Source of the DNA: Podarcis gaigeae
Lineage: Eukaryota
Strand: one strand, 5' to 3'
Assembly (NCBI GenBank): GCA_964106915.2
Contig: OZ066914.1
DNA length: 64,000 nucleotides
In this document: positions 1-64,000 of the stretch, piece after piece
Layout: each line of letters starts with the position of its first letter
Numbering within the stretch: the stretch's first letter is position 1
Program-made: the position numbers and the translations under genes
The notes under the pieces: generated by a model
Told to the model about the DNA's origin: nothing
Database searches by the model: none
What the model saw: the letters and a program-made list of their open reading frames with translations, nothing else

Positions 1-48
1 AGAACGGACCTCCGGAATGAATTAAGTACTTATTCTGAGGTACCACTG
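1..48. mobile_element. End of a Tc1/mariner-type MITE, cut by the window edge
   Basis: Ends in ...GAGGTACCACTG followed by TA. It is the reverse complement of the left end of the full copy at 44405-44646. Confidence 0.85.
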
Positions 49-1360
49 TATCTATCTTTTACCAGCAGTAGAATGATGAGCTACTGATTAACTCTGGTCC
101 ATTTTAGAATATCTCATGTTACCTTTCACTGGTGACCCAACTGCAAAACTTTCCAAGATACTCCCCAGCAACAAGTTCCCTTTGTATGTCTGAAACATTT
201 ATCCAGAAACATAGATATGTAATTTTCTTGAGGGCAGGGTTTTCAAAACAGGATGCTTTGCAATGTAGCTTGCTTGTTAGTTCACTTCCAAGGCCAGTCA
301 CATTCCAAAATCCATATTAGGGAAATGCCACCCTGAGGCTAACGAAAATGGCACAAAATAGCATGCAAGACCTTTCCTCGCACAAGATGGTGAACAAAGC
401 AACGAGTGGGGAAGAGGGAAAGTTGACCAACGGTGAAGCCATGGAGTCTACATCTGGTCACAGTCTTAAAATTGAATGCAAGAGGAGGCAGCAGATATTC
501 TAACAAGACTCTGTTAGGTGCTCTGCAGGTTTCAGGTTTCGTCCAAAGCTGCTGGGGAAAAGGGGGGTTGATTTCCCCATATTTGAAAATATAAAACCCA
601 GCTGTTACACTCTTAAGAGAAAGACATTTGGGTCAATCCCTATTCAAGGTGTTGATTGGCTCACTTTGGACCTATTGCTCTTCTCTTCTTCATTCTGTAT
701 CACTGTTTTATTTCAACAACATTTCACATAAAATCACTTCTCTCTCTTCTGGAACTATGCTCACAGTTCCTTTGTTTGGGACACTTACCTATAGTTGTGG
801 ATATGGGATTTTTATATCAGGACTTTCAAAGCTCACAGGTATTCTTTACATTTCTACCAGAGTACCTTATTTAATATTGGACTAGTCGGCCATGTTTAGT
901 AGTAAACAGTAGTTTGGTATTACACTAACAATGACTTCCTCATGTGCTTCCTTGTTGTTTTTCTCACTCCCACTCACATATGCTTCTTTAATGTTACCTC
1001 TGCATTTCCAGAAGCCATAATTTGCCAGCAAACATGAACAAAGCAAAGTGAGGTTTGTGTGAACCCTCAACTGAGGATTGCAATAGAGAATCAAAGTCAT
1101 GACTTGTAATTGTGGTTTGTAGGGCTTGCAATTATTTGCCACTTCACATCATTGCCTACAATGAAGTAACTTATTAAAATGGAGCTCATGAGCAGAAAGA
1201 GGGAAAGGAAGCATTGTGTGAACTGTTTTAAGCATCTGTTTAGGTGTATTTTTTAAAACAGTTTGCATTAGGGAGTTAATATTTCACGAAAGGCAAGTCT
1301 GTGCAAATGTTCATTTCGAACTTTATGAGCTGAAGGCTTCTGGCTGTGAATTCTCTCACC

Positions 1361-1496
1361 CAGGCTAGCCAATGTGGTAACTTCTAGATGTTGTTAAACT
1401 ACAACTCCCATCATCTCTGATCATTGGCCATGCTGTCTGGGGCTGATGGGGGCTGTAGTCCAGCGTTATGTGAAGGGTACCATGTCAGCTACCCCG
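1361..1496. mobile_element. Degenerate palindromic hAT-type MITE (~136 bp family)
   Basis: CAGG start and ACTACAACTCCCATCA...GATGGGGGCTGTAGT internal inverted arms. Same family as 6840-6975. Confidence 0.7.
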
Positions 1497-4400
1497 ATGC
1501 AACTGGTCTCTCTGCATCTCTGCCTGGTCCATACCTCCTGCCCTGCAAAGGCGGAGTCCTGAATGAATACTGTTACTGGGAGTAACATTTACTTTTGGGT
1601 AGGATGTACTTCTTTGATGCTATTCAATAGCTCTCTCATGCTGCCTTCAGCTCTCTAATGGAAGGAGAAAAATCATACCGTCTGTCTTCAGCCTCAACCT
1701 GCTATTTGCTTGCTCATCCATCTTTAAGATTAGCACAGTACAAACTGTCAGTGTCAGTTATTGCCCCCATCCTGATCATTTCTATCTGATGAAGGTTGTC
1801 TTGATCAAATAAATGTTTCCTAAAATGGAGTAAGACAAGGAACGAGATGACAGTTCATCTGTGCTTTATATTTTATTACCTTGATATTCTTTCCCCCTTC
1901 CACTTGGTTATTAAGCTCCATGGTTTGGGCCCTGCTGCGGCACCAGTATTTCCATCCTGCAGTAAGCCAGTTTACTCACTTGGAGCTCTCCGTGGTCCTG
2001 CAGGTTCTGCCCTGCCTTTCTGCCTTCTCCGCGGAGTCCAACATCAGGCCACAAAACAAACATGCCACCTTCACTTCATTGCTCATGTTGTAAGACTGGA
2101 GTAACTTCTACCCTTTTCAAAGGAAAAAACCCAAAAACTTCATTTGCATTGTTACTCAGTTCTCTTCGGCCCAATAATCTCTGTGTGGTTGTTGCTGTCA
2201 AATATGTTTTGTTCCCCAATTTCCCTTCCCCAACATTATACTGCACCTTTTACTGATATGCAGTTTTGCTTTCAAGCCTATATTCAAAAACTTTTGTGAC
2301 AGTTAGTGTGTTGACAAAAAATTAAGATGTTAGTGTGCTCTATCTGAATCAATGATTTGCAAATATAAGCACTTATTTATACTGAGATACTGGCAGACTG
2401 CCACGTTTCTTATTGTGCCAAAAGCTACGTCTTTGTTATGTCTGGTGACCCAGTCCTTAAGGCCTCTCAAGACATGAAGTTTCTTAAGACGTGATGTTTC
2501 CTACACAGGGAGCATTCTCTGAATAGAGAGAGAAAATGTACTTCATTGCTGATGAAGAGCTGATGAATAGTTTATTTTTCTGCAAGCACACAGGTCAGAA
2601 AGCCTATCTGTGTGCAGCAATTCATTGTGAATGGTCCATTGCTAATTACTAATAGTGAAATGAATTCACTAGGAGCTGTTGTGGAGTCTTAATTCATTGG
2701 CAGCCTCTATTGATCTCAATGGAACAGGCTTGCACGCAACTCCTGAGCAAGTGCCATTGGGACAAATAGAGGTTGCACAACAGCTGATTTATATTTCTCC
2801 ACTAGCAAGGGCTCCCACCACTTGGGACAATGAGTACAGATACGATGCTTACTTGTCTCATTGTTAGATCTGAACAACAATGGCATCCCCAAGTCCTCAG
2901 TGCTATTGGTCGGTGGTAAAATCGAAGGAGGGGAGAAATGTGCCAAATGTTTATTTGATGTGGAGGTGAAATTCTTCTTAAGTCCCCCCCCCCCCGAAAG
3001 TGTTCTGATAAATTTATCTATATAATATTGAATGAAACTTTATTTCTAGTTTAAGTTGGTGGGTGAAACAATCAGTGGGCTTAGAGAGAAGAACTGGAAG
3101 GAGTTGGGGCCAAGTCATTCACTTCCGTCAACAGTACCAAAATAATATTGGACATTTAAAACTGGATCTATAGCTGCACTAAAAATTCATGGGTGGATGG
3201 CCCAGGAGGATGGAACAGTGTGTGTGTGGGATCAAGATGCATAACTGTGCAGAGGGGATTGTTGCCTAAAAACACCTCCCAACATCTGCCACTTGAGGTA
3301 GCCACCTTTACTGTCTAATGATAGGATTGGCCCCATTTGACTCCCTTTATCTAGATAGTAAATTGAGCATAATGTTCTATTTTATTTTTAAAAATAAATG
3401 AATGCAGTGTGTGGGTGACCTGCAGCCCTTGAACTAATTCATGGAGCCCTCAGCCTAATTTCAAAAGCTCTCTGGAAGTGCTTAGTTCACACCCTGCAAG
3501 AGTGCTCTCTCCCTGACTGGCAGCCTCCTGGGCTTGAAGGACGAGGGGAAGAAGGGGTGCGCGAAAAGGAGTAGAAAAAAGGATGGCAGAAAGAGGGTGG
3601 CCGACTCACTATTGGCATTTGTACCAATCACTGCTGCGATTCAGCCCAAGACAGATTAGCTTCAAGGGAAGGTGGGGGGGTGGGATTAGATGGTTATGGC
3701 TTGGTTCATATGTCACAAGAAGCCAAATTCTGACTTACAGGAACCACAAGCATTTTCTGGCTCCCAGAGGAGCTTGCACCCAATTGGTGCTCTCTGCTCC
3801 ATTCAGCATCATGCAGTGCAGCAACCAAACCAAGGTTTGGCTTAGTATGTCATCCAAATCATACTTCCCTCCTCCTTAAGCACAATCTGCATCCAAGTTT
3901 GTTGCCTGGTTACAGATTTGGGTTAAGGAGGCAAGACCCTAACCATGATCCCGACTTTGTACAACACATTAAGTCAGACCTTGGCCTAGCTGTTGCACTG
4001 TGCTAAAAGGAAACAGGGTAGAGCAAAAGGAGTGCAAGCTCCTCTCTGGGAGACAGCACATTTGTGTAGTTGTCCCAGCAAGTCAACTTTGGGTTTACTC
4101 TAATCAGTGCTTTTTTTTCTGGGGATACACAGGGATACACATACCCCTAAACATTTTGTGAATCTAACAGGTGAAGAAACAATTTTTTAAAAAATTAGTT
4201 TCTTCTCTAGTGTGGTGAATCATAAGTTCTGTTGAAGAGCATGGTGAATTGTCAGTGCCCCCATGGCAGCCTTATTTCCTGCCATGGTGTTTCCTGAGTC
4301 TTAGACAGAAGTGAGCGTTTAATGTGTGAAGCAGTGTGCAATGTGGATGTGTGGTGTTTTACTGATGAAAATTTGGCCTCACTGAGGGGCAGTATTTCAA

Positions 4401-4501
4401 TATGAGTAATGCATGTTCTTTGTACTTTTGTCCATTTACTATATTTATTTTTCCTGATTTGAACTATAAAATGGTGATTTTCTTGAGTCAAAATGAGAGT
4501 A

Positions 4502-4849
4502 AAGGAAAAGGTAAAGGGACCCCTGTTCAATAGGTTCAGTCACAAATGACTCTGGGGTTGTGGCGCTCATCTTGCTTTATTGGCCAAGGGAGCCGTCGTA
4601 CAGCTTCCGGGTCATGACTAAGCCGCTTCTGGCAAACCAGAGCAGTGCACGGAAACGCCGTTTACCTTCCCCTTGGAGTGGTACCTATTTATCTACTTGC
4701 ACTTTGATGTGCTTTCAAACTGCTAGGTTGGCAGGAGCAGGGACCGAGCAATGGGAGCTCACCCCATCGCTGTGATTCGAACTGCCAACCTTCTGATCGG
4801 CAAGTCTTAGGCTCTGTGGTTTAACCCACAGCACTACCCATGTCCCTTC
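4502..4849 (-). mobile_element. Sauria (Squam1) SINE, older subfamily
   Basis: tRNA-like head on the minus strand and (ACCTTT)n tail. 13-bp TSD CAAAATGAGAGTA at 4489-4501 and 4850-4862. Confidence 0.92.
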
Positions 4850-6193
4850 CAAAATGAGAGTACCCCTAATCTTTCTTTTTAAAAAAGCACTGTCTCTGAT
4901 GCATGAATGAGGTCAATGTGTCTTACCTCAAAATGTGGTAAGCTAAACCTACTATGTTCTGGGGTACTCCTTTCATTTTGTCAGGTGTGGCTCCAGATTT
5001 GTGCTCCAAAATCCTGGGCTGAATGCTGTTACTGGTGCAACTACGTTCACAAGAGGCGACAGATTGTGCTCCTGATTTCAATTACACATACACCAGAAAT
5101 ATTTTCTGTAGAAGTGTGCCAGATTTGTATAACATAGGCTATTGATCGCAATAGTACATGATACACTTCCACTAAGGGTGTGATGATGAAAGTGTGTTGT
5201 GACTGCGCTAGCATAATAGATATCCATTTCATGCACATCAAAATTCAACATCCAGATGTTTATTTTAAACCAAAGCCTTTGAAGTCCCACGGCTGATCAT
5301 TGCCACATTTTATTTAAGCTGATTTCTGTTCTGCAGAAGGCAAAAGCCAAAAATAGGGTTCTGAAACTCCTTTTTCTTTGCCCTTGTTCTTTCTACTCAG
5401 TCACCTACACTGCCTTTCAGCAGTTCATTCTAATGTATTCAGCAAAGTTTTCCTGACAAACAACTTGCATCAATCCCTTTCTTGAAGACTTCTGACTTTT
5501 TTTTGTTGTTATGTAAAACACCGTATTCATTATGAACCTTTTTGCTTGCCTCTGCCGAACTGTCTCAATGTGGATCAAATGCAGATGGGTGAATAATATC
5601 AAATTTGACCCAGTAAGAAATAGGAAAGGAGACAGTCATTGAAAGGCTGCCGGAGCCCTTTGCTGAAATGAGTCCAATTATTTTCTTATTGTAAGGCAAA
5701 GGACTTTTTTTCTGTATTTCAGAAGGTTCATCACTTTGGATCTCTGAGCCAAGGATAATGTGCTTGAGATGGGACACCAGGTCTCCTGAATCACCTCAGG
5801 ACAATGAATATCTGAAACCCAGACAGCCCTCTTTTTGCAAATGATGCATCATACAAATGCAAATGACAGATTTGACTTTCAAATCAGAATAATATGACAA
5901 ACACAATCTCTTACAGCCGTCTGAGGTGTGCCAAAGTTGTCTCTTGTCTCCAAATTGTGTGGTGTGGCACGATTTGCAAATGGAAACTTTCTAAGTTTGC
6001 ATTTTAAAGGCAGCATGTTATACATGATCTGGAACATGGCGACACATTATTCTCCACAGCAGTTGCTTCTAATTAGATGAAGACAACACTACCTTATGAA
6101 TTTGCGACTAAAATATCTCCCATATTGTTGCCCTATCAGCTGCTGTCAGTATTGAAACTGCTGATATAGTTCCTGGGAGCTGGATGCTGGTTT

Positions 6194-6196
<3 letters not shown>

Positions 6197-6239
<43 letters not shown>
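6197..6239. repeat. (CA)n microsatellite
   Basis: About 21 uninterrupted CA units. Confidence 0.98.
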
Positions 6240-6241
<2 letters not shown>

Positions 6242-6354
6242 TCATTCAATATAAATATTTCCAGGGTGGTTTAAACAATAAAAACCAATCAAACAATAAG
6301 ACAAAGTTCACAAAACCTAAAACAGTGATTAAAAATTGATAGCAATGAAATCAA

Positions 6355-6720
6355 TCCATATTTATTCTATATTTCTTAAATTTGTATACTGCCCTTCATC
6401 TGAAGATCACAAAGTGGCTCACAATGTAAGACTACAAAATGAGATCACAAAATGCACTATAAAACAAAAAACCAATACCCCTCTCCCTCAAACACATTTA
6501 AAATGCCATAGAATGTGAATCAGCCAAAGGCCTGGTTATAGGTGAACGTTCTTGCCAGGTGCCTAAAGATGGCACCAGGTGAGCTTCCTGGTAGCAAAAT
6601 CGATAATCAGGTGAGCTTACCACCTGAGAACATCCTTTCACCACTTTCTACCTGCCTCACATGATGTTGGAGGAAGGTCTTAGATGACATTCTTACCTCA
6701 GAGGCATGCTGGTGTGGAGG
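6355..6720 (-). mobile_element. Degenerate L2-type LINE 3' fragment
   Basis: Resembles the reverse complement of lizard L2 3' ends, with the AT-rich tail on the left. Boundaries are approximate. Confidence 0.55.
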
Positions 6721-6839
6721 TGGTGCTATGGAAATCAGGTCACAGACCCTCAATTTGTGATTTTTGTTTAATCTAAGAACTGTCTCCAGTTTGGGAGTGG
6801 GGACAGAATCAATGCATTCTACTTCAGAAATGTCTACAT

Positions 6840-6975
6840 CAGGCTTCCTCAACCTCAGCCCTCCAGATGTGTTTGGCCTACAACTCCCATGATCCCTAGC
6901 TAGCAGGACCAGTGGTCAGGGATGATGGGAATTGTAGTCTCAAAACATCTGGAGGGCTGAGGTTGAGGAAGCCTG
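6840..6975. mobile_element. Palindromic hAT-type MITE, 136 bp
   Basis: Long perfect TIR CAGGCTTCCTCAACCTCAGCCCTCCAGATGT. Exact 8-bp TSD GTCTACAT at 6832-6839 and 6976-6983. Confidence 0.95.
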
Positions 6976-9900
6976 GTCTACATAAATGTACATGAATCAA
7001 GTTCCCAAAATGGTAACACATAGGGAATAATCCAAGAATTACAGCACCAGCATTCGGTTTCCTCTGTGATTTAACAATATGGCTACAGAGGAAGCCAAGA
7101 GGGTGCTGTTCTCCATAAAGATAACATATGAAGGAACTGAGGAAAAATCTGGGAATGGAGACAAAGCCACACAATGTGACCAAGGAGTTCCATTATATTG
7201 ATTTTTGCCCTCCCTCTTGCTCACACTTTTATATCCTCCTCCCTTGCTTCTTGCCTTTTAAAGTTGCTCTTTACATGTCCGGTTCTTATAACCTGGCTTC
7301 ATAAATCAGTTCCTTAATTATGTTTGCTGCTGTTCTCAGGAGAGTCCTCAATTTGTCTATGTCTTTCTGGTATTTGGGTTCACTCAACTAAATGCCAAAA
7401 GGGAGAGCAGTAAACAAGTCAAATTGCACACACGCTCAGACAGACACACACACCTCACTCCCAGTGTTTTGCTTCTTCTGTGCACCTTAAAAACACGCAC
7501 ATATTTGTTATCAGTTATTTTCAGCAATTCCGAGGTTGGGGTCACGTTGCAACAGAATAGGGTTTTTTGAGGATTTATGTTTCTGCTTTGTCTTGAACCC
7601 TCCGTAACAAAAATAACAGTGCCCAGATCATTCTGGAGACATTTAGTATTCTCCATCTATGACTATATCTTCACAGATCAATGCAAAAGAGAAAGGGAAG
7701 AGAGTTGTAGGTGGATATTACACTCAGGCTGGCTTGCAAAAGATGGGCTGAGTTGCTTGTTTCTTTTACTTTTTTAAGTTCCTTTAAAAATATAGTTTAT
7801 TTCCAATACCCTCTATTGCAGATGCATCTCAGGGGGATGTGAAGGCTGTGGATCTAGCATGCCCAGCAAGCCCCCAACACACACACACCCAACCTCCTCC
7901 TTTTTGCCCCCTCCAGAGATGGAACAGCCCCAGATGTGCATCTTTTCACATCCTCATAGAGAAAGCAAGTAAAGTTAGATCCCTCTCTCTGCAAGGGCAG
8001 ACCTCCATCTCTGAGTGGAAGCTCCAGTGAATTCTACGGTCTCTGGGACAACCTTTCACGGGCCATAAGATCACAACCTAAATGTATGATACTTTAGTTG
8101 CTGGAAAGCAACTCTCTGCCTTCTGGTCAAGCAAGCACCCATCACCTGCCAGGGAACTAAGTATCTCAGACTAGAGCCTGTTTTTGTTGGGGCCTTGGGC
8201 CTTATCTATACAGGTATCCTCAGACAGAATGGATGGGCTCCTAGCAAGTGTACATTGAGTTCTCAGCCGAGGCACTATGAAAAAAAAATACAATCCTGAG
8301 GGATTTTGCAAGGAAAATTGAGGAGGGCAGCAGCAGCAGCAGCACAGCCCATTCAAATGGGCCCCCTGCCTCAATTTTGCTTGCACCCACTCCAAACCCA
8401 TCAGCTCATCCTCGTAGTCCCCAGGGAGAAGGTTACTTTTGGGAGTCAGGATAAGGTAGCAAGCAGCATTGGCTTCAGCACTGGTGAATTCTTCTTGGAT
8501 GGGATGGGCCCATGTGGACCTGTACTCCTTCCATCTTCCTCTGCCTGGGATCCTGGGAGCTCAACTACAATGGGGCATAGCTTCTTTATTTTTGAAGGTA
8601 GATTCAAATATCTGGTGTATTGGATGGTGTATTTGAATAACTACTGCTGCTTATTTCATTATTTGCTTTGGTTGCTTTTATTGTCTTTTTCTGCACCCTG
8701 CACGGGCATCTTTATCAATGAAGGGTAGGGTATAAATATTTTTAGCATTTGTTCGTTTCAGAAAATGATCACTGGTGGAAAATGACATTGGCATTTCCCG
8801 CAACAGGCCCTGCCATGTTTCTGATGATGTAGCTGGAAGCACAAGAAAAATCCAGCCAATTTGGGATTCTAATTAAGTGAGCTGTTTTCCATGGAGAAGA
8901 TGCTTCACACTCTTGAACCCCCAATTCTGTACACAGAGGGGAGGTCACCCACCACTAGCTTGAGAATTCTCCTGAGAATTATGCAGTGGAAAGTGAGGAA
9001 GGAACAAATTCAATTCTAACCATCAGTGTGCTCTTCATTAAAATCTCAGCATTTGAAGTTTTCATTCATGAGCAGGGAACATACAGATACTCAAAAAGTG
9101 AGGAGTAGATACTTGAAAAATGACTTCTGAAAGATTTTGTATAAAGAACAATCACTGATGTACGGCTGATTTTTTTTTATCTGTAGTCCATATGGAAGAG
9201 AGTTTTTCTTATCACTTTAAATCTGTGTAAGATCAGATGTTAACATATTTCAGTTGTGCTATTTGTTAGCCGATTCCCTGTTTTAAGTAAATGTCAGCAT
9301 CTGCTCTTGGCTTTGGCTCTAGTTAAGGCTTACATGATGACTTTTTTCCTGTCTGAGTAGGATTTTTCTCATGCATAGTTTTTGTTTGAAGAGAGTCCCA
9401 GATTGTAGCTTTAGAGAAAAGTGGGAGAGAGAAGATATATGGAGCAGGATACAAGGTTTTTGATAACAAAACATACGGATGAGATGACTGGAGCTATGAT
9501 GATTTGAGTACAGTATTAAGTGGTTTGAATAGATCCATGTGTAATTCTGCTGCAGTCCTCAAGTTCTTCATGATACCTGCCATTAAATTGATAAAACCCA
9601 AGGGCCTTGGTGGCAGATTCTAGACAATTTGAGAATGGAGCTATACTAAGGTTGTGTGTGTGTGATTTTTGCATCTTAGACAAAATATTTTTCCTCCCCC
9701 TTCCACCAGATTTTAGTTATTTTGAGCACACTGACAACAGCACATGAATAAAAATTGCCAAATTTGCCCCTGTGGCTGCCCTACTCTTCTCTGAAGACTA
9801 TTGAGAGCCCAGAACTTCTGAAGTGACTGTAAGCACTTGCTCACTATGCAAAACGGCAGTGAGGTAATGTCTAACTCCGAATATAACTGTTTTGTTTGAA

Positions 9901-10029
9901 TGATTCAATGATTTGAAAACAGAGACTCTATGTTCTATTGTTACCGGAAAAATTCTTAGTAAAAACCATATTTTTTAAAAAAAACACAATCATAAAAACA
10001 TTGTTTTATGGCTGTGCCATGCATGAAGT

Positions 10030-10290
10030 ACAATCCAACAAGGGGTGGATGTGAGACCCCCGCTAAGGTAGAAAGCTATTGATTTCATTGGGATTGAAGT
10101 TACAATCCTACACACAGTTACCTGGAAGTAAATTCCGTCAAAGTCAATGGGATTTACTCTTGAGTGGATGTGTATAGGTTTGCACTTAGGTTTCTATAAG
10201 TTTGTATTTGTAGAAATGTCTACTCAGAAATAAGTTCCATAGACCTGCAGATCTTACCCTGAGATAAGTATACACAGGACTGCAACTTCA
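10030..10290. repeat. Cluster of about 3 degenerate copies of a short palindromic squamate interspersed repeat
   Basis: Recurring CAATCCTA...TACTCAGAAGTAAGT...CAATGGGA.TTACTC...GGATTGCA-like motif. Related copies lie near 42965-43110 and 56545-56630. Confidence 0.6.
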
Positions 10291-12170
10291 GTTTTGCTCT
10301 CTCTTTTTTACACATAAAATATTTTACACAATGCATAATCAATTTAAATTATACATACCCTTTTCTGGCAAGTAGGCATGCAACAAATTCATATTTGCAA
10401 AACAACAACAATGATTTTAAAGGAATGGACCCAGCCTGTTTTAGGCTCTCTGCTATAAAATAAAAGAAGCAGCCCCCAATTTCTGAATTATGGATATCCT
10501 AATGTATTCCAAACTGCTCGAGGGCAGTGCTTGCATAGAATTCCCATTTTATTCTCCAACCATCCATGTCAGGTAGGTGAGGCTGAGAGAGTGACTTCTC
10601 CTAATAAGTCTCACGGCTGAGCAGGTCTTTAACCCATGTTCAATTACTATGTCACACTGGCCGTTTTGTTCCATTCTTGACTCTGCTTCTAGTGCTCTTC
10701 TGAAATCTGGTCTCCACTTGCTTGAAAGTTTCCTTCTCCTGCAAAAGAGGCTTCCATTATTTTTTGCCACATTCTTGGGAGACTTGAGAATTTCAGTTGG
10801 TACAGGATTGTGAGATTGCCTTTTTATTGCAAGGTGGCCATGGGTGTTGTGTTTGTGTGCGTTTCATGTAAACAGTTCTCTGTCACTCTGCGGCCTCCCA
10901 GCTTGCCCACAGTTCCTGATCTGAAAAATAATCACATTTTAGGAGTTATGTCATGTTATTTTCCCTCGGGATTAAATTCAAGTATGGGCATCAATGGAGG
11001 CCACAAAGTGCAGACCACAGGTAAGATGCTTTCTAGGCAACACTCCTCAACCACTTTTGAAATTTTTTGGGTGCATTTTATTCCTTATTCATTGACAGAG
11101 AGTGTCTGGGGGTGGGGAAACACAAGAGAAATTTTCAGCAAAACACGAGCATGGACTGTAGTGATGGGGCTTAATGAGGGTCTGTTCTTAGAGACTTGCA
11201 AATGCTTAGAACCATGCTTATGGAAAACATGAAGTTTTGGTTTGGGTTGGAGCCAGGAAATGTTTTAAAGATAGGACTTGGTCCGCAGACAACAAGCTAT
11301 CATCATGTTTATTAAGCTCTTTCTAATCCCTACACGTGCACCGATGAAACTCAGTTTAAAAGCATTCCTTTTTGGTCCAACTTAAATCTGTTTGCATTGT
11401 CTGGTGATCAGAGGAGCACTTTGGGGAAAGGTGGAACAACTGGTTAAGCAGCCAGAAGCCTTGTATTATTTAGCTGAAAAGAAAAGCATCCCAAGTAGAC
11501 CTTTGCCGCAGCTTTGGTTTTGGTTTTGTTTTAAAAAATCCCTGTGCTAAACTGTCAAAATAGTGCATCTTAATAGTCCCTGAACAGTTTGACACAGAAT
11601 GCTTGGAAATTAGCAGACCCTGCTGAAAGCTTTTCATATTGTATATCTTCTTAGTTTACATATCTGACTTGGGAATAGCTATTAGGAACAGAGATTTCAT
11701 AGCAAACAGTGTAGGATGTCTAGGGATAACATATAGGCAGGTATATTAGAGATGGCATTAATTTATCACAAAATTTACAGTACTTAAGCATGGGGAAACA
11801 ACAAACTCCTTATAGTTTATAGTAATGTAAAGATGGAAGGGGTAGGTCATTGTGTCCAAGTTTCTGACAAAAGCAAGAATCCTTCCTGAAGTGATTCTAG
11901 CCAAAAGATTATGCACATTAGTCTCCAGTTGAGATGGAGGAGTCCTCCCAAGCTCAGCTCAGATTAACTCAGAAATTGATTTCCTCCAAAATGTTTGGAA
12001 GATCTCCAATCACTTTCTCAAGCCAATCTAGAAACCCAGAAAAAAACACGACTCTTCTCTCAGCCTCTTAATTTTACTATATTTTATGTCACAAAGTAAT
12101 ACTGTGCCTCCACTATGTTAAATAAGGTAAAACTAAGAACCTGCAGTGGCAAAAACCAAAGGTAGAGGTA

Positions 12171-12201
12171 GAAGAAGAAGAAGAAGAAGAAGAAGAAGAA
12201 G

Positions 12202-12232
<31 letters not shown>

Positions 12233-12458
12233 GTGTGGATTTGATATCCCACTTTATCACTACCTTAAGGAGTCTCAAAGTGGCTAACAATCTCCTTTCC
12301 CTTCCTCTCCCACAACAAACACTCTGTCAGATGAGTGAGGCTGAGAGACTTCCAAGAAGTGTGACTAGCCCAAGCAGCTGCATGTGAAGGAGTGGAGAAT
12401 CGAACCCAGTTCACCAGATTACGAGTCCACTGCTCTTAGCCACTATACCACACTGGCT
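12171..12458 (-). mobile_element. tRNA-derived CORE-type SINE (Squam2-like) with (CTT)n tail
   Basis: The minus strand starts AGCCAGTGTGGTATAGTGGCTAAGAGC (A box) and contains GGGTTCGATTC (B box). About (GAA)20 at 12171-12230. Confidence 0.85.
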
Positions 12459-13652
12459 TATTTAATAAATGATGAGGTAGTAGTAAGCCTATCGTAACAC
12501 AGGGAAAGCCTGCTGGACCAGGCCAAAGGCCAAAGGCCCATCTTGTCTACCTGTCTGATCTTAACAGTGGCCTTTGGGAAGCCTGCAAGCAGGACTTGAG
12601 TTCAACAGCACTCTCCCTGCTCATGATCGCTAGCAACTGGCATTTGGTGGCAGAATATAGACATCCTGGCTAGTAATCCTTGATACTACTTTACCTTTAC
12701 CTTTTTTATCTCTCTATATTTTGGTCACGTCAGGATCGCAGCATGTTGCCTTCAGAGCTTCTCGGTTTGCACACATTTCCCAAATATGACTACATTCATT
12801 CCATCTACTAAGAATAGGAAACAAAGAAAATGAACCGAGGGGGAGAATGAAGCTGAAGGGGAGGCATCTGCGCATTTGTCTGCGGAATCCTCCGAGGATG
12901 GAGCTCAGTTACATGAACATCAATATATCCATCCACACACAGAAGACTAACCAGAAACCCTGAGCCAAAAATAATAGTGTTTCAAACAGGAAGGAAAAAT
13001 GAAATTTCAGGAGAAAGACATTTTCTTTCTCTTTGCATATCCTTCTTGGCACAGAGCATGTTTATTTATGGTCTTTGGGGCCATACTAGCCCTGCATTAG
13101 GATCATATGAGAGCCTTGTTCTCTCTCTCTCTCTATTTTATTTTGTTTTATTTTTTTGATGTGGCTAATAGGATATAAAAGCCTTGGCTATGATTTACCA
13201 CTTAGAAAGATGCTATCGAGACAAATTTGGGGAAAGTACGAGACACAAGGGGTTACCATGGGGAGTGACTCCCCCTTTCTATTTCCTCTTGTTCCCCTTG
13301 TTCTCGAGTTGAGGCTGTTGCTGTGTTTCTCAGATGTCTGAAGAACAACTTTTTAAGAGTGGGGCCACTACATTTCCTTGATGAGAGGCCTACTTCGGCT
13401 TCTCTGTGCAAAGTTTTGTTTCATTGTTTCAGAGCTAAGCTTAGGTCTTTGAAAACCACTTCTTTTTCTTTCAGGGAAATCCCAGTTCAGTGACAGAACA
13501 GGGGATCCTGCTGTCTCCCACCCCAGCTCCCAATTATCCCTTCAATCTCTTCACAGCACTGAGGCCAGCAAGCAAAGAGGCCACTGAGGGCAATAGCAGC
13601 AGCAGCATTTACCTGCCCTCCACCCTAAGTTTGCAGGGCAGCTTGCAACCAT

Positions 13653-13960
13653 CACTCAGGCCAGACACTGAGGTCCACCTCTGAAGGTCTTCTGCTAGTT
13701 CCCTCCCTGTGAGAAGCAAAGCTACAGGGAACCAGGCGGTAGTGGCACCCTTCCTGTGGAACACCCTCCCATCAGAGATAAAGAACTATACAACTTTTAG
13801 AAGACATCTGAAGGCAGCCTTGTTTAGGGAAGTTTTTAATGTTTGTTGTTTTATCGTGTTTTTACTATTCTGCTGGGAAACGCCCAGAGTGGCTGGGGAA
13901 ACCCAGCTAGATGGGTGAGGTATAAATGATAAAATCATTATTATTACTATTATTACTATT
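13653..13960 (+). mobile_element. L2-type LINE 3' fragment
   Basis: GTGGCACCCTTCCTGTGGAAC...CCCAGAGTGGCTGGGGAAACCCAGC...(TAT)n tail. Homologous to 51783-52133. Confidence 0.85.
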
Positions 13961-14329
13961 TAAAATAAAACATTAAAAATAGTTCAAAACAAATCACAAC
14001 CACAACATAGCATGGTTGTAAATATATACATCTTGGGTGTTGAAGAACAGGACAAAAATGTATGTCTTCTGCATTTGTCAAAACCCGTATAGTGTAGGTA
14101 CCAGATGTGCCTCCTGAGGCCAGTGGAAATATTATTTTTCCAATTCTATCATGTGGGTGCAAATGTGTGCAAACCACTGGAAAGATCTGTTACCCTGAAA
14201 ATGACAGTTCAAAGAATAAGGTCAAAGGTCTCAGGGTGTGTGTCGAAATGCTGAGATTTCAGGCACACCTACTATCTCAGCACCTGGAAGGGAATTAGCC
14301 TGCACCCTCCAGCTCAATCTGTAAGCAGC

Positions 14330-14512
14330 CCTCATGGCTATAACATCCAGTCTGATTGCCGCCCCCCCCCAATTGTTTCTTATTTTTCCTACTCCTATCA
14401 TCTGCTACCTTATGTAACAGCTTGCCCAATGAAGAGTTCTGAAGAACGTGATAGCTTGCCACTGTCTTGTGACATTTAGATTGACCCTAATAAAGGTATT
14501 ACTCAACCGTGG
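14330..14512 (+). mobile_element. Degenerate Penelope-like element 3' remnant
   Basis: Decayed hammerhead-like core at 14422-14460 followed by CCTAATAAAGGTATTAC, an arrangement typical of PLE terminal repeats. Confidence 0.55.
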
Positions 14513-14736
14513 ACTTAAGGTTTGTGTGTGCAACAGGTCTGCTTGTAATGAAGACTCATTATATATTTGCATAAATCATTATATATGCTTATCATTATGA
14601 AAAAAACACAATGAAATTATTATGGGTTTTGTTTTTATTTTTTAATACACTAGAGCCATATTAGTCTGTGACAATTTCTAGTAAAATTCCATCAGAGTCG
14701 ATGGTTCCAACATCTGATCTGTCACAAGGGACACAA

Positions 14737-14756
14737 CAGTGCTGCCACCTTCTGGA
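14737..14756 (-). promoter_or_regulatory. Candidate CTCF site
   Basis: Minus strand TCCAGAAGGTGGCAGCACTG, one mismatch to CCASYAGRKGGCRS. Confidence 0.45.
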
Positions 14757-15281
14757 TTTTGTACAGCCTCCTGGACAAGTTTCAAATGTCACAAGACATG
14801 ACAAGATAGATTTCCTCGAATTGCAGAATCTTGTGCTTTGAAACAGCCCTGGATGAAAACATTTAAGTTCTTAACATTGGGCTTTCAATATATTCCTCAT
14901 AGGAGAAACATTCTCTGACAAAGTGAATGGATAGAAACCATGGGGTGAAGAGTGCACCAAAATATTGCCTGCACTTCAGGTAGTCCAGAAGATAAAGTGC
15001 AGAAAATGATCCAAGTAAACATTGATTAGGGTTGTGTCCCATGCTAGCCCTATTTAGAGGAGACCCCTTGAAATGAATGAACTTGTCTTATTTGGTGGAT
15101 CTATGCTCAGTTGTTGGAGAAAACCCTCAGAAATCAGTAGAAAGGCAAACTTAAGACCCTTAAAGCAGACTTCACCAACCCATGCTGTCTGGAATTAATA
15201 AAGGTTGCCATCCAACTAGATTGGCATTGGCAAAGGCACTAGCAGTTGGAGTCTTGGTTGAGTTCATTGATACAGTTGGTT

Positions 15282-15606
15282 CAGTGGCAGAGGAAGAGGT
15301 GTGCGTGTGGGTACAGCTCACCCTGGATGTCATCACGGATGGGGAGGGGTAACAAAATGATTTTTAAAAAAATAATGTGCTCGGGCAACTTTTTAGAAGT
15401 GACATGGTGCTTTAGGCACCTGCAGGTTCTGTGCTGTTTGAAACGGCAGTGTGGGACCTGCGCCTGCCTACTGCCTGTCCCTCAGCTGTCCTGAGGGGGA
15501 GGCAGTGGAGTAGCTCCAAGCATCAGAGGGGCTCGCCCTGCCCCCACAGGTGGATTGCCCCGCCCCCAACTGCAGGACACACCCACACACCCGAGCTACA
15601 CCGCTG
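15282..15606. mobile_element. hAT-type non-autonomous DNA element
   Basis: CAGTGGCAGAG...CTACACCGCTG termini. Imperfect 8-bp TSD AGTTGGTT/AGTGGGTC. Confidence 0.65.
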
Positions 15607-15871
15607 AGTGGGTCTTATTGAAATAATGTATTTGAAATAATAAATAAGTGCTTAAGTTAATTGTCATTATTATTTTTAACAAAAACACCTCTGTTGCAGT
15701 TCTTATTTGAAAGTTGCTTTCCCACTACCTTGCCTATTGCTGTATCCACAATGTGGGGCCACAGCTCAGTGCTAGAACATGTTTTTTGGGTGCATAATGT
15801 TCTCTCAGCTTGAATCACCAGCATCTCCACTTAAAAGGAGATATCAGACAGCAGGACTGGAAAAGATTTTG

Positions 15872-16981
15872 TGGGGGCCACTAGGGGGCGCATTGGAAGA
15901 TGGCTGACAATAACATCTCTCCGACCCACACCAGGTAATTTGGAGGCTAAGATGGGGGTAATTAGCCTCCTTAACCCCCCCAGGATGGTGGGGAGGGGGA
16001 CGGCCCTTGCCTGCTGTGCCCTATACCACTCCTGAATTTGTGGGGATGCCCACAAAGCCCTCCTGTGGGATTTCGGCACTCCTGGATGCCGTCCCTAATT
16101 CACGCCACTAGCTGCAAGAACTTCAAAGGAAACAATTTGGACGAGGCGAATTGCACATACTTCAAGGAAGAAGGGGGAGTAAAGACTGCTGACAGAATAG
16201 ATCTCTGATAAAACAAGACAATAATAAAACATGAGAAGATACGTCAAGATACGGTACGGCAAATGACTGATGGGGGAGGGGGAAAAAACTTTCCTTTCTT
16301 TTTCTATGTGATTAAACAAGAATCCCCTCCCCTTATGAGTCAGAAATGTCGTTTTAAGGACTTAAGCTGTGGATTTAAGGCTGTGTGGAGATAAACTTTC
16401 GAACCAAAGCATGTTTCAAGAAGAGCCTGGAAGGTATAAGAGCTTTGGAATGACGCAGTTAAAAATGCCGTTGCCATTTTGGGAAGCTCTGTCGGAGGAG
16501 AAAGAGAAACAAAGCTGTTTATATATTGTGGATTAAACTCCTCAGTGGGACTTAAGAGCGACACTTTCGTAAGATTATGGTGGAAAGAGCGATGTTATCT
16601 ATGAAAGAGATGATATATGGAAACCATCTGGATTTGAGGATTGGAAGAACGGAAAATTCACACAGGATTATTATTACTATTGGTGTTTATCGGTTTAAGG
16701 AGACTATCAGAAGAAATCATAAAGAAAAAAGAGAAAATATATGAACAAGATGTGATGTGGAAACAGCAAGATAAGACTGGATAGAATTACGAACTCTGTC
16801 TGGACTGATTTGGACTGATTTGGACATTAACGCAGCAGCAAGAAGATGATCAGAATTCCCCTTTGGATCTTGAAGTATGGGTCCCCCCAACAAAATTCAA
16901 AATTTGGCTTTGTAATTCGGAATTTATGTGATTTAATTTGATGTGATTGGCCAGTTAATAAAATTTATTTTTTTAAAAAAA
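15872..16981 (+). mobile_element. Non-autonomous L1-type retroposon, about 1.1 kb, no intact ORF
   Basis: Exact 13-bp TSD GGAAAAGATTTTG (15859-15871 and 16982-16994). G-rich 5' end with AAGATGGC, AATAAA at 16957 and an A-tail. Confidence 0.85.
15878..15891 (+). promoter_or_regulatory. Consensus CTCF motif at the 5' end of the retroposon
   Basis: CCACTAGGGGGCGC matches CCASYAGRKGGCRS exactly. Binding is not shown. Confidence 0.6.
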
Positions 16982-19521
16982 GGAAAAGATTTTGCAGAGC
17001 CACTTTCAATCCCAGTGGGTGGCACTGGGATAGATAGATTTCTTGATCTGATCTTCAGTGTAAGGCAGCCACCTATGCAGATTCTGCTCCTATGATGTTC
17101 TTCACATGCTCTTTGTTTAGATACACCTCCTGTTCTCAGGATTAGCGAGTTCTTGGAGCACATTTGTTGTTGTTTTCAAAGCAGAAAACATGCTTTTAAT
17201 CCAGCAGATACCAATTATTTTTGCAGAGTTGTCAACTGTAAAAGCATATCTGAAACACTTAGACGAACACACGCAGGAAAAAATGTTCAGATAATGGGTG
17301 ATCATCCATTGCCAAAATCCATAGTTTCTGGCATGTTGTGGGATCTGTAAACTCAGCCTCCAAACACAGAAGATCTTAAGAAGAGCACAACTGGAACAGG
17401 CCAAAAGCACATTTACTCCAGCATCCTGTTCCCATGATGGCGGCACAAACTCTGTAAGTAATCTCCCCAAACAGGTGTAGAGGAATCCTTCCCTTACCCT
17501 TCCCCTCTCACCAGGCAGCAGGGTTTTGCATTAGCTACTTCCTTCAGGAGATGCCAGTGCACAGCACAGCCATACTGCGGCAAACCTGGGTGATGGAACC
17601 TCCCCTCTCGCCAACTCGGAAGGAGAGAAGGTCTAGATGTTCCATGATGCTTTACTGCCAATCCCTCTCTGCCACTAGAGGCCAGGGAGACCAGAACAAA
17701 GGTGATGCCCTGTGGTAGGTGATGACTGAGATGGCCACCTCATTCAGCCTCATGGGTGGACCAGCTCTGCTCTCAACATGGGCATAGCCAGGATTTTTGT
17801 TAGAAGCTGGGTGCTCCACCATTCCCTTAAATTACTGCTGCCCCACTCTCTTCTCACAAGCTCAATAAATTGGCAAAAATGTTCTGATCTCTCCTCTCAC
17901 AAAAGGGTTTGACTCGCATTCTGGCTATGTAAGACAACAGCTGCCCATTGTCTCCCATTAATGACCAGACCATTTTGAATAATAAAACCAGCTGGGCCAC
18001 CACAAATTAATGTGTGTGGCAAGGTTTTGTGCAACAATGCTTGCTCTCTATCTCTCTCTCTCACACACACAAACACACTTTCCAAGAAATCTTTACATTT
18101 TGGCATTTCTCCTGGAGAATCGTGACCCTCAAAAGCATCCAGGAAATAGCAAGCACTTGGCACCATTTGAATTGAAAGTTCCTTTTCCTGATCCATCTGC
18201 CAATATCGTTATTGGCAGTTTAACAAATATCTGAAGGTGAACGCCGTTAGAGGAGAACAAATGCAAGATGCATCTGAAATCTATTATAGGACACATCGGG
18301 TGGAGGGGTTGAGGCAGGGAGTGAGGATGTTAAACACATACAGGCACATAATTCCAGGAATATTTGGCAATATCCATTTCTAAGTGGAATAAACATTGGG
18401 TAAGATACCTCTGCAGTAAGGCAAGAAGAACCATTATCAAACAGTGTCTGTAGCTCATAATACATCACTGAGTTAGCGGCTCAGGTGCTGACAGGCGGAG
18501 GCTTCCAGCACAGTCCTAACAATGTCTATTGAGTAAGCCCTCTCTGTAGCCACTGGGTTCTCCCCCAAAGGGAGGAGGAACTGCAGAACTAGCCACATCT
18601 TCTCAGGAAGTAATCTGTTAGTTGCTTCAAGCGGATGTTGGACATCAGTGCTCCCATGGTATGGGACACTCTTCGAGAAAAGATTTGGTAGGCACCCTCA
18701 CTTTTGACTTCCAGGTATCTCTTGAAGACCTGTAGCTGTTTAAGTAGCCAGCCATTTAAATGATTGTGTGTGTTGTTTTTAATAGTGCTTCATGTTTTAC
18801 ATTCTTTTACAATGGCCTGATATTTTATGATATGGTGGTATGTAAACCCATTTATAAATATTAAATAAAATAAATTTCTTTCCTCATTAATTTACGGTGT
18901 GGTCTTAAAAATGCAGAAGGAATGTTCAGCAGAGCACTAATTTAGCAGAGGAAAAAGTGTTGTAGATAAGCAGGCAATCAGTGTACAGTATTATTATTTT
19001 TAAAGTCTAAATAATTGTGCTTGGGAGGAATATCTATAGAAGGAATTACAACAAAAGGCACAAATGGGACATTTCCACTCACACAGAGCTATTTATCTCA
19101 GGATGGTATAAATGAGGGTGAGGAAGAGAAAAGCCCATGGCTGTAGCCCATGGATGCCACTTAGACAATCAAATAAAAGCAATTAACTTGCATTACCTAC
19201 ATGTGCCATTTCTGTAAGCACAGTAGAAACCTTCATGCACTATGCAAATCCATCTGACTGTGACTAGCTTAGAAACCACTGAGAGAAAGAATGAAAAAGG
19301 ATAAACCAGGGAACTTATGCATCTTGCGTAGGTCCAAACTAGCAGTGATGGCAATTGTTTTTTCCAATAATGTAGAAAGGAAGCCTTTGTGTGCCTTCAG
19401 ACCCGGGGAATACTGTGCTAGTTTTCCTGATTAAAATGCTAGTACTTCTGTCATCTCTTCCAATGTTGTAAGTCGCTTTGGGTTGCCTTGGGCAAGATAA
19501 AGCAGCTAACAAATTTAATAA

Positions 19522-19563
19522 ATGATGATGATGATGATGATGACGACGACGACAATGATGACA
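19522..19563. repeat. Compound (GAT)n(GAC)n microsatellite, probably a LINE/SINE tail
   Basis: Seen directly. Preceded by GTAAGTCGCTTTGGG...AATAAA. Confidence 0.85.
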
Positions 19564-21799
19564 ACGTTCTTTTCACCTGATTTCCCCCATGAAAATGGCA
19601 GGAAAGAACTGCATGCAAGGAAACTGCCCCAAATTTCATCACTTCCTTCCTGCAATTTTCTGGGTTAATGGGGTTGCCGACAGATTTTCTCTGGAAACAA
19701 TTAACATGGAAATTAGTGCTAATCTTCCACAAGGTTCTGCTGATCTCTGGGGGTATCTTTTAAGCAGTGTGAAAGCTCAAATATAATGTGGGAATTAGCT
19801 GTTAGGGAAACGTTAGGGAAACGGTATGAACTGCTGTATGAATGCAGCCTTTAACAGCAGAAAATTATATGGTTGAGAGGTCCTGAATTATCCTCACAGC
19901 CACTACTTGCTTTCCTTACACCCCCTTGCCCAAAGAGCCATCCAAGTTTTGCTGATGAGAACAGCACTAAAAGAGAAACATTGCAGGGAAACAAGTAATA
20001 GATGAGGCAATGGGTCTGCCTTCTATATCTCAGTTCTGTTCAAAATCAGACCCTCCCCAACTCTTCTTTCTCTCTGGTTGGGTCAGTCCTGGAGTGACTG
20101 AATCTTTCCATTTCAGATTCTCTTCATCTCTCAGTTTTCTCCTCTTCAGTTTGTCCCATTTCCAAATCAGTCTGTAATTAAAAGAAAAGTCATCACAGAA
20201 ATGTCCCAGCATTTTAAGATGTGTTTCTTCTAATATACACCTTTTATGCAATTTTGCCTAACAAGCACATTTCTGCAAGTATTTCCCCCCCCCCAATATG
20301 ATGCATTTTTCTATGTTATTTCCACTAATATGAAATATAAATTTCTCAACTTCCCCCCAACGTGCACATTTTTGCACTTGTTTTTTTTTTGGGGGGGGTT
20401 TGACGAAATTGGCAAAATTTGGAGACATGTGAATTTCCAAGGCTAGCTGTGTTTGGTTTGCTTATCGTTTAGCTAGGTTCTACATGAAATGCTCTCCCCC
20501 CCATCTCTAGTCAGTTTCTCAATGAAATACAGACAGCTACTACTACCATGTTGAATTTAGCTCTTAGTTTGTTTTGGCTCTGCTGTGCTATATCAGAAAT
20601 ATGGGGATTAGTTGGGCTCCAAAAGAGCTGTTCTTAGGTTTAAGACCTGACCAAAACCCAGGGTATCAAGGTTAACTGAGAGTTGGCTCAGATCCATTTT
20701 CTTTCCTGATACATAATCAGTATGAAAGATTAACTATAGCATGAAGTAATATAAGTATGGTCATTAGATACCTCTTCTGCGATGTTGAGCGGAAGCTAAT
20801 GTAAGCATAGAGATGGAAATCAAGATGGGCATCTCTAAGGAGGGATAATAGGTTGCTGTCCTTTCTACCTCTAGGTCACTGCTTCCCATTCAAGCTGCTA
20901 GGATAAACCAATAAAAGGGCCCAGGGGACAGAAAGGAAGTTTTGTCAGACCACCATTTCCCTAACGCACAATGTTCAACTGGACCAGATCCAGGTCTGAA
21001 GCCCTTTGAAGAAGCTATCCAAGTGTTTAAAAGTGACCATGAAGACTAGCAGCACTTTTAGAAGAAAGGGGTATCAGGATCAAACAACATGTGGTGTTAA
21101 TAATGTTCTTTGACCTTTGCAGGCCAGAGTTTTCTTGCAGAGAGAGCCACTGTGGGGCAAGGAGTGGCCTGGACTGGGAGGGCTTTAGCCCTCTGCTCAC
21201 TGCTGGAGTCCTTCTAGATTTGGTGGGGAGGACATGCCTCAAATTGACATTGGGGGGGGGGAAGCTCCCATTTGCTGCAATGGGAACAGGCAATGCGTGG
21301 CGCTTCTAGAAATGCCAGATCAAAGTTGGCACTGTTGGAGAAAAGCGAGCCGTTAAGTAAAGGGATCCCTATCCAGTTACGGAAATTATTATTTATTTTC
21401 ACAAAATTTATATGCTGTTACTTGTAAAGACAACCCCTATGTGGTTTGCAAGGAATATAAAATATACATTAAAGCTGTCAATAAAAACCAAATTTAAAAA
21501 TAAACATAAACAATTAAAACATGAATAAATCAAACTATTAAAAATATACATTATGAACGAGAATTGCAGATTGAAATACACCTCTCCTTTACCTGTTCAA
21601 AGATTACAGGCTCTCCTTGTTTGAATCTGAGCCATAATTGTTGGGAGTACAGGTGAAAACTTAAAAAATCTTAAGAAGCACCTGCTAGATGAGACCAGTG
21701 GCCCATCTAGTCCAGCCGCATGTTATCCCTGTGGGCAACCAGCAACCAACCAGAAGGTCCCGAGTGCCGCAGCTTTTCGGTTGCTGCACCCAAGCTGTG

Positions 21800-22075
21800 G
21801 AACAATCTGCCCCAGGAAATCCATCTGGCACCCTCTTCAACAATCTTTCACCACCTTTTGAAGATGTAGCTGTTTTGGCAAGCTTTATTTTCAAGTGTCT
21901 GGTTAATTTTATATATGACATTTTATCTGCAATTCTGTATGCCATTGGCGTGTTGTGTTGATGCCGTGCTGTTTTTAATTTCCCTTTTTGCCTTTTCTAG
22001 AAGCTGGTATTCTCCCTGGATGTCCTCCATGGATGTCCTCAGATGGGAAAGTGGAATAATATTAAATAAATAAAC
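21800..22075 (+). mobile_element. Old L2-type LINE 3' fragment
   Basis: CTGTGGAACAATCTGCCC... motif, T-rich 3' UTR and (AAAT)n tail. Boundaries are approximate. Confidence 0.55.
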
Positions 22076-22293
22076 AATATGGGTCAAAGGACATATATGC
22101 ATTTTAAGCTCAACAATTTATTTATCTGTTTAGCTATGGAAAATGTATGGACATTAGAAAAAAGCACAGTCATGTACAACTATATATTTTAAGTAAGATA
22201 AAATCAGCTTTTCCCCAAAAGAAAGTTGATATTGCACATAGCCTCGGGAAAATTCTGCAAAAATAAGAGAGTGTTTAGCATTTGACGAAATGT

Positions 22294-22527
22294 ATTCTTA
22301 AGGAAATCAGCCCTGAGTGCTCACTGGAAGGACAGATCGTGAAGCTGAGGCTCCAATACTTTGGCCACCTCATGAGAAGAGAAGACTCCCTGGAAAAGAC
22401 CCTGATGTTGGGAAAAATTGAGGGCACAAGGAGAAGGGGACGACAGAGGACGAGATGGTTGGACAGTGTTCTCGAAGCTACCAACATGAGTTTGACCAAA
22501 CTGCGGGAGGCAGTGGAAGCCAGGAGT
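22294..22527 (+). mobile_element. Bov-B (RTE) LINE fragment
   Basis: Translates ILKEISPECSLEGQIVKLRLQYFGHLMRREDSLEKTLMLGKIEGTRRRGRQRTRWLD, the Bov-B ORF C-terminus. Confidence 0.95.
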
Positions 22528-22559
22528 TTCTTCCTTTGGTCCTGAGTTTGAGAGTTTTC

Positions 22560-22765
22560 AAAGTCCATCTTTGAAGCTATCAGCCAATCACCCATTCCCA
22601 CACCCTTCTGAGTAATACCCCTCCCCATCCTCTCACTACATATAAGGGTCCGGTGACTTCTGTTTCAGTGTATCTGATGAAGTGTGCATGCACACGAAAG
22701 CTCATACCAATAACAAACTTAGTTGGTCTCTAAGGTGCTACTGGAAGGAATTTTTTAATTTTGTT
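22560..22765 (+). mobile_element. Penelope-like element terminal (pLTR/3') fragment
   Basis: TATATAAG-like motif, hammerhead core and AGTTGGTCTCTAAGGTGCTAC end, typical of reptile PLEs. Confidence 0.8.
22670..22707 (+). ncRNA. Minimal type I hammerhead ribozyme motif
   Basis: GTAT-CTGATGA-A-GTGTG(CATG)CACAC-GAAA-GC-TC-ATAC. Both catalytic boxes are present, with stem I GTAT/ATAC, a 5-bp stem II and a palindromic AGCT in place of stem III. Confidence 0.8.
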
Positions 22766-22845
22766 TCAAAGTCCATGACACCTTTGGTAACGGCTGTTCT
22801 CCAATTGGGAAAACTCTCAGGACAGTGTTTCCCAATTGTCGGTGT

Positions 22846-22938
22846 TTATACTACATTTTTAAAAATTTGCCTTGAGAGAGTCTTTAAACCTCTTTTGCTG
22901 ACCACCAGCATTATACTTTCCATTTTTAAGTTTGGAGG
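22846..22938 (-). mobile_element. RTE-clade LINE fragment
   Basis: Encodes SKLKNGKYNAGGQQKRFKDSLKANF. Homologous to 40925-41005. Confidence 0.85.
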
Positions 22939-23074
22939 GCAGAGATGACTGCATTGAATAGGCAAGTATATAGGGGGTAAGGTCATATATATTCTGGTCC
23001 CAAAATGTCCACTGACGATAAAACTTTTGTGGTAAAACCGTGCAGCACATTGTAGCATATTGGCAGAGCATCCG

Positions 23075-23250
23075 GAGTTCCTCAAGAAGAGAATTATTAA
23101 ACTACTCTAAGAATTGTAGCTCTGTGAATGGGAAAGTGGTCTCCTAGCAACTCTCAGTAACCTTAATAAACTACAATCCCCAGCATTCTTTGGGGAAGAT
23201 GCAACTGTTTAAAGTGGTATGATACTGCTTTAGATGTATAGTGCAGGTGA
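23075..23250. repeat. Squamate interspersed repeat (probable MITE)
   Basis: GAATTGTAGCTCTGTGA...AAACTACAATCCCCAGCATTCTTTGGGG...TTTAAAGTGG. Related to 44040-44250 and 57160-57345. Confidence 0.65.
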
Positions 23251-24513
23251 GATCCTAATCCTTGCTGATCTATTGTAAATTTCTCAGCAAGTAGACCTCA
23301 GTCTACCAGCTGTTTTGGGGAGGGTGGCTGGAAAAGAAAGAGTTAAACCCCCCCTCTCCACCTTGTGTAGTCCTGAGGTTCCTCAGGTTTTCCCCAAGCT
23401 GCTATTTACAGTACATAACAGAAACACGTTAGCTACATTGGCACAAAAATTGCCACATCTAATTTGGCCCTCAGGATTTGCAAGCTGTTGCACAGGACTA
23501 TATCTGCATTCAAGGCCTTTCCCTCTCTGGAAGTGCTTTATTTAAAAGATCTCTGTTGCTGCCTTTAAGAGCACATCTCTCCTTCCTTGAATTCCTGCTG
23601 TTGTTTTGAAACTACATGCTGTTGTTCGATGCCACTAGAGCTTCCAATTGCAATGAAGAGGAAGGATGTGATATAGACTGGAACTTGTAAGTAGTTGCTT
23701 CTCTCTTCTCCCCCTGCCTCCCACCCCCATCTGCTCCAGTCAGGCGATGGTGGTGACATTTATGGTTTATGATAGGCAGGAAATTCTTTGGGCGGCAAAT
23801 CAAAGGGACTGGGAGAGTGAAAGCGATGCCAGCAGGAGGTCCAAAATCGCAGCAGGAGGCTTCCCCAAGTTTTCATACTGACAACTGGCCATTTAATGAG
23901 CCTGTGAAGGATCTTGATAGTAAGTTTGCACAGGGGTGCAGCACTGAGCAACTTAGCAATGGGCTGATGCTGCTTTTAAATATGAAGACGGATGCACTTT
24001 GGGTGAGCTTAGAGTGGCTGGGAGGGAACAGAAGCAGGGAAGAATAAGAAAATGGAACTCTCTTTTGATAAACAGATTCTGACTTGTCGTTCCTACTTGT
24101 GAGCTGAACACCTAACACTGGCATCTTCCTCTTTGAGGTAGCCAGCATAGGTGTGTGTGTGTGTATGTGCATCAGGAAAAGATTAGCTTTCAGAGCATAA
24201 TAGGTAAGGCACACTGTGTCCTTTAGTCCATTGATGACATTTTGCAGCATTTGCTACAGGCAAGGAAAATTGATCTGGCCACAGTACGATGAAATCTGAT
24301 AATGTGGCTCCTTCCTTCCCATATCATATTTGGTTGGATGTGATAGTTAATAAATGAGGGAAACAGTGCAACATAGTGGTTAAAACAGTTTGCAGTTTGA
24401 ATCAGGATGTTCCAGTTCAACCTGAACTCAGCCATGAATCCCTTTTAAACAACAACAAAAACAACTTGCATTATATCTGATATTCCTTCCTTCATAAAAC
24501 TCAAGGTAGTATA

Positions 24514-24879
24514 AAGGTAAAGGTAAAGGTACCCCTGCCCGTACGGGCCAGTCTTGACAGACTCTGGGCTTGTGCGCCCATCTCACTTAAGAGGCCAGGG
24601 GCCAGCGCTGTCCGGAGACACTTCCGGGTCACGTGGCCAGCGTGACAAAGCTGCATCTGGCGAGCCAGAGCCGCACACGGAAACGCCGTTTACCTTCCCG
24701 CTGGTAAGCGGTCCCTATTTATCTACTTGCACCCGGAGGTGCTTTCGAACTGCTAGGTTGGCAGGCGCTGGGACCGAGCAGCGGGAGCGCACCCCGCCGC
24801 AGGGATTTGAACCGCCCACCTTTCAATCGGCAAGTCCTAGGCGCTGAGGCTTTAACCCACAGCGCCACCTGCATCCCAC
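24514..24879 (-). mobile_element. Sauria (Squam1) SINE, full length
   Basis: (AAAGGT)n tail on the plus strand and tRNA-like head. 12-bp TSD CAAGGTAGTATA at 24502-24513 and 24880-24891. Confidence 0.95.
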
Positions 24880-25228
24880 CAAGGTAGTATAGTGGTCTCT
24901 AAAAGGTCTCCCTTCCAGGTACTGACCGTATCCACATTTGCTTATCATTAACAACCTGGAAGACTCATCTGCCTTCAGACGATACTCTAGGGTCCAACTT
25001 AATATTCCTCAAACTCTTGACCTATCTTGCGAGGTTGTTACAAGGATTGCTAGGATGACATTTATGAAACACTTTCTTTAGGTACTAGAGAAAGAACTTA
25101 GTAAGTTATTACTGTGCTGTAGTTGTTGTCAAACTGCTTAGAGGACAAAAAAAAATATCACTTCATAAAAACTAAGGAAAAATCTGAATGGTTAAGGATT
25201 TTATAATAGGTAATGCTTACTGGATACT

Positions 25229-25530
25229 CCATTCTTAAGGAAATCAGCCCTGAGTGTTCACTGGAAGGACAGATCCTGAAGCTGAGACTCCAATATTTTG
25301 ACCACCTCATGAGAAGAGAAGACTCCTTGGAAAAGACCCTGATGTTGGGAAAGATGAAGGGCACAAGGAGAAGGGGACGACAGAGGACAAGATGGTTAGA
25401 TAGTGTTCTCAAAGCCACCAACATGAGTTTGACTAAACTGCGGGAGGCAGTGGAAGACAGAAGTGACTGGCGTGCTCTGGTCCATGGGGTCATGAAGAGT
25501 CGGACACGACTAAACGACTAAACAACAACA
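25229..25530 (+). mobile_element. 5'-truncated Bov-B LINE
   Basis: Bov-B C-terminus to ...ALVHGVMKSRTRLND*, with (CAA)n tail. TSD ACTGGATACT at 25219-25228 and 25531-25540. Confidence 0.96.
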
Positions 25531-25810
25531 ACTGGATACTTCATGCACATTTCAGCTGACTTATACCCCAAATATCTGAAACATCACTTCCTTCCCTACA
25601 GGCTCTATTGGGAGTTGAGTTCAGCCAGTGGGGTGGGTGGGTGGGGGAACAGGACCTCTTGGTTGTTCTACAGCCCTCAGAAATGGTGGGCAAATGATGG
25701 GCTCTGCCCTAACCTCCATCTGCCCCCACCTACCTGCTTTCTTACTGTCCAGCTGTCCAGAGGGTAGCACTGCTGGTCATCTTCCTTCTTAGTCTTAGTG
25801 TTGGCCTTGC

Positions 25811-25864
<54 letters not shown>

Positions 25865-26037
25865 TAATAATTTATTATTTGTACCCCGCCCATCTGGCTG
25901 GGTTTCCCCAGCCTCTCTGGGCGGCTTGCATAGAAACCAAAAATACACTAAAATCATACATTAAAAGCTTCCCTGAACAGGGCTACCTTAAGATGTCTTC
26001 TGAATGTCAGGTAGTTGGTTTTCGCTTTGACATCTCA
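25811..26037 (-). mobile_element. L2-type LINE 3' fragment with (TAT)n tail
   Basis: About (AAT)17 at 25811-25860, then the reverse complement of the 13653/51783 family. Confidence 0.85.
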
Positions 26038-27169
26038 GCAGGGACTCCTTGGCCCTGCCTGTCATTGGCTGTGGTGCCCCCTACTCTTGCTGTCTCTGCT
26101 TCCCACTCTTTTTGTTAAAAAAGAAAAGAAATAAAGTACAAACAAATCTCAGAAACAGAAAATCTCAGAAGACGATGTGAAATTCAGACCACAGTAGATT
26201 ATTTTACAGTATTTAGATTTATTTTAATAAGGAGATGTAACACACTAAAATGTAAGTGCCAGATCCTGACCACATTATCACACTGTGTCTCTGCCTGCAA
26301 TTTGTTCTCTTCTTTTGCCTCATTCGCAAATCCTTAACTTTTGTCAACTGAAATTATTTTTTGCATGTTAGTGTTTGTTTTTTCACTGCCTCATCCAAAC
26401 ACATTTTTTCACTCAAGCCACAAGCTAAGTGTGTCTGCATGCTGAAGTGGAATAGTTTCTCTTGCAATAAGAACTATCGTAAATCTCAGAGGACAAACTC
26501 AACACACGATCCATTTCCCTTCAATTTTGGGGTTGGCACAAACTGGAATCTCCCAGAAGGAATCAGGCATCTGTTTTCTGCAGTGCATTGCACAGGCCAA
26601 ATGAGACGGGGAGAATGGCATTCTCCACCTGGATTATAAGCAGATAGGCAAATTCATCATTTCACATTTATTTTCAACATTCTTACTGTATCTAAAGGTC
26701 CCTGGAGGAGCCTGTCTCAAATGTTGAATGAGATCCTGCCTAATTTTAGATATATTTTGAATGGAACAGGTTGCTGAGCAGAACCAATTATCAGGGCCAG
26801 ACCAAGACATTTTGTTGCCTGGGGCAAAGGCCAAATGCCACCCATGTAAAAACTGGGTGGATTTTCAGTTAAATCTTACCACAACGCCAGTGAGGAACAG
26901 CATCCTCCATCACACCTGAGGGCAGAAGGCTAGCTTAGGGGAAATAGGGCAGACCACATGAGATACATAGCTCCATCATCCAGCACCTAACCAGTTCTAC
27001 TTGCCTTCCCAACAGTGGAGCAGAGCCATTGCAATAGCCTTACATTAGCAGCAGAAGCAGCACTGACCAGGAAGAGGCAACAGCAAAGGAATGAGGCAGC
27101 AGCAAGCCTGGGATATGTGTGCCTACAACAGTACTGGATTGGTTCTGCTGGTTCCTGTACTGTGAGTTC

Positions 27170-27235
27170 TATATTGCAGGGGGATTGGACTAGATGACCC
27201 TTTGAGTCCCATCCAATTCTAAATTTTATTATTCC
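27170..27235 (+). mobile_element. CR1 3' end remnant
   Basis: GCAGGGGGATTGGACTAGATGACCCT...TCCAATTCTA. Confidence 0.65.
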
Positions 27236-28164
27236 ATGGTGTATCCATGCAGACCTGGCCTCACCACCAGATCCTCCTTATCCTCCTTCCAGTATGCTGC
27301 AGCAATGCTGCCAACAGGAGGCTGTTAAAGCTCCTCCACCCCACCAGGCCAGCCACTCCAGATCTAAGAAAGATGTCTCACTCTGTCTGTTGATAGGACC
27401 AACCTTGCCAATGATTGAACAGCCTCAAATGAAGGTAAAGTAGCAATGGAGAAAGCTATGTTCTGATACACTTGACAATAATGTGGACTGAGGCCAGTCA
27501 CCCTCAGCAAGGCCTGAATTGCATTAAGTTTTCATCTAAATCTCACAGCACACCATTAATGATGTTCAGTTTGGGGAGACTCATCTTGTTCACTCATCTC
27601 TACAGAATCCACAAAGTGAAGAGCGAAATGGATGAAACATCTTGGGATCAATCAGCTAAAATGTAAAAGCATTGGAATTATTCCAGGGGAGACAGAGCAT
27701 AGTGAACTTTATATATATATTTTTAATGCATCCTGGTTGGATTGTTAGTTGAATGAACGGAAGGCCTTTAGCACTTAACATTTATAACATACAAGACAAT
27801 GGGATCTCAACGGACTATTGATTCCTGGTGTATTTTAGAATTTTAAGAGAAGGCAAGTGCTCCACCTTAGTAAATAGTTTTAACATGGGGAAATTAGCTT
27901 AGAGCAAATAAACATTTATTCTAACTCTCAGCATAAAATGAATAATTTTTCCCACCTGAATATTGAAATGATTAGTAGAAGTAGTTGTTTCACTAGCCTC
28001 TGGCCAGGAAGTTCTCACTACATTCATGAGGACTCTGATATATGCAGAGAAATTGTGTACCCGCAGAGTTTTTCCCATTCATTTCAATTAGGAATCCCTT
28101 AAGAGAATCCCATTTCTTTCCATGGCAGAGACTGAACCTGGAACCTTCTGTTCACAAAGCAAAG

Positions 28165-28704
28165 GGTGGGTGAGAAATCTGATGACAGTTGCAGTGGGAG
28201 GAAGAAGAAGAATCTTTATTTGCCTCAGTCACTAGCCATAGCAATAAAATAAAAATGTACTGAAGATCGAGGTAAAAACCTAACTATACAAAATACATTT
28301 TGGAGGTTTACATCAATAATCAAATAATAGTTGCATTTAAAGGCGAGCCTACCAAATTTACCAAACTTTTGAAATCAATACACTAACTCAATCAATACAC
28401 AAACCTACCCATCCTTAGGATTTCACGCTGCTCCAGATTTTGAGAATGCTCAAGCCAAGTAATGTGCACAAAAATAAGGCAAAGTGTGCATGCAGATGCA
28501 CATTTTAGTGAAAAACAACATACAAAAATGCATTATACTAGTTGAAGTGGTTTTGCAAAAATTGGTATATTGGGAGAAATTCACAATGAAATGGTTATTT
28601 CCCCCCTTCTCCCAAATCACAAACTGGTATGGAAATGCAGAGAAATGAAGACTGGAAAAATGAGAAGTGAGAAAAACCAAAATGGATAAATTCTCTCGTC
28701 CCTA
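28165..28704. mobile_element. Old non-autonomous DNA-transposon-like repeat
   Basis: Ends ...CTCGTCCCTA. The A-rich TGCATT/TGCACA body resembles the reverse complement of 20030-20510. Confidence 0.45.
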
Positions 28705-29640
28705 GATGCAAATGAACTAAATGCATTTCCCCAACTTACTTATCCTCAAATTCAGTCTTCTATTCAATGAGAATATTCTGAACAAAATAATGAATGGGGG
28801 CATCTCCTATTTTTCCACTGCAGAAACTGTGAAAGGAAGTAAGCTCTGTTTTTTGAACTGTTATTGCTTTCATACCCAGAGTGTAACGTAACTACTAACC
28901 AGAAGGCTGCCATAAACACCAATAGAAAGTGTTTAAATCAATATGAGAAAGTTCAGCTCCCCACTGCAGCATTTGCAAACTATTGCCAAGGGGGGAAGGA
29001 AAACCCACCAAATTTTTGTTTAAAGACCATTTTATGAATGTCAGAAAAGTTCAGAGACTCCCGGTCACACCAGCAGGCAGACCCTCTGCATCTGTGCCCA
29101 AGAGCAGCACAAATAACAGGCAATAACTTACAATGAGAAATATAGACGAGATCCCTGTCTTTTCAACACTAGAAACCATTTTCATTGTTTAGGTTCAGCA
29201 TCTGCAACCCATTCCCCCTCCTCCTACCCCAATCCCCGGTTTCCCCCACCCCGTTAATTTACAGAAGAGATTTGACTCCATGGATGTTTATGATGTGCAT
29301 ACCAGCAGCGAGTTTCAGGCTGCTTAGATTTATTTTTCAGATAATGATTTCCAACTATGACTTTCTAAACAATGGGGAATTGGGGGGCACTTCAAAAATA
29401 TGATCCTTTTGTCTCTAGACCTTGGAAGATAAAGTCGTTCTCAATCTAACTTTCATTGAACCTGTGATCCTCCAGCTGTTTGGCAAAGAGTCCGCCCGGA
29501 CGGTGATAATCACAAGGCCAGCAAAAGTTCCTGTTATTCTCTCAGCATTGGATTTTTGCTTTTGTTTCTCTCAAGGACTTTTACACACAAGTTCAACTGA
29601 ATATTTCCAATAAAGTGTGTTCCTAGTTTAGCAAATTGGG

Positions 29641-29735
29641 GAAGGGCCACAGCTCAGAGGTAGACCCCATGCTTTGCATAAAGTCCCAAGCTCAGTCCTC
29701 GACATCTCCAGCTAGGGCTGGGAATGTCTCCTGTA
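29641..29735 (+). mobile_element. Squam3-like tRNA SINE, 5' part
   Basis: GGGCCACAGCTCAGAGGTAGA...GCTTTGCAT...CATCTCCAGCTAGGGCTGGGAA. Confidence 0.75.
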
Positions 29736-31699
29736 TAGGATGGGAGAGAATGTTGTTTCAGTTTAGTCAAAAGCAAACCTACCTGATTCCCACTTTTGGA
29801 AAGAGCCGCTTACCTAGTTTTGGGTGAGCAGTTGTTGCGGCCCATCACACTCCCTCCCCAGGGGCAAAAAAATTATTTTGCCCTTGCAGCCAGCTGTTGG
29901 AATCCTTCTTGGCCAGCCACAGGGGATCCTGGGATAGCCTGTCAAATAGTTTGAATTTTTGGCCAATGAGGGCCTTGGTTGGGGGTGGAGCTTTGGCGGT
30001 AGATCAGAGTGAGTAAGTCTTCACTCTGGCCCACCGTTGAAGGATAAAAGCCAGCTGCATGGGGAGATCAGCAATGCAGCTGACAAAAGACCAACCCACG
30101 AGCCCAAACCATATGCTGTTCTTTAGGCAACTTGTATAAAAAACCTTGCTGTGGTTCAAAATGTCAGCCATATTTGGAGCTGGGAAGGAATTGGCCTGCA
30201 AACAAATTGGGCCTGCTTGGGGCTTTTGCCTTCTCCATAGCAATCATCACAACTTTTGGCAGATGAGGCACTGGGTGGAATCCTTAGTCCATTTCTGGGT
30301 TTGGGGTGATGCCTCGCGATGCTTTTAGCAGAATGCTCAGAGTCCCAGGTTCTTTAGTGCAGTATTTATTATTGTGAGCTAAATATATATACAAATATCT
30401 ACAGAAGCAGTTCAGACAGAGTGCCTGGACCTTGAGGCAAAAGAAGAATCTACACCACTCCACCACAGCACCACCACAATTACTATTGGACAGGCTTTAC
30501 CTTTAAACTGGTGACAGCCAATCACATTACTGCTGAGTCATTCCACAGAGAGTATCACATCAGCCTGTTGCAAACTGAAGCCTGCAGACTTAGTTACACA
30601 GCATCCTGTGAATCCCAACACATATCACCCCTACCCTCAAGAAGGTGCAATACCCAGTAAAGGGGTATGGGTGGACATTTTTGTCCTGAAGCCAAGTGGA
30701 TAGCAGAAGGGAAGTCTAGGGAGTGCCAGTTCAGTTGACCTGTGCCTTGAGGTGGTCCATAACCCAGGCACAACCCTGGGTTTCTTTGTGTGTACAAATA
30801 AAAGCATAAAAACATATGAATTTATAAAAATAACATACACCAGTGCATTACAGTAGTGGCAATTCTTGTAATTTGGTAATGCTCTTCTCCATGTTTCAGC
30901 CATTAGGGAAGTGTGTTCTACTGTCTTTATGGACAATCTCCATTTGGAAGTTCACCTGTCTCCATTAGTCTCTAAGTTTTGACAGAAGGTACAAAACTTT
31001 CTACTTCTTTTTAAAAGCTTTCCTTGTTTGGTATTTTTTTTAATGGGCATCTCTTATAATTTGTTTGGGCTTTAAAGATGGAGTGTTTTTATTGCCTGAT
31101 TTAAGGTGCATAATAAAATAATGAATAAATACTCAGTAAATGGACGGGTCCTCATTTGTATTCTTGCAAAGCAGCTGCCATTAAGATGGTGGGCTGCAAG
31201 GACATCTGGAGGGTGCAGCACATTTTGTTGTGCTATGAATGAAGAAATACATTCTACTTTATGCAAGATTGTGTCAGAAAGAGCAAGACCTCCTGATGCC
31301 AGGGTTGGATGATAGCTTTTGCGCCTATAGTAACAGGGTCTCCTAAACGCTTGTCAACAGACTTGCACTGGGCCTTAAATTTCACTCCTGTTTCATCAAA
31401 ATAAAATTATGAAGTTGCTTTGAATTGAGTCACGCCATTGGTCCATCTCACTCAGTATTGTTTAGAGACAAGCGGGTTAGCAGCTGTCCAGATTTTCTAG
31501 GCAGCTTTCGCCAGCTCTTCTATCTATCACTATCTCTATCACTGGGCTATTGTCCCATCCAAAAAATGAAGTTTTCGCCTAAGAATGGATGGAGAGACCT
31601 TCTAAATGGACCAAGGGTCCATCTAGTCTAGCTTTTTGTTTCTAACAGTGGTCAGAAAGCTGCTTCTGAGGAGCCCATAATGGGGTTATAGAAACACAG

Positions 31700-31876
31700 A
31701 ACATTGGAAGCTTCCTTGTACTGAGTCATATCACTGGTCGATCTTGTTCAGTACCATCTATACTAATTGGCAGTGACTTTTCAGGGTTTCAGATGAAAGT
31801 CTCTCCCAGTTCCACCTAGAGATGCTGGGACCTTCTGCCTGTAAAGCAGATGTTCTATCACTGAGCCATGTCCCTT
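31700..31876 (-). mobile_element. Squam3-like tRNA SINE
   Basis: Reverse complement of the same family, from head GGGACATGGCTCAGTG to tail ...GAAGCTTCCAATGTTC. Confidence 0.75.
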
Positions 31877-33144
31877 GTTGTTTTCCCCTCCCCCATGTAC
31901 CAATATTAAGAGGTATACTGTCATGCTTTGATTTAGTTAACATAGCTAATAGCCAGTTGCACGAGATATCCCCATGTAATTACTGTCCTGATAGGATCAG
32001 GGCAGTGGGCAACAGGAATGACACAATTGGCTTGCCCTGGTAACCTCAGGGAGAAGAGTGATAGCTTCCACTATCATTTTAGGATTAACTACCATACTTC
32101 ATGACACTGGACTTAGTGAATTGTGATTTGTTCTAACTGTGGTTGTGCTAGATCTCCAATAAACTGTCGTTTGTTATCATGGTGTTGTTGTTTTTGAACT
32201 ACCCATAGTTAGGACATTTAGTTGTATATTAAAAGTAAAAGCTTGCAGAGGAAGGGAGGAGAGGCTCAAGCATGCTCATTCCTGAAATGCTAAGCTATGG
32301 TTTAGTGTTGTGTCTGAAGCAGGCCACTGTCTATTCTGCTCATCCCAAACTTACAGGGCAAGTAACCCACACCAAGCACCCTGCTGCATGGAGGCATAAC
32401 TACAGCCAGCTCTGGCTTTGCTATTGAACCTAGTAGTGCCGAGTTTTAACTTCAAGATAGAAGGAAGTGCCAGTTTGGCAAACAGCCAAAACATGTCTCT
32501 ATTCGCGGCACAGTTTTGTATGCCTCCCTCTATAGAGTTCTGTACGTGATACATATGGTGTACATACTCCTCTGATTGGGGCAACCCACTCCACACTCAA
32601 AAGCTTGAGTTTTGATTGCAGAGAGGGTTATTTACAGCAGTTAAAATTCAATTTGTTTAATTTGATTATCAATTTGTGGTCCCTACTCATTGCTGGCCCG
32701 GCCTTCATCTACTTAATTTCAAAGAACATCTGCCATCTACAAAGTATTCTCTGATTCATCCTCTGAAGAGAGGCATTTTAAGCTGCAGGTAAAGGAATTG
32801 CTGATGTCTAGTTCATCGTTCCATCCTTGTCATTGACAAGGCTGTTCTGGGACCAGGAAAGTTCTTTCCCTATTATATACAGTAGGGCATCTATGGAATT
32901 TTGACACATCTGATCTCCCATAAATCAGTAGACATATGTGACCCTCCCTGCCATGTGCCATTGGATCAATATGCAAGATTAACCTTCCATTCCATAGTTC
33001 AACAACACTATTAATGAAATAACCATTCAGGTCAAGCGTTCTATGCCCCAGAGATATATGAAGTTCCAGAGGATCTATAAATCTTGAGGAGTGGACAATT
33101 TTATTTCTCTGTCTCTATCAATTGCATTAGCACCCCCCCCACTT

Positions 33145-33507
33145 AAAGGTAAAGGTAAAGGTACCCCTGCCCGTACGGGCCAGTCGTGTCCAACTCTGGG
33201 GTTGCGCGCCTATCTCGCTTAAGAGGCCGGGGGCCAGTGCTGTCCGAAGACACTTCCGGGTCACGTGGCCAGCATGACAAGCTGCATCTGGCGAGCCAGC
33301 GCAGCACACGGAAACGCCGTTTACCTTCCCGCTAGTAAGTGGTCCCTGTTTATCTACTTGCACCCGGGGGTGCTTTCGAACTGCTAGGTTGGCAGGCGCT
33401 GAGACCGAGCAACGGGAGCGCACCCCGCCGCGGGGATTCGAACCGCCGACCTGATGATCGGCAAGTCCTAGGCGCTGAGGTTTTACCCACAGCGCCACCC
33501 GCGTCCC
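33145..33507 (-). mobile_element. Sauria (Squam1) SINE, young and CpG-rich
   Basis: The minus strand starts GGGACGCGGGTGGCGCTGTGGG, with B box GGTTCGAATCC and (ACCTTT)n tail. TSD of about 20 bp, CATTAGCAC(n)ACTTAAA. Confidence 0.96.
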
Positions 33508-34814
33508 ATTAGCACCCCCACTTAAAAAACAACAATTCCAAGAAGCTCGAACTAGCACAAGGTTCTCTTTCTAAACACCCATCAAATGACAGGCTGGCCT
33601 TGAAGGTGTTGGCTTGTCAAGACTACCCAGTTAATGTCTTGATTATGAAGGGAATCGGGTCTCTGCAGTCTCCATCTAGCTCCCTGTCCACTATGCCAAA
33701 CTAGCTTTCAAGTAATGGAGAATAAGGAAGTACATTAAATAAATGTGCATTTTTACAATGCAGCTGTAAGATAACTGAAGGGCCTTCAAATGACCGAAGT
33801 TTCTGCCAGAGGTACATACTCTAAGAGAGATTTACCGGAAATATATGTTACATACATCATCAACACACACCTGGATGCATGTATTACTTAAATCCAGCTA
33901 TTAAATAACATTCCGTGAAAATGAGAAACCACACAAGTCAAATGGGAAGTTGTATGAAATCAAGAGAAAGCAATTAAGAAACTGTAATATCTTGGGGCTG
34001 AGTGATGATTGAGCCAAAGTTGAGCACTTTTTAAGTCCCTCTGATTTATATGGGAGAAACATAAGTGGAAAACTTACTTCTCCCAGTAAAATCATTGAGA
34101 CTTAAAAACTGCTTAACTTTGGCTGGAATGTGGTATATATAGCTATGTTGGAAAATAAAAGCCTGGGGTGACACCACATTTCAACCAAATCCCATCCATT
34201 CCTTTTCATAGTAATGATTCTGCCAACTCCTCCTTCTCCCTAGAAATTTACAAAAATATGAGTTTTTGCAAATCTGAGATTTGTTCAAGTTTGTCCCAAA
34301 GACTAAGTTACATTTTGAGAATCTGTTCCAACCCAATTTATTTGCCTAAGCTTCAAGCCTGAGATTTCATACTCCAGACTTGAAGCTTAGGGCTCTAAGA
34401 AGGCCCCTCCACAGACCAAAGACCTGGGGTGTAGAGTGTCTTGCAGAGGGTTATTTATAGCAGTTAAAATTCAATTTGTTTAAATTTTATTGTCAATTTG
34501 CCTTAGAAAGATAAACTGCAGAGACTTGGCTCGGAGATGGGAATATATTCACAATTAGCATTTAGGCAGTTAAGAAGGGTGGTAGTGGTGTGGCCAACAT
34601 TGAACTGGATACCAGAAAACTCATAACCAAATAACATTTGAGCTAAGAATCAGAAGTGAACATGACCTAAGGGCTTAATTAGAGATGGAGGGGGAATGTA
34701 CAATTTGTAGTTGATTTGTTGCTGTTGTTGTTTTATTGTTGCTGCTGCTGCAGTTCTGATTTTTGTTGTCTACCATATTGAATGGTCAATGCAGACAACT
34801 GAACACTGTAATAG

Positions 34815-35425
34815 GGTAATGGATGTAGTTCAGTGGTGAAGCAAGTGCTTTGCATGCAGAAGGTACCTGTTTCAATCTCTGACATCTTCATAAAGGGTTG
34901 GGAGAAACCGCTGCCTGAAAATCTGGAGTGGGAGCTGCTGCCAGTCTGCATGGACAAAACTGAACTGTTGTTGTTGTTTAGTCGTTTAGTCGTGTCCGAC
35001 TCTTCGTGACCCCATGGACCAGAGCACGCCACGCCCTCTTGCCTTCCACTGCCTCCCACAGTTTGGTCAAACTCATGCTGGTAGCTTCGAGAACACTATC
35101 CAACCATCTCGTCCTCTGTTGTCCCCTTCTCCTTGTGCCCTCCAACTTTCCCAACATCAGGGTCTTTTCCAGGGAGTCTTCTCTTCTCATGAGGTGGTCA
35201 AAATATTGGAGTCTCAGCTTCAGGATCTGTCATTCCAGTGAGCACTCAGGACTGATTTCCTTAAGAATGGATAGGTTTGATCTTCTTGCAGTCCATGGGA
35301 CTCTCAAGAGTCTCCCCCAGCACCATAATTCAAAAGAATCAATTCTTTGGTGATCAACCTTCTTTATGGTTCAACTGAACTAGGCAGACCAATAGTCCGA
35401 CTCAGTATAACATAGCTTCCTATGT
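34815..35425 (+). mobile_element. Squam3-like SINE interrupted by Bov-B
   Basis: Head GTAGTTCAGTGGTGAAGC...TTTGCATGCAGAAGG. Resumes at 35373 and ends GCTTCCTATG. Confidence 0.8.
34967..35372 (-). mobile_element. 5'-truncated Bov-B LINE
   Basis: MRREDSLEKTLMLGKLEGTRRRG...KSRTRLND*, with (CAA)n tail. TSD AACTGAACT at 34958-34966 and 35373-35381. Confidence 0.96.
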
Positions 35426-35605
35426 GAATGTCTTGGGTACTCAGATAGTTCTTAAGAACATAGGAAGAACCTGTTGGATCAGGCCATTGGCCAATCTAGT
35501 CCACCTTCCCATCTCACAGTGACCAACAAAATACCTAGGAGAAGCCCCAGAACAGGACCTACATGCAATAGCAGTCTACCCACTTCTGGTTCACAGCAGC
35601 TAGGA

Positions 35606-36104
35606 TGTCAGGGGCTGAGCAGAGGAGGAGGAGTGGTGGAGACCATCCCCCCATCCTGACCCTTCCAGGGAGGAGGAAGAGGAAGACAGTATAGATTTAC
35701 AACAGTGGTTTGCGTGAGGTCACAGCTCAGAGGCAGATGACAGGAAAAGTTGGGAAATAATGGGAGAAGAGGAGCAGGAGGAGCTGGAGCAGCAGCTGGC
35801 TGACATGTTGTCACTAGAAGGCATTCCAGACCCACCATTTCCTAGAACCCGGCAAGCCTTAAAAGTAGGAGAGCAAAGAGCTCAAAGGCAGAGGGCAGTT
35901 AGCGGTACCCGTAGAGGAGAGAATGATGATAACGAATGAGGAAGAGATGTGAAGAGTCACTTGGGATAATGTGATTATCCAAGAGGCTGGGTTCTATAAC
36001 CTCTCCTTGTAAAGTATGAAATGAAAAAGGACTGTAAGAAACTTTTCCTTGTTTTTAATCCTTTCCTGGGCAACCAGCCGAGAGCCGCTGACAGCACCCT
36101 GACT
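35606..36104 (+). mobile_element. Solo LTR (Gypsy-like), family A
   Basis: TGTCAGGG start and purine-rich body homologous to 56671-57153. The right end is at 36093 or 36104, and no TSD is resolved. Confidence 0.75.
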
Positions 36105-39100
36105 GAAGCATGCTATATTTGACAGTGGATGTAGAGTATTACAATCATGGCTGGTAGTGTGAATTGCATACATTCCTTCATTTTGTTTGCACCTTTAACA
36201 TGCAGCTGAGTGGGGCCCTGGAGCAAGGACTACATACAGAAAGAAATGCGTTCAAATGGCCACAATTGTTATTGATTCCAGCTAACAGAGTTTTGTGTGG
36301 CATATAAATAAAGGATCCAATCACTAGACAACTCAGCTGCTGACTGATATTACTTTTAAGTGCCGTCCATGTGTTTGTGCCCCCCTCAATGGAAAAGTGT
36401 GATGAAGCCAAGAGCCCACAAGATGTTACCCTGAGGGGAAGGTCTACTTTTATAACCCATGTGCCAAAACAGCCTGTCGCAGTAGACTGGCTCCTGGGCA
36501 AGGCCTCAGACATGGTACTGACAGCTCATCAGTTTCAGTACTCCTCCAGATTGCTATGCAATTTGGAAGGTCTTCTAAGGTGGAAGGTCTGTTTCCTTCT
36601 TTCCTCCTATCAGTAGTTGCAAAGGAAAGTCCCTTGACTTCTTTTGAGAAGGAAAAGCAGCATACAGTTGTACTTGGTGGCAAAACACTGGTGGTGGTAA
36701 GTGGAGACCCAGGACTTTTGAGGCCCTGATCCCATGCACTTTTACATGAAAGTAAGGCCCCCTTCACACAATGCATTTTCAAGACCAGTTTGGAATTTAT
36801 CCTAAATGCCAACAGTATGAAATCTCGCAATAGCCACTTTTTCCAAGCATCCAAATCCATTTGAGCTATTAAACATGTGGTATAAATTAATGGATGGGGT
36901 GGAAGAGTAAGATGAATGAACCTTAAAGTTCACTCCCAAGCCTCATTGTGATTCCATTTGATATTTATCACACTTATTTCTAAAGAAGCTCAGAGCAACT
37001 TATATCAAGCGCCTAAGCAATCTTGAGGTGAGATCCTCTTAGCTTTTAACAATGGTAAGGCATCATCATTCCCTCACCATTTTCTTGAGCAATTAAATAG
37101 CTCAAGTTGTTGGAATGGCTGCTAACTTTCAGATCAGATTCTCTACTTTAAAAAACCCCAACAACACCAGCCACTGAGTGCTATGCCCATTTTTAAATTT
37201 CACCAGGAAGACACAAAGCTCTATTTAAAACCAAACTTTCAAAGCAAAGGGGATATATTTGAAGGCACCCTACCTTGTTGGGAAATGAATGAGAAGATAC
37301 AAACTTATACATCTTTCTTGCCTCTAGTTTCACAATAGCAAATTCAACCAACAAGCTTCATGAATCTCTGAAACAACGCTTGGCTGCTTCTGAGACTTGG
37401 TGAACTGCCAGGGTTTCATCCTCTCTTGTATAAAAACAGTTCCCAATAACTAAATGGGCATTATTTTTAAAATGTAAAGGTTGAAACCAAAGTGTAGATT
37501 ATCATGGCAATCTGTTCGAATAGCAACTAAATAGGACATTGGGAAAAAAGAATTAAGGTTTACTCAGCAAAACTAGTTTACCCAATTTGCTGTGTTAAAA
37601 AAAAAATCAAATACAAGGATCATGTCTAATGACTGTTATTGAAGCTGCAGAATGCAAATGCTGATGACCCCCCATTTCCCCCCCTTTTTTTAATGCTCAA
37701 ACTCTCTTGCAAACAGGCTGTGCCAGTTTGGCTTTTATGTACATTAAGGAGAACTTGTTAAAATTTCTCCTAACAGCTGGCTTGAAGCTGACAGTTGGGA
37801 GGCAGAAAATAGGCACACTCTGCCAGTAGGTTCAACTTTTTAAATGTAGGGGGAAATCTTAATTGGAATCTTTGGAGGCCCCCTTACTTCCCCTGAACAG
37901 GAAAGGTGGCAAGCTGGTCTATCACAGCAGAAAGCATCATGTAAGTAGCATTCCCTAACTAGAAGACAGAGCTCGTGTACCTCAAAAGAATCTAAAACTT
38001 TTTTTAAAAAAACCAATGATGTTGGATCTTCCATTACATCGAACCCTAAAGATCTGAATTGTAGAGGTCAGTTGGGTTCCTTCCTGGGCAGCCTCCTAAG
38101 AGCTGTATGCCAACGATGGGTAGAGCCAGAAGCAAAAGACTGCAGCAAAGAGTCTGAATTTTACCTTTGTATAGAAGATTAGTTTCTACACACACCTGTC
38201 TCTCCATCCCAGCAAGTGAGAGGCATTATCAGAGTTCAAGGACATATGCCAGCCAGGCAAAAACACTCAGGACAGAAGAGGACCAGTGAAACATGTGGCC
38301 TGGGGAGTGTTCCAAGGGCCAAATAGAAAGGCTTGGAGGGCCACATTCAAGCCAAAACCTTGAGGTTTGCCTGCCCTCCTCTTAACATTTCACAGATAGA
38401 AGCTAGAGACCCTTTTGTATACATATAATACCCTTATCCTCACACCATGCATCACTGTCTGAGACCTCTTTTCTGCCTGTTGGACACTGTACTCATTTAT
38501 TCTGAACAGCCAACCTTGGGATGTAGAGTTAACATTGGGGGGTAGCATTGCTGGGCACCTGCCAAGGCCTACACGAGGCAAGGGGCCCACTGCTGAGCCC
38601 TAGAGCCTCATCGTATTACTCCTCCTCTTCCTCGCCATCACTGCTCATTCACCTGCATTCTCTGAGCATGCAAGCAGTGACAAAAGCAAAGAAATGGAGC
38701 AGCATCTGACATGTGCCTTGCATTTCCCCTCTGGGCAGTTGTGCAGCTTGCGGGAAGATTTTATTGCCTTTAGTATACTGAGATGATGGTGATTAATGAA
38801 TTAAAATTCTATCCCGCCCTTTGTCTTGATGGAGGCTTGGGCAGAAAATAACCAAATGGTGAAACAGTACAATTTAGCACTACATACAACTGCAATTAAC
38901 AATGTGCATTGTGATTTTGCCACCATGTTCAAGGTGTTGCTACAAAGCCCTATAACAGCTTGGGACCAGGATACCCAAAAGATCATCAAACTTCTTATAA
39001 ACACAACTTATAAACACAACAATTTGCAGAGGAGAGCCTTTTGCAGATACTGCCCTATCAGGAGGTCCATTCCACACAACATAGAAGCTGGGCCTTTTTT

Positions 39101-40319
39101 GTGGTGGCACCAACCAGGCCTTGTCTCTATGTTCTTTTCATGAATCTATGTTGAAGATCCTCCTTTTTCAAGGAACCTCTCGAACAGAGATCTTTATCTG
39201 CTTTAGGTTTGAAGTCATTTTTACATAGGAAATTGTTTTGAATTCTTTGTATATCTGTATTTTTTATTTTCAAAATATGTATAAATGCTTTATTGTTGAT
39301 GTCTTTCCTGTCAAATTGCTCTGAGATATGGGAAACAATTCACAAGTGCAGTCAAATAAATGAATAAATACCAGGTGAGCCAGTCTCCCCTCAAATCTAC
39401 AATTTCTCTCCCCTTTCCTACACTGAAAGTGTTTTATAATCCCACACAGGGGCACACTTTTCTGCAGGAGATGAATGGCCCTGTGGAAGTGGGGGAGCAT
39501 TTTCAGGCTGACCTGACCTGGTAACAGCTTCTCTCACAAGCAGCCCACTGAACACGTTGAAGAAGGATAATAAAACGATACAATTAGAGGAAAATCATGC
39601 CTATCATTTGTTGACATGAAGCGGTGATTAGGGGAAGGAGCACATTTCCTCTTTCCCTGTTGCTGCTGCTAATTCAAGCTTAAATCCTTGCTCAGTGCAC
39701 TCCCACCTGTCAGAAAAAAAGGCATTCATTACTCTAAATGCCTTCTTGGGTACAGTCTCAGCTCACTTAATGCAGTTTATCACCACAGCAAGAGTGAGAA
39801 GCACAGAAAGAAATTAGGTTAATCAATACCGCAGCCGTTGTGCTTAGCATTCAATTTGGTAGGTCCCTCAGCTTGCCAGACCTTTGGCTATAGGCCATGA
39901 CCTGCTTTAGGTCTTTGTGCCCAGGTAGCTGTCTTATAAGAGGATGCGCTGATCTGGAGTGGAAGGAAGCCTTAAGCTTGAATAAATTGTGTCATTCCTG
40001 CAAGTTGTATGCCATACCTCAGAACATTTACTATGCTGCTTTGGACTCTTGCAGCTCCTACAGTACAAGTCAAATATTTAAGTGCATTAAACTTTCTATC
40101 CTTAGGAATACAGGAATCTTCCTTGTACTGGGTCAAACCAATGGTCCATACTGATCAGAGATGTAAGAATGCAGCAAATTCTGCTCTGTCCTGAATTCAT
40201 TGCAGTCATCACTGTTTCTTTTCTCCTGCAGCTTGACTTCCACTAAAACCTACATTATTCAACTTGCTATCTGTTGTGGCTGAAACTTATGTAATTATAT
40301 AATTGCATGTCAGGGCAAA

Positions 40320-40430
40320 CCCCCCTTAATTCCACCTATACACTCATGGGGGCTAAACTGGGAGTGATGGACCAAAAACAAGACCTTGGGATCCTAGTAG
40401 ACAGCTTGTTGAAGATGTTGCCTCAGTATT
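40320..40430 (+). mobile_element. CR1 ORF2 fragment
   Basis: YTLMGAKLGVMDQKQDLGILVDSLLKM resembles the CR1 (E)RDLGV..D..L motif. Confidence 0.75.
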
Positions 40431-40629
40431 TGGACATCTTTGCCAAAATGGGGTCAACTAAAATTAAGACTGTAAAAAATGAGAAACTGTCAGAAATAAT
40501 AATAAAAGAACAATCAATTCATTCCTAGCCTCAGCTGCCATGTCCTGTCAATCTAATGTCAATTTCCCTCCCTTTTGATTGCTTCAGTGGTGGCAGGTAG
40601 TTTCCTGTAAAGAACTGCTTCATCAGTCA

Positions 40630-41318
40630 ACATGGAAACCAAAATGCTTGTTTACAAAGCTATTGTACTACCAACCTTACTATATGCTTGTGAAACATGG
40701 TCCACTTATAAACGCCATCTCCAACTCCTCGAAAGATTCCATCAACCGTGTCTCCGAACAATTTTGCACATCGCTTGGGAAGACAGGCAAACTAATATCA
40801 GTGTACTGGAAGAAGCAAAGATCACCAGTGTTGAAGCAATGATTCTTCAACATCAACTTCATTGGACTGGTCATGTTGTACCGATGCCTGATGATCGTCT
40901 TCCAAAGCAACTACTCTATTTCGACTTAAAAATGGAAAGTGTAATGCTGGTGGTCAACAAAAGAGGTTTAAAGACTGTCTCAAGGCAAATCTAAAAAAAT
41001 GAAGTATAAACACTGACAACTGGGGAACACTGGCCTGAGAGCACTCCAGTTGGAGAACAGCCTTTACCAAAGGTGTTGTGGGCTTTGAAGACACTCGAAC
41101 TCAGGATGCAAGGGAGAAACGTGCTAGGAGGAAGGCATGCTTAGCAAATCCACACCATGATCAACTCCCACCCGGAAACCCATGTCCCCACTGTGGAAGG
41201 ATGTGTGGATCCAGAATTGGCCTCCACAGTCACTTATGGACTCATTGTTAAAACTGTGTTTATGGAAGACAATCTTACTCGGCTGCAAGTGATCGCCAAA
41301 GAAAGAAGAAAGAAAGAA
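40630..41318 (+). mobile_element. 5'-truncated RTE-clade LINE (not Bov-B)
   Basis: TKMLVYKAIVLPTLLYACETW...QLHWTGHV..MPDDRLPKQLLY, then a frameshift. A C-terminal C2H2-like CPHCGR...GLHSH motif and a GAA-rich tail follow. Confidence 0.93.
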
Positions 41319-41726
41319 TATTTATGGTCTACCAGTAAACAGGGGCAAACCATGGAGGAGAGCATTTACCTTCAAGTCCAGCTTTCATAGGGGAAGCACA
41401 CATGTGTGGAAAAGGTGCTGATATAGCAACATTTTCCCATGGTGTTCATCGTTGTGTCACAACACTTCCATAGCTGTGAATCAAATTTAGCACTACATGC
41501 CAGTATATCAGTCAAAAATCTACTGTTCTATAACACAAAAGGTATAGCTGTGTGAGAGGAACATTAGAAAATGAGACCAAAGTGCTAGCATTATCATTGG
41601 GGAAGCTAACACAATATTTCCCACATCTCGATGGATCACAAATGCTCTGCTCCTAGTATTTGATGGACAAACATCATGTGGCACTGTTGGACATGTCGGG
41701 AAGATGGAATGATATTGGGGGAGGTG

Positions 41727-42067
41727 CAGACCCTCCAAGTGCCCCTGTTTTCCAGGAATGCCCCTGATTTAGAGAAGCCGAATTTGATCCTGGAATGTCC
41801 CACTTGTCCTTAGGATGTCCCTATTTTCATTGCAGAAATGTTGGAGGGTATGGAGTTATTCAACCCTCAAGCTGACTGAAGGCAATCCTGTATAGGAAAG
41901 ATTTTTTTAAAAAAAAAAAGTTTAATGTTTTCTTATATTTTTATATATGTTGGAAGCTGCCTAGAGTGGCTGGGGCAACCCAGTAAGATAAGTGGGGTAT
42001 AAACAGGAAAATTATCAATATGGAATGGGACATCCCTATTTTCATTGGAGAAATGTTGGAGTGTATG
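41727..42067. mobile_element. Composite non-autonomous DNA element containing an L2 tail
   Basis: TIR-like CAGACCCTCCAA / TTGGAGTGTATG, with flanking direct repeat GAGGTG. The right end is duplicated at 41815-41852. Confidence 0.7.
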
Positions 42068-42125
42068 GAGGTGCTGATTTCAGAGGGGGAGAATCACTTT
42101 GCTGCCCTCCTCAGACTGCCTAACT

Positions 42126-42263
42126 CAGGGGTGAGAAATATGTGATCCTTCAGATGTTGTTGAACTACAGCTCCCATCTTCCCTGGCCATTGTCTATGCT
42201 AGCTAAGGCTTCTGGGAACTGGAATCCAATGACATCTGGAGTGTCTCAGGTTTGCCGCCCCTG
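42126..42263. mobile_element. Palindromic hAT-type MITE (~136 bp family)
   Basis: CAGGGG...CCCCTG termini and CAGATGTTG...ACATCTGGA arms. Confidence 0.75.
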
Positions 42264-44039
42264 GTGTAATGATTGTATAACTTCAGTGAGTGTCTATGAT
42301 GGTGTAGGTACTGTTTAGTAGAAAAGAAAGCCATAATCCACAACATAATCCACTCAGGGGAAGGGGTGGGTGTGTTAAACTCGTTGCTAAAATGGAAATT
42401 TAAGAGACTGAAAAAAAACTACGATTCCAAACATACATCACATAACAGTTATAGAGATAATTTTTACACCCTGTGAGCCAGATGCACACTGCAGTGGGAG
42501 TCCAGAAGACAATAAAACAATGAGGGTGGCAGGAAGGAACATCTTGGACCACCTGGGGATTTGGCCCATTTTTAAGAGGCTTTCCAAATCAGGCAGGCTG
42601 AGGACCAAATCCATTGAGTGCTTTATTGTGGCAGATGATAATAATTCTGCTGGGTACTTTATCAGTCCTGACATTCTCTGGATAATGGCCAATGGGAAAG
42701 CATTTATCTACCATGTGCATCTACTTAAAAGCTGGAACAAATCTTCATCTTTATTAAACAAGCCACTCACTCATGGCCTTGATTTTTTTTTTTTGTAATG
42801 CTTTGCCTTGCAAGTGCAAATGAATTTTCTGGAGCATTTCATGTAGAAATGTAGTAGGTCACAGGTACTAGGTTATCAGAATCAATAAAATGTGTAACTA
42901 GTTGAAAACAGACATCCCAGCCTTAAGCCGGCTTGCTCAAAAGTGAAGCACCAGAGTTATCTGAATTCAGTAAGTCTTACTTTTGAGTAGGTATATGTAG
43001 GATTGCACTGCATGGCTGCGATCCTGCACACACATTACTGTTGGTAGGTCCCATTGAACTCAATGGAGCTAATTTATGAGTAGACATACAGATGACTATG
43101 TTGCACAAGTGTCAAGAAAAGAAAGTGCTGTTGTGCATCTAGTGACTCAACGTCATTCCCCCCCACCCCAGTTTGCATCAGCTTCATTCATTTGATACTT
43201 CATATCCTGCGGCAGAGTGGGAAGGGGATGGAGGCAGTGGTGTTCGTGAAATATGAAGTATCAGATTGTGGAAGCTGAAGATGAGTGAAGATCATTTATC
43301 AAAAATCTGTTTTGTTTTTTTATCACAGTCATCATACCACTGGTTTTCTAACAGATACATCATCTGGGAGGAACCAAAGATTACTCAGTATCTCTAATGA
43401 AGTTCATAAACTATTGTATTACTATATTTTCTCCTGTCATGAGATGGAGGGAAATGCATAAAGTCTTTGCAATCTCCCCTTGGATCTGACAAAGTCCATT
43501 ATCTGAGCTCTGAGACATCTCTGAGTGATGTAGTAAGGTGATATTGATCAGTGCAAAAAAAATAAAATAAAATGCAATCACATTTTTTATATTCAGGCTT
43601 TTGTATGATTCTTTGGCTTTATTTGCTCTCCAATGTTTGTTCTATCCAAGATACTGCTATGGTCTCTACATAGCAGTGATCATAGAATTTAAAGCTATGT
43701 CAGAGAAAGGTAAGGTTAGTTACTGGAACTGATTACCTTTTAATATTATAATTATACTGAAGCAGAATTATATCTTAGAATGAGATTAGATATGGAATGG
43801 GACTAAAACATGATCCTCTCTTCCAAAGAACTGGAAAGAGCCAGTTTAACACCAATTTTTAAGAAGGGTTTAGGGGAGATCCAGGAAATTAGAGTTGAAC
43901 TTAATGTCTGTTCTGGGTAAATTGATGGAAATAATTATCAATGCTAAAATCACCAATCATGTAGAATAGCAAGTCTTGAAGAAGACTCAATATGACTTCT
44001 ACAAATGTAAGTCTTGTAGAAGTGGTGTCATCCACTAGT

Positions 44040-44250
44040 CATATCCACACCATCCATTTAAAGCATTCTTATACTGCTTATACTAACAGTCAGGGAACTT
44101 TTTGGAAACTGTGGTTTAAGGGCGCTGGGGATTGAAGCTCTGTGAGATTAGCACCCTTATCAAACTGCAGTTTTCAGGAATCTTTGTGGGGAAGCCATGA
44201 CTTTTAAAGTGGCATAAGAGCTATTTGATATGCTTGGCACAGATGTGACC
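44040..44250. repeat. Squamate interspersed repeat nested in the CR1
   Basis: Same family as 23075-23250 and 57160-57345. Confidence 0.6.
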
Positions 44251-44380
44251 ATTGTGTACTTGACTTTCAAAAAGCTCTTGAGAGAGCCTCTCACCAAAGG
44301 CTCCTTGGTAAATTTAGCAGCCATGGGATAAGAGTAAGAGTCCTGCTATTGATCAATAACTGATTAAAGAACAGAAGGCA

Positions 44381-45242
44381 GGGCACAAGATGTGGGGCAC
44401 AATACAGTGGTACCTTGGATTAAGTACTTAATTCGTTCCGGAGGTCCGTTCTTAACCCGAAACTGTTCTTAACCTGAAGCACCACTTTAGCTAATGGGGC
44501 CATCCACTGCTGCTGCGCCGCCGGAGCACGATTTCTGTCCTCATCCTGAAGCAAAGTTCTTAACCTGAGGTACTATTTCTGGGTTAGCAGAGTCTGTAAC
44601 CTGAAGCGTATGTAACCTGAAGGGTATGTAACCCGAGGTACCACTGTATACAGATGGAGGAATGGGAAAAACTATGGAAGAAAGAGATAAAATTTACAGC
44701 ATGTGTGGCGATTAAAGAAAACTATATGAAAATGATGTATAGATGGTATCTAACTCCGGTTAAATTAGCAAAAATGTACAAAACTAAAGAAAATAAGTGT
44801 TGGAAATGTAAAACCATAGAAGGTGCATTTTTTCATATGTGGTAGGGTTGCAAAATTGTTAAGAATTATTGGGAAATGATTTATAATGAAATGAAGAAGA
44901 TGTTTAAAATGACCTTTGCCAAAAAAAACCAGAAGCTTTCCTATTAGTTATTACAGGAATGGATTTACCAAGATCACAAAAGAACTTGTTTATGTATGCA
45001 ATGTACACAGGTTAATACATTGGCAGGGTTTTAAGAATATTTTTAATTTTATTATGAATGGACAATAATTAATTCAAATGGTTAAAACTTTATAATGGAC
45101 ATGTAGTACCTTGATATACAATGTAACCAAGGAAGGAAATAGCAGGAAGGCAATCTGTTTTGTTTTGTTTTAGTTTTTATTGTTGTTTGTTTTGTTTTTG
45201 TTATTGTTGGAAAATTAATAAAATGTTATGAAAAAAAGAAAG
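44381..45242 (+). mobile_element. 5'-truncated L1 LINE
   Basis: ORF2 C-terminus ENYMKMMYRWYLTP.KLAKMY...CWKC...G.FFHMW*GC (zinc knuckle), AATAAA and A-tail. 15-bp TSD AAAGAACAGAAGGCA at 44366-44380 and 45243-45257. Confidence 0.92.
44405..44646. mobile_element. Tc1/mariner-type MITE, 242 bp
   Basis: TIR CAGTGGTACCT...AGGTACCACTG with TA on both sides. Subterminal TAACCTGAAG repeats. Confidence 0.93.
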
Positions 45243-47349
45243 AAAGAACAGAAGGCAAAGAGAAGAATAAATGGGCAGTTTTCACAATGGTGGGATGTAG
45301 GAAGTGAGGTCTCCCAAGGAGCTCCATCTCCATTGGAGCCAATGTTTTAAACTTTTTCATAAATAATCTGAAATTATGGGTGAGATGAGAGGATCAAGAT
45401 TGGTGCCTTCAACAAAGTCCATAAAGTATATGAAGAGGACTGGGGATGGAAGAGGAACAGATAAGGAAAGAGCAATGTAAATACAACTTGGGAAGGCTGA
45501 AGCAGAGGTGGACACTAAATAAGGAATTGGTAGGATAATAGGTGCTAGATAGACCCATGGATAGTTGCACTGGGTTAGAAGTAGAAGTCAAAATCTAAAT
45601 AACAGTTTGAATGAAGCAGCATGGGTAATTTGTTTTAATAGAGAAAGAGAAGGGAAACAGAATTAGAGAGGGAAAGGAACCTGTTTCAAGATGAAGGGGC
45701 AGAAGGGGAACATTACAAACATAAGAAGAGCCCTGCTGGATGTAGACCAAAGGAGCATCTAGTCCAGAATTCTATTCTCATAGTGACTAACCCAGATGCC
45801 TGTGCCTCATGTTGCACAGGTTGTTTCTTACAATTTAATAATGGCTGCTTCTTCCTAGTTTGCAGGTAAATTGCAGGTTGTTGTCAAGAAACAGAGAGGC
45901 CAAAGGTTGTGCTATGGGATTGAGGGTTTGCTCGGTGACCAACCCTCTCCTTCTAAGGCAAAGTAAATAGTTTGAAGGCAAGAATATAGAGAAATGCTTA
46001 AAATGGACTTTACTTTCTTGGCAACATTTCCCACCCTGTTGGAGAGACAGGAAAGGGAAGACTCCAAAGGATCCCAGACAATCATCTCACTGCATAGGAA
46101 GCTGCCATTGATTTATTTTACTTATTGTTGGTCTTGTGGCCATTCTTTTCGTAAGTCATTGGTGAGATTTGATAGTGTGTGCATGTGTTTAAAAGTACAT
46201 ATGAGAAAAATTCCCTGGGCCTCATGTGGGCCTTAAATGCTGTTGGACACAACAAGGAATGCAAAGCAATCTATAAATCCATATGTAGATATGTTTGTGG
46301 AGTGCATAACATGCTTTTCACTCAATCACAGCTGCTCCATTTGGTGTGCAGATGTATTTGTGTTTTAATTTGCAAACCTTCAAGCCTGCAGAGATCTTGA
46401 CTTGTGTGTGTGTGTTTGTGTGTGTCTGTTTGTGTGCGTGTGTGTAGGTGCATTCTTTTCAAGGTATTATCTCCCCTTTGCTTAAGAATGGCTGGGAACT
46501 TGGAGACAAAGCAAAAGAACATTTCATCTAGTTATGTAATAAAGCCAAATTGTTGATTCTCCTGATCCTCCTGACAGGATAGAACCTCCATAAAGGGAAT
46601 GTTCTATAATTAAAACCAACTTCTTCCAAGTACTCGGGACACTGTTCACGTTGGCAGTCTAAGATCTAAGAGGCTATAATTAAGGCAGTGGTTTATTGGT
46701 TCAGCTTCTCCCCATCCTCAAAAATATGTCTTTCTCAAGCGAGTGGATTGTTTAGAAAGAGGGTGGTTTCTGCATACAGCCTAGCAGAAGGTCTGGAATC
46801 CTTGATAGCTTTCCAGTTGTTCTATGCGACTCTTATTATGATAAAATAGCATTCTAAATTCATTTAACAAGAACGTGAAGGATAATTTCCTCAACTGATG
46901 TGCTTCTCTGACTTATTCTCCCCCCCTTCTTTGTTTTGAATTACAGCAAAGTGCAGGTTGTTAATTTGTCTAGCACAAACACAAAGCCTAATTTCATTAG
47001 GAGGGATCCTTTGGCGGGGCAAAGACATTGGAGCTTGTGAATATTGCTGTCTAAACTTAGGTATCCTAAATTGGAAATGATGTAGAATGCTGTGGTTTGT
47101 AACAGAAGCTCCTGGTAGAGTATTTTGTAGCAGTCATGGAACAAGTTGCTAAATCAAAGAAGACTACCAGGAGTGTTCCAATCAGGTTTGCCTCTAAAAT
47201 GTGCCCCTCTAGGTCTCAGCAGCTTAGGCCTCTGCTTTCTTCTCCCCAGTTGCTGCTTGGTAGTGATTGGAGGTGCATAAATCCCCCTTTCTCCTCTATC
47301 GAAATCACACTATTTTCCTCCCAAAATGGGATAATTCTCAGCTTCTTCT

Positions 47350-49015
47350 TTTTTTTATAATAATTTTTATTAAGGTTTTCCAAATTAAAACAAATCAAAA
47401 CAAATTAAATCCAATCTATAAACTTTTTGCCAATAACTAGGACTTCCCCTCCCTACCCCCTCTTGTGTTCCAAATCTTCCAAATAAGCAATTAAATTCAA
47501 CAAGTTCTTATCCCCAAATTACACTCTTCATCAATAACTCAATTTATCCAAATTCCCATCCCCTAAGATCGATCTATACCCTTCCACGAGTTTCCCCCTT
47601 TCAAACATAGTACAGATGGAAATAAGATAAATATGAATAGTAATTTTACAGCCTTTGGATTCCAAGTTTCCCTCCCCTCTTTCCCCTTTGCGTTTCACCT
47701 ATCCCTCCACTTCTAATATCTTCCTGGAGTTCCCACATTACACTATGTCCCTCAGGTTCTTTGCCAGTCTTTAATTATGGATGTCCAATCATAGAAGGAG
47801 TCTATCAAATAAGGGTCCATTTCTTCTATCCAGGTTTTTATATCCAGGAGTAAAAACTCCAATTTTGTATCCATAAGCTTGTCAAACCTGAATATCCCAA
47901 ATGTTCCCCCAGTTCTGTCCAGTTCTTGTTATTTCCTTGTTCTTGTCAATCATTCTCCTCCTTTTTATTTCTCTGTTCTCCCACAGAAATGTTCTTTTTC
48001 CAAAAGTTTCTAGTGTCTCTGCAGAGGCTTGTTATTCATGGAGCAAAGCATTGCATCATGTTCCTTTCATTTTCCAACAAATAGTTCCATTGTTTCCTGT
48101 AGTGTGTAGACCTCTGTAGACAAAATAATGTTCCATTCCTGCAGTTTCCCAGGAGATTAAGAGTTCCATTCAACTGTTCAAGTTTCCTGTGAAAAACACA
48201 TGCAATATCCCTCGGCTCCTCTAGGTGGATTGCAGTAACAAAGTTCCCTTCCACCAGACCAAATAGCTTGTTGACCAGTATTTAAAACAGTTTATATTCA
48301 ATTTATAACAAATATAACCGGCAAAGTCCTCATAACAAAGTCTCTATTTTAATCTTCCTTTTTGACAGCTCTTTGACAGCTGTCAAAACCTCCATCGCTT
48401 TTCTCCAGGCAGTTTCACGAATTGCTCCAGGGATTCCGGGGGGGGGGGGGGTTGCTTTTTTTTTTTTTAATTTCCACTTTTCTCCTCCAGCTCAATCTTA
48501 TAATTTTCCCTCGCGAAGTTGCTGATTCGGCAAGATAAGGTTACACTCGATCTTAGTTGTCCAGTCCTTTGTTTTGGCTCTTCTACAATTTAGGGGTGGG
48601 CTGACTTCCTTTTTTCCGCCTCCCCCGTTCGCTCCGAATTTTAAAAATTTATCCCCCTTTTTTTAGTCCATATTCCAATTACTCACGGGTTCTTCTTTAG
48701 AGCCGAATTTTCAATAGAAGAAGTCAGCGCTCTCCGCCGGATGGCATGCGGCTGCGCTCGGCAGGGATAGCAGAGAACTCAAAGCACCACGCTTCTCCCC
48801 GGCACCCGATCCGTAGCCTTTAAAAAGGCTCCTTCACGAGTCGGGAGAGCGCTAACGGTGCCAGCCGAGTCTCCATGTCCACGGCCTCCTCTGGCCGTGG
48901 TTTTTGAGGGTCCCCGCATCGCCGGTGCGGTAGGGCCCAACCCCTGCCAAGCCGGCTCCCTCCGGAGCTCGGAGGGAGCCCGCCATTCGGCGATGGCGCC
49001 GACCCGGAAGTCCTC
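47350..49015 (-). mobile_element. Full-length non-autonomous L1-type (HAL1-like) retroposon, 1.67 kb
   Basis: Exact 17-bp TSD AATTCTCAGCTTCTTCT at 47333-47349 and 49016-49032. 5' GAGGACTTCCGG start, CpG-rich leader, AATAAA plus A-tail, and no RT. Confidence 0.88.
48600..49015 (-). promoter_or_regulatory. CpG-island-like internal promoter region of the retroposon
   Basis: One of the most CpG-dense tracts in the window. ETS-type CCGGAAGT near 49004-49011 and ATGGCG/CGCCAT YY1-like cores. Confidence 0.55.
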
Positions 49016-49244
49016 AATTCTCAGCTTCTTCTGGGCCAATTGGATTCAAGCCAGACTCCATCACATCTTTGAGTGCATCATGAAATCTCAATCTATAAAC
49101 CGGCTTGTTGGGAGGGGAGAGGCTGCCGACTTCCTGGTAGGTGAGTCACTGGTGCTTACAGGAAGGGGCAAGTAGCCTGGAAAGTTGGTGTGGTGCAAAC
49201 ACACTGCCAGGAGCAGTGGATTGGCTCTACCACTGCATCCTCTT

Positions 49245-49410
49245 CATTGGGCTCTCCTTCACTGGAGGGTTTTAAACAGTGGTTAGATGGCCATCTGCCA
49301 TCTCATGCTTCTCATGCTTTAGCTGAGATTCCTGCATCGCAGGGGGTTGGATTAGATGACCCTCTGGGCCGCTTCCAACTCTACAATTTTATGCGTCTAT
49401 GATTCTATAA
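49245..49410 (+). mobile_element. CR1 3' end
   Basis: TCTCCTTCACTGGAGG.TTTTAA...GGGGTTGGATTAGATGACC...TTCCAAC, with (ATTCTATG)-like tail. Confidence 0.85.
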
Positions 49411-50230
49411 TCTCAAAATACAAACCTTAGCCTATTCAAGAGCCCATCTATGCCTGAACATGTACACCTGTGCACAAGGCTATCACTGGCTACAAACCCT
49501 GATGGATATGCTTTTCATCCACTGTTGGAGGCAGTATGCTTCTGAGTACCCAGGAGCGTAGCATGGTTTGCCAGTAACCCGGGCAGGTCAAGTATTGCAC
49601 ATACAGACACCCAGGTGTACATGGCAGTGGTCAGAGCCTTTGCTGGCTGGTGTCTAATCATGGGAGTCTTTTCTTGCAAACTAGCCCCAACCTGGGAGCA
49701 GAGATAAGACAGAGAAATATGAAGCCAGGAGCACTGCTGTGTCGCCTCATCTTCCTGTCCTTGCAGCAAGGTGCTCTGGGAAACACATGTGGCTCTGGCA
49801 GTGCTTTCTCACCTTTCTCTTCCTCCCTCCCTCCTAGGTAGGTGGTGGCAGCACCCTCCCTCCCTCTTGGCCAGCCCAGGGGCAGGGCGTGCGTAGGTGT
49901 CCCTTCACCAGCCATGATGAGAAGAAGGTGGTGCTACCCCAGCCCCAAAAGCACAGCCTGGACCCTGGCCTAGATGAAAGAACCTGTCATGGGGGCACCT
50001 GTTTTTGCCCCCTCATAAATTTATGCCCGGGGCCACAGATCCCCTGCCCCCGCCCACTACACTTTGAGTACCAGTTACTGGAAACTTCAGGAGGGGAGAG
50101 TTACTGTTGCAGTGAGGTCCTGCTTGAAGGCTTTCCATAGGCACCTGGTCAGCCATTCTGAAGATAAGATGCCAGGTTAGATGGGTCTTTAGAACTCTTC
50201 TTAAGTTCTTATGTTTATCTGATCCATATC

Positions 50231-50355
50231 CAGGGATTTTTTTCAGCCGGAACTCAGTTCCAGCACTTCTCAGGAGGGCTCCATTACCATTGGAGGAGAA
50301 CAAGGGAGGTGTTTATGGTGAGTTCCAGCACCTCGTTTCTAGGAAAATAGCACTG
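50231..50355. mobile_element. hAT-type MITE, 125 bp
   Basis: CAGGGATTTTTTT...AAAATAGCACTG termini. Exact 8-bp TSD TCCATATC. Confidence 0.88.
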
Positions 50356-51414
50356 TCCATATCTTCCCATTTTTTTGCATGGTATGGATCATGTTTATTC
50401 ATGTGAATGTGCATGTTTAGGCATCAGTGTAAATGAAACCTTGAATGCATAGAGGGCAGAGACAGAAGGAATGGGCATAATCCTGATCTTCTCCTTCTTG
50501 CATCCATTTCAATACTAATGTGGAAGCTTCTGGATGAAGTTTAATGAAAACTGCAGTTTAACAAACTCATTGATCCAAGGAAAGACCCCATTTAGTAAGT
50601 TTATTTTTCATTCCCTTTATGCAAACAAAATAGCCCCCCGCTCCTAAATGCTGCTTTGTTCTTACTGTCATCAGAGCCATATGGTCACGTATACAGACCT
50701 TTACTAAACTCCCACCATGTCTGATCATTAACAGTGCAGCTCTTTGCCAGGGTGTGTTTGCTGAACCACAGGGAGATTATCCAATGAAGATGTCAGTGTC
50801 AAAATGTCTCTTCCAGGAGTCAGTGCCTAGCTCCTGATTGGCCAGTCATTTTATATTCCCATTGAGAGAGTTCAAATGACCTTCTAAATATAAGCTGAAG
50901 CTTATATTCATAGCAATCTTCCTCTCCAGTTATTAGAATGAGCATGATTGGATAATGCCGTCACTCTGATCTTGTCAGCAAATTCTCTTGGCCATTTAAC
51001 AGACAAAATGGCCAAAATGCAATAGACATACAAAGTAACAGAGTGAAGAAATCCTGAAAGAGATTCTGGCTGGTGCTATATATAGATTCAGAACAATAAA
51101 TGAACCTATATTTAGTATCAGTCGCACGGCAGGTGATTACCAAGTGATGGATTCCCTGCCTTTGCAGCACACTTTCTGCAGTGGGGCCAGGCAGGGCTGG
51201 GCTTGGAAAATTAAAAGTTTGTAATGGGGGGAGGGAGAGTCAAGTGAAGGTGTGGGGGAAAGGGCTAAACAAGACATTAGCAAAGAAGCAAGCCCTGGGG
51301 ATGAAATAAAATTAATATAGGGAAATGTAGGATATAGGTTGATCTGCAATATGAATACATGACCACCCCAAAGTTTAACCTTAGAAAATTCCATCTTATT
51401 ACATTTATAGAATC

Positions 51415-51606
51415 ATAGCATAGGAAACTGCCTTATACAGAGTGAGACCATTGGCTCATTAGCTCAGTACTGTCTACAATGACAGGCAATGGATCTCCAG
51501 GGTTCAGGCTGGAGAGTCTTCAGGCCTTATCTGGAGATTCAAGGGATTGAACCTGGGACCTCCTTTGTGCAAGGCAGATGCTCTACCACTGAGGTATGGC
51601 CCTTCC
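51415..51606 (-). mobile_element. Squam3-like tRNA SINE
   Basis: Minus strand GGGCCATACCTCAGTGGTAGAGCATCTGC...GGTTCAATCCC...TAAGGCAGTTTCCTATG. Confidence 0.85.
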
Positions 51607-51782
51607 TCACTGCAGTGCTCACAAAACTCTCCCAGATGCTTCAGTGCTCTCCTTTCTCCCACTCCAATCCAACTAGCTTTTTGAAGGTCCAGAGGGTGGA
51701 GTAGCAGTGGATGCTCTAGGGGAAAAGGTAGTCATTTAAGTACATTGGGCACAGATTCTTTAAGAGTATTATATACTAAAAG

Positions 51783-52092
51783 CCAGTATATCTGGAGGAG
51801 CGTCTCCACCCCCATTGTTCTAACCGGACACTGAGGTCCAGCACCAAGGGCCTTCTGGCGGTTGCCTCACTGTGAGAAACCAAGTTACAAGGAACCAGGC
51901 AGAGGGCCTTCTTGGCAGTGGCGCCCTCCCTGTGGAAAACACCCTCCCATCAGATGTCAAAGAGAACAACAACAGCAGCCCTGTTTAGGGAAGCTTTTGA
52001 TGTTTGATGTATTACAGTATTTTAATATTTTTTTGGAAGCTGCCCAGAGTGGCTGGGGAAGCCCAGCCAGATGGGCGGGGTATAAATAATAA

Positions 52093-52133
<41 letters not shown>
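51783..52133 (+). mobile_element. L2-type LINE 3' fragment with (TAT)n tail
   Basis: Homologous to 13653-13960 with an internal deletion. About (TAT)13 tail. Confidence 0.88.
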
Positions 52134-52149
52134 GGCAGCCAGTGCAGCT

Positions 52150-52325
52150 CCCTCAACAAAGCTGTTATATGAGGTCAGTAGCCAATGCTCAGTACCATCC
52201 AGGCTGTAGAATTCTGCTGCAGCTTCCCAACCAGCCTCAAGGGTAGCACCACAGAGAGTACACTACAGTAGTCTAGCCATGAGGTTAGCAATGCTTGAAC
52301 CACTATAGCCAAGTCACTGTAAATA
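52150..52325 (-). mobile_element. L2 ORF2 fragment
   Basis: DLAIVVQALLTSWLDYCSVL..LPLRLVGKLQ matches the L2 SRLDYCN motif. Confidence 0.8.
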
Positions 52326-53252
52326 TTGATATATTCTTTTTTTAAAAAATAATCTAACAATTTTAAGATCAGGTTATCTCATGTTTCAAGCACTGAAAAT
52401 CTGGGAAACTGGAAGTTAAAACAGATGCCTTAGCAGCTATGACTCATGACAAGCAATTATATAGAACAGTGTCACAAACTGTGCTTGCTTACAACTGAAC
52501 CTACATGATCCCATTCTCGTCATTGGTTTTTTACCCTTTTGCCCCATCCTGTTGTCCTGGTCAGAATCAGGGTCCTGGTCTCTGCTAATTGCATTGGAAA
52601 TTAAATTCCTATTGGACCAAATGAGAACTTAGTGCAAATAGTATGTGCTTGAGGCCTAAACTGGATCAGAATGATAATGCAAGGGAAACAGCTGAGGTCT
52701 CCTTTCCCAGTCTAGATCAAGCCAGGAGGCCACCAGTTCACTTTAAAAAGCCTTTAAGTAATTGCTAAGTGTGCGAACAATGTCATGTCTAGTTTGGTCC
52801 TCAAAATCTAGAAATGGTGTGCATTCATTCCATTTGCTGAACAAACTGACATACTTGAAAAACCCCAGAGTGCTAAAATATGTTATCAGCAGTTAAAAAT
52901 AAGCCCCATCGGCATGTAAAATAGAAGGGTATAAACTATATTGTGTTGTAGTATATATATATATATCTTCACACATTGAAATGCATGTGCACTAGTGGCG
53001 ATATGCCTCCACCACTCCCAAGAAAGGAGATTTTTGTTTTGTTTTGAAAATTAAGTGAGAAACTGTAATCTAAGCCAGTAAATTTAAGTGAGAAACTATA
53101 GTCTAAACTAGTGTTTTTGGAAACACTGGTTTAGATATTTGTATTTGCTTTATATATATATATTTCATAGTCTATGGAATTTCCTACCAGAATAACTTAG
53201 AGTTTCTTAATGTGACCCTTTTCTTTCTGCCAGCAATTCCCTTAAAATGCTT

Positions 53253-53352
53253 ATCATAGAATAGTAGAATTGGAAGGGATTCTGAGGGTCTTCTAGTCCA
53301 ACCCCCTGCAGTGCAGGAATCTCAACTACAGCACCCATGACAGATGGCCATT
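53253..53352 (-). mobile_element. CR1 3' end
   Basis: Reverse complement of the 49245-49410 family. Confidence 0.8.
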
Positions 53353-53575
53353 CAACAGCCTCTCAGCCTTCTAGTAGCTTGATATGATAGGCTTAGGCAG
53401 GAAATGGACATCAATTCTCCTATTGCTTTCTGTGATACTTCCATAATATTCTGGTAATGGGGAACCAGTGACCAGGGCAATGTTGTTTGACTTCAACTTC
53501 CATTATCCCTAAACATTGGCCATGTTGGCTGTGGTTGATGACAGCCAACAGTCCAACAACAGTAGCTTGCTGTAG

Positions 53576-54123
53576 NNNNNNNNNNNNNNNNNNNNNNNNN
53601 NNNNNNNNNNNNNNNNNNNNNNNNNNNNNNNNNNNNNNNNNNNNNNNNNNNNNNNNNNNNNNNNNNNNNNNNNNNNNNNNNNNNNNNNNNNNNNNNNNNN
53701 NNNNNNNNNNNNNNNNNNNNNNNNNNNNNNNNNNNNNNNNNNNNNNNNNNNNNNNNNNNNNNNNNNNNNNNNNNNNNNNNNNNNNNNNNNNNNNNNNNNN
53801 NNNNNNNNNNNNNNNNNNNNNNNNNNNNNNNNNNNNNNNNNNNNNNNNNNNNNNNNNNNNNNNNNNNNNNNNNNNNNNNNNNNNNNNNNNNNNNNNNNNN
53901 NNNNNNNNNNNNNNNNNNNNNNNNNNNNNNNNNNNNNNNNNNNNNNNNNNNNNNNNNNNNNNNNNNNNNNNNNNNNNNNNNNNNNNNNNNNNNNNNNNNN
54001 NNNNNNNNNNNNNNNNNNNNNNNNNNNNNNNNNNNNNNNNNNNNNNNNNNNNNNNNNNNNNNNNNNNNNNNNNNNNNNNNNNNNNNNNNNNNNNNNNNNN
54101 NNNNNNNNNNNNNNNNNNNNNNN
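53576..54123. other. Assembly gap (548 N)
   Basis: Run of N. Confidence 1.
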
Positions 54124-56172
54124 GGTTCCTACCACCACTGCTATCGGCTCTGCTGCTGTATGAATTAAGCCACTGAAATAAATCAGTTCAAGTCCTCATA
54201 TGACAAAAATGTTTCGGGTTAATCACCAGCACCATTACACTGATCCTCTGAGGCAGACATTTTTTTTAGCCTGGCAACATCCTCTATTTAAATTTAAGTA
54301 GTCCTGAGCTTAAATGATTAGAAGTCTGGTCTGTCTGTTGTGTACATGGAAAAATAAAGTAACACAAAAACTGGTTTGGGCATTCACATTCTTAATGGTT
54401 CTGGCAGATTGAATCCGACAATACCAAGGGAAGTAAAATCCTACGTTTGATGACAAATACAGTGCCTCATTCCAGGGCGAAAAAGAGATAAATAATGACA
54501 TTGCAGGGCAAGGGGGAAATAATAGAAAGATGTGAGTTTGTTGCCCCTAGTTTAAATCAAGCAATGTAATCAAATCTGAAACATTTAAATATCAGAAACC
54601 ATAGTACAGTTATTGAACATTAAGTTTCCATCACACATTTAAATAATCTTTTTTTTTTTAATATAGCAGAATCTTTCTGAATCACACCCCAACATGGAGG
54701 CCAATTTCCATTAAATAAGTTGGTGGATTAGCCTGCAGATAAATAAACAATGCGAAAGCAAAGGAATTGCACTGCAAAATGTATTCTGGTCATGTACTCT
54801 AGCAATTACAGCTGAGTTTTAATTATTGATAGTAATTCATAATGCACTAGTAAATGTCTCGAAGTATATTTTCTGCAAATAATAATTGTGCATAGAAATG
54901 CTAGGAAAGGCTTCAGTTTTCAGATGTTTCTGCCGTTTTTGTTTCTGCAATTCTAATGTGATGAGAGGTGTTTAGATAGGCAGTCTCCATAGGCTTGGCA
55001 GACAAGCCTCAGTAATATTACTGGCACACAGCAGAAGATACACAGTCCTGAAACCATCAAGAGCTTAAGAGCCTAAGAAGCTCTTATTGGGTGAGGTCAA
55101 AGGTCAACATTGTTTTCGTACAGCGTCCAACCAGATACCTATGGGAAGACCACAAGTAAAAGCCCACAGATGCCTGCTTCCACATAACTTCTTTGTTGAA
55201 TTGGGGCGTGGCTTGGTTGTGTCTTCAGTGGTAGATTGCGTGGTAGGATGGAGGCACTTACTGACCTCCTAGCAGTTGAGTCAATGCTGCTTACCAGGAG
55301 GAGCAAGATGGTGGTGACATTGGTGGGGTGCAGATGCACCAGCTAAGCCAAACTTGTGTTCCTGTTGGTGTATTCTCACCATTCCACCCTCCCTGCTGCT
55401 TCACATCTCCTGCTTCCAGTAGAAAGCAGTAACTCACCTGCTGGGAGGTCAGGTAAGTGTCTCCACCCTACCACACCATCCACCACGGCTGAAACAACCA
55501 CTTCCTCCCAATTCAACAAAGATACTCTGTGGCATCTCTGTGTGCCTTACTTGTGGGCTCCCCATTGGCGTATGGTTGGCCATTGTGAGAACCTGATTCT
55601 TGACTAGATGGGCCTGATCCAGCACAGCTGTATTAGGTTCTTACTCACTGGAATTAGGACTGTGTATAAAAACAGACTTGTTTGTGTGGTTCCTAGTCAC
55701 ATACAGCTTCCAGGGTTGCATGAAATAATTCCATCACTGAACCTAGAAACACAAACATTATCTTGATCAAGAAACTTGGCCCTGCCAGCTTTAACATTGC
55801 CAACCAGTTATTCATGGGCAGAAAGAAAAGAGAAGGTCCTACCATTAGACATGTTGAGACAATTGCCTCAGGCAGCAGATGCTGAGCAGCAGCAGAGGCA
55901 GTCCCCCACCAAAAAGAAAAAGGGGAAAAAAAGAAACCAACCCCAAACCCTCTCAGCTCATTGGCCACTCTCCCATGTTGGAGATCACAGCTGTGTTTGC
56001 CCCACACAACCAGTCTTGCACCCCCTCAACTAGCCTGCTGCCCCCAGGTGCACTAAAGGACACTGTCCAGTTGGCAATGGTTATTATTTCTGCACCTATA
56101 AAATGAAAGTTGTTTTAATTGTTACAACCCACCCTGGAACCTTGGTGGGAAAGGTGGGTAATTAAGAATAAC

Positions 56173-56210
56173 CATTCATTCATTCATTCATTCATTCATT
56201 CATTCATTCA
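56173..56210. repeat. (CATT)n microsatellite
   Basis: About 9 units. Confidence 0.95.
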
Positions 56211-56670
56211 CCAATATACATTCATTTACCACATTGTCAGACAGCAACAATTGAAATTCAGGCCAAGGAGTAGGAACACCAGGCTAACAACACTCAAAGT
56301 ATGACTGCTTTTGCAAAAGGGGCATATGTGTAGGTTTGGATTACAAGAGATTCCATCTGGAAATGTGTCACAGCTTATAACTTGTATGGTTTATTTCTAA
56401 ATTGTGCGATTTATTTATTTAACTTAGATAATTCACAGGTCTCTGTGGCTGAGTTTCTGGTTGTCGGCAGGGATGTGGGAGATTTGGCTGGCATTTTACA
56501 AACCTCTCAGAATGGTGACCTGTTCCTGCTCCACCACAATTATCTAGGTTGCAATCTTACACACACCTAGCTGGGAATAAGATGTAGTGAGAATGGAACC
56601 AATTACTCAGTAGACAGATTGAATGGTCACAGTACAATGTTATCTATTTTCTTGAAAGTAAGCCACCTTA

Positions 56671-57153
56671 TGTCAGGCGGCCGAGGAACCAACCCCTGTG
56701 GCAGGTTGCCAGGAACGGATAAGACAAGGGAAAGTCCTTACCATCTGCTTTTATTCAATATTTACAGAGAGAGGTTTGGGAATGCAACCTCTTGGTGTAA
56801 ACCTCCACGCCTCTTCTCTCCTGCTCCCTCATTCGTCAACAGCACCACCAACCCTACGGTTGCTGCTTAGGGCCATCTGCCTTTGAGCCCTTTGCTCTCC
56901 TACTTTTAAGGCTCGCCAGATTCTGGGAGATGGTGGGACTGGAATGCTTTCTAGTGATAACATGTCAGCCAGCTGCGGCTCCGGCTTCGCCTCATCCTCC
57001 TTTCCCATTATTTCCCAACTTCCCCCGTCCTCTTCCCCTGAGCTGTGACCTCCTTCAAACCCCGGTGGTACTTCTGAACTGTCTTCTTCTTCTCTGGGAG
57101 GGTCAGGCTGGGGAGGTGGTCTCCACCATTGCTCCTCTGCCCAGTCCCTGACA
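56671..57153 (-). mobile_element. Solo LTR (Gypsy-like), family A
   Basis: TGTCAGG...CCTGACA termini, 5-bp TSD CCTTA/CTTTA with 1 mismatch, and AATAAA on the minus strand. Homologous to the 35606 copy. Confidence 0.85.
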
Positions 57154-57159
57154 CTTTAA

Positions 57160-57345
57160 GGCTGCATACACACTATATATTTAGAGCACTTATAAAGCAC
57201 AGTCTCTAGTGCCCCCCCAAAAAATAATAATCACAGGAAGTGTAGTTTGTTAAGGGTGCCAGAAATTGCAGCTCTGGGGGAGGGTAAACTATAATTCCTA
57301 GGATTCTTAAGGAGCGTGCATTAAATGTATTGTGTGTACACAATC
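57160..57345. repeat. Squamate interspersed repeat (possible Harbinger-type MITE)
   Basis: GGCTGCATACACAC...TGTGTGTAC imperfect inverted ends. Family shared with 23075 and 44040. Confidence 0.6.
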
Positions 57346-58595
57346 TAAGTCCAATGGGACTTAGTCTATAAAGTGCCTTGCCACTTTATTTGGTGGCAAA
57401 TAATACGAACAACAACCACAGCGGCATTGATTGTGTTGTTGAAAGGGGTTTTGCCTAATGCAAAGTGTCCCAATAAACCTGCAGGTACCTCCTTGTTTGG
57501 AGAACTTTCGAGGGAATTAAAAAGAATAGTGAAATTTCTCAGTGGGAGTTAACACCTCCCTAATGTCTCCATCTGTAAAACAACAATGCTATCTCATGGG
57601 GTTATTGTGAAGTCAAACAAGATAAAGACTGTAGAACATTAGCACATTAAAAAAAATACCAGGTGCCTGGTAATAATACTGTTTACTTTAGATGTAGGAA
57701 GAAGAATTACAACAAGCTATAAAATGCTATTTTTACCTCTGCATGCATAAAACAGAGTGATAAAGAATTTTAAGTTTCCGTTCCGATAACAAATGCATTC
57801 TTATTTCGCTGCTTTGTACGAGTGTGTCAGTGAGCATTATGTCTGCTGTGCTGTGCCTTGGAATAATTGTAATTAGCGAGATTAAAATGGAAACAGATTT
57901 TAGTTAGCAGCAATTTCAGAATACAGAAAGGTCAGGAGGAATGCTGGGAGAGCATTACGATAAAACCAGCATGTATAACATTTAGGATTACATAAGGCAA
58001 AATTAAACCATTTCTCAAAAGAAGCACATTCACGTCTTAAAATGGGAGGTTTCTTTAGCATTTAGGCATGTAGGCTTTCTGTAAGCATGTCCATTATGCC
58101 ACAAAAGAAAACTCTGGCTGCCTTTGCCTTTTATATAGTACCTGGGAGAAACCAAACAGTATTTTTAGTGCACCTTTTCAACACATATAAAACTTGATCC
58201 CCTGTGCTTTTGGTTGTACAGCCAGAGGAAGAAAAAATCGTTATGATAAAAAAGGGGTCACCTCTGCCGAGATGTTATTGTTTTACAGTAAGCCTGCTTC
58301 TTGTCAAATCACTTGCAATGGGGAGGCCCACATATTACAGTGTGCACTGAGAATTGCCATTTATTCTCTCTCCCCAAAGTCCCCAGGAGTGGCAGTATAA
58401 GGTTCCCCCACACTGACTCTCCCTCTCTCTCTCACACACACAAACACCCTTCTCCTTCCTCCCAAGCACTCCTGATGCAGTGATGATCACAGTCCTCAAG
58501 CAGCTTAGTTGTTACTTTATTTATTCATGGCATTTATACATCAGTATCAAGAAGCTCCATGCCTTCAGGTTTAAAATTCAAAAACACATGGCACC

Positions 58596-59029
58596 TGTAA
58601 TGGTTCTAAGGGTTGCTCGTGCGCAAGTTGCCACCACTCCTGGCTAGGTTGCCTGGTTGAACCCTTTCTGTCTGGACAGCCTTTCACCCGTGGCTGTCTC
58701 AATCGCTGGCAGAATCCGTCAGTGGGCGTTTCTTGAACTTCTTCCAGCAAAGAAGTTCTTTGATGCCAAGTCTCCTCCTACTCTCCCTGCGCGGAAGTCT
58801 TCTGTGCAGGGAGGGTGTGGGCAGCGGAGTACCCATGCTCTCCCCGCTGGTCTCCGGCGAGGAGTCCTGGAGCCTCCTCTCCGATTCCCCCATCTGCCCC
58901 CCTTCTCCACTGGTGTTACGCTGATTTATTTCCCCAGCAGATGGGCTGCCTCTCTCCCTACTGGGACCCTCTCCGGCATCCCTCCGGAGCCTTCCCTCCG
59001 CCTCTGGCTCTGATGGCAGTTCCCTGACA
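58596..59029 (-). mobile_element. Solo LTR, family B
   Basis: TGT...ACA termini. Exact 5-bp TSD GCACC at 58591-58595 and 59030-59034. Confidence 0.88.
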
Positions 59030-59094
59030 GCACCCAAGGAAAAAATGCAGGGGAGGCTAAGACAACTTCAAGCATATGCTCTTAAGGGTCTTCA

Positions 59095-59400
59095 TTTTTT
59101 ATTATTAAATTTATATACCAGCCTTTATCCGAGAATCTCAAGGCAGTTTCCAGTACACAAAAGCACACAGCGTAATAACAAATAAAACAATAACCCCACC
59201 CCCACTGCACTCTGTAGTGCCTAAAGATAAGTAACAAAGATTCCTCTGGGAGAGCATTCCGCAAGTAGAATGTTCTTGTGTTGTGTGTTGCCACCCTCCA
59301 GACCTCTGAACATCTCATCATGCCATGAAGAGCAGCAATCCTTCATCAATGTTAGTAGTGGTCCAGAGACAGATTTAGGGGAGCACAGCTGGTTCAGTTA
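59095..59400 (-). mobile_element. Degenerate L2-type 3' fragment
   Basis: AT-rich tail followed by AGAGCATTCC (the minus-strand WNALP-like motif). Boundaries are approximate. Confidence 0.5.
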
Positions 59401-59574
59401 CACCAGGCACAGAGCTTCAGGGGTGCTGCAGGGGGCACCACAACTATGATGTAGAATGGAAGGCGAGATGCAAAGGGAGGAAAGCAAATTCTGGCATTGC
59501 ACAGGGCACCACTGAAATTTTAGACAGCCCCCCAAGATCTGCCACTGAATGGCCTCCCACTTCCCAGAAGTACT

Positions 59575-60069
59575 TGTGGCATTTGCCCTCCTAGGTGACA
59601 TAAGGTGCTGGGTCATAAGGAAAGGGTTAAATGAGTGTGAAGGGATTGGCAAGTGGGAACCCAAGGGGAGGAGTTAGAGTTAGAGTTAGAGTTGTGAAGG
59701 AGTCAGTCGGCTGTTAAGAGTAGAGAGAGGGAGGATAAGTCTGTGGGTTGGGATAGTTTGATTTGAGAGAGTGAGAGAATCTGTTAAGAGGAGTCAGATA
59801 GACAGTTGGGATAATCAGTTAGAAGTTATTAGGAAGGTATAGGCCAGTAAAGAAACTAAGATTAAGAAACTGACAAGAAAAAATATCTGAAACCATAAAC
59901 TTGTTAATGCTTATAAAATAAACTTGTTTGTCTGGTTTAATGTTAACAACTGTCTGGACTCCGTGTGTACAAAAGAGAAATAGGTTGGTGGCAGCGGGGA
60001 AGCAATCACAGTGGTGGCACAGGGATCAATAGACCGTCAAACGTCCGGGGACCCTGTGTGATCGTCACA
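59575..60069 (+). mobile_element. Solo LTR, family C
   Basis: TGTGGC...GTCACA termini and AATAAA near 59917. Exact 5-bp TSD GTACT at 59570-59574 and 60070-60074. Confidence 0.9.
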
Positions 60070-60631
60070 GTACTCTTTCCCTGACTTCCAGATCAGATCC
60101 ACGAGCAAAGCAAGCAATGGTGTCCAGGCCAGGAGGACAGGAGAGTCCCTGCCACACAATGCTTCCTTCAGAGAGCTTACTTGATGACAGTTAAAATCCT
60201 CAGGGGAGATTGATAGAGTTGTTTTCCTCCCTCACAAATGTCACAGGAAATTCTAGCCCAGCAGTTTAGGGATAGCAAACTTGACTGTGCAGAGAGCCAA
60301 CACAACCATGTTTACTGTCTCCACACTGCTTGGCTAATAGCGACACAGGAACAGTCCTTTTGATTATGCTTAGTGTGCTGGGGCAGCCTGAACCCTCTGT
60401 TCCCCAGTGATCTTGTATGCCTATCAAGTGCCCTGGAAAAAAACCCAGGACATCCCGTTTTCCCCCCATGAGAGCACAATGGCCACTTGGGGCTCTTGCA
60501 CAACTTTGGGCTGAGATCTTGTCCCCCAAGTTAGGGTGCCTGGGTTTGATGGGAGCTGTAGTCTAGCCATATCTGGAAGGCCACAGGTTCCAAATCCTTG
60601 TTGTAAAGATTGATTTGATGCCAACTATGGT

Positions 60632-61087
60632 CAGGGGCATACGAAGTGGGGGGCCAAGGGGGTGGTCTGCCCAAGGTGCCACTCTGGGAGTGTGTGTGAC
60701 AAGATGGCCCCTGCCTCCCCTCAGCTGTAGAGCGGCCGAGGGTGCGTGCAGTACATATGGGCGCCATTCGCGCGGTGTCTGTACGGGCTGCTGCTTTCGC
60801 ACGCTGTCCATACGGGTGTCCATACAGGCTGCCGCACGTGCACACTCCATATGGGATGCAGCACATGCGCAGTCCGTATGTGATGTCACTCATGCGCCAG
60901 CCTCTAAGGTCGCAGTGCAAGCGGCAGCCCGTACAGCTGCCGTGCATGAGTGGCAGCCCGTACAGACTGCGCATGTGTGGCATCCCATGCAGTCGCTGTG
61001 TGTGCGAACTCCGTATGGGATGACACACATGTGCACTCTGTATGGGCTGCCCTGCCCCGGGTGCCGGAGAGGGTTCCTCTGCCACTG
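60632..61087. mobile_element. hAT-type non-autonomous element with GC-rich internal inverted repeats
   Basis: CAGGGGCA...TGCCACTG termini. 8-bp TSD ACTATGGT/ACTATGGC. Confidence 0.85.
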
Positions 61088-62275
61088 ACTATGGCTAGCA
61101 TTAACATCACTGTTGGTGGTGATGGGAAATTTATGAGTAAGGGATGAAATGGTCAGAGGCTATATGCTTCTGAATACGCATTGCTGGAAACCACAGGAGG
61201 GAAGAGTGCATGTTTTCTACTATTGTTGGCCTCTTTGCCTTCTGCCCTACCAGACCAGTGGCTACCGGCCATTACTTATATATCTATTTATCATGACTAT
61301 TGGCAATTAGCAGCCTTCTCCTCCAAGAACATATCTAATCATCCTTTTAAACCACCCAGGTTGAGTCGTCTCCTGAATTCTATTACTTCAAGACTTTATC
61401 TTACATTGTCCTTTAGCTAAGTACCTTGATCTTAAAGATGAAAGTCTGGAGAGATAGTTTGGTGTACCATCCTTTAAAAAAATAAACCACTTCAATGAAA
61501 CGTTCTCTATGGGTTGAAAGTCAATGACTATTGGGTCCCAAATAAAGATATAATCCCACTTGCTCTGTGTTCCCTGTTCAACACTTTTCATTTTGAGAAA
61601 GGATTTGTTTTGTCAATTTCCTGCCTGCACTTCTCTTTTGCTTTTTATGCAGATGAGTGATCTGCATGACAAGAGCCTCCTTGCCTTTTTTAGAGGTCAC
61701 CTCCTCCCACTGTCTGTTCCACCCCTGAAGTCATAATCCTCTGCCTGTGACATCACAATTAGTTTCTGAGGAGATGATTACAGTCACAAACAAAGGATTA
61801 TAACTTCAGGTGGCTGATAAGCAGTGAGAACAGATGAGCTCCTGGGGGAAATTGTTCCCTTTTCATGCTGATATCCTTAAAAAGGGGAGGGAGAAGATTG
61901 AAGTTGCCCCATGTCATGGGGGGGGGGGGAATCCAGACTAAGCACTTTCTCATGAGAATGTCAGTGGCTGTTTAGCAGTTGTTCGTTGATAGTAGTGATT
62001 TAATTAGCTTCCAAATAAATGCTGCTTGATCGCTTCAGGGGATGGAAAATATGCAGAGTGAAATGCTTTAAGCTAGAATTTCCCTAAAAAGCATTCCATT
62101 TAGGACACTTAGTGTAATGTTAGTTTTCATGTGACTTAAATGGCAGAATGAATGTGCCTAGCATTTTGCAATAACCAATAAGGAGAAATCCATACCTTGG
62201 AGTTATCATTGTAAGTTAAACTACGGGTGAACAGGAGGAAGCTAAAAGGACAGCACTTTACTAAACAACACAAAA

Positions 62276-62700
62276 ACATAAGAAGAGCCCAGCAGGATCA
62301 GGCCAAAGGTCCATCTGGACTAGGGGTCAGCAACCTAAGGCCAATGGGCCAGAAGCGGCCCACAGAAGTCGTTTGACAGGGCCACGAGCCACCCCTGAAC
62401 CAGTGCAGCCCAGCACAGGGACTCGCTTTTGCGGCACCGGAAATCGTGTCTCTGCATGCGCAGACGGAAATCGCGGGCAGACGCACTCATGTCCTACATG
62501 ATCCAGCCCATGGAGGGATCTCCATGGGACCCATCCAGTCCAGGCAAGATAAAGCTTGCTGACCCCTGATCTGGACCATCATCATGTTCTCACAGTGGCC
62601 AGCCAGATGCCTTTGGGAATCCCACAAGCACAACAGCATTATTTCCATCAACTAGTATTCAGAGGGATCCTGCTGCCAACAACTCCAGGGCATCGCTATT
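62276..62700 (+). mobile_element. Old CR1-3'-like repeat (AACATAAGAAGAGCC family) split by a hAT MITE
   Basis: AACATAAGAAGAGCCCAGCAGGATCAGGCCAAAGG...TTCTCACAGTGGCC. Related remnants lie near 12500, 17380, 35455, 45715, 50200 and 55070. Confidence 0.6.
62321..62568. mobile_element. hAT (Charlie-like) MITE, 248 bp
   Basis: TAGGGGTCAGCAA / TTGCTGACCCCTG TIR. Exact 8-bp TSD ATCTGGAC. Confidence 0.92.
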
Positions 62701-63329
62701 GTGACTAGTTGCAGTCACAGTGCTGGCACTCCCTGTATGGAGGCTATAGCTATGGTGTAAAGGAACAAACTTGGCAACACAACGATCTGGGATGAAATTG
62801 GCTACAACTCTATTAATTACAGATGTAGGTGGACTTTGGCTCAGATTTTGGGTGTGTATCCATTTCAGCTTCCTCCAAGAGGGCTGAAACTTTTACAGGA
62901 TAGTGAAAAGGATTGTGGCTTCTGCCAAGATGCCAATCTAAAAAGGTGGCCACCCCAGGCTACCAGGTTCAACTGGCGCTGATAGGTAGCCAACAGACTG
63001 GAGCAGAAGCTTGGACATCCCGGTTGTCTGGCTAAGCAACAGCTGGACCCTTCCATCCCAGCATCTTGAAGAAGAGGCTGGGATCAAAGGGCACATGACA
63101 TCCTTCTCGTGTTGCCCTCCCTGGAATGGGCATGCTTGGTTGTAAACACTGGATTTTGATCCTCCATAGAGTAATGGAAGGTCTGTCTTCCTCTAGAAGC
63201 ACTTCCCATCTTCCACTCCCACCACTCCCTGAAGTACATCACTTCCTCTGGAATCACTCCTCAGCAAGGAAGCAACATGCAATGAGGATCTGGCACCCAG
63301 GATTAATATTATTTGTTTTCACATTTAAA

Positions 63330-63527
63330 TTCCACCTTTTCCCCAAGGATCACATGGTAGCGTATATAGTCCGTCCGTCCCCCCCGTCCTCATTTTATCC
63401 TCACAACAATGCTGTGAAGTAGGCAAGGCTGAGAGCGAGGGACTAGCCTGAGGTTACCTAGTGAGCTTCATTTGCTGAGTGGGGATTTGAACCCTGATTT
63501 CCTAGCCACTACACCACAGTGGCTCTC
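63330..63527 (-). mobile_element. MIR/CORE-type SINE remnant
   Basis: The minus strand starts GAGAGCCACTGTGGTGTAGTGG...GGTTCAAATCCC. CORE-like TTATCCTCACAACAA on the plus strand. Confidence 0.75.
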
Positions 63528-64000
63528 AATATGGGATGGTGGTAGCAAATTAAGCCAGAACAACCCAAACCAAAGCTAGAATACTACCAGAGCATGATGT
63601 GGTTCAGCAAAACTAAAAGAAAATAAATTCCCACCAGATGGATGGGGTGGTATCCTGGGGGTCCCAGAACCCGTGGGGGGGGGGACAGATATAGCATGTG
63701 GCCTATAAGTTAGTTATTCCTAGAGTATACAATTGGGCTCGATGGCCCACAATCCTTTCTCCAACTATCTGTTTCTACAAAATGTGGTACAGACGAATAT
63801 TTTCTGGGACAGAAAGCAATGTTTCTACCCATCTCGACTTGAAATAATGATAATAATCCACCTTGAGGAGTTTTTGAGGGTCGGCACGGTAGCACATTTT
63901 GCAAATTAAAATTGCTACATAGATAAATAAGTAGCAGCAGATGGATGGGTACCATCCCCCAGGAGGTTCCCTTGTGCAAAGCCCATTGAAATGAATGTGA

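Follow-up and report, generated by a model that had tools for sequence, protein, structure and literature searches.

Does an apparently complete hammerhead ribozyme, found in a short repeat of the lizard Podarcis gaigeae, cleave RNA where it stands, or was it carried there as a passenger, and what might such a motif do for the element that carries it? These questions were addressed with a stretch of 64,000 nucleotides from contig OZ066914.1 (the window) and with the genome from which it comes.

Anatomy of the hammerhead motif

An earlier note on this DNA had described a hammerhead ribozyme on the plus strand at 22670-22707, and the 38 bases and all the fold elements it named are indeed present. 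Stem I is formed by GUAU (22670-22673) and AUAC (22704-22707), with 4 bp. The core CUGAUGA lies at 22674-22680 and is followed by a bulged A at 22681. Stem II pairs 22682-22686 with 22691-22695 (5 bp) and is closed by the loop II CAUG, so that stem and loop together make a perfect 14-nt palindrome. GAAA is found at 22696-22699, and the palindrome AGCU (22699-22702) stands in for stem III. From the hammerhead consensus, cleavage is predicted on the plus strand at 22703/22704, 3' of C17 (22703) in the triplet CUC. In the numbering used here +1 is 22670, C17 is +34 and the predicted cut product starts at +35. The motif has each feature of a minimal type I hammerhead: a CUGANGA and GAAA core with U16.1-H17, helices I and II, G10.1-C11.1, a bulged base after A9, a palindromic 15.1-16.1 (15.2-16.2) and no loop III. 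This assignment draws on the sequence, a descriptor scan and compensatory changes over three families of the same genome.

A loose hammerhead core gave five matches in the window compared to 2.2 expected, which is not significant alone. The full descriptor (core, stem II of at least 4 bp, stem I of 4 bp and UH) matched only at 22670-22707 in the window, and 5 of 300 dinucleotide shuffles of the window also gave a match. Folding of the 38-mer was no better than that of its shuffles (z -0.08). With Rfam, no hammerhead was detected at E<=10 in the 20-26 kb part of the window, where 12 weak, unrelated matches were seen, and the whole window gave no match at the gathering score, so that a covariance model does not place the motif among the hammerheads. 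The Rfam hammerhead models expect a helix III. The 34-nt hammerhead core has 10,633 exact copies genome-wide and its reversed control has none; therefore, a chance origin of the motif is excluded.

A truncated terminal repeat inserted into an older repeat

The note had also placed the motif in a Penelope-like remnant, and the parent element, with RT and GIY-YIG, was found. The remnant is a 190-bp, 5'-truncated 3' pLTR of a Penelope-like element (PLE), presumably of Neptune type, on the plus strand at 22577-22767; its 5' boundary may be 22575. The genome of the same organism (1.51 Gb, 211 contigs) was searched with 22535-22770, and 40 of 1,310 candidates were scored. Among these 40, the best matches span 22577 to about 22767 with 94-96% identity, and other copies extend upstream of 22577 into the GIY-YIG end of an ORF. 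The remnant aligns to both pLTRs of a full-length element, L106, and contains neither the optional tail of about 35 nt nor any ORF sequence.

A 13-bp target-site duplication flanks the remnant, with its left copy at 22556-22568 and its right copy at 22764-22776. The first 4-5 nt of the right copy are common to the 3' end of the element. An empty paralogous site at 41089-41120 has one copy of the duplicated sequence. Between the left copy and the element lies an 8-nt filler (22569-22576) that starts with 7 nt reverse-complementary to a portion of the target. The insertion split an older host repeat on the minus strand (22526-22936), which we take to be the 3' part of an RTE-like LINE and which has 81-88% identity to 40924-41120 of the window on both sides of the insertion. 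The same site of this repeat family was struck at three loci (22556-22776; L188; L098/L126) with different junctions, which points either to a preference for this target sequence or just to its great abundance. Three LINE fragments (22294-22526, 25228-25532 and 34967-35271), 93% identical, presumably come from the 3' end of a BovB-like LINE; the first of them adjoins the host repeat on its upstream side.

Compared to the majority of its 29 nearest copies, the window copy has private differences at four clear positions, 22628, 22639, 22651 and 22678; at one further differing column, the 29 copies are themselves split. Contigs of related organisms have one extra C behind 22600. DNA contigs from three related organisms span the unique flanks but break in the repeats.

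The parent element

L106, one of 10 loci retrieved in full, is complete. It consists of a pLTR with a hammerhead, an 897-aa ORF and a second pLTR, the hammerhead of which lies 3,010 nt on. A search with the N-terminus of the ORF gave 56 matches, and intact 897-aa ORFs were found in L105 and L106. The ORF of L106 has the architecture RT, zinc linker, GIY-YIG. Both long ORFs searched against Pfam (L043, L044) contain RT (PF00078) and GIY-YIG (PF01541) in one frame, above the curated cut-offs, and a 195-aa YIG-containing endonuclease fragment of L006 gave no Pfam match. The family also has the pLTRs with hammerhead, the inverted truncated partners and the optional 30-40-bp tail of EN+ PLEs. Its nearest named homologues are uncharacterised turtle RT proteins, with 60-73% identity. 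Between RT and EN, the linker of L106 reads C757-x4-C762-x2-C765, or CX4CxxC, and the accessible text of PMC8557442 gives a CX2-5CxxC linker as a mark of Neptune and Nematis elements. The placement in Neptune as opposed to Nematis was inferred from this linker and the vertebrate host, rather than from a tree with named elements. Most long copies share 97-99% identity, so the family is in part young. A frame of 262 aa that resembles the C-terminus of a different PLE, presumably a Poseidon-like one, adjoins a family copy at L037:152-937.

Copy number, subfamilies and conservation of the ribozyme

A 31-nt motif downstream of the hammerhead has 16,530 exact copies genome-wide. The earlier note had stressed the complete CUGAUGA core, and this stands for the window copy but not for the family, which reads CUGAAGA (37 of 39 copies at the first loci). 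U at position 7 was found in 7 of the 10,633 exact matches, the window copy among them. Both forms fit the hammerhead because position 7 of its core is free. A separate CUGAUGA subfamily was considered and rejected, as the seven copies are scattered and have mixed flanks.

In the main family, 47 of 48 single-position variants in stem II are uncompensated and one is compensated; as expected, the copies decay like neutral DNA after insertion. These variants and the more than 10,000 identical motifs in the genome do not support the motif as something special to this locus. A different picture was obtained between families. When other stem lengths were allowed, the pattern search gave 33 matches, which include two further families (L244-L248, L250, L263; L253, L255, L257) with C or U at position 7 and different loops II. 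Of these two, one is itself a PLE, whose endonuclease has 85% identity and whose TATA spacing is unchanged. Base pairs were counted in six hand-picked sequences, two per family, whose core and three outermost pairs of stem II had been dictated by the search pattern. Both partners vary in 4 of the 10 pairs, and 95% of the cells are paired. Since the structure is kept across lineages with compensatory changes, the ribozyme is under selection in the master elements. A palindromic loop II as a required handle for dimers was rejected, as the loops of two other families are not palindromic.

Two side observations concern the subfamilies. First, 614 copies lack C17, and among the 100 of these matches listed, 82 have T, mostly on one subfamily background, 9 A and 9 G; those with T are likely a C17U lineage, which still obeys the NUH rule. 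Second, the AUG in loop II (22688-22690) is in frame and open into the N-terminus of the ORF in 6 of the 12 older-subfamily copies that have a tail. In the younger subfamily, this frame is closed after nine codons, and 89 of 91 copies have a new AUG at about +98. The start codon may thus have moved downstream from inside the ribozyme, where it lies in Poseidon_Ac (PAc) of Anolis carolinensis, a weak indication given that the length of a T-run varies.

Possible cleavage at this locus

We consider the window copy to be, very probably, a passive relic: a truncated end repeat of a PLE in an older repeat, with the hammerhead a likely passive passenger. This reading is favored because neither a partner in the window nor a host gene was detected. 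The search for a second hammerhead copy covered the whole window, in which 548 bases are N. The gene search gave no Pfam match in 450 of 480 stop-to-stop ORFs of at least 52 aa; it covered the ORFs that start up to 60.7 kb, and a search of this kind misses short exons. As it lacks helix III, the ribozyme would need a partner, and the window copy is likely inactive on its own.

The note had expected poor cleavage as a monomer and better cleavage as a dimer, in agreement with the published behavior of the class: according to the accessible text of PMC4209133, a minimal motif of Schistosoma had no activity as a monomer and low activity as a dimer or trimer. An active dimer of the motif studied here would rest on three 4-bp helices, and its AGCU duplex is predicted at about -3.9 kcal/mol. 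Dimer cleavage was reportedly also described by Lunse et al. in 2016. The best predicted dimer is not the AGCU-paired form but a 14-bp stem II duplex (-25 kcal/mol). In a predicted transcript that starts at +1, the pair probability of stem I is 0.05-0.16, and it is about 0.7 with 8 more upstream nt.

For cleavage in trans with a second copy, as the note had proposed, no partner was detected in the window and no host exon among the ORFs searched, and the genome offers more than 10,000 potential partners. The window copy could be transcribed from its own promoter or within a plus-strand host transcript and be cut together with another RNA of the family, with or without protein. Its core and stems are intact, it retains promoter-like boxes, the potential partners are identical, and young elements with intact ORFs (L105, L106) could supply protein. 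The accessible part of PMC11167929 reports that the ribozyme of PAc, a lizard PLE, cut only with the element protein, and that an RNA with a single ribozyme was cut once this protein was added. Against this stand the three short helices, the predicted preference for the stem II duplex, the poor cleavage of dimers reported in the accessible text of PMC4209133, a private T>C that alters the TATA-like box at 22639, and the fact that no host exon was detected. Activity in trans is therefore improbable for this copy.

Co-option of the window copy by the host, as a regulatory self-cleaving element, would fit with an intact motif and with a change of position 7 to the U of the textbook core. An intact 38-mer is unremarkable, however, because the copy has only about 2-3% divergence from its subfamily. 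Position 7 is free, six other copies share the U, and no gene context was found. We regard co-option as extremely improbable. The motif is most likely a passenger, and more can be learned from the family.

5' ends of the family copies

The 5' ends of 97 copies, out of the first 100 listed matches to the motif 3' of the cut, were mapped against L106. The sample comes from the first 4.35 Mb of one contig (C1) and is mostly of the younger subfamily, and 46 of the 97 copies are arms of 23 inverted pairs. A pile-up was seen around the first base of stem I: 37 of the 97 copies end at -5 to +3, which is 4.1 per nt over these 9 nt, compared to 20 at -394 to -6 (0.04-0.11 per nt). Within the ribozyme, 21 end at +4 to +19 and 5 at +20 to +32. 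Only 2 end at +33 to +37, none of them at the predicted cut (+35), and 7 end at +38 to +49. The remaining 5 extend past the reference. When inverted pairs are counted once, 35 of 74 events end at -5 to +3, including 21 of 51 unpaired copies. For the genome as a whole, copies that start at +35 cannot exceed a few hundred, since only nine A and nine G were found among the 100 listed matches without C17. At the other end, the tail is present in 49 of the 97 copies and absent from 48.

Many copies that begin at stem I carry one extra base. Genome-wide, 3,131 copies have a non-templated base (not T) before +1, and among the 100 of these matches listed it is G in 72, A in 17 and C in 11 (p about 3e-18 for the G excess vs 30%). 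Among the 97 mapped copies, a G stands before 6 of 8 ends at +1 vs 12 of 68 other ends (p=0.002). The sequences upstream differ among the G-bearing copies (n=44), and the TTG expected of a fold-back at stem I was found in only four of them.

A pause or fold-back of the RT at hairpins, or a splice acceptor (TTTCAG/T), might produce the same pile-up, with the extra G added as by a terminal transferase. In 14 of the 23 inverted pairs, one arm ends at the pile-up, and the 14-nt stem II palindrome offers microhomology. Fold-back at the hairpin does contribute, since the 21 ends at +4 to +19 include many second arms of pairs. Yet the unpaired copies end at the pile-up too (21 of 51), the peak lies 5' of the hairpin rather than at its 3' foot, only +1 shows the excess of G, and a second family keeps the TATA spacing. 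A splice acceptor would recall the Penelope intron of D. virilis, which ends at helix I according to the accessible part of PMC4209133, but it is not favored: the copies have no upstream exon in common, since they differ in the sequence that precedes the pile-up. On balance, an origin of the pile-up in pausing, fold-back or splicing is possible but unlikely.

As a separate observation, the junctions at four loci (L091, L094, L095, L104) are complex and include short pieces of the 5' half of the ribozyme, repeated or inverted, which suggests repeated template jumps of the RT at the 5' end of the RNA.

Promoter-like boxes upstream of the ribozyme

Three putative promoter boxes precede the hammerhead on the plus strand: a CCAAT-box-like motif (22583-22590), a C-rich, Sp1-like box (22618-22626) and a TATA-like box (22639-22646), with TATAAG starting 29 nt before 22670. 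The CCAAT, Sp1 and TATA labels follow general promoter consensus sequences. At 22639, where the window copy has its private C, all 29 nearest copies have T. The younger subfamily, the source of most ends at +1, has a weaker TATA (TATAGAAG). In the second family, whose endonuclease has 85% identity, TATAAGG and TTCAG are found at unchanged spacing within DNA that has otherwise diverged. We place the probable transcription start zone at 22665-22672 on the plus strand, with an initiator-like TCAGT (22665-22669) and a main start at G22670, on the strength of the 37 of 97 ends and the extra G. The earlier note had missed these boxes, the protein need of a lizard PLE ribozyme and the lack of 5' ends at the cut.

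In other retroelements, the RT copies the cap as one extra base. Because 5' ends with an extra G are found at stem I and none at the cut, the data point to a capped transcript that starts with the ribozyme and to uncut RNA as the template. We therefore propose, tentatively and as possible rather than probable, that the hammerhead is the 5' end of a capped RNA from an LTR-like CCAAT/TATA promoter, that the thousands of copies of 100-135 bp are run-offs akin to strong-stop products with the cap copied as the extra G, and that cleavage products are never inserted. If true, the ribozyme would be an off-switch gated by dimer or protein, which acts by decapping or by removal of the RT start, and not a processing step. 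It would also mean that the transcription starts of PLEs can be mapped from genome sequence alone.

A model by Cervera and de la Pena assigns the ribozyme another role. In that model, it cuts both pLTRs, and the 3,010-nt unit is ligated to a circle that serves as the RT template. Two direct-repeat motifs at this distance, a structure conserved across families and partial tandems in which the 5' pLTR reaches back into the ORF end (L067/L106, L072) all agree with it, and ends at +35 would also be absent since ligation restores the motif. The same structures are explained by read-through of tandem masters, however, and the commonest copies end at +1, as a linear RNA predicts. In PAc, moreover, cleavage mutants inserted normally in vitro, so cleavage was dispensable for insertion there (PMC11167929, accessible text). 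A circular template thus appears quite unlikely for this family.

A possible life cycle

Under the proposal of a capped, linear template, the life cycle of the family would run as follows. A promoter of CCAAT/TATA type in the pLTR would give a capped RNA whose first base is that of stem I. The RT of the element would then begin inside this RNA, either near +98 or near +135. A start in the 5' pLTR would run off at the capped end after about 100-135 nt and leave tiny copies with an extra G. A start in the 3' pLTR of a longer RNA would give longer, variably truncated copies and could stop upstream of the promoter, as may have happened to the window copy at about -93. Cleavage would require two motifs paired through AGCU, probably with assistance from the element protein, and would either take a 34-nt capped leader off the RNA or leave the RT start and the ORF on different fragments. 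Cut RNA would then not be inserted because the cut removes the capped leader or the RT start site. Two RT start sites are known in PAc, where the RT starts internally at either end of the tail in vitro (PMC11167929, accessible text), and the two classes of 3' ends seen here (49 and 48 copies) match them.

As one among more than 10,000 copies of a ribozyme class known since 2014, this locus is unremarkable, and the element identity, boundaries, duplication, copy number and motif integrity are established. The family pattern of 5' ends bears on what PLE hammerheads are for, which the accessible part of PMC8557442 calls unclear. Ends at stem I with an extra G, and none at the cut, support on the scale of a genome what was found in vitro, namely that the template is uncut RNA. 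The pattern accounts for the fact that minimal hammerheads are mostly short inserts on their own, and it names a start site open to 5' RACE. The young intact copies make a protein-assisted cleavage assay feasible for a second PLE clade. A literature search, which covered largely papers available without subscription, did not find the pattern of starts at stem I with an extra G.

Comparison with known systems

Minimal hammerheads in PLE pLTRs, including those of turtle and snakes, have already been published (PMC4209133), as have pLTR promoters (PMC2377424, PMC6765202); the sources were accessible in part. Like the motifs of PMC4209133, the one studied here has no helix III, a palindrome in its place, an extra nucleotide between 9 and 10.1, G10.1-C11.1 and a 4-bp helix I, and occurs mostly as single dispersed copies. 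It differs in its 5-bp helix II, compared to 7-8 bp in the Schistosoma families, and in that its copies are highly uniform (10,633 exact), unlike the families described in the accessible text. The parent element resembles the Neptune/Nematis EN+ PLEs, as far as PMC8557442 is accessible, in its single ORF with RT, CX2-5CxxC linker and C-terminal GIY-YIG, its pLTRs, its inverted 5'-truncated partners and its 30-40-bp tail.

PAc (Frangieh et al. 2024, PMC11167929) is also a reptile PLE with a ribozyme near the start of the ORF. In the accessible text, it likewise has two classes of 3' ends, with and without tail, and no sign of cut RNA as template, and RNA-seq ends at the cut are absent. In contrast to the family studied here, PAc belongs to the Poseidon clade without the zinc linker, and that text makes no mention of 5' ends that cluster at stem I and carry an extra G. 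Penelope of D. virilis (Schostak et al. 2008, PMC2377424) likewise has its promoter and transcript start in the pLTR. According to the accessible part, that promoter is internal and TATA-less (Inr/DPE) and comes with an intron, whereas the boxes found here lie upstream (CCAAT/TATA-like), as in the U3 of an LTR, and no intron is evident.

Animal non-LTR retrozymes (bioRxiv 10.64898/2026.07.22.740005), as described in the accessible text, are likewise short units derived from pLTRs with a type I hammerhead. Short direct tandems are only occasional in our family (L091, L095), and the locus in the window has a single truncated copy with a target-site duplication and no tandem array, which sets it apart from a non-LTR retrozyme.

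Follow-up and report, generated by a model that had tools for sequence, protein, structure and literature searches.

The window, a stretch of 64,000 nucleotides from the genome of Podarcis gaigeae, carries on its minus strand a full-length, ORF-less, L1-derived retroposon of 1.66 kb (47350..49013), which runs from GGACTTCCGG at 49013 to an A7 tail at 47356-47350. It is bounded by a 17-bp target-site duplication (TSD), AATTCTCAGCTTCTTCT, identical on the element's 3' side (47333..47349) and on its 5' side (49016..49032); two extra bases, 49014-49015, lie between the latter copy and the start shared by the family. On the same minus strand, a CpG-rich leader (48721..49012) is followed by the conserved blocks AACCCGTGAGTA (48680..48691) and AAAAAGGAAGTC (48603..48614), the remnant of a reading frame (47722..48197), a GGAAGTCC motif of the L1-type 3'UTR (47440..47447) and, downstream of a T-rich tract, an AATAAA polyadenylation signal (47366..47371). 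The AACCCGTGAGTA block resembles the consensus of a splice donor. Outside the element, a 5'-truncated L1 fragment on the plus strand (44642..45242) retains ORF2 residues ~1062-1180 and a tail. A conserved palindrome, TTTGACAGCTGTCAAA (48372..48387), is a candidate binding site, as its core is what PMC6158717 gives as the canonical TGIF1 homeodomain site.

Insertion site and copy family

The original prediction, made from the window alone, had described an exact 17-bp TSD around a recent insertion that should be checked for polymorphism. Contigs assembled from three sequencing runs (X3, X4 and X5) link 47332 directly to 49016 and carry the 17-bp TSD once, which confirms both the duplication and the recency of the event. 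X3 bears the same organism label as the window and comes from a different sample and study, and X4 and X5 represent two other organisms; run X1 listed no empty allele. Depths summed over these contigs are not a measure of copy number. Given the empty site in X3, the insertion at 47350-49013 is polymorphic, a result that concerns this locus alone.

The element is one of a young subfamily of some 480-490 copies, as subfamily-specific 22-mers match 478 times near the 5' end and 492 times near the 3' end, with no matches for control 22-mers in the same count. It is thus multi-copy, and the genome-wide search proposed with the prediction recovered copies of the same length and ends, all 40 scored matches spanning 1.59 kb at 97-100% identity. 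Full-length copies dominate: all 30 loci chosen by their 5' end alone are complete, and 8 of the 87 3'-end matches on contigs C1 and C2 have no 5' partner, so that about 90% of copies are full length. These eight, together with one from C3, are 5'-truncated copies of 248-801 nt. TSDs of at least 10 bases flank 59 of 61 copies, with a mode of 17-18 and a family range of 12-25 bp, and the target sites are pyrimidine|purine-rich, with T two bases before the cut in 38 of 59 and A/G-rich sequence after it. Many independent insertions with TSDs and A tails show that it amplifies as a separate family. A search of literature listings found no description of it; Repbase, Dfam or subscription journals could hold one.

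L1-type ends and the probable copying machinery

The L1-type 5' end was correctly predicted, as the element starts GACTTCCGG like the full-length L1s of this genome, which begin G/AGACTTCCGG or GGGCTTCCGG. The expected CpG-rich leader of about 400 bp is also present, with 36 CpG in the first 400 nt and an observed/expected ratio of 1.04 versus 0.22 for the window. Leader nucleotides 13-300 align with the 5'UTR of a full L1, L062, at z 7.5, a score reached by none of 200 shuffles, and with eight of ten L1 leaders at z of at least 2.7; six control leaders in the same test gave z -1.3 to 2.4, the highest being L217 at 2.4. By this measure of homology the 5' region derives from an L1 5'UTR, and the leader is likely to hold an internal promoter. 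Other GACTTCCGG..ATGGCG starts, searched as candidates for a parent L1, proved to be one short member of the clade and otherwise repeats without relation to it.

In an alignment of 26 sequences the leader folds into a covarying structure, of which we rely only on helices 1-8 because helices 9-17 differed between two structure strings. Helix 4 is a conserved hairpin (48957..48977, minus strand), and helix 8 a covarying one (48879..48900, minus strand) in which five of seven pairs changed on both sides and 98.9% of cells are paired across the 26 sequences. Common descent of the sequences, or repair of hairpins by template switching, can also produce such covariation.

The 3' end was proposed to mirror that of the neighbouring L1 at 45130-45242. 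This holds for the architecture but not for the sequence, since the profile match to that fragment has an E value of 0.17 and the fragment has no GGAAGTC motif. The 3'UTR of L062 matches better (E 0.0042), and the motif, as GGAAG(T/C)(C/T), occurs in 28 of the 33 L1 loci whose ORF2 end was located.

Potential helpers are present in the same genome, where intact young L1s have ORF2 frames of 1238-1261 aa and ten L1 ORF1 copies are 99-100% alike, eight of them without stops. No close parent was found among forty L1 loci. In blastn, 20 L1 loci match the element over its last ~60 nt only; a profile of the whole clade has no match under E 0.004 in L1s; and, of 17 further ORF1-bearing L1 loci, none carries the palindrome upstream.

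The claim that the element is not tRNA-derived stands, as ARAGORN found no tRNA genes in it and Rfam no small-RNA matches to E 1. The sense strand has ten runs of T4 or longer, from position 188 onwards, which speak against Pol III transcription and, together with the L1-type leader, lead us to infer transcription by Pol II. Pol II would transcribe the element from its L1-type leader, L1 ORF2p would supply the copying enzyme in trans, with which the insertion hallmarks fit, and the folded leader may act in transcription or in ORF2p capture. That a non-L1 LINE (Tx1, RTE/BovB, CR1 or L2) mobilises the element instead is improbable. The close match of sampled L1 tails over ~60 nt only would suit such a partner, but the AATAAA signal with an A tail, the 12-25-bp TSDs, the pyrimidine|purine target sites, the L1-type start and the 3'UTR motif all point to L1; moreover, partners of RTE, CR1 and L2 normally have microsatellite tails in common with their LINE.

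Sister subfamilies and loss of the reading frame

In agreement with the prediction of broken reading frames only, all 30 copies of the window's subfamily are without an ORF; most contain no ATG-started sense frame longer than 46 aa, and the longest stop-to-stop frame is 81-85 aa. No tblastn match of L1 ORF2 under E 0.6 was found in the element, and Pfam gave nothing above cut-off for its frames or for the ORFs of its sisters. These older sister subfamilies are 1.8-2.05 kb long and carry one ORF of 180-215 aa, of which 47722..48197 is a decayed remnant with its start codon lost. Against L154, the remnant has 16 indels, 12 of them not multiples of three, and a profile of the sister ORF matches the window copy, with X at stops, at E 8e-5 and the intermediate L135 at E 4e-33. 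The guess that an ORF had decayed here was therefore right: the middle of the element is what remains of a frame still intact in sister subfamilies.

The sister ORF is under purifying selection, with an omega of 0.547 (~0.55) and a likelihood ratio of 40.4 versus omega 1 (p 2e-10); controls gave 0.90-1.09 for 5'UTR triplets and 1.08 and 0.88 for shifted frames. In the ORF-less lineage, omega in the ancestral frame is 0.91, and after its loss the ORF decays neutrally. Nucleotide gap counts in ORF and UTR were clear for close pairs only and are not relied on. All 21 ORF-less rows form one ladder-like clade (SH-aLRT 100 in both trees) with the window copy at its tip, and intermediates form a graded series of 97, 95, 85, 76 and 71% identity. 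The trees carry no outgroup, and the direction of change, ORF loss, is drawn from the decayed remnant and the omega contrast. Since L134 is placed differently in the two trees, leaders may have been exchanged or an ORF lost a second time. The ORF-less lineage continued amplifying for ~0.49 substitutions per site after the loss and is the commoner form, accounting for 22 of the 27 palindrome-bearing loci taken consecutively on C1.

This series also bears on two simpler origins. A one-step internal deletion of a current L1 family would give a bipartite element with L1-type sequence at both the 5' and the 3' end, as seen here. The element is nowhere close to a sampled L1, however, its matches to 20 L1 loci being confined to the last ~60 nt, and a middle that is a decayed ORF with graded intermediates contradicts a single step; we regard this origin as very improbable. 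Even less credit is due to the idea that the copies are processed pseudogenes of an often-retroposing host gene. A CpG-island-like 5' end, an A tail and TSDs mark retrocopies too, but the leader is homologous to L1, the subfamilies follow one another as a ladder marked by shared diagnostic changes, and no conserved host protein was among the matches and no conserved host mRNA lies behind the element. The 150 genome matches listed for the ORF are uninterrupted or fragments, none shown spliced; a lineage-specific, intron-containing parent gene retains a small probability. Very probably, then, the element represents an L1-derived, protein-free retroposon lineage that arose from ORF-bearing relatives and likely uses the L1 enzyme.

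The nature of the ancestral ORF is a separate matter. Neither its sequence nor its fold identifies it as L1 ORF1p: hhalign gave probabilities of 0.3-1.4%, equalled by 3 of 60 block-shuffled controls, and it had no match to human ORF1p structures (PDB sequences), which the lizard ORF1 profile matches at 5.7e-7. In AlphaFold models of two sister-ORF alignments an N-terminal helix alone is predicted with confidence, which is low beyond residue ~55, and a Foldseek search with the second, low-confidence model, which found no match, is uninformative. The Transposase_22 search suggested with the prediction had no match in the genome and is likewise uninformative here, since it also misses a genuine lizard ORF1. 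The omega of the sister ORF is far above that of L1 ORF1 (0.10 and 0.14, for the two of five L1 pairs that were computable). An apparent relationship to ORF2 was rejected, as the strong match stemmed from two wrong rows, L179 and the L144 neighbour ORF, and vanished without them.

We put about even odds on the ancestral ORF being a heavily eroded L1 ORF1. It occupies the place of ORF1, after an L1-homologous leader; the long helix at its start, predicted with confidence, resembles the ORF1p coiled coil; and weak colinear matches to ORF1p fall in the coiled coil, at the beginning of the RRM and in a CTD motif (WEFPEGISFMY versus LEYPIGSTFKY). These observations speak against an L1 parasite whose ORF is an orphan or captured sequence with its own function between L1 UTRs, in which case the clade would not be HAL1. 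That reading is a serious one to which we give slightly less than an even chance: no significant ORF1p match emerged by Pfam, HMM, hhalign, PDB sequence or fold, the 12 matches of the sister-ORF profile in 1.84 billion proteins are all full or partial family members, and conservation in the ORF peaks at a C-terminal RASDVRxPG motif, which the lizard ORF1s do not show.

Relation to known non-autonomous retroposons

HAL1 (half-L1) of mammals is described as L1-derived and ORF1p-encoding, with no ORF2, its own 5'UTR, an A tail and independent families (PMC5753468; PMC5786205). The lineage studied here is likewise L1-derived, has no ORF2, has its own 5'UTR and A tail, and amplifies as an independent family, a layout shared by its ORF-bearing sisters. 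HAL1 differs in its ORF1p, as no protein is encoded in the window's lineage and the 180-215-aa ORF of the sisters cannot be recognised as ORF1p, which makes the clade a candidate HAL1 at most. Where it treats ORF1-bearing non-autonomous LINEs such as HAL1, a 2018 Repbase survey argues that they need their protein (PMC5786205).

ORF-absent bipartite LINEs, including RIME, NARTc, Bov-A, RTESINE and Vingi-1_EE derivatives, are similarly non-coding, with the 5' and 3' ends of a LINE (here by distant homology), probable Pol II transcription and dependence on an autonomous LINE (PMC5786205). In the survey, such derivatives are confined to RTE, Ingi, Vingi and R2, and internal deletion is given as their origin (PMC5786205). 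In contrast, the 1.66-kb element described here is L1-clade in both leader and tail, and became non-coding by gradual ORF decay rather than by a deletion joining the ends.

Other long non-coding retroposons are SVA of hominids, a Pol II-transcribed, L1-moved composite of Alu-like, VNTR and SINE-R parts of ~2 kb, and Sadhu of Arabidopsis, described as having no recognisable promoter (PMC4494074). The present element differs from both in its L1-derived leader, and from SVA also in having none of the three parts. With Pol III SINEs (tRNA, 7SL or 5S heads, including Sauria SINE) it shares a non-coding nature, mostly full-length copies and a succession of master lineages, but it has no small-RNA head, is four to five times longer and contains many internal T runs. 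What is new is that older sisters keep a selected ORF while a single ORF-less clade, with the window copy at its tip, decays it neutrally.

It is tempting to speculate further, although we think the following rather unlikely as a whole. Perhaps these L1 parasites are a lacertid clade with an orphan protein family other than ORF1p, which one branch dropped to become a long Pol II 'SINE'. The covarying 290-nt domain at the 5' end of its RNA, which may close on the GGAAGUC motif in the 3'UTR, would then capture L1 ORF2p without translation, and still-active ORF-bearing sisters may supply protein in trans. If true, the parasites would form a chain of three tiers, and the route from a coding to a non-coding retroposon would have been observed directly.

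Such an element, likely from a wall lizard, would be one of few protein-free parasites of LINE-1 yet described, with an origin that can be traced step by step. Its coding to non-coding series, conserved folded leader and ~90% full-length copies make an old question testable, namely, what lets an RNA take L1's enzyme in trans without translation or an Alu domain. In addition, work on the population history of lacertids gains ready markers in the polymorphic copies flanked by long TSDs.

Boundaries, abundance and age

The element (47350-49013, minus strand) lies between two identical 17-bp direct repeats at 47333-47349 and 49016-49032, as the original prediction had it, and runs from a 5' start, GGACTTCCGG, at 49013 through a T-rich tract and an AATAAA (47371-47366) to a terminal A7 tail. 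Its leader is as CpG-rich as had been proposed, with 36 CpG in the first 400 nt and an observed/expected ratio of 1.04, against 0.22 in the window. In the majority of 30 copies there is no sense frame above 85 codons and no ATG-started frame above 46, in keeping with the broken frames first described, and searches with ARAGORN and Rfam gave no small-RNA head, which agrees with the proposed non-tRNA origin.

The element is not single copy. A genome search returned 2062 candidates, and all 40 that were scored align over at least 1.59 kb at 97-100%; 22-mers specific to the youngest subfamily matched 478 times near the 5' end and 492 times near the 3' end (controls, 0). Of 61 copies, 59 have their own target-site duplication (TSD) of 12-25 bases, with a mode of 17-18, and the target sites of TSD-bearing copies are pyrimidine-rich before the cut and purine-rich after it, the pattern expected of the L1 endonuclease. 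The mean difference among the 30 closest copies, a set selected for that closeness, is 0.96%. On contigs C1 and C2, 8 of 87 matches to the 3' 22-mer lack a 5' partner; these eight, together with one on C3, have been truncated at the 5' side to 248-801 nt, and about 90% of the young subfamily is thus full length. For scale, one report on the green anole gives about 40% of polymorphic L1 insertions as complete (PMC5389967).

The insertion is recent, as had been predicted: contigs from sequencing runs X3, X4 and X5 join 47332 to 49016 with a single copy of the 17 bases, an empty site. X3 comes from another sample and study than X1 under the same organism label, and X4 and X5 bear two other labels; X1, a possible source of the genome, holds contigs ending inside the element, with no 47332-49016 joint listed. 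Since the same runs also hold contigs at least 90% alike to the element's interior, the lineage is common to the relatives. Four young-subfamily copies no more than 40 kb apart on one strand (G000:C2:11297636-11336503, in the genome searched) probably reflect segmental tandem duplication. A 576-nt member of the wider clade, bounded by TSDs (L197; G000:C1, ~137345450-137346030, minus) and seen as a single copy, consists of the first ~550 nt of leader and a short tail; it may have been polyadenylated early or may represent a shorter family.

L1-type ends and a folded leader

The genome's full-length autonomous L1s begin G/AGACTTCCGG or GGGCTTCCGG, and the claim of an L1-type 5' end is upheld both by such start bases and by the leader beyond them. 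With the first 12 bases dropped, the next 288 nt of nine members of the clade (ORF-less copies and sister subfamilies with one ORF) were compared with L1 leaders using 200 shuffles, giving z 7.5 for L1 locus L062 (0/200 shuffles as high) and at least 2.7 for eight of ten L1 leaders (the other two, 0.5 and 1.7), with six control sequences at -1.3 to 2.4. Among the 33 L1 loci whose ORF2 end could be placed, 28 have a 3'UTR motif, GGAAG(T/C)(C/T), ahead of the T-rich tract, and the clade's aligned column carries it as GGAAGTC or a transition variant. Both ends are L1-type, through a homology that is distant: blastn matches to L1 are limited to the last ~60 nt, and no close parent was found among 40 L1 loci. 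Candidate helpers are present as intact ORF2 frames (1238-1261 aa) and as a set of ten ORF1 copies that are 99-100% alike, of which eight contain no stops.

In the clade and most L1s the 5' start GACTTCC (49006-49012) is the reverse complement of the 3'UTR GGAAGTC (47441-47447; a second GGAAGTC lies at 48603-48609, ~nt 405). Of the 41 clade rows aligned, 39 have a 3' motif able to pair with GACUUCC if G-U is allowed, and L1 copies L064 and L076 combine GGCTTCC with GGAAGCC and GGAAGTC, respectively; the two heptamers may pair end to end over 7 bp or may be an ETS-type site.

Other repeats were noticed alongside. The neighbouring L1 fragment at 44642-45242 appears to have undergone internal deletion in addition to 5' truncation, because its ORF2 match stops at about residue 1180 and GGAAGTC is absent. 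A search with GACTTCCGG..ATGGCG gives 138 genome matches, mostly to another group (L191-L220) whose L1-start-like piece is GC-rich and 100-600 nt long, lacks TSDs at that start and is often followed by CTGGTAACCCTA, which we take to resemble a hAT-type terminal repeat. At 40611-41310 a frame of 127 aa occurs with a GAAA-repeat tail, presumably resembling an RTE/BovB-type LINE at its 3' end.

The leader is structured. Its first 314 nt fold with z -6.5; seven of nine clade members lie at -3.7 to -7.3 (the other two, -1.6 and -2.2), compared with -1.1 to -3.4 for five L1 leaders and -2.4 to 2.7 for the remainder of the element. In a consensus fold of 26 sequences, 19 of 80 pairs are altered on both sides; helix 8 (48879-48900) has five of seven pairs so altered and 98.9% of cells paired, against 40-50% in slid controls, a comparison that only helices 1-8 entered as in the consensus fold. 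Because related sequences may pass such controls without selection, we go no further than to infer a function for the fold. The core of a conserved palindrome, TTTGACAGCTGTCAAA, is a candidate TGIF1 site, having the form given as canonical in PMC6158717.

Pol II would likely start at the L1-type GACTTCC; Pol III transcription is unlikely, since ten T4+ runs occur from position 188. The polyadenylated RNA would then likely be taken in trans by L1 ORF2p, and target-primed reverse transcription would account for the TSD, for the A tail and for the 5' truncation seen occasionally. Of the original reading as an L1 parasite, the insertion marks, L1-type ends and descent are borne out; Pol II and L1 ORF2p we infer.

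A decayed frame with intact relatives

The palindrome has 1537 genome matches, a count that includes some loci on both strands (control, 0). These loci form a series whose identity, across the full length of 1.62-1.78 kb, falls through 97, 95, 85, 76 and 71%; more distant ones, of 1.8-2.05 kb, share leader, TSDs and tail and carry one 180-215-aa ORF ending in RASDVRxPG. Counting consecutive distinct loci on C1, 22 of the first 27 are ORF-less and five ORF-type. ORF-bearing forms are in places recent too: L121 and L153, which occupy different sites and each have a TSD of their own, are 99.3% alike.

For the sister ORF, omega is 0.547 (11 copies, 182 codons; likelihood ratio against omega 1, 40.4, p 2e-10), with controls of 0.90-1.09 for 5'UTR triplets and 1.08 and 0.88 for shifted frames. 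None of the 55 pairwise Nei-Gojobori values reaches 1, though they lie well above the 0.10 and 0.14 of L1 ORF1. Across ten ORF-less copies the ancestral frame gives 0.91. With its stops written as X, the window copy is matched by the ORF profile at E 8e-5, and L135, a basal ORF-less copy, at E 4e-33; the window remnant (48197-47722, minus) no longer has a start codon and, relative to locus L154, is broken by 12 frame-shifting indels. The middle of the element is a defunct gene whose relatives survive, much as the guess of a decayed ORF had it. A bipartite element made by deletion was rejected, the middle being a decayed ORF.

Searched against 5.8 billion and 1.84 billion proteins, the sister ORF matched only nameless family members and a Podarcis fusion. 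The latter is a Podarcis muralis protein prediction (P0016, XP_077778988.1) whose final ~60 residues are those of the sister ORF, fused to an Env-like frame; it may reflect exonisation or an annotation artefact, and it favours a wall-lizard setting for the family. By hhalign, the sister ORF reaches a probability of 0.3-1.4% against lizard L1 ORF1s, a level that 3 of 60 shuffled controls also attain; the lizard ORF1 profile matches human ORF1p structures at E 5.7e-7, and the sister profile gave no match to them. Structure models are confident for the N-terminal helix only. Descent from L1 ORF1 is an even bet; in its favour are the ORF's position, that helix, and motifs, weak but colinear, at the start of the RRM and at the CTD.

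Known systems and the loss of the frame

The element works in like manner to HAL1, SVA and bipartite non-autonomous LINEs. HAL1 encodes ORF1p (PMC5753468), whereas the window subfamily encodes nothing; the proposed likeness to HAL1 therefore holds for manner of working, not for membership, to which the ORF-bearing sisters may have a claim. Non-autonomous LINE forms without an ORF are, as far as one source describes them, known only from RTE, Ingi, Vingi and R2 (PMC5786205), and another sets SVA and Sadhu apart from the HAL1 and bipartite classes as long non-coding retroposons (PMC4494074). Literature searches gave no account of the family, though Repbase, Dfam or supplements may contain one. 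Bao and Jurka (2010) may describe non-coding HAL1 derivatives.

Trees were built from 41 elements, 15 near-duplicates of 56 being left out; L142 and L156 lacked a clean end. The 21 ORF-less rows all fall in a single clade (SH-aLRT 100) in both the whole-element and first-800-nt trees. L166, a single broken copy placed among the ORF-bearing ones, has a frame that still matches over its entire length and was not counted as ORF-less. The ORF-less clade is pectinate, with depths of 0.09-0.49 substitutions per site (window copy, 0.488). The position of L134 differs from one tree to the other, suggesting leader exchange, and a second ORF loss is possible. L131 and L134, 98.2% alike, make up a 1.69-kb ORF-less subfamily whose leader groups with the young lineage and whose whole element is basal, again a possible leader exchange.

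The earlier interpretation is supported and extended: from trees without an outgroup, and with the direction given by the ORF remnant and the omega contrast, the history of the family would be one ORF loss followed by a ladder of ORF-less forms.
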